Origin: Syncephalis fuscata S228
Lineage: Eukaryota > Fungi > Zoopagomycota
Direction: 5' to 3'
Assembly (NCBI GenBank): GCA_025786725.1
Contig: JAHLTZ010000002.1
Location: 620,001-684,000, forward strand
Length of the DNA stretch: 64,000 bases
Position numbers and translations under genes: made by a program. The notes under the pieces are model-generated. The model saw only the letters and a list, made by a program, of their open reading frames with translations. It did not search any database and was not told the DNA's origin. Shown here piece by piece: positions 1 through 64,000 of the stretch; position 1 is the stretch's first letter; each line of letters starts with the position of its first letter.

Positions 1-2
1 TT

Positions 3-5
3 TTA

Positions 6-36
<31 letters not shown>

Positions 37-1017
37 GACATTGGTTCAGGCTTAGGAAATGTATCTCTAAGCCTAGCCCATTCTTCAGCACGTACTGTAT
101 CTTCGCGAGCAAGGAAGCCATGTTGTATTAAGTCTGCAATCTCATAATTCATACCATTCATTTCCCATAGCTCTTCAGCCGTCTCAACAGCTCGTGGCCA
201 TGCCTGCTTAATGTTTACTTCAAGGCCGGCATGTACCAAACGAGCATACATAGCACTGGTCCATGCAACATCATAATAAGGAGCTAGGCCAAATGTAGCG
301 TACATACGGTCAAGAGCAAGTTCTGCAGCCTCTTGTTCGTTCTTTTCAGCTGCCTCAATAGCTTGACGTTCAAACGACTCCATAATCATTAAAAAGTCGC
401 CTTCATATACAATGGGGCCGTAGCGATTGCGATCGGCCAACATTGTTAGGCAAAGATCGGGACGATTAAACCGGATAAGATTACGAATAGCTACAGTCGT
501 GGAACGAGCCGTTAAAAGCAGCGGCGTTCGACGCCACCGAGAAATAATCGGCACAAATAGTTCACAGTCAGCACCGGTACGTAGATTATAAAGTAGTCGA
601 TTAATGGCGGCATGACGTGGCAATTCATGATCGGGCGTTCGTGGCTCAGTCGATGCCCATAACTCTTTAAATTAGTGTGGAATAGGACAGAGACACCAGG
701 TGGTGCACGATGAGCATCTGCTGCCCGCGCGCCGTATTCTTCAAGGGCCTCAATATCGGCGATAAGTGCATCGTTAGTTATAAATTTTCCTTGTTGTGCC
801 AAGCGAAACGATGGAGATCTGTCAACACCTTTACTTTCTAAATATTTAAAATATATAAATAAATAAAATTTTAACTATTTATTAACTTACGAGAATCGCG
901 TTTTTGATATTCAGTGCTGGCTGTAGCCCATCGAGTCGACGTGGTTAGTGATCGACTGGCACGCGTCGCAATACTCGTAAGTAGACGGGCTCCATAAGTT
1001 CCACTTTGCAGCCACAT
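3..1017 (-). CDS. Hypothetical protein, probably mitochondrially targeted, with C-terminal polyQ; 2 exons (intron 838-890) and one apparent frameshift near 635
   Basis: ATG at 1017 gives an Arg/Ser/Thr-rich, acid-poor presequence (MWLQSGTYGARLLTSIATRASRSLTT). A GTAAGT..TAG intron joins it to ORFs 512-802 and 3-623. A (CAG)n run precedes the TAA. Confidence 0.6.
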
Positions 1018-1285
1018 GATCTAATTGTTTAACTGGCGTATATCTTGAAATAAATAGTATACAGCCAACAATCGAAAAGCGTAAAATTTAAAAGAATCCA
1101 AAGATCTGTTAGTGCTGTAACTACAATTTGTTTTTTATTAATGTCAACTCGAACTAAGCAGATCAATATTGACTCAATTCGGTATATAGATAGATGCAAA
1201 ACATTGGCCTACTTGCATTCACATCACTTGATCTTTTTATCGGTCTTGTTATTGTTGTTATACGAGTCGCCGCTTATTGTTAACA

Positions 1286-2350
1286 ATGACGGCCGAGGTA
1301 ATCAAGGCAAAGCCTTATTATAAGGCACTATTAATCGATCCAGAGGATTATGCATTTGATTTTGAAGAATTCATTAAAAATGAAGTAGGCTTGGACGGAG
1401 AAAGACGACGTGCAGGTAAGTAGTTGCTAGCACAACGAGAATGTAGCTAATATAAATGGCCTCTATAACCGTAGATACGTGCCAGTTCTTTGTACGTGGC
1501 CATTGTCCAAGAGGAACACGTTGTCCAAAACGGCACGATGTAGAAATGCAAAAACGACGTAATGCAGTAGTATGCAAGCATGGTTGCGTGCACTGTGTAA
1601 GAAAGGCGATCAGTGCGAGTTTTTACACGAATACAATCTACGCCGTATGCCTGAATGTTGGTTCTTTAGTAAATACGGCGAGTGCTGCAATGGAGAAGAG
1701 TGCTTTACTTGCATGTTGATCCGGAGAAACGTCGCGTTGAATGTCCATGGTATGCACGTGGATTCTGTAAACATGGTAAATAGCTTAATAATACCTATTA
1801 GTCATTAATAGACTAATCAATAAATGAATAGGACCGCATTGTCGTAATAAACATGTTCGACGCGTTATTTGCCAGCTGTATATTAATGGATTTTGCCCAC
1901 TGGGACCAGATTGTCCAAATGGACAGTATCCTTTTTACACTTTTATCAATAATGAATACGTAATATGCGTAAATAATGATTCTTAACACGTTTACTTAGT
2001 CCAAAATACGAATTACCCGTAGTTACTGGCTATAGCGGAGATCGAGGTGGCAGTATTCATGACCGTATGCGTAATGAAGCCGGCGGTGAAGGTGGCGATC
2101 CTATTATTGGCGGTGGAGGGCCACCTCTAGCTAATGGGCCACCACCAACAAACCATAGAATGCCGCAGCATATGGAAAAGGATAGAAACTCAAACCAGCA
2201 GCCAAGAGATGGTCGATATCGGCCCATTAGTGAAGTACAATGCTATAAGGTATAGATAGTTAATTACTAGTCTACCATTATTGCTAACTATCTACAATTT
2301 AATTATAGTGTGGTCAAATGGGCCATTATGCCAATCGTTGTCCAGGCTAG
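1286..2350 (+). CDS. YTH1: mRNA 3'-end processing factor Yth1/CPSF4 (five CCCH zinc fingers plus CCHC zinc knuckle), 5 exons
   Basis: Motifs [82 protein letters not shown] and [14 protein letters not shown]. Two single-base frameshifts (~1580, ~1705). Confidence 0.95.
1926..1999 (+). other. U12-type (minor spliceosome) GT-AG intron in YTH1
   Basis: 5' splice site GTATCCTTTT. Branch site TTCTTAAC about 13 nt from the 3' AG. Removal restores CA|T CCA AAA TAC (HPKY). Confidence 0.85.
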
Positions 2351-2382
2351 ACATTTGCATGCATCTATACAGATGGATCTAG

Positions 2383-2434
<52 letters not shown>
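2383..2434. repeat. (CTAT)13 microsatellite in the YTH1 3' UTR
   Basis: Perfect tetranucleotide run. Confidence 0.95.
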
Positions 2435-3482
2435 AAATAGCCTATATATCAATAGGCCACATGGTTTGTTAAATGCCGACAAATGGCTGTTTAGCATAGC
2501 CGTTGTTTATCATGTTTCCATTAGATCGCAATAAATGTATACCTTTATGGTTGGATCCTACAATGGCACTATTTAGTAACTATAGTAAATCTTATACTTA
2601 TTTAGAACGCAAAATAAATTGATTCCTAAATTAGTTGCTTGATTTTTTGCACAAAAAGTGATTGCATAAATCAATAATTGATTGCATGTTTAAACTAGAC
2701 AAAGTGGATTTATTTAATTGATATAGATTGTTGAAAGGTTAACACAATAAATAACATACTGCAATATATTGATACAAATATAATTGAGATTCAGCAAAAG
2801 ATAACAGTTGAGGCAATAAAGTTTTTCTTACTAATTTTTTTCTGCAACTCCGGTAAACCGGTTTCCCAATAAAACAATCATTTGTGGCACTTCCTTTTGC
2901 AGCCACGCGTTTCTTTGCTTTTTACAGTCCTTAAAAGTGCTTTCCTTGCTAGTACAAACTCATCATTGCCAAGTTGGCTTGTTCTTTCGTATAGTTGTCA
3001 TATTATCTGGTTTATTCGAACGTTATTTACAAGGTGAGTTATATGTAAATGAATATTATATAGTATATTATGATATTAATTAATGGCAGTGAACTATTTC
3101 TATTACACGCTAGTCAAAACTTTTAAAAGATTATTGTTGCAGTTATCATTGGGTAAGTTAAATGTGCCATTGTAAAAGCTATGCATAAATATTCCAGTGG
3201 GAATAAAGTGAAATGAATCTGCTGATAGACATGTAAACTATGGACTACCATGTTTGGTTAACATGTTTGATCCATGGCGTCACTTCCATCTAGTACGTTG
3301 TAGCACAAGTATTAATATTATGATATTTAGACATTCTGTCAAGTGATATCATCCCTTATTTCCCTGAAACACTATTAATAACTTACTTAGCTCGACAAGA
3401 TCTTTAATTACTGGCTCTATTGATTGTTGTTAGCAATCTTATTATAATAGTTGCTATTTGTCGTTTTGTTGCTGTTTTTTAG

Positions 3483-3623
3483 TCTACGGTATACTCACTG
3501 TTTTTAAACGTCCGTTTACGGGCCCAGTGCATGGGGAACGGTCAAATACGTTGTGCTCTATTTCGTGTTAAGCCGGCCAAGGTCTTGGACCTGCTGATGA
3601 AACATCGTAAACGACGTGATTAG
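3483..3623 (+). CDS. Candidate uORF/small-peptide terminal exon STVYSLFLNVRLRAQCMGNGQIRCALFRVKPAKVLDLLMKHRKRRD* in the permease 5' leader
   Basis: Starts right after a U-rich tract ending TTTTTTAG and stays open for 46 codons to TAG. About 47% GC versus about 27% in the preceding 60 nt. 5 of 7 Arg codons are CGT. Internal ATG at 3531. Confidence 0.55.
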   Translation, partial: STVYSLFLNVRLRAQCMGNGQIRCALFRVKPAKVLDLLMKHRKRRD

Positions 3624-3699
3624 ACTGTTGTTTATTAATTAGGCAAACTTTATATTATATCAATTCTATTATCGTTGTTGTTTACTGTATCCTATTAGT

Positions 3700-5958
3700 A
3701 TGGATACACCATCTATTTCCAGGTCGTTAAGTATTGACGATGAAAGGGTAAGTGAAACACAAACTATAAATCTCACGATAAACTAATACCAAGCCATGGA
3801 CAAATTAGTCTGTCACATATCATTTAGAAGTGACCCATGATATGCAACAAGTGTCTGCAACATCTGTAACGGCCAATGGTTCGAATTTACCTACATTTAT
3901 TGCACCCGAAGAATCCCATGGCCGATTTTCTACTAGTGGCGACGATGGAACACTAGGCAAAAAGGGAACTGCCATTCCATCGCGTACACCTAACCTTAGT
4001 AATTCTTGGGAGTTTGCCGGTTGGGGACATACCGATGAGTTAAAAATCAATAATGAAGATAGCTCGTCACAGCATTCTAATGGCAAAAGCCAGGATGGCG
4101 AACATACCATTACCAATCCAGAGGCTGGTCAGCAACACGTCAAAAAAGGTCACGCCAAGCTGGGCCAATGGCGAGCCACCTCGATTGCTGGTAACGATTT
4201 AATTGCTTCCGTATTCTACACTATTGGCGTTTGTTTTACGACAGCCGGTCCATACGCGCCCATTTCCCTGCTGCTTGTATCTATTGTGCTATACCCGTTT
4301 CAAAAGATTCTTTCGGAGGTTAGCACTGCACTTCCTATGAATGGCGGTACTTATAACTGTTTATTAAACACAGCAAGTAAATCAGCTGCTAGTGTAGCCG
4401 CTTCTTTATCGCTCATTAGCTACACGGCGACGGCTGTTGTAAGCGCTTCATCCGCCACCGCCTATTTAGCCGGAGAATTACCCGATATATTAACTAAAGA
4501 AATTACTTTTGGTATGACCATTGGTATTCTAGTGCTATTTGCTGCCATTGTTGCTCTAGGCATGGAAGAGTCGTCCATTGTAGCTATGACAATCTTTTGC
4601 GCTCATTGTGTTGCACTTACGGCGCTTATGATTGTCTCGGCTATTTACTGGGGCAATAATGGATCAGATGTATTTATCGATAACTGGAATAATGGCACTG
4701 TTCTCTTTCCCACTGCTAGTTCCATTGCCAGTGCATTATTTCTCGGTTATAGCATTGGACTATTAGGCATTACTGGATTCGAGACCAGTTCAAACTACGT
4801 CGAGGATCAGGGTCAAGGTGTGTTCCCCAAGACGATGCGTAATATGTGGTGGCTAGTCTTGGTGTTTAATACACCCACTGCCATATTTACCATGGCCGTC
4901 CTCCCTCTTGATGTTATACGTGCCAATTCATCCAATGCACTTTCTGTATTGGCTGGCACAGCCGGTGGATCCTGGCTTCGTTGGTGGATCACCATTGATG
5001 CCGTCATTGTATTATGTGCCGGTGTATTGACGGCGTTTGTCGGAGTCAGCGGTCTTATCGTTAGAATGACGGCCGATCGTTTATTACCACAAATTCTACT
5101 TCAACGTAATCGATTTACCGGATCACCACATTGGATTATTTTATCGTTTCTACTGGTTTGCTGTTCACTTTACGCCATTTCTGGTGGTGATGTTACTTCA
5201 CTTTCTGGCGTATTTGCCGTAGCATTTTAGGTGTCATGTGCACATTCGCCTTTGGCAATCTGCTATTGAAATATCGTCGCGATCGACTTCCCCGACCGGT
5301 TCGCACGTCATCTTTGGCGGCATTTGTAGCATTGCTAGCATTTTTGGCAGGTTTAACCGGTAATTTGTATCAACAGCCTATTCTTTTGGCATATTTTATT
5401 GGATATGTTGGTACGCTGCTTCTTATCATGCTAATATTGCTTCACCGTGTTCGATTGGCTAAGACCGCATTCTTCTACGTGGACCGCGTACTTGTTTTGC
5501 ATCGCTGGCCCATTGGTGACTGGTTAATATCGTTAATTCGTGCCTGGACCAAACAACCAGTGGCCTTTTTCACCGACACTGATGAAATTCACATTCTTAA
5601 TAAGGCTGTGCTATATGTCAATCTTAACGAATCAACAGAATGCTTGAAGATCATTCATTTCTACGACAATAACTCGCTAATACTACGTCGTCTCGAGGCT
5701 AGTCGACGCGCATTGGATCAGCTTTATCCAAAAATTACTATTGACTTGGTAAGTATAGATAGTAATATTTTAATACTATTGCTAATATTCATTTTATTCC
5801 ACTAGGTACTTGTTCATGGCAAATTCAATCCTGAAAATATTGAGAAGATTTCTGACCAGCTAAATATTCCCAAATCGCTTATGTTTATGAGCTGTCCTGG
5901 TCCACACTTTCCTTATGGTATTGAAGAACTAAATGGTGTGCGAATTATTATGCTTTAG
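3700..5958 (+). CDS. APC-superfamily permease (KimA/YdaO-like layout: ~12 TM plus cytoplasmic C-terminal domain)
   Basis: LGQWRATSIAGNDL, ALPMNGGTYNCLLN and GITGFETSSNYVE motifs, many hydrophobic helices. ATG 3700 splices in frame (intron 3748-3808). Last intron ~5749-5805. The break at 5228-5236 is a missing T (AF-LGVM). Confidence 0.88.
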
Positions 5959-6281
5959 TAAATTCAGTATCTATCTGTCATATTTATAAGTTTATAATTT
6001 TATCATTCATTCAAATTAAAAACATAGACATATGTAAAAGTTATACTCCTTTAGTGTACACTGTCCAAACTAATAGACATTTATTTAACATTAATTTTGT
6101 TAAATACTCTAAATACTTGATCGCATTATTATTTATTCTTATTCTTATTTACTATATTACTTAATTACGAATCAACTGAATAATACAGAATGATTGAATA
6201 TTATATTAATCATTAATATTTAAATAGCAATTATTTGAATTTGGATTTATTTTCTGTTTAAGAAGCCTTTCTAACCACTCA

Positions 6282-7363
6282 TTAACGTTTGACCCTATCA
6301 TACCCATGGTGTTAATAAAACGTTAAACAGTCTATAGTTACTACATACCAAGTATACTTCTTGCGAGCTTTGGGTTGACCCGGCTTTTTACGTTCTACAA
6401 CACGCGCATCATGACTAACTAGACCTGCATGACGTAACGCTGGCTTAAGTGTAGGCTCATGGACTAATAGTGCACGTGTAACAGCTAGTCGAATGGCTTC
6501 TGCTTGCCCTATTAACCATAATATTTAATATTTAATATAAATTGATTAATAGACTATTTAACTTACCAGTTGTACCGCCACCACGAACAAGGCACCAAGC
6601 ATTAAATTGTCCAAGTAAATCCGTACGTGTTAATGATTCAACTACTGCTTCACGATCCTCCATACGTACAAAATACGTAGCCAATGGCTTGCCATTAATT
6701 AATACTTGGCCCGTATGTGGTTCATCTGTACGAACAAGCCATACGCGAGCTGACGCTTCCTTTCGCCAACCAAATGCAAATGCCGACCAAATCGGTCAAT
6801 TGTATGCACGGCCATTTGCTGTTTCTGACCAGATTCAGCGCGTTGGAAACTTGCTAAATCCTTTATAACAAGCGGCAAATGCTCTGCCAAACCAGGCTGT
6901 CGCCATACCCGGTTAAGCTTTTCGATAATGCGACGATACTGAGTAGTCGTTAAATCGACACCAAGAATCTGGCTCATACGCTCACGCGATAACCAGCCTG
7001 CACTCGATACTTCAGTAGATTTAGACGCGTCGGCAGTAGTGTTGTTGGCGGTGATAGTCGACTGTGGCACACTGATGGCTAGTCGTTGACGCGTATCTGC
7101 CCATAATTGATCAAGATTAGCCAGAAGATCATTATAGATGGGTTGACCGGTAAAATAGGCCGGTGAACCGGGACGATCGCGTATCGTTATCGTTGATGCA
7201 TCTTGAGTGGCTTCCGAAGCAAATGAACGGTGTGGTAATTGTAGTGCCGACAAGATCGATACATTATTACCGCCACTAGGTGTAAAACGAAGCGTTGTTC
7301 TGGCACTACTATTAACGCGCGCCGTAGACCGGCAGCGGCGACCAGACGTTGGCAAACCGACAT
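6282..7363 (-). CDS. MRPS9: Mitochondrial small-subunit ribosomal protein uS9m
   Basis: [21 protein letters not shown]|[31 protein letters not shown]-terminus. Two introns and two apparent frameshifts. Confidence 0.92.
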
Positions 7364-7615
7364 CTTGTTGCGGTGATTATACGCGTTTAACCGCACTTTA
7401 CAGGGAAAAGATAGAACTAGTCAAAAGATCGTTAATAAAAAATTATGGAGCGTATTTTGTATTTTGAAATTAGCACAATTGCTCGTCTCGTTCTTCTTTT
7501 TTCTTTCTCTTGTTCTAAATCGTATTTCTTTCTCGATACCGAGTTTTCTAACAGTCGCAGTAAGTCTATAAACTTTCTATTATTGCATAAGCCATAACAA
7601 TAGGCACGCTAGATA

Positions 7616-10803
<3,188 letters not shown>

Positions 10804-11132
10804 TTATTTTTATTCTTTTCTCGCACATACACTCTCTCTCTTTCTCTCACTCTATAAATATGAATAAATATAAAAGACTTGTGGTGATGATGTAAAGATG
10901 TAGAGATGAAGATGATGACAATAATGTCCATAATGATTTATAAAGATAAAGGTATGTATATATAATAAGCAATGATTAAGAAAAGAGAAAGAAAGCACAA
11001 ACTAGAAAACACAATCGTAGCAGATCAAACAAGGACGACAAACGAACAAACAAACAAATGATACGATAAAATAACAAGGCATTTGTTGATCCACTAACCA
11101 CAACTATTAATAAATAATAATAGAATCCATTA

Positions 11133-14100
11133 TTATGGTTTACTGGTCCAGGTACGTCGACCATGAATAACACCATTATTACCATTACATTACCATTATT
11201 ATTATTATTATTATTATTATTAAGATGATTTCTTCTTAATGGTCCATTCATATTACTATTATTCATAGTATTGGATATAGTAGTATTAGTATTATGATTA
11301 GTCGTTGGTAAATGATAAACATTACGTCGTGAATTGATCATTAGCATAGAGTGGTGATGTTGTTGCTGTTGCTGTTGATGAGCAGCTGCCGCTACAGCTG
11401 CCGCATAAGCATTTGGATCAAATGTAGCCGTTGATGCTGGTTGTGGACCAGTAGTAGATAATGTTGTCGAATAAACATTGGATAAACCAGTTGATGTTGG
11501 TATAAAAGCCGTTGGAGCCGGATTTAAATGGGGTGATAAATGATGTGGATGTGATAAATGAGGTCCCATCATCGTCATTGTTCCATTACTTGGATGTGAA
11601 TGTTGTTGTTGTTGTTGTTGTTGTAAATGCGGATGATTGTTATTTAATGTATTGTTACTATTGTTGTTCGTATTCGTAGTGGTATGGGTCATACTACTAC
11701 TGCTACTACTGCTACTGCTACTGCTACCACTGCCATTACCATTGTTATTATTATTATTATTGGTATTCAGTGTGGGTTGTACCATCCAACCAGTAGGCAT
11801 ATTGTTTGATAGTGTTGTTGACATCGTCATATGACCATTATTCGGTGTAGCCGTAACAAATGAACCAATATTACCATTGTTATTACCATTACTCGTATTA
11901 CTGCCACTACTATACACTGGATGTGATCCCATAGTAACATAAGCACCTGTGGGCATTGAAGCATTTGATGTTGGTACAGACATGTTATTAGGCGGTGTTG
12001 TCATAGGAATATAGGCTGTAGTAGGTGTAGCAGTCCCTGTTGGATTCATTGTCTGTATCATATGACCTGAAGGCGTCATGGCCCATCCATTACTGGTATG
12101 TCCATGAGATGGATGGTTGGTGGGTAGGGCATATCCACCATAGTATTCATCATCTCACTAGGATGTGGATGTGGATGTCCATTCATTAATCGAGGTGATC
12201 CCATAACTGTAGGTGCTACTGGATAGTATATGAATTGGGAAGGCATGGTCATTGGACGTGGTTGTAGTGGTACTGCTTGTGTCGGATGATGATGCGGATG
12301 ATGGATGATGTGGATGGTGTGGATGATGTTGCTGCATAAAAGTAGGATCATGTTGTGGATGTAGTGTATAATGAGTATTTAATGGACGTGACCCATTATT
12401 ATTGCTTATTATTATGTTGTTGTTGTTGTTGTCTATTACCACCAGAATTGGGTGGACATATATTGTGTACTGGTACTGGTACTGGTACTTGTACAGGCAT
12501 AGGTGTATATGTATAGACAGGATGGGCATAGGCAGCAGCAGATGCAGCATAGGATGAATTCATCATATTATGATGCTGTTGTTGTTGTTGTTGTTGCTGT
12601 AATTGTTGTTGTTGTTGTTGTTGATGATGATGCTGATAATGATGCTGATAATGATGTATTGGAGAAATAGATTGAGTAGATACAAATGGAGGAGATGAAG
12701 CAGAGGATAGATCAGATAAAGCACTACTGCCTGATGGATGATTAGTTGTTAATGATAGAGTATCAGTAGGCGGTGTCAGTAGACCAGATGATTCATTCAC
12801 TGTTAATACTCTTCTATTAGATTCAATATCAATAGTGTCTATTTAGTAGTAATATTAGTATGTATTATATCATATTATATTAATAAATGGTACTTACTCT
12901 TATAGGTGTAGCCGTATTATTACAAGGTTCCCCGTGATTGATAGACATGACATAAGTGGAGGTCATAGTAGTAGATGGATGCATATCCACACAGTACATG
13001 GCTGATTCTTCATTGCCATGACCGTTGTCATTAGTATTATCAAATTCTATAAATAGTATTAATATTAAATATACAACTAGCTAATAATATGAATTACCTT
13101 GATTTGATGTATGAACCCACTCATTATTTTCATAGTCTGTAACATCGGATGTGGTCACCTCAATGGGTTCATCCATTTGACTATCATCCAATTCACTATG
13201 ATGTATTGATAATGAGTCGCCATTACTTGTATCGGCTGATGTGGATGCAGTAGGTGCTGCTTTATCTTTATCGCCACGTCTACGTCCACGTCGACCACGT
13301 CTACTTTTACGAGCACAGACACTTCCTTCTGTATCAGCAGTACTTGCGGTGTCACCATCAGCGTTGTTCAATTCCTTGTCATCCATATTGGTCACATCAT
13401 GTAGCTCTTCCTCGTCATGTTCATCTAATAATGGTGTTTCAGCCGGTGTAGTATTCAAGGTCATTATAGATTCATGATCAAATGATATAGTCGAGTGTTC
13501 ATCATGTTGATACCACGATGATGTATCTGGTTCAGTATCAATGGCATCTTCATGTATGACATCAGTAAAGTCGTCGTAAATGGTATCGGTTGTATCATGG
13601 TCTACCGTAACATTTGGCATATCGAATGTGTCTGTATCTTCTAATTCTGATAATTGATTAGTTGAGTTCGTTTCATATTCTACTTCATGAGTTGATTTTG
13701 CTATTAAATCATTTGATGCATCATTAGTATTTAAATCATCCGTTTGATCATTAATTGATGTCATCGTATTTCTAGAATAGTTTGAATAGTGTGATGGTGC
13801 AGTTGATTCTGACAATATAGACATGGAAGTAGTTGATAATGAAGGTGTTGTTGTTGTTGTTGTATCAGAATTAATTGAATTAATGACTTCATTTGATTTT
13901 AATTGACGCTGTTGTTCCTGTTCCTGTTGTTCTTGTCGTTGTTGTTGAACACGTCTTAAGGCAGGTGGACGATATGGTTGAGCAGTAGCTTTACTGGGTA
14001 CTTCTTGTACTAAAGGTATATCCAATACAACTGGCGCATCATCGGATTTATTCGTTAAAGTTAAATCACAATTTACTGTTTCTGTATCTATACATGTTGA

Positions 14101-16669
14101 TACTAACGATACTCGAGTAGGTAAACGTGGTGAAGAACGATGTAATTCCGTTGATTTTTGTTGTTGTTGTTTAACATTGGACGATTGAATATGATTAGCA
14201 GTTACATTAGATGTAGAAGAGGATACAGTAATAGATGGTTTTGTTTGTTCTATAACCGTTTCAACTGGTGTAGATTCTACAGGTTTACGCCATGATGTCA
14301 TAGCATTGGCCATAGATACTGGTGACTTGGGTGTATCATCTAAATAAAGTGCTGTCTTTGCTGGAATACTGGCTCGAATCCGCTCGTGTATTTCTTCTGT
14401 CGAAGAGATCTGTTGTTTAATGGCATCCATAACACGATCAATAGCTGATGTATCGTTACGATAATTAGATGAATTGGACTGGTCATTAATCGTTGACGCT
14501 ATGATAGCCGCTTGATTTGACCGCCGTCCATATGATACAGGTCGTGATACAGGTCGTGAAGGTGTATCTATTACACATATTATATTATTAGTACTTTATA
14601 TATAAATATAATATCATTTATTTTTACGTACTTGAATGAGATCCATTTGTATGTATTGTTCGTGTATCTCGATGCTGATCCCGATAATTGCTTATTAAAC
14701 GAGCTGATGGCTGTGTTGACAATTTTTCTACTACGGCTGCTATAGTATTGCTAGTTGTATTTGTAACAGAAACTGTTGTAGCTGTTGTTGCTTTAGCAGC
14801 TGTTGTAGTTGTAGTAGCTATAGTAGCTGTTGTTGCTTTAGTAGCTGTTGTAGTTGTAGTAGCTGTTGTAGTTGTAGTAGCTGTAGTAGCTGTTGTAGTT
14901 GCTGCTGCTGCTTTGGAAGCGCTACCACATTCCTTTACTACAGTATCCGACTCTACGGTACTACGTTGTTTGGCTCGTTCTTCAAGAATGCGCAGTTTCT
15001 CAGCTAGACGCTTTTCACGTGCCTCTCGTTCACGTTCTTCTTCTTCTTGTCGTTGCCGTGCTCTAGCAATAGCTAGACTGGTAGATTCAACTTGGGCTAT
15101 TTTTGGACGTTCGGTAGCTGCATCTCCACTTTTAAATACTGGTCGGTTATTGCTATGGTTATTGCCAGACTGACTAGGCACAATGGGTGATTCTATAGTT
15201 TCTTTACATAAATCCTTTTCATTTACAGTGGATATGTTTGATGGTTTGTTATCATGCATTGTAATAGAATTTCCAGAGAATTCAGATGAATGCGATGCAA
15301 CTGTTGCCGTGTTTGTACTAGTTGAATACTGTTGTGTTGAAAATGAGTTGGCGTTGGATTTACGCCACGGTGCAGATGACTGCTCTGCTAAATAACTGTT
15401 TTTTAATGAATCTTGCTTGCCTGTTACAACAATATCTTCTGCTGTTGTTGTTGTTGTTGTAGAATAAGTAAGTTGCTCGCTTGTTTCACTAACATTTATT
15501 CGCGTATCATTTAAAGTCGATCTGGCAGCTTTAAAAGCAGCTCGAGTAGTTGTATTTGTGCTAGATTCATTGGACGATGCTGACTCCTCGTCATTAAATG
15601 TCATTGGCTTCAGTATACGTCGTTTTCGTGCATCCATACCATCACCTCCTGTATCAGAACGGGCCGGTGATGCATTAGCTGATGCACGTGCTGCAGCAAT
15701 GACACCACCAATTTTCACTTTGCCATCGGCAAATTCAATTACATCTTCGTTAAAATCCATGCCATGATCTGACATCTATAATTACCATTAGTAATTTCAT
15801 TATTAGTACATACAATCTATTAACATTATGATCCACTAATTACACACACCTCATCCCATTTCTCATCAAGTACTAATTTATCTTTAGAACGGGCTTGAAG
15901 TGATCCCGTTGTGTTTATTGTACTATATGACTGTTTCATTCCTATTTAACATTAAGCATTTAATATTAATAATAATTAATAATACAATATGATTAATATA
16001 CCATAATAGTTGTATTTGGCTATATGCAACTTACCTGTAGTCATACTGTTTGCTGTTGTTATTGCTGTAGTAGTAATAGTCGTATTATTATTACTAAATT
16101 TTCCGCGAGATGAATAATGTGCTATAATAAATACCATCAACTATATAGTTAGCATATAATGCATATGTTCATTTCCGCGTAATGCAGCCGCCGTGTAACG
16201 ATGTGCCCCTTAAATTCTATCACTGCTTGTTCTTACCTTTGGTCTCTACTTTATTGGCTTCCGCTGCTGTTGGAAATTCCTGATCATTGGCGGCAGAAAT
16301 TGCTTTTTTATCAATAGACAATGCGCCTGATGCACCAGTGTTATTTCTGGCCGTCTTTGGCTTCCATACCGCAGACGATTGCGTGCAGTTATCATCGCCG
16401 CCCTCGTCAAGGTTGCTATTATCTATCTGTGTATTGGCCAACATTGGTTTACCCCAAACAGGTCCATTGGCCGCTATAGAAGGTTGTTTAGTTTCCATAC
16501 GTTTACTAGGTATATCCACCGGTAGTGGTGCAACAACAGAGGTGCGGGTACGCGAGAAATTGCGTCCATGGACGCCAACGCCATTGGTGCGTTTTGACGA
16601 CGAGACGGAGGCGGTGGAAGCAGACGAGCTTAGCTCTGCATAGGTACCCGATGAAGGATCGCCCGGCAT
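11133..16669 (-). CDS. Large low-complexity protein with PRRC2/BAT2-like N-terminal motifs, a coiled coil and a Q/H/N-rich C-terminus; multi-exon
   Basis: RTSVVAPLPVDIPSKRME and DQEFPTAAE resemble BAT2_N motifs. Also WDE..DFNEDVIEFADG and ARARQRQEEEEREREAREKRLAEKLRILEER. Exons are joined by GT-AG introns. The 3' end is uncertain because of frameshifts. Confidence 0.6.
14775..14912. repeat. Coding tandem repeat (GTTGTA/GTAGCT units) encoding a Thr/Ala tract
   Basis: AAAATTTATTATTTTTATTTTTATKATT on the minus strand. Confidence 0.8.
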
Positions 16670-18844
16670 AGCGATAGCCACCGAGACGGCTCTTTAATAG
16701 TGCCACACACACGTAGCAAGTACGTTGAACGGCGAAATCAACACACTAGCACACTCGTTAACAGAGACTACAATCCACTGGCACACGTGTTCCAAGACCA
16801 CCTAGACAGACAGAAGACAAATAGAAGGCAATAGATACGCAACTATACGCACACACAAACAAAATATCAATCGCAGGAATAAAGCTGTCGTTTGCGGCGG
16901 TTCTAATACGAAATGGAAATGAATTTAACTAGTAGTCAGTTAGTTTAGTAGACAAGGAAATAATCGTGTAATCGTACAAGGCCGGCGGCGATCGGACAAT
17001 AAAAGGTTCGCTAGCGTGTAACTTGGGTATAACTCCGCTAGAACCGTACGAAGCACAACCAATACTGGTCGGTAATCTCGCAATAAGCGGTAACAGTGGT
17101 ACCAAAGAAAAAAACGTCAATGGAACCTGCAGGTATGTAAAAAAAAGAACCATGAGCCAAGCCACCTGGGGAAAGGCAGTCAAGGAAAACTAAAAAAGAT
17201 AATATGAGAAAGAATAGAAATAGAAAGAATAAGTGTGAGCGAGTAGAGAAAGTAAGAAAAGAGAGTAAAGAGAAAATAACCGGTGGAGGTCAGCTATAAT
17301 GGTATAAAGCAAACGAAACAGATAAAGCGAGTGGATAAACGAATAACAGGACGGCAAAGCGTGCACTTGTGGTCCGAGTGGTGGTGGTGGTGGTGTGTGT
17401 GCCATAGTTGGCAGTTTAAAAAAGACAAGTACGAGGCGAGCATGGAAACGAATGGATAGCACACCTACAGATACACAGATACATACACACGCACACACAC
17501 ACAGATACACACATCACAGTGTACAATATTATATAACATGTGCTATAGTCGGGTGGGTTATTGTTACCATGATGATGCTGATGGTACCAATATGATAATA
17601 TGATAATGGTAATAGACATAATGTTCATTGATTATGAATGGTTGAGTGTTGAGCGGCGTAAAAAGCAGGTCGGACGAGGCCAACATGCCGTGTTTGGTGA
17701 AGGCCAAAGGTGACCACGATATTAAAAAACAAGCATTTTCATTCCGATACACACACCACACACATACACACATATGCACGCGTGCCTATGACTGGCCACC
17801 ATGCGTTGTTTACAGGGACAGCAGCAATGGCATCAATGTCATTATCATATGTATTCATATGAATGATCTATACTTTGTTGTTCGTAAGCCAGCTCTGGGA
17901 ATAAACACCATGCCATTTAATAAAGCATTATTCACATTAGCATACGATGGTTGATTTCTTCCAATGCAAATTACACAAACGCACTCCCTTAAACTAAAGT
18001 GACAGGTGGGAAAGAACGTGGTCCGTTCACCTCTGTACGCCCACCATCTAGTTAGCTAGATGCGGTGCTATGTACATCCACCAGTCTGGTCCTCTTCGTT
18101 GATGTCATCCATGCATTCATTGCTTAACCGCTGCTCGCTATCATTACATTGGTACTTGTACATTGCATAAAAGTAATGACTTGGACGGTTCCATTGAACT
18201 ACGACAAGTCGGTCCACACCATACACATAGACTTATATGCACACGTGTGGGCAAACGCATATGCTCTGTTTTATTGCTATACTCGCCATCATGACGACAT
18301 ACACTAAAGAATAGTGAACCGTTGACCACGACTAGCACGCAGTTTTCAACCGTCTAAAGTCGTAACAACATAGATAGAATGATGAAATAAAATAATAGTT
18401 GCGTCACTAACTAGTTCTTCTGTCCTCCATTACACTCTTACTTCACCCCGCATAGTAAGCATAATAGCATAATAGCACTCCATCCTATATAACACTTACC
18501 GTAGACAAAATAAGCAATGTTGCAAAAGAGTAAAGTTAGAAATAAAGGAAAGAAAAAGGACAGGCATGCACGGACACACCATTCAATAGTGCTATTGATG
18601 CGGGGTTGAGCAAGCCTCACAAGTTACAGGCTATGTGTGGCTATTTGTAGATAGACAGTGTAAATATCCGTCTATTTTTTGTTGATTAAACTGGTTTTCT
18701 TTGTTCATTCATTTTTGATGATGGGTTCATCGAGTTACATCCATGTATCTATAAAAATCGTCATATTGACATTCATTGTAGGAACCGGTTCTACATTAAT
18801 GCAGTAACCATGACGTCATGGACCCTTCTATTACACAGACCATT

Positions 18845-19345
18845 TATTCTGATACCACTTTCATTACATTGTGTTTTCTTAATGCATTCAAGTTATTGGT
18901 ATGGTCGATAAAAAAAATACCATTTGATCAAGTATATAAAGTAATAGTTTACCATAATTTGTAGGTATGCGCTATAACACATTAATAGAATGCAATAAAT
19001 CACAACTATACTTACTTGTATGGGTCAATATAAGATTGGCCCAGCCTTTAAATATTTCAGATAATTCCCAATGATCCCAATTACGTAACTGAATACTACA
19101 GTTAAATTGCCTTTGCCACCATTTAGTGATAATAGATATTACTGGTGGTAGGCCGTAAGCAAGTATTAATGGCATTTCCTTGACACTAGTATCTAGATAA
19201 TAAATGATTTGGTAAACAAAAAGTTATATAAAGCAACATTGTTTACCGTGTTGGTATTTCTGCTCTCTTATAGGAATCCAAATAAGCTTGGTTTCATATG
19301 GCTGCTGTTGCTGCTGTTGTATTGCTAATCGTAGAGTATTATAGC
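18845..19345 (-). pseudogene. Partial duplicate of the CENP-L gene (middle exons fused to the last exon)
   Basis: 18981-19343 matches 24271-24633 with 3 mismatches. 18865-18978 is a diverged copy of 23690-23803. No start codon, and the last-exon junction is out of phase. Confidence 0.85.
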
Positions 19346-19935
19346 TATAATATTACACTTTTAAGAATAAAAATTGTGAGCAGTGACAAAGCAACAAAGA
19401 AAGGAGAGAGAATAAAGATAGTGAGGTAGTCAAATAGTGAAATATTAATGCAATAAAGTATGGTATTAATATCATTATGGATTTAATATTTAAAGATGGC
19501 TTCAATCAGTAAATCTATAACAAATTCTCAACTGAGCAGGTTTTGGTCATAAAGCTAATTAAAATTCGAGTAAAAAGGCTGTTTTTATTATTATGTAACA
19601 TTACTACGTATTTATAGCAATGCTGGAACTCTTACAGTAGCAAATATTCTAGAAGTAAATGGTAGAGAAAGTGTTGAATGCAATGAATACGAGTGAAGCT
19701 TAAATTTAAAAAATTGCTATTTTATGTAATTATTTAATTATAACACTACATTAAGTATACATTTTGTTTAGCAAATTAAGCAATAATAGCATTATCACAA
19801 ATTATAGTCCTATAATATGTATTAGTAGTATTTGGTTGGTCACTACAATGTTTTATAACACTAACGATTGCAATACATAATATAAAATAAGTTTATAAAC
19901 AAGTTGTTTAATGAATAATAAAAAATAAATAGCAA

Positions 19936-21578
19936 TTAAAACGACACATCTATTATTTTGTAGGCTTTGTTACTTTTCATCAACATCGCGTTCCTTGTGC
20001 TAACTGTATCGTTTAATAAAAAGGGATGTTTAATTAAGTCGTTAAGTTTCACAATAATACCGCGACGACCATATGATGTTTTGTACAAATACTCTGAATT
20101 TGTTTTGCCCAGATTTTTAGTATGCTTTGAATGAATTAAATCTATTACCGTAAATGCACCATCGGGCATAGAGTAATAAAGAATAAATCTTCCAATACAT
20201 AATGAAAAAAGACTATTATATAAGATTGTATCTGGCATGTGAATAGCTTTAAGTCTAATACATAAAGCTTTTAGATTGATGCGTGCTAATATAGCGCCAT
20301 CCCTTATGCTGTGAACTGTCCATTCTTTTTCAAATACAACAAGAATGCGTTTAGAACTAAATAGCGGCACTGTACCACGAAGATAATCGTTACGTGTCCA
20401 AATGGGCTTTACATCTTTAATGCAAACGTTTGAGTAGCTGCATTTCGTCGAAATCATGGCCAAGCCTATTTTATTTCCTCTATCTTCGTTCAACATATTG
20501 GCATTAAACGGGAAATTATGTTCAATTAAAACTCGATTATCATCCAGTTTTTTAACAAGAATTTTAGAGTCATCGTATTGCTTAAAACGTATTTCTCCTT
20601 GCATTAGACAGCGCGGACCATATCCTAGATGGCAATTTGAAAACTCCCATACGTTCCATTTGACTGTAATAGTGGTATATGAGTAATGTAATGATCTAAT
20701 AAATATAGTTGCTACTTCTTCAGTAACTCTCAATAAAAAGGCTTCACCATAATGAGTTGTAATAGCACCCATGCACCTTTGCCCATTTGCAAGATCGAAA
20801 ACGCGAGTTATCGGCACACTGGATTTACCCATATCTTTGAGTGCTGGTTCCAAATAATTTATCATCATCCAGCGGCCACGAATGCTTGCATTATCGCATA
20901 AGCAGGAAAATTGACGTGGTTGCATAGTTGAAGCTAGATGCAGTGGCCAAATGGAAATAACATATGGCGTTATACTAAATTCTGCGCTATCTGCTTGTTT
21001 AGTAGTAGTCACCACAAATTTGTCTGATACCAGGCATTGAGTTGCATAATATTTATAGTTCACATCATTCCAAAATAACTTACGCAAGCGCCAAAATCGT
21101 TTAGTGGATGTTTCTCCTATTGGCTGGCATTGCTCAACAATGAAACATTTCCGCAGATCAGTATGATAATGAGCAATTCGCTGCAATACAATAGATTGCA
21201 TGTTGTTTGATTTCTTTTTCACTATATACTTGACTGGATATGGCTCGTCTTTAAGCCAATTTACATCAGTAGCACGCCGATAACAAAATGCATGAAACCA
21301 TTGGATATGCTGGTTATTTGGCCGAGCACTGCTGATTGTTTTTTAATTTGTGATGCTAACAGCTTTGACACGTGTACAGTCTTCATATACCAGCTCAGCC
21401 ATTTTATCTCGCTTTCATCATCAATATTATAATACTGTTTATATCGCTGGTGCCAGAAATTATTTTGTTGGCTAATACAATACCACAACCATTTACAACA
21501 GCATGAAAGCAGAACAAGTGATTTGTTGTTGGCAAATACGGCAATATGCCTAATAACAACTATAGGAATATGGTCCAT
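19936..21578 (-). CDS. Intronless F-box-like protein (~545 aa) with a beta-rich C-terminal region; one frameshift near 21300
   Basis: N-terminal MDHIPIVVIRHIAVFANNKSLVLLSCCCKWLWYCISQQNNFW fits the F-box pattern. WFHAFCYRRATDVNW bridges into the 428-aa ORF. Confidence 0.7.
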
Positions 21579-22080
21579 TGTACATAAGTAAATAAGACAA
21601 AAAAGAATAGCAGCTAAATTGTCAAAAACTACTCATGTCAATAACGTTTTATTAAAAGATAAACAATTATAACACGTGGCTATAATGAAAACATACAAAG
21701 CGTGTATTTTAAATATATATGCTGTGCAACCTGCAAAGGCCTTGAACCTTTGAAGCAACGCTCTATTTACAATATAATTACTATACTAACACTATCTATT
21801 TCAACTAACATGGTAATGTTTGTTCTGTATTGTAGTATTAGTATAATATTATCTTTTTTATAAATGTGCTAATATAACAATTACACATCCATCTTAACAA
21901 TAATACTAGTGACTTATTTAGCTAATTGTCATTTTTAATTATGTTAATGCTATTATACTTATATATGTGTGCATTGTGTCATTTTATTTTTATTTTTAAT
22001 TTAAAAGTTTATAAAATTTGATATTTAATTGATTAAGTTAAATATTGTGTATATTCAACATTATTATACAGTTTTTATGA

Positions 22081-23400
22081 ACAATTTACTAGTCATCATG
22101 TGATTTAATGGTCAAATGGCTTTATTTAATAACACTCATAATTACTATATTATTTCATATATAAAAAATAAATATGCAATAAAAAAACATAAATAACGGT
22201 AAGGAGGTTGTAGTAAATATATTTATGAATGAACAAACAAAATGAACTGAGATTTATTAATAATAAAGCTAGAACAAGAAGAGCAGCTACAATGGATAGT
22301 GCGTAGTTATTATACAATAAAATAATATGCAAATAATGAATATACAATGTTGAGCAGCGAATAGTAATTTTAAAGTTATTAAGTATATATGCATGAGCAG
22401 ATGACCGACATAGTCGAAATTTATTAATAATAGTGCTAGAACAAAAATAAAACCAGTTTTCGATGGAACATGCCGAGGCAATAATAAAATGTTATAAAAT
22501 AGAATGATTATACAATGGGAAAAGTAAAATGTGACATTAAAGTGCATATAATGTAATGAGTGGAGTGAGCATTTGCGCTAAGCATTATGTGTTAGCATTT
22601 GTGCTAAGCATTATGTGTTAGCATTTGTGCTAAGCATTATGTATTAGCATTTGCGCTAAGCACTTTTCATGCAACTAACTACATATCCGCTTTATTGAAC
22701 ATGAAACTGAATGCTGAATAGTATTAATCATTAAAATATTTATTATTGTATATTTATTATCTAGTACGCATATATCGTCATTGCAATACTATGTTATTAT
22801 GTTTACGCTGTTTTATTTCTAGATTTCTTTTTTATTTGCATACTCATTAATCCACCATGTTCCTATTTCACTTAAACTTGTTATTACTGTGAATATCCAT
22901 TGATCTGCTCTATTAGCATTAAAGCCATAGCCAATTTGCATTAACTGATTTGTCTACCAGACAGTTACACAGTACATATATGCATGAGCAAATAAATGTA
23001 ATAATTTAAATTTATTAGTAATTGAACTAGCATTAAACGAACAACTGTTTTGAATGAAGTGTTGATATTATACAATAGAATGATATAAAGTAGAATAAAT
23101 GTACGATAGACAGGTATAAATAACGCTGTTGAAACTATAATACAAGTAATGCAATAAGTAGACTGGATGGAATATATTATAATATATAAAGAATAGAATA
23201 TATTTAGTATACATAGTAATAACACATACTGTAATAATATATGCGTACTGGATAATAAATCTACGATGATGGGTATTTGATGATTGATGTCACTCACCAA
23301 CTATCATTATGTTTAATAGATTTAGTGTGTAATTTAATTACGTGAATGTTCTTGAAAATAGTCATTTGATTTTAAATCATACTAAATAGTTGATGCTTAT
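22081..23400 (+). repeat. Cluster of dispersed repeat family A copies (~22240-22565, ~22970-23400; inverted terminal piece at 22081-22125)
   Basis: Shares AGTATATATGCATGAGCAGATGACCGACA, TACTGGATAATAAATCTA and GTCATTTGA..AAATCA blocks with 34640-35065 and 60970-61560. Confidence 0.75.
22568..22662. repeat. 26-bp minisatellite, about 3.6 copies (AGCATTTGYGCTAAGCATTATGTRTT)
   Basis: Directly visible tandem units. Confidence 0.9.
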
Positions 23401-23688
23401 TAAAATCTATTAATAAAAGTCAAATGCTTATAATAAAATTATAATACAATAAGTAAACTAAGCAAAGTATGTTGAAAACTATAATAAATAAAATATTATT
23501 GTTATTAATAAAATAATATGACGATGACTATACATCGTCATGGTTCATGTGTTAGTTCATATAAGTGTGTTGTAATCCTCTATATGATTACTCATAGGAC
23601 AGCTGTTGGTGTCAAAATGATAGTAATGGCAAGTCATTAACAGTTACAGGATGTGCTATGAAAATACTCAGACAAAATTTAAAGTTTA

Positions 23689-25395
23689 TTACAATGTGTC
23701 TTTTCTTGATGCATCCATGTTGTTGGTATGGCCAATAAGAAAAGCCATTTGATCAAGTATATAGAGCGATAGATTGCCATACTTTGTAGGCATGAGCTAT
23801 AACATATCAATAAATGCATTAATAAATATACTAATAAATATAGTATTGCTTACCTCAATTTGGCCATTGCAATTTAGATAGAGTGTATCAAGTCGCATAT
23901 GAACAAGTTGGCATCTATCTAAACGGATACGGAAATAGCATAGAAACTGCTGATGTAACACTGATAATACTAAACACACGATTAATGATAACGACACCTT
24001 TGCACACACATAACTTACCATTGGTTTGGTCTTTAGACACAACTAAGTCACTTGTATTATCGCCATTGCCGGCATGACAACTAGTCAATATATTAATTAG
24101 TTTATATTTACATATACGTAGCTTACTTACGGTCGTGCACATGTAATAAGCTTCATAATTTCCGGCCTAACTGTAATATAATCCATGGCCGATATTTGCC
24201 GAGGAAGCTTGTACTTAAGATTAATTGTTTCTTTAATATCAGTAAATTGCACTATTACAGTGGCCATTATATTAATAAAATGCAATAAATCACAACTATA
24301 CTTACTTGTATGGGTCAATATAAGATTGGCCCAGCCTTTAAATATTTCAGATAATTCCCAATGATCCCAATTACGTAACTGAATACTACAGTTAAATTGC
24401 CTTTGCCACCATTTAGTGATAATAGATATTACTGGTGGTAGGCCGTAAGCAAGTATTAATGGCATTTCCTTGACACTAGTATCTAGATAATAAATGATTT
24501 GGTAAACAAACAGTTATATAAAGCAACATTGCTTACCGTGTTGGTATTTCTGCTCTCTTATAGGAATCCAAATAAGCTTGGTTTCATATGGCTGCTGTTG
24601 CTGCTGTTGTATTGCTAATCGTAGAGTATTATAATTATAGTTTAAATAATAATAATTACATTAATTTAATACCTACTAGAAATCTCAATATTAACACTAA
24701 CAATCAGCGGTGTGTGTGTTTGTGTTGGCTGATCATGGGACACATCTATAATATATATATATATATCATTAATTGTGTATAATATACGGCTATAGATTAC
24801 TTACTAGGTGGTGACGCTGAAAGTGGTGGTCGACTGGTCGGCGGCCAGGCATTTGGCGATAATGGCTCAATAATACAGTTTACTACTTCATAACAAATAA
24901 CTTCTGATTCAGCTGTCATGTTCTGTTCTTCGTTATTCGTCATAAATGATAATGAGGTATTTGCATTATCACATCCGATAAACACCTGTGATAATTCTTG
25001 CGATAGTATCTTTAGCAGTGCTTTTTCATAAACTCTTGTATTGCTGTAACTAAATTTATGCCATTTTGAACACATCAATGTCTGCCATGATTTCTTCCAT
25101 AAAAACTCTAGTTAAATAACACGTCGTAATCATTAATGATACTATATACTGATTATTGTTCGATTTATCAATTACCTAGTTCAGAATTCATATTGCCTCT
25201 CCACATATCACTTGAACTTGGATCAAACCTTATGTCACTTTGGCTTGAACGGTTCTGAGTTCCATCGTTGAGGGAATAGGATGCATTACTATTACTACGC
25301 AAATTGGCGCGTCTAGGTGATGAAAATGACGATGTTGGGCTAGTCTCCGGCATAGTATGATCGTCCGGTTCAGATGGTAATATTGTCTCATTCAT
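23689..25395 (-). CDS. CENPL: Centromere protein L (CENP-L/Fta1), multi-exon
   Basis: FLWKKSWQTLMCSKWHKFSYSNTRVYEKALL and MPLILAYGLPPVISIITKWWQRQFNC resemble the CENP-L blocks (L.K.W...P.YKFSYSN and LPL.L..G....I..W.Q..FDC). Some junctions and frames are uncertain. Confidence 0.72.
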
Positions 25396-25856
25396 AGTGC
25401 AAGTGTTTATATACTCGTAATTGCTATAGTTGCAAACAAAATAATAACAAAAATAACGCGTTTTGTTACAAGTACTATACTCTGCTATGAACGTGGTCGT
25501 ACTTGGTTAGTATATATTATATATATATATATATATATAGAATGCAGCAATTGGTATACAGACTTTGTTCAATAAGCAATAAAATAGCGAGTAGTTTAAT
25601 TCAATTATTGAATTTCTTTAATCTATTTGATTCAACTTAATTCAGTTTAAACTTTGTAACTGATCATTGTTCTATAATATTGATTATCGGTGTTAAATGA
25701 CATTTATTACTTGGTATTCACTATTTTACTCAGAATAAAATAGATTTTATTTTATTTTTTTTTCAATCACATTTACACGCACACACTGATTTGTGCTTTT
25801 CTTCTCCGTCGCCACTATTCTACTTGTCAGTGAATGTTACCCTTTGAATTGTTAGT

Positions 25857-28800
25857 ATGGCACCGCGTACTGATAGTAAGAAGGCTGGAGGCAATGCTTC
25901 AGCTTTAAAGCGTTTAAAGGATTCGCTGAAAACTGCCGGTTTAATCGGTCCAGCTGCAAAAACACAACATGGCAAGAAGAAACATAAGCAGCAACGGACA
26001 CAGGCCAATACTTCAGACGCTAGTCTACGTGCCGAACGTAAAAAGAAACTAGCTCAAGTAGAAAGTGCACTTAATCCATTCGAGGTCAAACTTACTCGTC
26101 AAAAGCATGAGGTAGTAGGGCGTAAAACGAAAGGTGCAGTGGGTCGTCCAGGTGTCACTAAACAGATAGGTGAAGAAAAGGTAATTAGATTTTATCTATA
26201 CTCTAATATGTTATTAACAAGAGTGAAATAATAGAGACGACAGACATTGTTAATCGAAATGAAAAGAAAGTCGAAATCAGGCGGTATTATTGATCGTCGA
26301 TTTGGTGAAAATGATGCAACAATGTCATTAGAAGATAAAATGCTTGAACGTTTCACTAAAGAACGTCAACGTCAATCGCGTGGGCGTAATTTTAATCTTG
26401 ATGATGGCAGTGACGAAGAAGATGGCGGCCTTATGGGTCTTACTCATATGGGCAAATCACTAGCTGATATGGATGAATTTGATGACTATGGTCTTGCAGT
26501 CGATGAAGATGATGACGGCACTACCGCCAATAGTAAAGGAGCCATTGATCGTGATACAGTAAGCCAGTTGCATTTTGGTGGCTTTGAATCAACACCGGGT
26601 GAACCAAGAAGCCGTGCCGATATTATGAAAGAAGTTATTGCCAAGAGTAAAATGCACAAGCATGAGCGGCAACAAGAGAAAGAAGTAGATGAAGCACTAC
26701 GAATGAAGCTTGACGAGGATCTTGGCGCCATTCAGTCTCTATTATTTGCGGCTACACCTTCAGAAAGTAGTAGTAGTGTTCTACAAACGGCCCGTCGAGG
26801 ATTACCATCACAAAGTGCACTGTTTGGCAAAGCACAAGCATTAAATGAGGTAAGCTAATATTTTATAATTAAACAATTGAATAACCATATAATATTGTAG
26901 GCGGCACGAGAAAAAGCAGAGGAGGAGGAGGAGGAGGAAGATAAATCTAAAACATTAAATTATGACATGTTAGTACGTGAATTAGCATCAGATAGACGTG
27001 CTCATGCCACTGATCGTACAAAAACGGAAGCTGAATTGGCGCAAGAAGAAAAAGAGAAATTGGAACGAGCAGAGGTAAATAGAATTATTTATAATGATAT
27101 AGATTAGAAATTAATGTTATTAATATTAATAGAGACATCGTAAACGTCGTATGGCTGGAGAAGATTCAGATACTGAAGATGAACAAGAGTCAGCCGCTGC
27201 CAAGAAGCGTAGAAAGGGAAATGCACCACAAGGTGATGATATTGAAGATGATTTTGTATTAGATGAAGATTTAGTTGATCCAACTGGATTTGGTAGTGGA
27301 TTGCGTGTAGCCAGTGATTCAGAAGATGAGGATGAGGATGAGGATGAGGATGAGGATGAGGATGGGGATGACAGTGAAGATGAAGAAGACAGTGATGAGG
27401 ATGAGGACAGTGAAGACGAAGATGAAGAGGATGGATCTGATTTAGATATTGATAGTAAAATACAAAATATAAAAGCAATAATTCGTTCATCTATAAGAAA
27501 GACTAAAAATGAGGAAGAAGAAGAAGAAGAATTAAAGGAATCAACATCTAAACAAGAAATACCATTTACTTTTCCAGCACCTGAAGATCATTCAGCTTTT
27601 TTACATCTAGTTAAACATTATAATGCAGAAGAGCAGTTTATTGTAGTTAAACGATTACGCACCATATATCATATTAGTTTAGGAGCAGCTAATCGAGAGA
27701 AACTACAAGTACGTATTAGACTATTATAACAATATAACAATAGTATACTAATATAATGAATAGACATTGCTAGTTGTTTTACTAGATCATGTTATGTATT
27801 GTGGATCATTGGTAGTACCTCAAGTTCAAGTAGTTAATAAACTATTTCCACATATTTATGAATTGACCACTCAATTCCCTGAAATAGCCACAGAACATAC
27901 ACGACAAGTATTACAACAATGGCAATCAGATATGATATCCGGTATGAATCAAGGTAAGTCACTATTAATACTAGTATTCATATTTATATTTATATTTATA
28001 TGTTATTATTAGATGACATAGATGCACCACCTACATTACCATCATCAAGTGAATTACTCTTTTTACTGGTTATTATGCGTTTATTTCCTACTTCTGATAA
28101 ATTACATCCAGTAATTACTCCTACTTTTCTTTATATTGGCCAGTGTTTGGGTCAAATGCCTGTACGTACTGGTCGAGATGTATTGGCCGGTCTTTTATTA
28201 TGTCAACTTTACATTGAGGTATGTATTAATGAGTCGTATTGCTATCTATAGTATTGTTAACGTTTCTATGTTATGAATAGGCTCAGTCAATGTCTAAACG
28301 TTTAATGCCTGAAGTATTCAATTATTTATATAGATTACTTGCAGCATTGCCCCCAACTACGAATACTAAATCATCAGTAGCATCTACTGAACTACCTGGC
28401 TACTTTCCCAGTGCTCTATCATTGCCTGATACATGGACATTGACTCAAGCTGATACACTAGTGTCGATAGAGCCGGCACCATTAGCATTTAAACAATTGA
28501 GTATTAAACAAAAGGATAATCAATTACCATTATCAAATGATATCAAGTAAGCAGCAATACTAACAATAGTGTATTAAAACTAATGATATCGATTAGGATT
28601 TCTGCATTTTATTTAATCCTCCAACTTATTCAACGATTGGCCGAGTTATCCGTTGGTTCATCCGCTTTCCCTGAACTATTCCGGCCAGCCATTGATTTAT
28701 TACAGCCATTGACTAAACTTGAACTATCAACAACGGTTATGGTACGTTATTAGATCATTATTAACACTATAATACATATTTATTAACTTTTGTATAGACA

Positions 28801-29181
28801 CGTCTTAATAGCGTTAACGAACAACTTAATAGGATGATTAAATTGGCTGTTCAGTCACGCAAACCACTGCAGCTACAACGTCACCGTCCTATGGCTATTC
28901 CGTCACATCAGCCTAAATTTGAAGAAAACTACTCGGTTGATAAACATTATGATCCAGATCGTGATAGAGCAGAGACTCAACGCTTACGGGCAATGCATCG
29001 TAAAGAACGTAAAGGTGCAATGCGTGAATTGCGTCGTGATAATCAGTTTATTGCCACGGAACGGGCCCGTGAACAAAAGGAGAAAGATGATGCGTATAAA
29101 CGCAAAATTCGTCATATTACTGGACTACTTACCGACGAACAAGGCGAGAAGAATAAATTGGAACGCAAGGCACGAAAATAA
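25857..29181 (+). CDS. NOP14: Nucleolar protein 14 (SSU processome), multi-exon
   Basis: NPFEVKLTRQKHEVVGRK, GGIIDRRFGENDATMSLEDKMLERF, IMKEVIAKSKMHKHERQ, IPFTFPAP, PKFEENYS, RKERKGAMRELRRDNQF. Confidence 0.96.
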
Positions 29182-29424
29182 TAGACAGGCATTCGCGTAT
29201 TATTTGCACATTAATATAGTTAGCGACATTCATGTAGTTGCTATAATTATGGTTATAATGATGATTGTTGTTGCCGCTTTATTCTTAGTATAATTCATAT
29301 AATTAATATAAACGATATTGAACTTTTCTCTTTCTCTCTTTCTCTCTTTTTCTCGTTATTAATAAGGAAAGAAAGTGTGTTATAGTTTGATTAAGGGGAA
29401 AACATTTAAAAACTATAACGCTTA

Positions 29425-32020
29425 TTACTCTTTAGGTAATCCACACATTGCACAGTCAGCACCTGGTCCCTCGTTAAGGAAGGTACAATGTTTACATTGC
29501 CATGGACCAGTACTATTTGTTCCACTGTATGGCTGATCTGCAGTATTGCCACTGCCATATGTATTGGTAGTGGATGTATGTCCTCCCGTAACTGGAATAA
29601 ACAAATAATATATATATATATATAAGTTTAGTGTTATACAAATAAACATAATACATAATACATACCCTCTTTTAGTAAACCAATTAATGCTTGCCATCCA
29701 TCCATTGACTGTAGATCACTTGTTGATACAGTATTAGGTGAAGTTATAAATTGTCCAAGTAGAGCAAGTTCTTCCTATATAAATACAGCAATATTAGTAT
29801 ATGTATATACATATCGATTACAGCCATATCTTACCTTGCTTAATATAGATAAATCATTAATGGATAGCAGTAAATGAAAATCGGATAATAACACCGGCAA
29901 CTGATCTGTATTACCATCAAGTATAGGTGACAAGTAGCGCTTTATTTCAACGGCGTCACCTTGTCTTAATGGTCGATTTTCAATTGAAAATTGATTTGTA
30001 TCGTTAAATAGCGGCAATGGATTTGTAGGTGCACCATGAGTTAGCTATTCATTAATCAGTCAATTAGTATAATTGGCATAATAGCGGCAGCTCCATACCG
30101 TAACAAGCCAGTATTCAACTGGGAAGCATGGCTTAGCATTACCACTTTCTTGTGAACCATATTCATTTTTACGTGAATAGAATACATCGGGAATGTATCG
30201 ACCGGGTGCCTCTGGCTTTACACGTAACAAAGATGGATTGATACTCGGTTCAATAAGATCGGCTTGTGACATGGCCATTGCCTCATTAGATACTTGGTAT
30301 GCACTAACTTCTATTTGATTTTGTGGATCACCTAATAGATAGCCAATAAGCTAGCTATTCCATACTAAACTGTAATCACTTACCGGATACAACACAAGAG
30401 ACAAATCGACTACCAAATGAACTGGTCGGTGACTTTTTCGTCATATATGGATGGCGTTGTTGCATTACAGCGGCAAATTGGCATTCTTGTGCTGACATAA
30501 AGAAGGATTTAATATGTCGTTTGCAAATAACACCGCCTTTGCCTTGGCCGTCATCCATCAAATCTGTCCATATCATACCAACCTATAATATAAAATAAGA
30601 AATTTAGCAACCAATTAATCGTTAATTGGCTATCTATCGCCACATACTGCCAACTTACTCGAGTTAGACCACAAGCAGCGGCTACTTCATCGGCTCGACA
30701 ATCGCCTTTAAAGTCTGGATCATCAACACCGGTCACTTCTACCCATAATGGATCGCATTTTTGATCTGGTTCGTAAATTGCTTCAACAACCGCTTTAACG
30801 CCCAAAGGCACTGCGTCATATTGTTCGTATCTTCCATAAAGCCAGCCAAATCGCTGGGCACCACTATGTCGCCATGCATCTAGAAAACGATTGATAATCT
30901 GCTGCGAAGAAAATTCAACATGATCAACCATTCGAAATTCCTGTCGTTTTAAAGTAACTGCACTTGGCTGGCATTTACTACAAATACTTTTAGGCCAAGG
31001 TGCATGTCCATTCTTGCAGTTTGGTTTTACTCGATAGTCAGGCATTTCCAATGGCTGATCGGCTATACCACGCCATTTGGAGAACTGGCCAAAACTAGCA
31101 TTTCCCGCTGATGCTTGGAGCTTTTTTAAATAAGCATAGAATGACATGTGTTTGATATTCTTTTCAGCTCTATATTTTTCATCATATGGCTATATAGCAT
31201 TATTTAAATAAAATTATCATATTAGATTGGTATATTGAATATATAGTGTTAGAATTACCTCTAATGGCATACAGTAAGTACAAACACCTGTAGAATGTCG
31301 ACAGCTTTGACAATAATACTATCAACAGACTACTCAAATAAGGACACTTTTTATCTATTACTTACAAGCGTGGATCTTTCTTTTGTGCAATACGACCATC
31401 CATTCGCTCCAATGCTTCATCCAATGACTTTTCTGTAGAGATTGGCGCCGCAGCTCCTGCCGTTGTATTGGCAGTAGACTCGAAAGCATCATTGTCGGTG
31501 GCAGGCTGCTTTCCCTTGCTGACAGCTGACATGTCATTTTTTGATATTATCTGTGCATATAACATTTCACCATGTCTATATAATGTAAATAAACATGCAT
31601 AACAGCAAATATCGCTTACTTAATATTCATATCAGCAAATGATGCCTCAGTATGATCAAGTGAATCGGTACCAGCAGGGTCGCGAGATATGTTAACGTCA
31701 TACAAATCATACGACGATAGAATCTCATTTAACTACTCAACAGCAAATTGGTAATAGTAGTTACTATTTGTTAATAGCTATTTATTGTCTGTAGCGTATG
31801 AATGTTTACCTTGTTTTTTAGTACAGACACATCATCGGTAGGCTCAACAGCCACTCGGTGCATACCTTCTTTGGAACGAACACGGATGATCTACATACAG
31901 TCGTCATTACAACCATAATAGCAATAGTAACAACAGCAATAATGGATACAATATAAACACAGGCATATATGTTAGATAACAAGCAGTACAAATGATATAT
32001 ACAGCTGGTGACCCTACCAT
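29425..32020 (-). CDS. NPL4: Nuclear protein localization protein 4 (Cdc48/p97 cofactor) with C-terminal RanBP2-type zinc finger; first coding exon is the ATG only
   Basis: M|[89 protein letters not shown]. Confidence 0.96.
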
Positions 32021-32109
32021 TGTCAATATAGTGTGGAATAGATATATGCAGTCAAAGGAATAAAAGGTTAATGCTGTCGTCATCCCAATTATTTATATTT
32101 ACCGTCACT

Positions 32110-33420
32110 ATGTCTTATACATCACTTGTTGATTATGACACATCGAGTGACGAAGAATCACATAACAACAATGCAGCGATAGACTTGTTGAATACAGTAA
32201 AAGTAGACGAGATTAATGACAGTAAACTAACTACAGTCACGCGGAAAAGAAAAGCCGCCAATTACCATGGAGTAGCTTGTAGTAATAGGTAAGCAGTGTG
32301 TTGTCCGTTTACACCAATGCTTATCCGGCTAGTAAACGAGCTGGTCTAGTTGAACAGTCGCAGTATAATCCTTCAGAGTTACCGTCACGATCGCCACCGC
32401 CTCCACCTCCTGCATTTCATAGCTTGTTTGTTCGTCCTGGTAAATAGACTAGATTGACGACTGACTTTCTATAGTCCAATAATACAGATTATTGACTATA
32501 CTAATAGGTGGTCCACGCGATGATCCTAAACAGCATCAAGGTAGAATACGGGCCACACCGCATATTCGTGGTAATTGGTCTACTCATGTTTATCTATCGA
32601 GTAAGTGAACTGACAAACCATAGCTTTAATAGCTTATTACTGTGTAGTTCATCCATCTGAGGAACTGAGTGTATTATTACAGAAAATGTTTAATGCAGCT
32701 AAACAAAGTGTACCCAATCTACAATGGATTCAAGCAACAAATAACACTTTTATTCAAACAACAAAAGATAGTGTTGAAGAGACGCCACAAATGTTAAATG
32801 GTCCACTAGGCACAAACTGGGATTTACATCTTTCATTATCGCGACCTTGCTATCTTAAATTGTACCAATTAGACCATTTTACCCGCCAATTAAAAGAGAA
32901 ACTACAAGATATACAAAAGTAACTGACCATCTATTATTGTTTAAATGTAGATACTAATGCTTAGTTCAGATTTCATATCAACTTTTGTAATGCGGTACGG
33001 TTTGATAATGATGATCAAACGAGAGAATTTATTAGTTTAAGTGTAGGCCATGGTCAGTCTCAAGTAAGTGGACAATTAATTAATATTACAACCACTAACA
33101 CACTTGTTGGCAACAGTTAGCAAAATGTGTTCAGGCAGTTGATGAAGTTTTGGTCAATTTTCGTCAACCAACTTTTTATCAAGTAAGCTATTAAATAATC
33201 TGTATAGTTTGATATCATCTAATGGTAATAGCCTGCACACTTTCACGCTAGTTTTGCTTGGTGTTTACGCGAATCTACGGAGGGGATTGATGCACTGGCG
33301 ATCTGTGCAGCTGAGAAAGCCGCTGGATCACTGGAACGGTTGGCCGCCGTATCTTCGACGTGGATAACTAAAATACACTGCCGTATGGGCAATCGATATT
33401 GGAATATGTCTTTAAAATAA
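32110..33420 (+). CDS. USB1: U6 snRNA 2H phosphodiesterase Usb1/Mpn1
   Basis: [41 protein letters not shown], and both HxS motifs ([15 protein letters not shown]). Confidence 0.9.
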
Positions 33421-33490
33421 ATAGTCACTACCAATCTTTATTTAATAAAAGAAAGCCGTACAAATGCGCATTTGGCTAATGATGCATTGC

Positions 33491-34198
33491 TTAGTGGCAA
33501 GAAAGAGCACGCTCTGCGCCCATTCGACGTCCAAATAGGAAATGGCCAATACCAGCACCAATAACTGTTGCGAACATCAAATAGCCGTTGTAAGTCATAA
33601 ATATAAGCATAATTAGAAATCCAATGCCGGTTTGCAATGCGTACAAAATAGAGCGCACAACATGTTCCTCTTTGCTAACACTATGGCATTATTTATATGT
33701 TAGCCATTAGTAAATAAATTGCTATTGTTTATACGGCTACTAACCTGAATGATATATATCTATTTCTGCCTTGTAAAGGCTCATCCTCTCCAATGTTTTC
33801 TTCATTTAAGGCTGCTTGTTGGCGGCTTATCTCAGCTCCTACTAACCGGGCATCGTATTGGCGAGCCTTGCTACGTAGCAACTCGTAGTTGGCCGTAATG
33901 AGTGCCACCACGACACACGATAGTATCATTGTGCCAAGACCATGGATTTGCCACCAGTCAAATATGATACATACGCCATGAATGTTCCAATTGAATGTCA
34001 TCTATAGGTTGTGCAAGTATGGTTAGTTGACACTATATACAGCGTATTTAGAATAGTCATTCCTGGACGAATACTTACATTCATGGAGCAAGAGCTGCCA
34101 TGTTCCATACCATCATGACCGCCATGACCGCCGTGTCCATCGTGTGGCATAGGCATAGGTGCAGAATCCATAGAGTGATGTCCGAAGTGGTGGTCCAT
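33491..34198 (-). CDS. CTR2: Ctr-family copper transporter (Ctr2-like), 3 exons
   Basis: His/Met-rich N-terminus, CSMN|MTFNWN....CIIFDWWQI, LMLIFMTYNGYL (MxxxM) and C-terminal SCH*. Confidence 0.88.
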
Positions 34199-34639
34199 TG
34201 AGTGCAAGTATCAAGAAAGTAGTTAGCAAGCCAGTAGGTTGTCGGCGATAGAACGCTGCAAATGATATGAGGGGCAGGAGAAGAAAAGGAGTAAGTTGAC
34301 AAGACTCGGATAAAACAAATGACTAATCAGTCTAGACTTATATGGCAATCTCTATAAATAGTTGCATAATGCAAATTCAAACCATCTATTTTAAGAAATA
34401 ATTGGAAGATTCCTTAAGGCGTAAAAATCTGAGTAAAAGTATATGAATTTTAGTGGACGTAGTTTGAAGACATCACCAATGAATAACAAGTTATAATTCA
34501 TGCCAGTGTTAATGGTTATAAATAATTTTGTATAATAATACTTTACTCAATAGTAGCAATAATGCATTAATAAATGTCTATTAAAATTTATATGCCATTT
34601 GTTTTAGCAATATATCAATAAGCAAAATACGCTATATTC

Positions 34640-35065
34640 TATTAATAATAAAACAGAAATAAGAACAGTTTTGGATAGAGGAAGGTTAGAAGAATATAAC
34701 ATGATATAGAATAAAATAATTATATACCGAAAAGAGTGTAATTAATGATGTTGAAGTTATAGTGCATATAGTGCAATGATTAAAGTATATAGGAATATAT
34801 AATGAATAAAATGTGTCTATTACATTATAGAATAGAATGATATATAGTGGTGTGGGATAGAATTGGGATGATATAAATGAATAGAGTATATATGTGTACT
34901 GAATATATGCATACTGGATAATGAATCTATGATGATGAATGAGTATTTGACGATTAATGTCATTTACTACCCAATTCCATCTTCAATAGAACAATTTTGG
35001 TTCAATTACGCGAGTATTGTCAACTATAGTCATTTGACCATCAAATCATATTAAACTGTTAATAG
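34640..35065 (+). repeat. Dispersed repeat family A copy
   Basis: CAGTTTTGGATAGAG...GTTATAGTGCATATA...TACTGGATAATGAATCTATGATGATG...GTCATTTGACCATCAAATCA is collinear with 61190-61545 and 23040-23385. Confidence 0.75.
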
Positions 35066-35334
35066 AAGCAATAAATAATAATAATGTTTATTTTACAAGG
35101 TTTAAATATTAAATAACTATTTGATCATCTAATGGGTTATTTAATTTAGATATTCACGCTTTTAGTATCTAAATTATTTGTACAATATTTTTAACTAATG
35201 TTTTTTATTTGAAACATAATTAATTTGAATCGAGTGGCTATATTATATTTGTTGGTATTATTATGCATATACTAACTTTTTACATAACAAATAAATGAAA
35301 TAAATGTATACTGGATATAACTAAATCATAATCT

Positions 35335-36318
35335 TTACTCTGTTTCCACGGCACGAGCGGCTGCTTCGATAGCCTCGGCTTCTTGTAGTGCAAGTACATC
35401 AACCGGTCCAAACTGCGATGCAGCAGCCTGTCCAGCCTCTGCACCACCTGCTGCACTAGCCGAAGCTTCAATAGAATCGGCATTTGTGCCATATTGCGCA
35501 TGATACTGCGCTACAAGTTTCTGTTCCTCCTGCCACTGTGCCACCGACCATAAAGCTGCACCAACAGCATTTGTAAACGAAAAGAATATATTTGCAATCG
35601 GAATTAGTTGTAAGAAATAACAGACCATTCCAAATCCTAGCCAATTGTCAATCACTGTATTTTTGTAACTTGGCTTCACTTACCAGCATACGCACGCCAA
35701 TGACGAACTGCATAGGCTCGGCTTTGTTTAAAGTCCCACCCTTTAACTTCAACATGGTAACGCGTTTGCTTTTCCCATGCGTACATCCAACCATTCACGT
35801 AGCAGAATACCATTGTGCCAGCAATAGGAATAGCATTGAGAGGAAAGGTGATAATAAGCAAAATAATACTAATAATACTTTGAGTGCAACACAGACCGCA
35901 ATCAGCCGCGCATCCACGGCAACACGCATCTGGACGGTCCGACAGCGGAAGACCCTTATCATGCCAGACGTAGTCAACCATGCTTTCCGCCAAGGCTGGA
36001 ATGATAATAAGCACAGCAATAAGTAGAATGAGTGCAGACATAAGCAGCGCTACGACTACGGACACTGTCCAGGCTAAACCGCTTGGACAGTTGGCTCTAA
36101 TAAGCGCATGCGCGATAAACGGCATGGCCGTAAAGCTGCCCGCCAACGACCCAAGAGCCACTACAAGAGCAATAAAAAATGCTAAAAAGAACAGCAGTTA
36201 GTATATATCCATGAATAGTATCAATACACCTACCACAAAAGCATTTTGCCCATAGTGCAGGATGTACAAGAAAGTACGCTATACCTTGTATCGGATAGCT
36301 GGAGGCTGGTAACAACAT
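35335..36318 (-). CDS. EI24/CysZ-domain membrane protein (Lds/Rrt8-like)
   Basis: SYPIQGIAYFLVHPALW, PLNAIPIAGTMVFCYVNG, RYHVEVKGWDF, Y.GFGMVCYFLQLIPIANIFFSFTNAVGAALW. Confidence 0.8.
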
Positions 36319-36514
36319 GTTGCTGAAGTAGATACGCTGTACAAGTGGTGAAGAAGAGTAAAAATATAAATGAAAGAAAAGTGCTGACCTTTGCGCACTT
36401 GTCGGCATTTAAACCAATCACATCCTGCAGCATGGCTTTATATTGTCGCATTTTGTTTTATTTTTGCACTGCCATTGCTAATGCAAACTAAAATATGCAC
36501 CAGTACACGTGTTT

Positions 36515-36935
36515 GCTATATCGAATACGCTACAAGACAGCACAAAAATATTCAGAATTGCTAGACTCTTGGCATTGTTTAATATTTGGTGTAATTCGTA
36601 TTTATTATAGATATGGTATTACTAAGCTTGGCATTTGCTTTTACTCATTTTATTTATTAATTTATTAAACTAAACATTATAAACATAATGATCATCTGAA
36701 CAATACTAATATTACTGTGAACTGAATAGGCAATACTATAAACATCATTTGATTCATGTCCGCCAGCTGAGTTTAAATAGTAGCTTAGCATGTCGATGTA
36801 GCTTAATCAATACCATGAATATGTCGAATACTTTGTCGTCAGCTTTATCATAATTTATATTAACATCGTCTTATAACAATACAATACGTTTATTAAAAAC
36901 TTTTACAAAATAAATTGGTTTAAAACACATAGATA
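36515..36935 (+). repeat. Dispersed repeat family B, partly shared with 43600-43770
   Basis: Shared TATATCGAATACG.TACAAG, CTTAGCATG..CTTAATCAATA..AATACTTTGT..CAGCTTT and AAAATAA.TTGGTT.AAAACACA blocks. Confidence 0.55.
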
Positions 36936-38981
36936 TTAGACTACTTAGTTTGAGTAACGACATGGTATATTATCATTAGTATATTTGATGAACAATTAGT
37001 ATATGCTCAGCATATTTTGTTATTTAAATATAAACCATCTTACATTCAGTTGTTAATTGTTTTATATTCTATTGTTACTATTGCCTAAATTACATAATTC
37101 AACAAAGTTCAGTTTAAGCTTCGTTGTACTCTAATTAAGCTTTTTCCCATCAGTGCTCATTGCATTTACTCGCCATTTAATTACTGACAGTATTATAAAT
37201 ACTTAATACTGCCGGCCAAACATTCAATAAACAACTTTTTTTACTTACAATTATTTTTTAGCTTATTTTCAGATTTACACAGTTGAGACTTCTGTTTAAA
37301 TTACTAAATAATGCTATTTATTTGTAATAAAGGTTATTAAACTATTAAATTAATAATATTTATTAACTTAGATATCTACACATTGATTAAGCCACCTTTT
37401 ACCCCTTCTACTTTATTTGGTTGCTTAGCAAACCTTACATAACCATACATCTGGTTTTTTAACACTATAATAATTAGTAGTTTTATGACCAACTACCTTT
37501 TATTCATTTAATATACTGCCATTAATAAATTTAACTTGCCTGTTTATAAATATTGGCTGACAGGAATCACAAATCACAATCTACGTCACTAAATTTCTTT
37601 TTCTCTTTCTCTTTCTCTTTCTTCACACTTGATAACATTACTAATTGTATATACTTTTATATTTTATATGTGCCATCTAGTTAGTATCAGTAATTAAATG
37701 ATTACTAGTTAATTGCAAACACCTTCTACACTATGCCCTTGCATTGCTCTTTTTTGTAAATTACCTTCATTACTTCGAATATTATTATTGGTACTTTTAT
37801 TAATGTATTAAGTCCATTTCTAACTTGTTTTTATGTTATGTTAAATATATACTGCGAGTATCTCGCTGTATGCTTTGTTTTTGCTATGGGTTCCCATTGC
37901 AAAGCTGTTACTAGCACGAGCAGCAGTGGAGATCTATAGTAAACCAAAGTATAGAGTAAAGTTGACTATATTAACTAATATCTTTTTGACAAATACTTTG
38001 TTCTTTGCTCTTTTTCCGCTATTTGAACATTTTTATTATTTAGTACTTTTTTAAGTACCGATATTTTTACAGCGTTGTATTGACTTTTCTTTTTTTGCAT
38101 TTCTTTTTTGGTCCAATATTGTGACTGGCACCAACGTTTATTATGGATTATTACAATATATTATATTAACCAATACTTAAAACGCGTCATCTTATGAATG
38201 TTTAAACAATTGTTGCTACATTTTATTTGATTAACTGTGTTTCAACAAACATGGAAATGAATATACAAATTGAGGGAAGCATTGATAGTCTACATTCCAA
38301 AAGATTTTTCGCCTCTCATCAGTGAATAAGCTGTCTTTTTTTTTTGTTTAGTTGTTTAACAATATTACTGATAACTAAAACTGTCACGCAATAAAATTCC
38401 CACTTTTCTGCATCTAATTATTTGTCTTTTGTTCATTTATTAGCTTTATAGTCGTTTTAATGTATAAATTAGCTATGAGGCGTTATATTGTAAAAATAGT
38501 GCCATTATTATGAAATCTGTATGACTACTAATTAGTTTTATTATATAGCACTTGAATTAATACTAAACAATATAAATACTGAGTAAATACAGTATGTGAG
38601 TTGAAATTAAAGATTCAAATAGCTATAGGCCTTAAATGTATACACTATTTTTACATCCGTAACACATGGATAGCATGTGCTTAATATAGCTACACGTATG
38701 ATTGTCATTTCTTAAGAAAATATTAATTTTTACTATATTATTTTATCATTACTTAGTCTATCCTTATCACTATATGTTTAGTCTAATTTAATAATTGGTA
38801 TTAATAGAATGTTTTTATAACATATACCAAGCACTTGACTTAATTATTATACATTTTTACATTTGTTTATACTTTAACAAACCATATTATATTTTCTACA
38901 TCTCTTATCCATTAAATGCCTTTGCAATATATTTATACTATCTTTTGTAAAATAATTTACATGTTTAATCATAGTTTATTA

Positions 38982-40958
38982 TTAACAGATTAAATGCACG
39001 ATAAGCAGCATTGAACAACTTTTACTGCTAATAAGCCAGGTATTAATTTTATTATATATGATAGACTTTTTGCAATATGTACTATCTTTGAGTATTGGCC
39101 GTGCATTTGTATCAATGCTAGATGGCATGGGTGTTCCTGTATAAGCCGTATACTCATTGTGTCTACTTTTTACTAAGACTGTAGTATTATTTTTGTTATC
39201 TATTCCAGTTACTCCTCTATTTTAAACTGATCATCAGGCTTTAAACGTAAATCAACAACAAAAAGAAGCACAATAACGCGCATAATATATGTTGATTTAA
39301 AAATAATTGCGTAAGTAAGCTCTCTCTCGACGTCGTAACTCCAGATTCCTATTATATTGATCACATTTGTAGTAAACATCATCAGATATCCCAATAAAAA
39401 TATTGCACATAGCTTTGTTACCTAATATGCTATTAGTAAATATTATTGATTTCTATTTCGCTTACTAGTGTAGTTTTTATACTTACTAGTGTCAGTGCAT
39501 GTCTTGCGGCACTATCCACTAATAGATCGTTTCGTTTTAGCCAGAATACTATACCTAAGCATAAATAGTTTAACATTATAGTATTTAGTAGCAACATTAT
39601 CCATTACCGTAATAAATTAATATAATTATACTAAAAGGTTGAACAACCAACTTAAGACAATCAATAGTCATCATTAATGTGCTGTGTGCCTCAAATATTA
39701 AATCAAAGCTGTAAATAAGTAATAAAGCATGGCCAATAATTGATAATATAAGCAAAATAATAATGCCATATCGAAGTAGCAGTAACTGTCGATTATTTTG
39801 GAAGATGATTGCAATTGAATGCCTATTAATTATTATTATTATTAGCAATAGGTTTTAATAGAATCAGAACATTCTTGCTACAGTATATAACATACCATAG
39901 CAGTAGCAACGTATAAAATCCAACACATAAAAAAAAGCTTGAAAAATGACTATCCATATATAAGCCGAATCATTTATCTCGAAAACAAACCCTGGTATAT
40001 ATACTAAAATATAAGACTAGCTTATTAGCATTCTAATAATATTAGTAATTGTGATATTGTCTTACATATTGCCGCACACACTGCAGAAATATATATTATT
40101 ATTTGTTGTTAGTAATAGTTCTTTTTGCTTTGACCAAACGGTACAAAATTATAAAACTGTATATTATAACAACTAAAAGTATAGCCTGCATGCAATATAT
40201 AAATGCTCGATAGCCGTTGATAAACGAACTTCATTCCAAGGCCCTGGTTCTATTGATACACCAGTTTATGTATTAGCTAGTGTGCAGAATATAATAGGAA
40301 ATATCCAAGTAGACTCGATTACCTTCTTCAACTGTTACAATGGCTGTTTTGTTTTGTTTACTGTATGCACTATAAACCTCCAAAAAATTATCATAAGCTA
40401 CCAACGCAATATTGACTGGTGAATCTTTTTTATAAATGTTTAAAGCATCTGTCGAATATGGTATGGTGTTATATGCACCAAAGCTGGCGCTTGAATTTGT
40501 ATAAGTTATGTAAAGCACTGTATCAATCGAAAATTCTCTTGTAGCATTTAGATACTGCTTAAGTTTAGAGACTGCAATGGCCGTCTATTCATGATGATAA
40601 TTAAAACATTTTGTTTCAATATTAGCACTGATAACTTACATGGGTGATTGTTGTACATCCGCTTTCTTGTGATTGCACTTCACCAACAGCAATAATTACA
40701 CTTTTGATATTATTGGATTCTACACTATTCAGTGCATATCGGGCTTTATCAAGGACAGATGGCAATAATTCGCATGCTGCGTTTAAATTAAATCAGCTAT
40801 TCCTAAAACTCCGCGAGTTATATATGGAGCAACCTCAACATCATACAAATCTTGTGTATGATATTGAAATGTTGATCGCCCACACGAAATGTGGCCATAC
40901 CAAGAACGGACGCGACAAAGTATAGCAACAATATAATTTTTCCTATGTTATTGAACAT
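38982..40958 (-). CDS. Signal peptide, ~200-aa ectodomain and about 7 TM helices (receptor-like); multi-exon, several frameshifts (possible pseudogene)
   Basis: MFNNIGKIILLLYFVASVLG signal peptide, an ectodomain with two Cys, VTVEE|EPGPWNEV linker, then successive hydrophobic helices (e.g. LRYGIIILLILSIIGHALLLIY, YLMMFTTNVINIIG, IMRVIVLLFVV). Confidence 0.55.
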
Positions 40959-41399
40959 TATGTAGAATTATGAAGTAAAAAGCAAATAAGACGGAGATTA
41001 CTAGGATAATGAACAAAGATTATTTAATTCATATACAAGTCCGGTCATCGCCATGCTAAAATTGGTGCATGCATGCTTTGTTCCTTGTGAATGTAAAAAA
41101 CCTGTTTTGACACTTGTAAATAATTCACATGATATTGGCAACTGTGATACAAACACAAACAAACGGATTGGAGGTAGCAAAGTAACATGTGATGGTAGTC
41201 CGCAGTATTGTAGGACTATTTATTTTATACGATAACAATAAAAGCTAGATAAGACGGCAGTAGATAGTGATACTGGCTAAAATACTATAATTTTACACGG
41301 GCAGCAATGCCTATGTTGTCGCAAATTTAAAACAATCGTTAAAATAATCTTTCTACTCCTGTTTCCTGTAATTGTGCTTATTATTAGTATTCAAAATCT

Positions 41400-42730
41400 G
41401 TAAATCTATATTCTACTGCCATCTACCATATCGGTATCTGTAATAAGTGAACGCCCAATAGTTTTATAAATGTTATAATATTCGATAAATAAGTTTGATC
41501 AAGGAAATTTGGACCATGAAATGAAAATAGTGCATGAAATAATTCTATTACTTCTACTATACCGCTCATTGGTATACCAGCTACTGTTTGCGATGGATGT
41601 GACATGCTATTGTGCACATCTCGATACAACTGTTTTCGCTGTGCATGTGGTGTGCTTGGCATCCAGCCCATAGTATTGGCCTTAGCATTATTGTCTTGTT
41701 ATGTCAAAGCGGAAGACAAAGAAGCAGCTATTCTATTGCACTTGATCGTATATGATTTTTCTTTCCTTCCTTTTTATCAATTTCAACTATAAAATAATGT
41801 AAACTACTCAATCGAAGCGAGCTTGATGCTAAATTCCAAGACATAGTTTACGTGATGTTGTACACTGAGTGTCTACACACAATTTATTATCATCATCATC
41901 GCTAAATATAAGCGTATTTGTATATCATTATTGTTTTCTAATGGTACGTTTAGACGAGCTAGATGGTGTCGAGGAAAGCGACATTGAATCACTTCCATCT
42001 ACTCATGAGCTGTCATTTACGTATAAATTTGATTCCAGCTCATTTCTAGTAATATTTGTATATAGCATCTAATCATACATTGACATTCATTGCAATTACT
42101 TACTAGCAATATCATAATTGATGAGGCGCACTTTTGAAATGAGATTTTTGAATAGACTAATTAATAGCAGCATCATTAGTGTATAGATTCAAAACAGCAT
42201 AGCAAATAGTGACTTGAATAGTAAGTTATGGACATGCTGCACGCGCTAGTGATATTCGCAAATATTTATTTACAGTGCATTTATAAGAATATTACCAACT
42301 TTTATATTCCAACATCTTTATTTTTGAAAAATATATATTATTATAAAGATAAATATAATAATAGCATATTTAATTTTATATAGCGCGTAGTTTGGTAAAA
42401 AGTCGCTAAAGTCTAACCAAGAAGGAAGATATACGGCCGCTTAAGCATTGTGTGATGAATGATTTAAGATGCAAAAAGTGGTGGATAAGCCATTACATGC
42501 CTCATCTTTATATTGTCAAATAATTTATTTATCTCAGATCTAAACCTCGCTTCAGAGAATTCGTATATTTCAATTCATAATCCGAATTTATTTATTATAG
42601 TTACTGCTTTAGTTTCCGAAGGCCCGATTATATTTGGTTCTGCTCCATCTTCTAAATTAGGTGGCGATGGTGATAGTAAGCAAATGTCGCCACATGTTTG
42701 ACCAAAATCAGCCACGCGCAGTAAGAAAAA
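41400..42730 (-). pseudogene. Decayed coding relics of unknown family
   Basis: Protein-like stretches on the minus strand (41423-41671; 42480-42720 LRVADFGQTCGDICLL...) broken by several stops. Confidence 0.3.
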
Positions 42731-43599
42731 TGTTATTTACGTAATTACTACTGTATGTCAGCCAACTGCTTATTACATCATTTGCTGTGAATATTTTGTC
42801 AATCATTAATTTATGGCAAATATGATCAACTATAATTAGGTTAATTACATGAATGCCTTACTCTTAATTAGCTATAACTATTGTGCAGATATTTGCCTGT
42901 TTTTCATATTCAAAACAATTGTATAAACACTATATTATTAATGCAAAATAGTCGTGAATATTTTAAACTATTTTTTCACTCTAATAGTATTGTTATTGTT
43001 TCAATATTAAGCTTATGTTAATATAATAAAAAGTCTAAAAACACATTATATAATTAAATAGTATATCGTATGTAAATAGGCATAAGAATAATACATATAT
43101 CGGACATTAACACTAATTACAAAGATACAACAAATATATACTTGTTTTTTAATAATTATATGAACAGTTACATAAACTGATAGTGCTGCGATGATGATAG
43201 AACATTGCAAAGTGCTTAGAATTTATTATTACTTATGTTTATTATAAAACAATAGGTTTCTAGTTTGTACAAGTTATTTAATTTATTATAGTTGAACTGC
43301 GATAATCAATGACTAAAACTAAATTTATAATCAAAACAATATTAACCAACCAATATATGGATTATTTATAGTATATATTTTTGGATATAGAGAGAATTAC
43401 TATATAATCGACCATTTTTACAATTAATAATAAAAAGTAATAATTTTTATGACATCTTCACTCATAGCTTTCACGCAAGCATTTATGACTTATACTTGCT
43501 ACTGTGATTTCATAGTAACAACATATTTTATTACAGTTATTGCTTTGTTTTTACACTGTCATTATTAACATAAACTACAATATGCATTATCACATGTGC

Positions 43600-43770
43600 T
43601 TATTATATCGAATACGATACAAGTTTGATCATACTATATCCGGAATAATATTAAATTAAAATAATGACTTAGCATGCTAGCACGTCTTAATCAATATAAT
43701 GAGTACTTTAAATACTTTGTTACCAGCTTTTATTATAAAAATAAGTTGGTTAAAACACAATACGTCATTA
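43600..43770 (+). repeat. Dispersed repeat family B copy just downstream of the tRNA
   Basis: Similar to 36515-36935. Confidence 0.5.
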
Positions 43771-43972
43771 ACCAATCACTTTATTATGTTATTGCTTGTT
43801 TATAAATGTATGTCAATGGGTTATATAATTTACCATTCGCAGTACTGCTATTTCGGGGCCAAAAAAGTCCAAAAAGCTTTACAAAAGTGTGTTTTTTTAG
43901 CATTTTTACACTTTATATATAACATGCAGCAAAACATAATACTTTACGTGTTTTGTTTAGCAAAAAAGTTAT

Positions 43973-44045
43973 TGGAGGACCTGGGTATCGATCCCAGTAC
44001 TTCTCGCATGCGAAGCGAGCACTCTACCATTTGAGTTAGACCCCC
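43973..44045 (-). tRNA. tRNA-Ala(CGC), intronless
   Basis: GGGGGTC..GGTCCTCCA acceptor region, D-loop TGGTAGAG, anticodon arm CTCGC-TT-CGC-AT-GCGAG, T-arm CTGGG-ATCGATA-CCCAG, followed by a T6 Pol III terminator. Confidence 0.96.
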
Positions 44046-45287
44046 AACGATTCGTGACACACACAAAAAATTTTAGATTTTTGATTATATATTTCAAAAT
44101 TTAAAAACAAATTAGCATTTATAATGTACTTAGTATTAAAAGCATACAACTTAGTACTGTTATAACTATACTAAAGTCTGGCTATATCATAGCTTTTATT
44201 TATAAAAAATACAACCTATTATTGTCTTTATTATTTATATGAATATATAAATATTGTGTGTAAAATTAATAGCTGAGTCTTAATAATTTTTAATTAATGT
44301 TTTAATTTACCCATTTCACCACTCGATTCGTTCTAATTCAAGTCACACTGTTATGTACAGCAAACATAGTTATGATGTTTTCATTTGACTACTTGAAATT
44401 TACGAGGTCAATCATTATTGTTGTTGCCATGTGTAGGAAAATTGATCAAATATTAATAAAAGCCATTGACCACGATTTCATATCATTCCACACTCATTAC
44501 ATTTATGTACAGCATGGATTATTGTATCTGAATGGTCTGTTCTATTTTCCAATATTCTACTGTTGTATTATGGGTATATCTGTGATGTAAGATCAAGATT
44601 AATATATTATTATAAAGTTGTTATTAAACAGCCACTTTTCCTATAGCCAATCTGACTAACTAAATGATAATATATATATTAAAGCAATGATAAAGATGAA
44701 TAATTAATTACACATGAATTAGTTAATGTTGGATGTAATATTATACATGTTATAGTGATGGATGAGTGTTTAATTGTATTTAAAAGTGCTAAAAAGATGG
44801 TGAAATGAGTAAATAAAAGATATACTAGTTAAAGCAAATAGCTCCCTCAATTTGATAATTACGTTATTGTTTGATAGTCTAATCGTTTATAATCATTATG
44901 GGTGTTTCAGCATTTATTTCGTAAATTTACTACAATTATCATTAAGGTAGATATCAAAGTATTTTAATAAAGACATTTCGTGGTAGCAAACAGTAGACAA
45001 ATAGCACATAATGATACTTTGTATGTATCCATATAATAATAGAAAGCATAATGAGTGCTGGTAGATAATCAAAAATAGTAATAGGTGATTATAGTGGTGA
45101 TAAAAAGGAGAAAAGAGCATAAGTAAGCAGGTAAAGACTAGATGTCGTCTTTCAAATAAAGTACCGTATTATATAGAGTGCGTCGAAATATAGATACGGT
45201 AACATATGTTTGACGGATTATAGTAACGATGGTGACCAATGATAGTATAGCTATGTGTGGCACTTGTAGACATATAGTTAGGCCCAA

Positions 45288-47934
45288 CTATACTTGCTTC
45301 ATCTCTCCGCTAGAGATGACAGGTAATGCATTAGAAGTAACTGGTCGATTCTGAACTAAATCGTCTTCGTCGCTACTATCATCATCACCTTGAAGTGGAT
45401 CATGTTCACTTGCCTCGTCAAGATTTGTGCCCAGTACCGGATCAACTGCGTGTATATCTGGATAGATATGGCGCTGTCCTGTTTGGCGTGTATTATCTGT
45501 AGCTTTAGATGTAGTGGCAGTACTGGTTTCGGAAGATGGCATGTCTGGAATGTATCCGATGCCAGCAGGGATATTATGTGGCGAAGCAAGTGTGGTTGGT
45601 CCACTTTGTACACTACCGCCGTTAAATGGAGTTGCCACCATATGGCTGCCAATGGCCGTTCCTGTATCCGTTGCATCGGCATGTTGTGACGTAAGTGTAT
45701 TCACTCGGCTGCGTCGTGAGCCACGTCGTCTACCACTGGTGCTGCCATTGCCAAGTCCATCATCGATAGTGCCATCCGGACGCCAACGTAGATCCAATCC
45801 ATCCATCCATACAATCACTCGAATCATGCCGCTGTTAAGCATACGTGGCGTATATGCCACACGCTGATATTCTTGGTCGTCCTTTTCCCATAGTTTGCCG
45901 CCTGATAATCGGTGTTCTTCAACTGCCCATCGATGGCGTTCCATAGCAAGACGAATAACGCAAAAGTAGATGGCATACATACCATAAGTAATAAATATGG
46001 CCAATATAATATCGACTGTGTAGTGCATATGTGTACCGATAATTGTGTAAATGCCAGCAATGACATGCAGATATACATAGTAGGCAATATACTTGCGTCG
46101 TACGTAGATACGCCAATGAAGTGCACAGCTGGTAAGAATCATTGTATGGCCGCTGAAGATATTGTCTGTGCAGGAAATGGCATCGCCTGTTAACATTTTA
46201 ATACCGTTTTTAATTACATCCAATACTGGTGTCCCCGTAATAAGTACTGGATTGCATGGACGTGGTGGTGGTAATGTAGTTACCGAAATGGTCATTGCAC
46301 GGTATAGATAAAGCGAACCTGTTAGCCAGAAAAGACGACGAATAACAATTTGGCGTGCTGGCCAGGTTGGACAGAACCATAACACGCCGATAACTGTCAT
46401 GCCAAGTAATGAGAGAACGAAAAAGTCAGGCAGCCAGTGTTCCGATATATCATTGACAAGAATAAATCCAGTATCGTAAAGTACTTGCTGATTAGGCCGA
46501 TGTTCTAGCCAGCGTGTATCCGACACTTGCTGTAACAGTGTCATAGCAAGTGCTACTAAAAATAAATAACATGCCGATGCAAATGTACGGAACCATTCTG
46601 TATGCTTAAAGATATGGCGTGCACGTCGCATCCATGGCCGAAGTCGTCGCCGCAATGTATGCCGTTTGGTTTGATTAATACTTCCGCTTGTATGTGTATT
46701 GCGTCGTCTTGTCATGCCTGCTTCTAAGCCAGCTGTTGCATTATCACTCGCACCATTAACGGCCATATTGTTATGTGTTGAGCCGTCGCCTATATTGTGA
46801 TAGAGTGACAGGTACCTTCCTGAAGACCAAAATCTTGTAGTGAGTATATTTCGGCCTCGTCTTCGTCAAGTGAGTCAATATCTGAGTCAAAATCGTAGCT
46901 ATGACTGTATCGATCGGCAAGTTCACGTTGATAACAATCGCAGCGAAACTGATATGGTGCAGGAAAGGCAATAGCACCTTCGTCGGCGTTGAATGTACTG
47001 GCTCGACTAGTAAAACTAAATACGCTTTCGTCGCCTGAACTATAGTACTGCTGACTATCAAGCTCGTCAGTATCGTAGTCGCTACTTGATATGTCAGTAT
47101 AGCCACGTGATAGATTGTTCAAATAGCCGTCCCTACGATGATGGCCTACTGCTTCTATTTCCGATTCTTCCGAATCAATATAGTCTTGTGTACGTACACG
47201 CCGACGTCGATGCTGATTAGTTGTAATATCGCGTGATGTTAATGCAATATTATCGGCAATAAAAGATGCTTCCTGCGCTATTACTTGCGGTGCTAAAAAT
47301 GACGATGAGCCAGTGCTCTGCTTGCGATTAAAGCCTGTCTCGTTAACGCAGCTAAACGAATCGCCAACAAATACAGCCGCTTCTGGCGTTAGGCCACGTT
47401 TTCGACGCGAATGTTTGGACCGTGTCCGTGACGAAGATGATAACTGTCTTGAAACGGCAATATGCGCGTCTGGAGATAGTCGCGTAATTTCCTCGTCGCT
47501 TTCCGTGTCAGAAGCAGCAAATGGGCCTGATGTCCTCGACCAATAACTTGAGGCTGTAGCGTTTGTTTATGAGCAGATAATTGTATACGTTGTCCGCCTA
47601 TATCGGATGCACTGGGAAGAAATGGATTGCTATATGCCAAAGCCGTTGAATTTACTTCTGGTTTGGATATAATCGTATTTTGTTGTCGTTGCAGAAACCG
47701 GTCGGTGTGGACGCGATAGCTGTGCTGTTGAATATCCGTAGACCAAATAAAATCCTGGTCTTCTTGCTCGCACCGATAATTAGGGCTGGGCAATGGAGGA
47801 GATGGCAATGACGTGCCAGTTACTGTAATAGTTTTGGTATTTAACTTGACAGTGTTGCCTGCGTGCTTGGTTGAGCTGACGGCAGTCGTCGTGCCCGTCC
47901 GTGACGAGGAGTTATTCTGCTTTTGGGACGCCAG
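45288..47934 (-). CDS. Sphingomyelin synthase/IPC synthase family (PAP2_C) protein with a long disordered N-terminal extension; start uncertain
   Basis: YLYRAMTISVTTLPPP, CTDNIFSGHT and HMHYTVDI catalytic motifs. Upstream open frames to ~47960 join through two apparent single-base errors. Confidence 0.8.
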
Positions 47935-50900
47935 CGTGCCAGCAAATACAGCAGATATGTAATGTTAGTCAATATATAGATGTGTGCGTGTCGTTGCCGT
48001 CTCAACGTGTTAAAGACTATTTCTTCTTAAGTCAAATGATAAAAAATATTGATAAATATATAGTAAAATAGGTCCTAATATGCCAAGCTAGCGGATATGG
48101 ACAAAAAGCATTAAAATAGGCTGAATAGTGCGCAACTCTCCTAATAAGTTGTAGCAGCGTCGATGATAGCCTAATCACCGCTATGGCCGACCGACGTACA
48201 AGTTACAGGCGTACAGACAAGAAAACAAGTCCAAAGACTCAAGGATAAGATCATAAACGAGATGTTAAGCGCCAAGAAGCTGTATATTGGCGAATGTCTG
48301 CTCGCTATTGTCCATTCAAACCGATGGCGATGGATTGAACGCGGCGGGACAGCTAGCAGCGACAATCAACAGAGTACAAGTAGTAAAGACTAAAAAGGAT
48401 AGTGATCGTTTAGATGGTGTTTCTGCCAACTTTGCTACTTCTTGGCAATAGCGCGACGGAGGTAGACGCGGACAAGATTCAAAGCGAAGACAAGAAGCGG
48501 TAGTATAGCATGAAAAGGGAGAGCAGATGACTACTTGGAAACTATAGCCGCGAAAGGTCGGAGTTAGGCGAGCCTTTCGGCGACAAGTCAGCGTAACGAC
48601 AAACAAAGTAAAGCACTATTGGAAACAATAGACTGATTCCTTGAAGATAATAATAATAATAAGCTATAAAACACCCGCAATAGTGGATGCAATAAACTGG
48701 AGAGAAAATGGCTGGCACGTCAAGCGCACCTAATATAAAATAAGAGAAGAAAAAGAAAGATTATCAAGTGACGGTGATAGAACTTGTAGATAATAGCATC
48801 ATCTCCTATAGATAGAAGTGTGTATGTGTGCGTATTTGTGTGTGCAAGGCAGAATGAGAATAAAATAAATCCACACTCGGTTCGGATGCCAAATTGCACC
48901 CAAATTAGACGGTTGAACAATATGGAGAAGGTAAATAGCGGACAAGGTTAAGTGGTAATTGCCATGTTGATGTATTAAAACGATACAACAAGGTTCAGAA
49001 TAATACTAATACTAATAAATAGCCAAGTATCATTGATTGTGCTGTAATGATATGAATAAAAGTGACAGTTATAATCAATCAATGTCAAAGTGCTACTGAT
49101 GCTTTCCATTAATACAACAACTATAAAAGTATGTCAAAATGCTGTTGGATATAAGAAAAAGTACTACTTGCACACCGGAAAAGACAATGAACAACCGAAT
49201 AGTGCTAACGGTCCAACCATAGCTAAACACGAGGTAAAAAAGGAACAAATCGATTTGATATCTATTGGTTTTGGCAAGTACAGCAAGTGCCACATGGTCT
49301 GCAGTGACCTATCAAAGACATTGACACGCAGCTATCGCGATTTAACCACGCTACCATTATTTTACTTACCTAAATGCAAGTGGAACAGTAAGTTAGAGAC
49401 GTGCAGTTGTACTGGTATCACCCGTATAGCAATAGGCCACAAGTGTGAACAGACTGTAAATCAAAGATAAAACAAAGGATTTGCAAATATTAGTCTAGCA
49501 ATACAGATGTTTCAGCATTAAATTACGCTACAACAAATAGTGGCATAAATATTATTGCAAGATGAGATTGTATTACAGTCATTCATTGACGCAGTTGATA
49601 GGATTGCAATGACTGATATGCAGTTATTGTTGTAGTCGTGGACTTACCGGAACTATTAGCTGACAGGGGCCAAGAAAAGAGTACGGATTAGACACGGAGT
49701 GAATCAAGCCAAGTTATAGGGCCGACCTAATATTTGTTGTGCTTATTGGAAGGAATAATAAAGCAAACGTATTGCGGTACAAATTAATAATAATAGTAAA
49801 TAAAAGTCAGAAAAGTATTTTAAAGAGCGAGAATAGTGTTATGTTTGATGCGTGTACGTCTAGATGAACAAAAAACAGGTCCACTAGTCGGCCGTTGACA
49901 TCGATTGAAAATAGTATAGTCGAGTGCAAAGGTTGGAAGACAAGATGGAGACCCGGCCGAGGAATGCGACAGTCGAATGTCGTGCAGATGACAATAAGTA
50001 ACAACCAAACTTGACGAGAGAAAGAATGGCGGAGTAAAGAAAGAGTACTGCAACAAACGAATAGGAGCAGTAAAAAAAAGTGAAAAGGGGATTGAGCGCG
50101 TGCAAAAGTCGCACTGTTACAAAAAGATAATGCTGGCTGCTTTGCTTTAACAAGAATACACCTTCCGATGGCTGAGATAACGAGGGAAACAAAGCCACTA
50201 CAGTAATGGACAACAAAATCAACAAGAAAAGTGACCGCTTGCGGAAAGAAAAAGTGTCGTAGTGGTATCGAATTAGAGCGTCCGTGGCGTGAGTGTTTCG
50301 ATGTGTTTATGCCACCACCTGAATCGCGGAGATAAGAGTAACAACAACAACAACAGGAAAAAGAGAATGAGTAATCCACAAACTGTTGGTTGGCACTCCG
50401 CAGTGATCTGATATTAAATACTTGGTTGTCCAATGACCTGCTTAATAAAGTGAGTGCAACAAGACAGATATGCTCGTGACAACGATAATGGATAAATGTA
50501 GCGAGTTGCATTGATATGCCGAGAATAGGGGACACGTAAGGGCGTTTCTGGAACGTGAAATACTAATGCCAAGAATAGGCACCTCCTATTTAATTGATGA
50601 ACTATATTAATGTTTTCATACACAGTGATCAGTCCAATGCATTGTTGTTAGCCGTCAGTTGCTGATCAATGTAATGCTAAAGCGTAATTGCCGTAATTAA
50701 AAGTGATGATCTATCTGTGCAGCATTATGTTATCTACGATGATGCTGATTGATTAGAATAGAATGAAATTTGGCAGTGTTTTAATAGTACGATATAAAGG
50801 ATCGTCAGTAATGAACATGCCATTTTTATTGACAAGTTATCATTTACAACATTGAAGCTAGAAATACGACTCATTAAAAATAAGTTCTTTTTAATTTCAG

Positions 50901-51979
50901 GATTTGAACGAAAATATAATTTATTGATAATAATGAAAAAGACAGTATACTTTGCAATATTATTTAATTAGTCATGCGTTTCAAAGTAGATTGATAACTT
51001 TAGAATTTAATAAGAAGTAGATACTGTAGTGCAATATCTGAATAAAATACCGTTTAGTCGGTGAAAGTAATTTATTTCTGCATAGAAAACTATAGAGACT
51101 TTGTACAGATTAAAAAAGTAATGAATGGTTTTCGTTGGATACAACAGTATGTTTTTATGAGGTATTAATGTTGTATTGTGTAGTCAGCTATAAGTAGAAT
51201 TTCAAAATTGCCACTTTAAGTAATGCCTTGTGCTTCTCACACTTCTTATTATTAGTAATATAAATAAAAATAGCTCTATCAAGAATCCGCTAATTTGTTT
51301 ATCCAGTTTTAATATATATTATGGAAAATTAACGAAGTTATAAGGAAATATAATGGGAATATTATTGATTAGATTTAAAAAGTTAAGGGGCTTGCTAATT
51401 TCGGCATAATTTGACAGCAATTAGCTCCGATATTGCTAATATAATTTAAATAGCTTGTTTAGGCTAATGACGTTTGTAATCAATTGGTGGCTATTCTACA
51501 GAACGACCTGGCTACTGATTTTAGAAGCTGGCTTGCTTAATATGCGCGACGGAATTGCAATGCTATCAGGAAATGGAGCTTGAATTACTAGCTCGCTCAA
51601 GTCGGAAATTTTGCAGCATCTTCTATTCGTATTTGTAGTTCAGTAATGGCTGAGCTAGAAATGCCCAACTATTTAAGCAACGAGAAAACCATCTTCAAGT
51701 ACTTGCCTCACCACATTACTCTACTACTTGCTACTACCTATTACCTTGCTACAAGCCTGATTGTCTGGAATCTCTCAGCTTGCTATTTCTGCAAACATAT
51801 TTTTCTCTTACACACCGCTTTCTATCGTTAGCCAGGTTGCTATTTGCCTTAATTGATCGCAATTATTTTTTATTACTTAAATTTCGCTGCTATTTTATAC
51901 AACTGTCAACTGCGCAGGTCCTAATTGGCGAAACCGACCAGCTTTTCTATTTACATCAAACACACCGTTTATATAAACC

Positions 51980-52713
51980 ATGCAAATTACTCGTGTAGCT
52001 TCCCTTTCCAGCGCTGTTGCTGGATTGCTTTTAGCAATTGCAATCACAGCAACAACTGCTATTCCATGCGGTGTCTGCCATCACAAGACACCGGCTCCAA
52101 GCACAAACACCGGTTTGGCCCCTGCTTCTACCGCACCATTGACTCATGAGCCACTATATGGTGAAGCACCCGCACCATCATCTGGTACTGCTCCGGTACC
52201 GGCACCAGCGCCATCCAGTATTGCACCAGTACCGGCGCCAGCACCATCGTCTAGTACTAGCTCAACATCAGCAACATCTACGTCAACGGCCACTCTAACA
52301 ACGACACAAACGACCGTTCCAGCGGCAACACAGACCAATTCAGCCCCTCCAGCGAAACAAACCTCAATGTTTCCCTCAGCTCCTCTTCCCGCTGTAGATA
52401 ATAGTAATACCAACTCAACAAATCAAGGTGACGAAAATCGTATCCTAGGATTCCCAATGGGCGAGAATGGAGATGAAAATCGCCGCTTGGGAATGTCGAT
52501 GGGTGAAGGTGGATCCTCAACGAGCGAGAATGGAGATGCAAATCGCCGTCTTGGATTCTCGATGAGTGATAGTGGATCTCAACAAGCGATAACGGAGATG
52601 CAAATCGCCGTCTTGGATTCTCGATGAGTGATAGTGGATCCTCAACAAGCGAGAATGGAGATGCAAATCGCCGTCTTGGATTCTCGATGAGTGATAGTGG
52701 AGCTAATCAATAA
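51980..52713 (+). CDS. Secreted Pro/Ser/Thr-rich protein ending in five GD[E/A]NR[R/I]LG[F/M].M repeats
   Basis: Signal peptide MQITRVASLSSAVAGLLLAIAITATTA. 63-bp tandem units. A missing C near 52578 (ggatctc versus ggatcctc) shifts the frame; the corrected stop is 52711-52713. Confidence 0.75.
52427..52701 (+). repeat. Coding tandem repeat, 63-bp unit
   Basis: GGAGATGCAAATCGCCGTCTTGGATTCTCGATGAGTGATAGTGGA occurs three times, plus two diverged upstream units. Confidence 0.92.
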
Positions 52714-53021
52714 AATGTTAGTTGGCAAGCGGCCAACACATTTAATGGAATACTTTAAATAATAAATTGCTATTACAATATTTTCTTGTATTTATTTATG
52801 CTAGCCAAACTATAATATTTAAACCTTAAATTTTTATACAGATATGCTGTCATACGATTAGCCACTAATCTAGTAAAGTGTCTGTATTTAATGTATCATA
52901 TCTATATACTGGTATTTTTAAATATATACTATATGAATATAAATGTAAAATTAGAATGTATTTAGTCAATGCCTGTGATTTTATTAACAACATAAGATAG
53001 TGTCGATAGGTCCTTTAGACA

Positions 53022-53496
53022 TTACATTACACCATAGTAAGTATGTTGCTGCTTTGATGGATCCTTGTTATCTAAAATTTGGAGCCAAATGGAGCCGCTA
53101 CATTAACAGGGGTAGTAGAAGAAGGAGTAGATGTATAAGTAGAAGCAGGAGTAGAAGTAGAAGTAGGATAGGATTAGTAGGAGTAGGAACAACAGGGACA
53201 GCGGCAGGGGCAGAATTTTTAATAGCAATGTTATTATCTTTGAGAATCTTTTTAAGAACATCTCACGAATAGATCCATTTACGTTGGTTCCCTCTAATGT
53301 AAAGTATTTTTATCACTTTTAAGGTCACCGGAGTTGTCTATTTTATATGTACCACGGCCAAGGCCATAGACATCATATTCGTCGTGTAGGGGAATGAGTG
53401 AGCCAACGATGGGTGCAGCATCTGTAAATGTAAGATAAAAGACCATTGTTATAAGGCAGCCTAAAAAAGCACCAATGCCAAGCTGAATGAAACCAT
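53022..53496 (-). CDS. Small secreted Ser/Thr/Pro-rich protein (frameshifted)
   Basis: MVSFSLAL..FLGCLITMVFYLTFTDAAPIVG signal-like start, then KKILKDNNIAIKNSAPAAVPVVPTP..TSTPASTYTST. Several frame breaks. Confidence 0.45.
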
Positions 53497-54114
53497 GTTG
53501 AATTTTGTAGTGATACGGCTAGTACAAATGCTAATAAAATGCTTAAATGATTTACAATGATGTGATGTGAATGCTTGAACGTTTGAAATGAATGCTTGAG
53601 CGTTTGAAATAAATGTTTGATTGCTTGAAGTGGTTATGCAAAAGTTAAATGTTAAAATGCTATCACAATGCTAGATTTGGGACAAAGATACAATTGCCTA
53701 GATATGAGAATGCAAGAACAGTAAAGCAAAAAACGTTTTATTTACGATAATTCCAAGCTTTTAAACCTTTGCACATATTTTCTGTATACGTCATGGTATC
53801 AGAAATCAATAAGCACGCCATTGAAATAGTCTTTGTTTATAATTTAACGAGTCGAGCGGTGTCACATTGCAAAGGCAATTAGTCTATTTTTAGTTTCCCA
53901 ACAATGTCACAGAAATTTGAAATTAAAACAGGTTGTTGAAACAAACGAATGTTCGTTTAAAACCTTGTAAGCAATTTTCTATCTCATAAAGCACCTTAAA
54001 CCATACAAGCTCAGCTATATATTTCTCGGCGTTCAAGATTAGAAAGAATTATATTACAATTCTTTTACTGCACACACACTACATATTTACGGTTACACAG
54101 ACAGTTTTAACACC

Positions 54115-54306
54115 ATGCACATTGTTCTTGCCTTTACTGCCTGTTTTGTTGCCCTATTGTTAGCTGGTTCAAAGGCAGATGCTGGAATTATTTACATACC
54201 AGGAGTGATAGAGAAAAACGTCGATAATCTAGAAAATACGATGACAATCATGTGATGGGACCAATCAAAGTGTACCAACTACTTTCAGAATGTTGAAGAT
54301 ATATAA
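54115..54306 (+). CDS. Very small secreted peptide (46 aa to TGA 54253-54255; possibly longer)
   Basis: ACCATGC start and a clear signal peptide, MHIVLAFTACFVALLLAGSKADA|GIIYIPGV. Confidence 0.5.
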
Positions 54307-55273
54307 ATAATATTATTATGGCCTATGTCATTTAAAGATTATTGGCTAGAAAGTCCAATATTGATCAATTAAATATTTTTATAATACTAGTTTAGAATTT
54401 AAATAATACAACTATACATGCTCTACAAAGACGATAATAATTGTAGCACCTATATCACATGATCAATTCGTTTACAGCATGAGCCGTCATAATCATATGG
54501 CTTGGACATTACATTTAGTTAAATAAAGATTTATTATAGTATAATTTGTCAAAATATAAAATAATATTAATATTAACATTAGTCGATCCCATATTGGTAT
54601 TATTAGCGCCAACAAGTAATTAGTACAAGCAATATCTATGACTACTTGTTATTTGGAAACGTATGATTAATTAATATTACTATGATAGTTAAAAAAATGA
54701 CGCATAAAGCCACCATATCTTATATTATATCACTTGCTCAGCAGATAAAGTAATAGCATGACCAATCCTATATTATTAGCTTTAGTTGCTATTACCGTAT
54801 TTAGTAATTATAAATTGTCTGGTTTCCCACACTAAAAGCTGTAACTGTACACTTTTTATCGTATTGCAAGTGTTGTTATACATTTATGCAAGCAATAGAT
54901 AAGTAAATGGCTAGTTTTATTATCAGTAAATATCTACTAAGTTTATGTAATTTCTATTCTTATGCATTTTATATTTATAATTGCTGCTGTATTTTATTGC
55001 AACATTATAGTTCATTGCAGCAGTTTATTAATTCATTTTATATCAATTTGAACATACATTTATTAGCAGTTGGTATTTAGAAACGCAATTAATACTGAGC
55101 ATTATACAAACAATTCTCTACAATGTAAATCAGTATTGCAAAGCGTTTATTGCATGATGATGATCAAAGTTATAACATACGCCTGTGAATATAGTTGAAT
55201 TGGTAAACTGTAACTTGACAAGAAGAAAACAATGGAACAATTACGGCTGATTGTATGTATAGTCAACACAGAC

Positions 55274-55681
55274 CTATGCAGTTTCAACCTTATTGTAAGC
55301 TTCAGGTTGGTTCATAATAAGTCGGTAGTTCTTGTCCACGCTTACAGGGCCATCCATGCCATTCAATGGATTGTTACCATTTGGAGCAAGAGGATTCACG
55401 AAAGAAAACGGTTGTTCATTTTCATGTGGTGGCTGTACTGCACGGATAGTTGGCATCATCCACCAGGCATTATTTTCAAATCCAAACATTGAGAAAACTG
55501 ATGTGTCGTCCATTGTCTGCTGGCTTGGTCCGTTAGAGGAACTTGTCGATGGGTCTTGTGCTATAAAGCTACTGTGTTGGGCGGGTGCCATGAAAGGAGC
55601 AGCACTTATTTTCAAAGCGCAGCTGATTAATGCAATACATTGAAGATAAAAGGTAGCAGAATACTTCGCTGAAGCAATCAT
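55274..55681 (-). CDS. Small secreted protein, 135 aa
   Basis: Signal peptide ending ISA|AP, intronless, TATA-like TATAAATA ~165 bp upstream. Confidence 0.65.
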   Translation of the reverse strand: MIASAKYSATFYLQCIALISCALKISAAPFMAPAQHSSFIAQDPSTSSSNGPSQQTMDDTSVFSMFGFENNAWWMMPTIRAVQPPHENEQPFSFVNPLAPNGNNPLNGMDGPVSVDKNYRLIMNQPEAYNKVETA

Positions 55682-56219
55682 GATGCTATTATCGTGATAT
55701 GGAGTGGCTTTACTTGTGATTTAACGCAATAAATGAGGCTGCAAACTGTACGTGGCTAGCACGATAGCAATCGATTACTATCAAAACTTAACGTTGAAGG
55801 AAAAGGCGGCAAGTAGCAAATAAGCTAGTGTTTCATGGGGCTATTTATATGGCGACATGGAATTTGTTAGTAGATTTACCTAGCCCCGTATTCTTTGATA
55901 CATGTAACCAGTTGGTCTGGTTTATAGAATAGAAAAAAAAATGTTTATCTTGTGACCAATAATAATAATAATGTGAATGGGTAGAAACAGGTACACTCTT
56001 ATTGATTGCCCAGTTAAGCAAAGCTGTACTGAACACACTTGAACTTGATGATATTCAAACTGATAAAGCAGTTAGAGCATTGCTAAGTAAATTTACTTGA
56101 TTAATTATGTATAAAATTTTAATTGATTACACATGTGTAGTTATCTGTAACATAGAATTCCTTATTCTTAGTGTATTGTTGCACGAGAATTGAAGAAAAT
56201 ACGTGAGAGCCGAGTACTA

Positions 56220-58249
56220 CTATGAAGGCGAGCTATGAAGTTTTGCCAGTAGAGTAAGGCGGCGCAAATAGGCCGTGACCAACCCGCTGCATAAAATAAT
56301 GTATACGCTGATGGCGACACCAATGATGGCATAGGTTGTTGAGCGTTTGTGGCGGGGTCCGTTTTCAGGCAAGCCGACGTAGTACGGCGCGTCCGTCGCG
56401 TATAAATATTGATGTGCCACTACCGACTGAAATCCGGCATTATAATCAAGGGCAACCTAGAATAGTTTTTATATGCCACAAGTCAATTTCAACACAGCTA
56501 AATCCCCAGTTAACTTACCTCAGACTGTTTCCAGTTATTTCGATTGTCTTCATAGTCGTCGAGAAAGCTTGGGCCACCAACCACGGCACCATATAGTACA
56601 TGCTCTGTCTGTTCTGGGACATGAATATTTTGGATGTCAGTACCACCATGAGCACCGGAATGATGGGGATTTTTTGGAGAGTTGGCGTGCACACCAATCA
56701 CATAGGGGATACGGACAGGATTGTGTCCAAGTAGATATTCAAATTGTGCAGTTGCAAAACTTTCATAGCGTTTACGACGTGCAGAGTTTACCGGAAGGTT
56801 ACGGGACGCATAGGTCAAAAGTAACTGAGCAGTATTAGATGCAAATACAGTAGAGTCTGAATCGCTAATAATAAATAATTTAGTCATTTAAATAATAATC
56901 ATTTACTTTGATGCTCACCTAATATCACGATACCATAGCAGGCCTCCAGCCGTCAATTCTGCATTCTGAAGTGAAACGATCGAGTCCAAATACGACTCGG
57001 CCCAGTCTTTCCAATCTTGATCTGTGCTCCCCTCGCCAATACGGCTACGAGCAATTGCGCCGACAACATAGCAGCCGCCGCGTCTTTCATCCCAATTAAA
57101 TGGTGGCTTTGAAGCTCTTAATTGTCCTTCGCGTACGTATTGTTTAGCACGGTCAAGATATGAATTTTCTCCGGTCATACGGGCCATCCAGACCATAGCC
57201 CAACAAAGATCATCGTAATACCCGCTGGACGCGTAGTATGGAGTTACCGAGGGCACAGAGTCCTGGTAGAGTCGCATGGGCTTTAATTCGGCCAGAGCGC
57301 ATGTGTCATTGGCATGTTGCTGTAATAAATTTGAATAGGCCGTGTCATTTATTCGTCGTCGATAAAGAATTGCGCTAGATGCAAATGCAGCGCAGACGGA
57401 TGCAGCAAGATCGGTTCCGGGATGGCTGACATCTACACTAAAGGCTGGTCGTGGCTTTGGGATGCCTGTATCAGGTCCCCAGTAATTGTGATCGACGTTG
57501 CCATCTCCTACTTGCGCAAAAATAACGCTGGAGTTTGGATTGGCCTTCATCAACCAATCCAGTCCCCAGCGCATTTGTAAATCAAATGCAGAAGCCTGGC
57601 CACTTTCCTCGTAGCTTCTCCAAAATGCAAGTCCTCCCCAGGCAAGTTGCGATAGCGAGAATGACAGAGGAAACGTAAACTTCAAATAATCGCCTGTTAT
57701 GTAGTTGCGTAGTTAATAATTTTTAACTTTACGTAGCACACATTATTGATTTCTTACCAGCGTCATAGTATCCCTGAATAAATAAAGAAAACAGTGTATT
57801 AATAACAAAATTACATAATCGATAGTTTGGTGCATTAAGTATCGAACATACCCCAACCAAATCAACACCATTTTCACTTCCATCGTCAAGTGCAGAGTCA
57901 TGACGCCTAATGATGCAATAAATTTTATAATGGGTAGTTTGAATATCAAATCTACTTACCAAGAGATTTGGCTGTTATTTGGTAATTTTCCACTGCGTTG
58001 TGCTTCGTAGAACATAATGTTATAGCTCAATAAACGAATCCATTCAGTCTGAACAAAAGCGTCTGTAGCTGCACCGCTAACCTGTTTGCCTGCATTTTGG
58101 CCGAGCAAAGGTGCAGTTGATTCTTGCTGACTACTAGCTCCAGTTGCTAGTAATGCTATTATAGTACAAAGCATTACAGATTTTATAATATATTTAGTCG
58201 TTGATTTTAGTTGTGGCGCGCTGGCAGCAGAGAAGGTTTTTGGTATCAT
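56220..58249 (-). CDS. Glycoside hydrolase family 9 endoglucanase with signal peptide and C-terminal TM anchor
   Basis: FYEAQRSGKLP, WRHDSALDDG..VDLVG|GYYDA|GDYLKF.FP, QVGDGNVDHNYWG, LLGHNP..PHH, GAVVGGP..D.YED.R.NWKQSE|VALDYNAGF. Confidence 0.95.
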
Positions 58250-59520
58250 TTTAGCTGTTACAACTAATCGTTTGTATAGTTCGTAAAATGTTTTGCAGCT
58301 GTTGCGTATTCCCGATAAACTGGGATTTGTTTGGACTTGATACTACCCCACCCTGTGTCGCTATTTATTTGTGTTTGCGAAAATATAGATTATTGAGAAA
58401 GTAGAAAAAAATGGAAATCAATGGCACATCAAGCAAAGGAGAAGAAGCAAAATTTGGCCAGCGCAGTTCCAAAAGGGATCCAATGGGAATGAAGAAAACA
58501 CAGCTGCAAAAAAAGGTTCCTGCATCGTAGGTCGGAGTGAGATGTTTCGCGTTTATAGATAGATACCATCGCAACGAATGCCACGGCAAGTATCGTTATA
58601 CATGTACACATTGTCACCAAGAGCAAGTGCAGGCTTAATTAAATTGTTCTAGAAAAGCAGCGACTTGGCGTATGAACAGATCCCTGGATGTTTTGTATTA
58701 GTTTCCAATGATTTGGGCAAGCTGAAGCTATGAAATTGCACTTTCTTTCCGTAACAAATTATAGTGATACACAAAAATAAATTAATAACTACACACATAT
58801 ATAAAGGCGCAAAAATTTAAGCTAAATAGACATATATACTTTTTGTTGATAATAAAAGTTAGTCAGTTATTTAATTATTTTCTGCATAAATAAAATATAA
58901 TGCTTGGAATATAGTAAAATGTCTACAGTCAAGATTTTTGTGTGGGAAAGCTACATAATTTATAATTGCTAAATATGGTAATGGTGTTTTCCCAGTTTGA
59001 TATACGTGGCATGTAAGATCGACTGCAAGCTTAAAAACGCACATACACTGCTTATTGCCTGTTGGTTTTACAAAATAGTGGACGGATAGCTTGCCGGTAT
59101 TTTCCGCTACATTACACTGCTCGGCAGTAGTTGACAGCGGCAGCGTTTGCCGAAAACGGACGTAAGCAGCAAGGGCGCAACCATGCGATAATCCTTTCTT
59201 GGTACTGAATGCTTTGGTAGTGGTTGACCTTGGACTTCCTTAAAAAAGCACGGAATACAAACCAGCGTATTTTTATGTTTTCGTAACACGCTGATGTGGG
59301 CATGTGTAACATCGAACTATTCAAACAGTGTTGCTGCGCGACGTGTAAGGTGATCTGCCTAGCCGATGGTATTCTGCACTGAAAAAGGAACATTTTCAAA
59401 TGCACTGGAATACAAAAATAAAGTGGTGTTATTTAAGATGGCCAAGCATTTGCCAAACTTCAAATGGCCATTTTTTGAACTTCGTAATTTTAACAGCTTT
59501 TAGTCTTTTTATTATAAAAA

Positions 59521-60029
59521 ATGCAGATTGTAATTATTTCATTATTTTGGAGTTTTTGCTGTATATATCCTGTTATATCAGCGCCAACTCCTTTATTGAA
59601 TGGCCTTCTAGGTGGTGTTCCTGTAGTTGGGCCTTTAGTCAATGGATTGGGCGATGGTCTAGTATCAGGACTGGTACCTGCACTTTTACCGCCTCAATCT
59701 CCACCCCCATCTCCCGCACCGGCATCAGCACCGACACCATCGCCAGCATCATCACCATCGCCAGCACCAGCACCATCGCCTCCATCAGCACCATCGCCTC
59801 CATTAGCACCATCGCCCTTGCCAGCACCATCGCCGTCGCCTGCGCCATCAACATCAGTACCGCTACCGCCATCATCTTCAGCAACAGCAGCATCTTCTGA
59901 TTCTGGATCAAGTTTAAGTAGTGATACAGGAAATCAAAATCAAAACGGAATTAGTAATAATAATAATCTACCTGCATTAATGACGGCTGGAAGTAATTCA
60001 GAATCTAATCCTTCTTCAAGAAGTGATTC

Positions 60030-60062
<33 letters not shown>

Positions 60063-60393
60063 TCCAAAAAGCGAAGAACCTCCCAAGATTGGAGGCAATC
60101 CTTTGTTACCGGGCAATACCTGGAAGACTTCGACAGATATTATAGTAGCCGTCGTAGTGTCTTGTGTATTTCTTGCTGCTGTAGGCACAGTTGCTAGCGT
60201 TGCATATTTCCGTCATAAAAAGGCAAAGAAAAACCAAAATGCATTCAGTACTGGGGACTGGATGACTGTAGAGGAGATCCAGCAACGATATGGTAATAGC
60301 AATATACCGACTATTACACCCGATCAACGACCGGTTACTACAGCAAAAACATCACATAATTCTCGTAATGTTATTCGTTTTTCATTCAAATAG
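59521..60393 (+). CDS. Type I membrane protein with Pro/Ser-rich extracellular stalk
   Basis: Signal peptide, (PSPA)n tract, single TM IIVAVVVSCVFLAAVGTVASVAYF followed by RHKKAKK. Confidence 0.8.
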
Positions 60394-60969
60394 TGATTTA
60401 CACTTGGAAATATTTATGTAGCACTATTGTAAAGTTTAACAGCTTATTAATTAAATAAATTATATTAAAACAATTACGGTTGCATTATACTTTACTTTTT
60501 TATTTACGTTACCAAAGTAACATTCATTTCAATTGAAATCATGTTATTGTTATACACATCACAATTATATTACTTCCTGTTAAAATACTGTTAATAAATT
60601 GACTTAAATAATGTAACATTCTATTTGATTTTATTGAAACATTTAAGGTCGATTATAATTGGCAATGTGTAGAAAGATTAATTGAATATTAGCATATTTC
60701 AATAAGCTACATTCACTATGATTACAATCACATTGGATTTTTAGCAATAATATCCATAATTATTTAGTTAATTGTTTTATTTGATTGTGTTAGTGTCGTT
60801 GCACTAATATGTATATGTTATGCATCATTCCATTCTTTAATTTAATTTTAATGCTTGTTAATTGAGTTAAATAAAATGCATTATCATATAAAATATTGTG
60901 CGTATTTATAAATAATCTTAATAAAACATAGCTCCGTTCATATTCATATTATTTGTTCTATCAATATAA

Positions 60970-61560
60970 CTCAGTGAACAAACTAGGTGCACTGAGTTAG
61001 TTTTTATTAATAAAAGAACTGGAACCATACCGACAACGGTTATATACAGCGTATGACCAATATATAATGAAATGATAAACGTTATAATGAATATGCAACA
61101 TGGAATGAGACTAGCAATGTTTAAGTTATCGAGTATATATGCATGAGCAGATGACCGACATTAGCTAAACTTTTAATAATAGGCTAGAACAAAAATAAAT
61201 ACAGCTTTGGATAGAGAAGATTAAGCGAGTATATAATGATATATAAAATGGTGAATATACGGCGAGAAAGCATATAAAACGATGTCAAAGTTATAGTGCA
61301 TATAATACAATGAGTGGACTGAGTGAAGTATAATGGAGCATATAAACAATATAATGTATCTAATATATTATAGAATGATATAAATAAATAGAGTGTATAT
61401 GTATACTGGATAATAAATCTATGATAATGAGTATTTTGGGCCCTGATGTGAATTACTCCTAGTTTCATGTTCAATAGAAATAAAGTTTGATTTAAATGCG
61501 TAAATATTGTTAAGTGTAGTTATTTGGCCATTAAATCACATTAAATGACTAGTAATTGTT
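60970..61560 (+). repeat. Dispersed repeat family A copy (longest in the window)
   Basis: Collinear blocks with 22240-22565, 22970-23400 and 34640-35065. Its 3' end (..TTAAATCACATTAAATGACTAGTAATTGT) matches the inverted piece at 22081-22125. Confidence 0.75.
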
Positions 61561-62134
61561 TAATGCTTGAAAAAATACTATCTTTATTTAATTAATAAAT
61601 AATGTAATATATACAAGCATAAATTAAATGACATTGGACATAAAGACTATGAATAAATTGAAATATAAATAAGAGAATTGTTTAAGAGGTGGAATAAAAG
61701 AAAGAATAAAAGCAATCATATAAAAGCAAATGTAGCTATATAATAATATCATCAATAAAACAATAAGTGTAATAAGAACGTTTGCCATCTAAATCTCACT
61801 TGCCATATTATATGGTGCAATAAGCATGGCTTTTGGGGGCGGGTTGAAGTGAAGCTGAGCATCATATCTTTTATTTCTAGAAAAAGTAGGGGCGCAAAGT
61901 AAAATAGCCCACAATTACAGCCATACGCGCAATATTTGTTGCCAAAGCGATCCCGTTTCCAAGTACCGGTATTATAAGATGCTAAGCAACACAAGTAATA
62001 ATGTATTACAACTTAAATATCGCGCAAATGTGTAGACAATACTGCACTTGAATTTAATCTAATATCCATACCTATTATATAGTAGTAGTTTAACATTTTT
62101 ACTGCATTTCCAATATTAGAAAATAGGAAGAACT

Positions 62135-64000
62135 ATGCTTCGTTTAAATTCTATTTTTTTGGTTGCTGCAATATTTTTGGCATCCGTGTCGGCAGCACCT
62201 ACTTCAGATGATTTTAGTAGATTAGAAAAAAATAGTGCTATAGCACCTATCAAGCCAGTGTATTACAACAAAGGAGCCAGTAAATTCTCCTTGAGTGACC
62301 TTACTGCATCAGAAACTAATACTGATGATATTGTTACCAAAAGTATATCTAATTGGCTGACGAAAACAACTGATATCAATGACAACTTAAGAAAGAGTGT
62401 TAATGAACTCTTTGACAATTTAACAAGTAACGTCGAGAAAGTTACAAGTAATAGCAAAGATGCTTTAACTTTTATCAATGACACTGGACGTGGGATGGCT
62501 CATGAACGAACAGCAGTATTAGCTGGCGACTCTAGCCAGCCAACCGAACTAGACAACCAATCAACAGCTACTCATGCAACCAATCATCGAGTCAATAGAG
62601 CATCAAATAATCAAATTATTCAACGTATCGAAAAAGCTATTAAATTGCTTTCTACTTCACCTAAACATAAAAATAAACGCGTTAGTAAACAAGTCAACAA
62701 AAAGAAAATAGAACGCGCTTTAGCATTATTATCGGGCATTTCTGATAAGCTTCGTAATCACACAACTCCAGAACAAATACTTGCCGCTCTTTCTTCAACG
62801 ACCAAACCTGGTCTTTCTGATTCAAAAATGGCTACTGGAGCCCATAGTACTGATGCCGAAACAAGTACCAACGCTCAAGTTAGCGCTGCATCTTTACCAC
62901 CAGTGGATCAGCCCAACGGCAAGCCACCAAGTAATGAAGGAAACCCGCCAGTATTTCAAGATAGCCAAGATTTTCCAAAGCAGCGACGTCAGAACTGCCT
63001 ACTAATACTCCACCCACTCCAGAGGCCATGGAATCAACGGCGCAAGCGGCCGATACTATGCGGGTGACATCAAGTCAGTTAAGAATGCCGGTAAATGATA
63101 ATGAAAGTAGTACAGAGACGCCAGATATTGCATTGTCCACTAATCCTATGATTCAGTACCAGCAAACTACACCAGAGACCTCCACAATGCCGGTGACCAG
63201 ACCCTCGACTGACCAGCCATGTCTAGCATTAACACACCCCTGGCATTTAATACGGTGCCCATGACAACTGACACTTTTAATAATAAATGACGCCGCAAAG
63301 TGTAACTACTTTGCCCATGACGACAGCGTCCGTAGCCAATCTAGCCAATGATTTCACAACTACCACTCCATCTTTAATGGATAATACGGTAACAATGATG
63401 GCGCCATCCAATTCGATGCCTGGATTAGCGCCTGATTCTATGATGGTTGCCACGCAGCCTTCTACCGCCAAAGTATCATTTGATACAATGATGTCCGCGC
63501 CTGGCTCAACTATGAATGTAGCGCCGACTCATCCATTTTCATCAGCAACAACGCCTCACTTTCCAGTTACTATGTCACAGCCATTAACGGAGTCGATGCC
63601 TAGTGCACAAATGCCTAGTAGGTTTATATTTTATTATTTAACATTTTTATTAATTCTTTTTGTATAGCCATGCCATTTACTAATCCAAGTCAAAGCAACG
63701 CAAACCAAGCATCATTTGGCCATCATCCATTTGGCTTGTCTCCATTTGGCGTATCTCCACTTGGTGATCCATTTGGTCACCATTTTAGCCATTATCCATT
63801 TGGCCATCATCATTTTGGCAGTCCGTTCGGTAATCCATTTGGCAATCCATTCGGCGTGTCTCCATTCGGCAACTCCTTCTTACATCATCCGGAACCATTC
63901 TTTCCGCACTTTGGCTTCGATCCATTCTTCAAACATGGCCTAGAATTCTCTGGTACCGGTCCTGAGTTGCGATTCTCTGACGACTTTTATCATCACAGAC
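62135..64000 (+). CDS. Large secreted protein: helical N-terminus, Thr/Met/Pro-rich middle, His-rich PFG-repeat C-terminus; runs off the window end
   Basis: Signal peptide MLRLNSIFLVAAIFLASVSA|AP. ORFs 62135-63067, 63028-63264 and 63287-63620 are linked by frameshifts or introns. After intron ~63622-63667 the frame reads SFGHHPFGLSPFGVSPLGDPFGHHFSHYPFGHHHFG. Confidence 0.65.

Follow-up and report, generated by a model that had tools for sequence, protein, structure and literature searches.

The window analysed is the whole 64,000-nucleotide stretch of Syncephalis fuscata DNA, and near its beginning two genes are read from the + strand. The upstream one, at 1200-2310, is a CCCH zinc-finger gene (YTH1/CPSF30-like) with four introns confirmed by an RNA contig at about 1416-1474, 1776-1831, 1926-1999 (74 nt, with GT..AG ends) and 2250-2308. 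It is followed by a (TATC)n microsatellite at 2369-2443, at which the contigs break, and then by the leader of a gene that encodes a membrane permease with its main ATG at 3700. Within this leader lies a short upstream open reading frame (uORF), whose place in the mRNA, conservation and possible function are described below.

Transcript Structure of the Permease Leader

The RNA evidence is one assembled contig of 2652 nt, from one public run that is on record as “RNA?”. The run can be taken as a transcriptome because GT..AG introns are missing from its contigs, at this locus as well as in the CCCH zinc-finger gene next to it. On the + strand, and with GT..AG joints throughout, the 2652-nt contig covers the exonic segments collected in Table 1, exon 3 being continuous from 3331 to 3747 and the last exon being represented by 5806-5906. 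In the mRNA the permease ATG is preceded by at least 539 nt of leader, from which two introns have been removed, the contig showing neither the 5′ end nor the shares of isoforms. The uORF is part of this mature 5′ leader, upstream of the main ORF, and its stop codon stands 124 nt before the next exon junction.

Table 1. Features of the permease gene and its leader, with positions in the window
Feature	Position	Strand	Evidence and remarks
Leader exon 1	2927-3033	+	Contig, followed by a GT..AG joint; without ATG; 5′ end is the contig end
Leader intron 1	3034-3089	+	56 nt, GTGAGT..CAG; joint 3031>3088 (cut +2)
Leader exon 2	3090-3152	+	63 nt; joints on both sides in the contig; without ATG
Leader intron 2	3153-3330	+	178 nt, GTAAGT..TAG; joint 3151>3330 (cut +1)
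Exon 3, ATG-free part upstream of the conserved block	3331-3509	+	Unbroken in the contig; no Thamnocephalis match before 3510
Conserved non-coding block, 21 nt directly 5′ of the uAUG	3510-3530	+	20/21 and 17/21 identities in the relatives
Conserved-peptide uORF, 30 codons and TAG	3531-3623	+	First AUG of the leader; in mature mRNA; conserved
Spacer, uORF stop to main ATG	3624-3699	+	76 nt, 23% GC, no ATG, unconserved
Permease codons 1-16, 3′ end of exon 3	3700-3747	+	N-terminus of public model P0001; joint 3746>3808
First intron in permease coding sequence	3748-3808	+	61 nt; contig
Main permease coding exon	3809-5748	+	Pfam AA_permease_2 (APC superfamily); contig
Permease intron	5749-5805	+	Contig
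Last permease coding exon	5806-5958	+	Stop TAG 5956-5958

A sequence-only reading of this DNA had singled out a GC-rich island at 3483-3623 as a cryptic, spliced leader peptide. The island itself is real: its GC content is 47.5%, against 30.9% in the upstream part of exon 3, 23.4% in the spacer and 30.3% in the leader introns, and it ends, as had been noticed, at the TAG at 3621-3623. The reading was also right that the island frame is open for 46 codons with its first Met at 3531, that its stop falls 76 nt upstream of the permease ATG, and that the donors GTGAGT after 3033 and GTAAGT after 3152 are in use, both of them being spliced in the RNA contig. All five arginine codons of the frame are CGT or CGA, like those of the permease. 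The remaining splice sites that it had proposed are placed differently by the contig. Exon 2, supposed to start at 3114 behind an acceptor at 3113, starts 24 nt earlier, at 3090. Splicing had been expected at 3482, and TTTTTTAG at 3475-3482, which directly precedes the island, is indeed acceptor-like, but it lies inside exon 3 and is unspliced in the contig, where intron 2 ends at 3330. The alternative first exon at 3263-3292 falls within intron 2, the GC-AG intron at 3643-3698 corresponds to a stretch that is kept, and a removal of 3153-3698 as a single intron, which the reading had named as a refutation of its model, disagrees with the retention of 3331-3747 as a whole. The undescribed leader peptide has consequently survived in part: it lies in the mature leader and is conserved in three species, whereas its “cryptic spliced” architecture is contradicted by the RNA contig.

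In the 29-Mb genome the island has no second copy, whether searched as DNA or as peptide, and because it is single-copy it is not a repeat or a relic of a transposon.

Conservation of the Peptide in Zoopagales

The S. fuscata leader was compared with the orthologous loci of S. pseudoplumigaleata (L002) and Thamnocephalis sphaerospora (L003), three species of one order; since the two Syncephalis are closely related, this amounts effectively to one deep comparison. When the 1-kb leader region was searched with blastn, the island was the sole part that matched the two relatives (E 7e-37 and 5e-14), and for this reason its conservation is regarded as beyond chance. Positions 3499-3616 match L002:5375-5493 at 87% nucleotide identity and positions 3510-3619 match L003:5734-5843 at 74%. 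Homologous AUG-started ORFs are found at L002:5408-5500 (30 codons) and L003:5755-5856 (33 codons), i.e., the uORF is present in all three Zoopagales examined and in each of them runs from an AUG to an in-frame stop, over 30, 30 and 33 codons.

Across the three species 23 of the 30 residues are invariant, among them the first twelve, M-G-N-G-Q-I-R-C-A-L-F-R, and a basic stretch near the end, K-H-R-K-R-R. The peptides end in R-R-D-stop and R-R-V-stop in the two Syncephalis, and in D-W-L-L-stop in Thamnocephalis, where the ORF is three codons longer, so that basic tail and stop are not a constant distance apart. In the latter species an in-frame TAG stands two codons 5′ of the Met, inside the conserved 21-nt block, and it follows that nothing upstream of the Met is coding. 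What is conserved is the AUG-started ORF of 30 codons, and not the longer open frame.

Within Syncephalis, pS is 0.46 and pN 0.06 (dN/dS 0.09); between S. fuscata and Thamnocephalis, pS reaches 0.81 (0.75-0.81, synonymous sites being saturated), pN is 0.12 and dN/dS about 0.03. The differences in the latter comparison are distributed 7/3/16 over the three codon positions, and both other frames contain stops. Between S. fuscata and Thamnocephalis the peptide is identical at 80% of its residues, which is more than the 68-70% of the permease as a whole. Conservation is thus seen at the amino-acid level upstream of an orthologous permease, with dN/dS of 0.03-0.09, and the check proposed in the sequence-only reading, whether relatives of the peptide lie upstream of orthologous permeases with dN/dS below 1, came out positive in both S. 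pseudoplumigaleata and Thamnocephalis sphaerospora. This substitution pattern shows strong purifying selection on the peptide across the three Zoopagales species, and it is highly probable that the uORF is a real, selected coding ORF.

Relatives beyond these species were sought in several ways. A profile of the three peptides, run against six-frame pieces, revealed no such uORF within 4 kb upstream of the Paraglomus, Phycomyces and Rhizopus orthologues of the permease, and the upstream regions of these three share no conserved block in pairwise blastn. Among 1.84 billion representative proteins no relative of the peptide was found apart from two spurious matches of the profile search, which turned out to be tandem-repeat proteins that sum short chance matches. 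When metagenomes were scanned with patterns back-translated from the peptide, none of the 277 matches to these patterns was confirmed; a search of the Atlas with the peptide returned no match at or above 0.9, and a word search with the 46-codon open frame returned no candidate. The uORF was also not reported in the literature searched. It very likely represents a new family of conserved-peptide uORFs, so far from Zoopagales, that belongs to the known CPuORF class.

Start Context and Geometry of the Leader

The ATG content of the mature leader was counted on exons read from the genomic window. The 446 exonic leader nucleotides outside the uORF are without an ATG, compared with a mean of 6.6 in dinucleotide shuffles (P=0.0004), only 0.04% of which lack ATG altogether; leader introns 1 and 2, by contrast, contain 13 ATG in 234 nt. 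The uORF is the only AUG-started frame of the leader. In the genomic sequence of the two relatives, the ATG-free runs 5′ of the uAUG measure 261 and 337 nt. Downstream of the uORF, the first ATG to follow is in each of the three species the one that opens the frame of the permease. The context of the uAUG, AGTGC-ATG-GG, with T at -3 and G at +4, is identical in the three species. The spacing downstream varies: from the uORF stop to the permease ATG there are 76 nt in S. fuscata, 43 in S. pseudoplumigaleata and 12 in Thamnocephalis, and the frame of the uORF relative to the main AUG is +1 in both Syncephalis and 0 in Thamnocephalis. The identities of the non-coding block 3510-3530 compare with 1-5/21 in neighbouring blocks, and this conservation of the 21 nt before the AUG is not explained by the peptide.

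A Probable Translational Gate and Its Alternatives

The main role of the uORF is probably that of a cis-acting gate on translation, a view held with some reservation. That the uORF is translated is suggested by the selection on the peptide and by its AUG being the first in a leader otherwise free of ATG. Scanning ribosomes would reach the uORF AUG first, and at its weak, conserved context a share of them would start, the others continuing by leaky scanning to the permease AUG; those that start on the uORF would be lost to the permease. The nascent peptide of 30 residues would just fill the exit tunnel, where its invariant head and its basic tail (K-H-R-K-R-R, encoded throughout by CGN and AAA/AAG codons) would probably slow or arrest the ribosome. 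Arrested ribosomes would then block the scanning ribosomes that follow, as with the arginine attenuator peptide and the HOL1 uORF (PMC11550727). With the uORF stop 124 nt ahead of the next exon junction, nonsense-mediated decay may add to the repression.

Leaky scanning is favoured over reinitiation because the spacers are short and variable (12-76 nt). Similarly, arrest during elongation is favoured over arrest strictly at the stop because of the three extra codons in Thamnocephalis; the different distance from tail to stop in this species counts against an arrest strictly at termination. In arrest peptides the C-terminal part usually matters most, and the invariance of the N-terminal twelve residues is unusual for an arrest peptide on that account; it would be in keeping with a peptide that has its own function.

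A more elaborate form of the gate would make the uORF product a ligand-sensing arrest peptide, one that reads the level of the permease substrate (a cation, a basic amino acid or a polyamine) in the ribosome tunnel, with the 21-nt block pairing to the codons of the basic tail. A ribosome paused at the tail would, in that case, keep the region of the uAUG open or closed. This is put forward tentatively, as a speculation with a modest chance of being right; if it were true, peptide and RNA would act together in the leader as one switch that controls nutrient uptake in obligate mycoparasites.

It is rather improbable that the product is instead a small protein of 30 residues with its own function, for instance a partner or regulator of the permease, encoded by the first cistron of a two-cistron mRNA, any influence on the translation of the permease being a by-product. 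Such a protein would account for the conservation of the whole length of the peptide, strictest over the N-terminal twelve residues, and for the loose geometry, since a purely mechanical cis device might require a fixed one and here the distance from tail to stop varies by three codons and that from stop to main AUG takes the values 76, 43 and 12 nt. Against it, there is no second copy in the genome, nor any relative in the 1.84 billion representative proteins (the two spurious repeat proteins aside) or the Atlas, and on direct reading the peptide is without a hydrophobic span by which it could sit beside a membrane transporter. Moreover, the uORF is always the first AUG of an otherwise ATG-free leader, and in this position it is bound to influence the ORF downstream, with or without another role.

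It is considered very unlikely that the block is conserved as an element of RNA structure, be it a closing stem of the island or a riboswitch-like fold in the leader, with the ORF incidental to it. The idea draws on the 21 nt before the AUG, which are conserved without coding, and on a 7-bp stem that they can form with the basic-tail codons at 3613-3620, in which 95% of the cells over the three species are paired, against 29-81% when slid; in S. fuscata there is, in addition, a perfect inverted repeat of 8 bp, 3513-3520 with 3606-3613. However, the substitutions fall at third codon positions, with synonymous sites saturated and the peptide kept. The fold of 3470-3640 is no better than that of shuffles (z -0.99). 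The consensus fold and the stem contain no compensatory pair, and shuffling gives equal counts, so that the two marks of a structured cis-regulatory RNA, a fold beyond shuffles and covariation, are both missing in a comparison that, with three sequences, has low power. No Rfam match at E<=1 falls on the element, a weak GAIT match elsewhere being the only one at that threshold over 1-10000, and a tRNA search gave none. The inverted repeats of exon 3 are short ones only, and in the alignment the 8-bp repeat is paired at 5/8 positions in Thamnocephalis. A stem may well be present as an accessory feature of the uORF, but the conserved frame cannot be explained by it.

Two further explanations are scarcely credible. 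According to one, the block serves the permease as an alternative N-terminal coding exon, or is fused to it by frameshift or read-through, in keeping with its strand, its mRNA and its permease-like codon usage; yet a stop follows in 3/3 species, the two genera differ in its frame relative to the main AUG, Thamnocephalis lacks the one GT that follows an AG within the uORF (near 3579-3582), and the contig has no such joint. According to the other, which is the original sequence-only model, an AUG-less frame of 72 codons is spliced from mini-exons (..3033, 3114-3152 and 3483-3623, or 3263-3292 as the first) with the GC-AG intron 3643-3698 downstream; its donors are real and TTTTTTAG resembles an acceptor, but the contig uses the acceptors 3089 and 3330 and is unbroken over 3331-3747 (a minor isoform would be compatible with the contigs), the frame is closed in the mRNA by stops that the true exon 2 brings and by the TAG at 3480-3482 in exon 3, and the residues before the Met are unconserved, with a stop there in Thamnocephalis.

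Comparison with Known Peptide uORFs

The S. fuscata uORF stands beside the conserved-peptide uORFs known from other organisms, of which the plant bZIP11 uORF for sucrose control and the polyamine-responsive SAMDC uORF are examples (PMC3426882, PMC9305500, bioRxiv 10.1101/2023.08.27.554957). It shares with them a short AUG-started ORF in the leader, a peptide that is kept between species before orthologous main ORFs, and a low dN/dS. It differs in that its peptide is unrelated in sequence and is known from three Zoopagales fungi, and in that its main ORF is a membrane permease, in place of a transcription factor or biosynthetic enzyme. For the S. fuscata uORF, arrest and a response to a ligand are putative.

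The arginine attenuator peptide (AAP) of CPA1/arg-2 is a fungal case of metabolite-responsive stalling, in which the uAUG is leaked past by scanning ribosomes (PMC11550727; for single-molecule work, PMC7969011). The AAP can act in elongation as well as in termination (PMC11550727), and a similar action in elongation would fit the shifted stop of Thamnocephalis. Both are fungal leader peptides of similar size, 24 residues in the AAP and 30 here. The two differ in their settings: the main gene here is an AA_permease_2 and not the small subunit of the arginine-specific carbamoyl-phosphate synthetase, and the AAP is spread across Ascomycota and beyond, whereas the S. fuscata peptide was found in Zoopagales only.

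The uORF of HOL1 in Saccharomyces cerevisiae has in common with the present one that it lies upstream of a transporter gene. As far as the account of Vindu et al. 2021 given in PMC11550727 goes, its peptide has a conserved Pro-Ser-stop end, leaky scanning yields the transporter, and ribosomes stalled on the uORF repress it, by which uptake is coupled to how much of the transported compound is present. In the three Zoopagales species the ends are RRD-stop, RRV-stop and DWLL-stop, and none is Pro-Ser-stop. Furthermore, HOL1 is a major-facilitator protein, and the main ORF here belongs to APC/AA_permease_2.

To our knowledge, peptide-dependent uORFs are rare, and of the fungal ones no more than a handful are understood, the AAP and HOL1 among them. 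Every one of this handful has been informative on how the ribosome senses small molecules. The S. fuscata uORF offers a clean new case, which combines a peptide without relatives, saturated synonymous sites, a spliced leader that is free of ATG and a transporter as its target, in a lineage of mycoparasites, the Zoopagales, in which there is almost no molecular biology. It also provides a short, testable sequence for arrest assays in cell-free systems.

The Permease and Its Gene Models

The permease was searched through its largest exon ORF and through database proteins. ORF 3830-5230 is an AA_permease_2 and is 100% identical to a Syncephalis fuscata protein of 698 residues; the identities to other permeases are 89% in S. 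pseudoplumigaleata, 68% in Thamnocephalis sphaerospora, about 53% in Glomeromycota and about 47% in Mucorales, and an orthologue from Logan is 57% identical. A profile of 14 sequences of the permease family found KimA as the best solved relative (6s3k, E 9e-14, profile positions 100-504), and the amino-acid transporters ApcT, GkApcT, xCT and CAT4 also matched this profile, at E 1e-8 to 1e-5. The single permease sequence, compared with solved structures by phmmer, matched nothing at E<=0.001, and NCBIfam gave a weak match to an amino-acid-transporter subfamily, far below the cut-off. KimA (YdaO), the K+/H+ symporter of Bacillus subtilis (PDB 6s3k), and the product of the main ORF have the APC fold and a C-terminal cytoplasmic part in common. 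“KimA-like”, the term used in the sequence-only reading, thus means no more than that KimA heads a set of weak matches among the solved structures.

Parts of this locus are absent from the public gene models: the uORF is unannotated, the N-termini of both relatives' permeases look truncated, and the S. fuscata model skips 15 residues. In Thamnocephalis the first ATG after the uORF, at L003:5869, shares its frame with the start annotated at 6001, no stop lying between the two, and the true N-terminus of this permease is probably 44 residues longer, starting at L003:5869. The model of S. pseudoplumigaleata is truncated N-terminally (L002:5544-6001); its likely start, M-D-S-S.., is at L002:5544, 43 nt after the uORF, and would be followed by a probable intron.

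In S. fuscata the gap in the model is found at a run of T at 5225-5228, which reads TTTT in the genome and TTTTT in the transcript contig, the extra T joining ORFs 3830-5230 and 5236-5805. The public model P0001 bridges this break without the 15 residues, which are present in both relatives. The difference is probably an assembly error of one nucleotide or a polymorphism. Between 3662 and 5858 the contig and the genome show 14 single-base differences, all of them transitions (A>G 4, G>A 4, C>T 3, T>C 3), which could reflect another strain or allele, or have another cause. Lastly, short contigs from a soil metagenome match the permease exon at 4421-4568 and 4761-4911 with 0 and 1 differences, and this near-identity indicates that S. 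fuscata or a very close relative was present in the soil sample.
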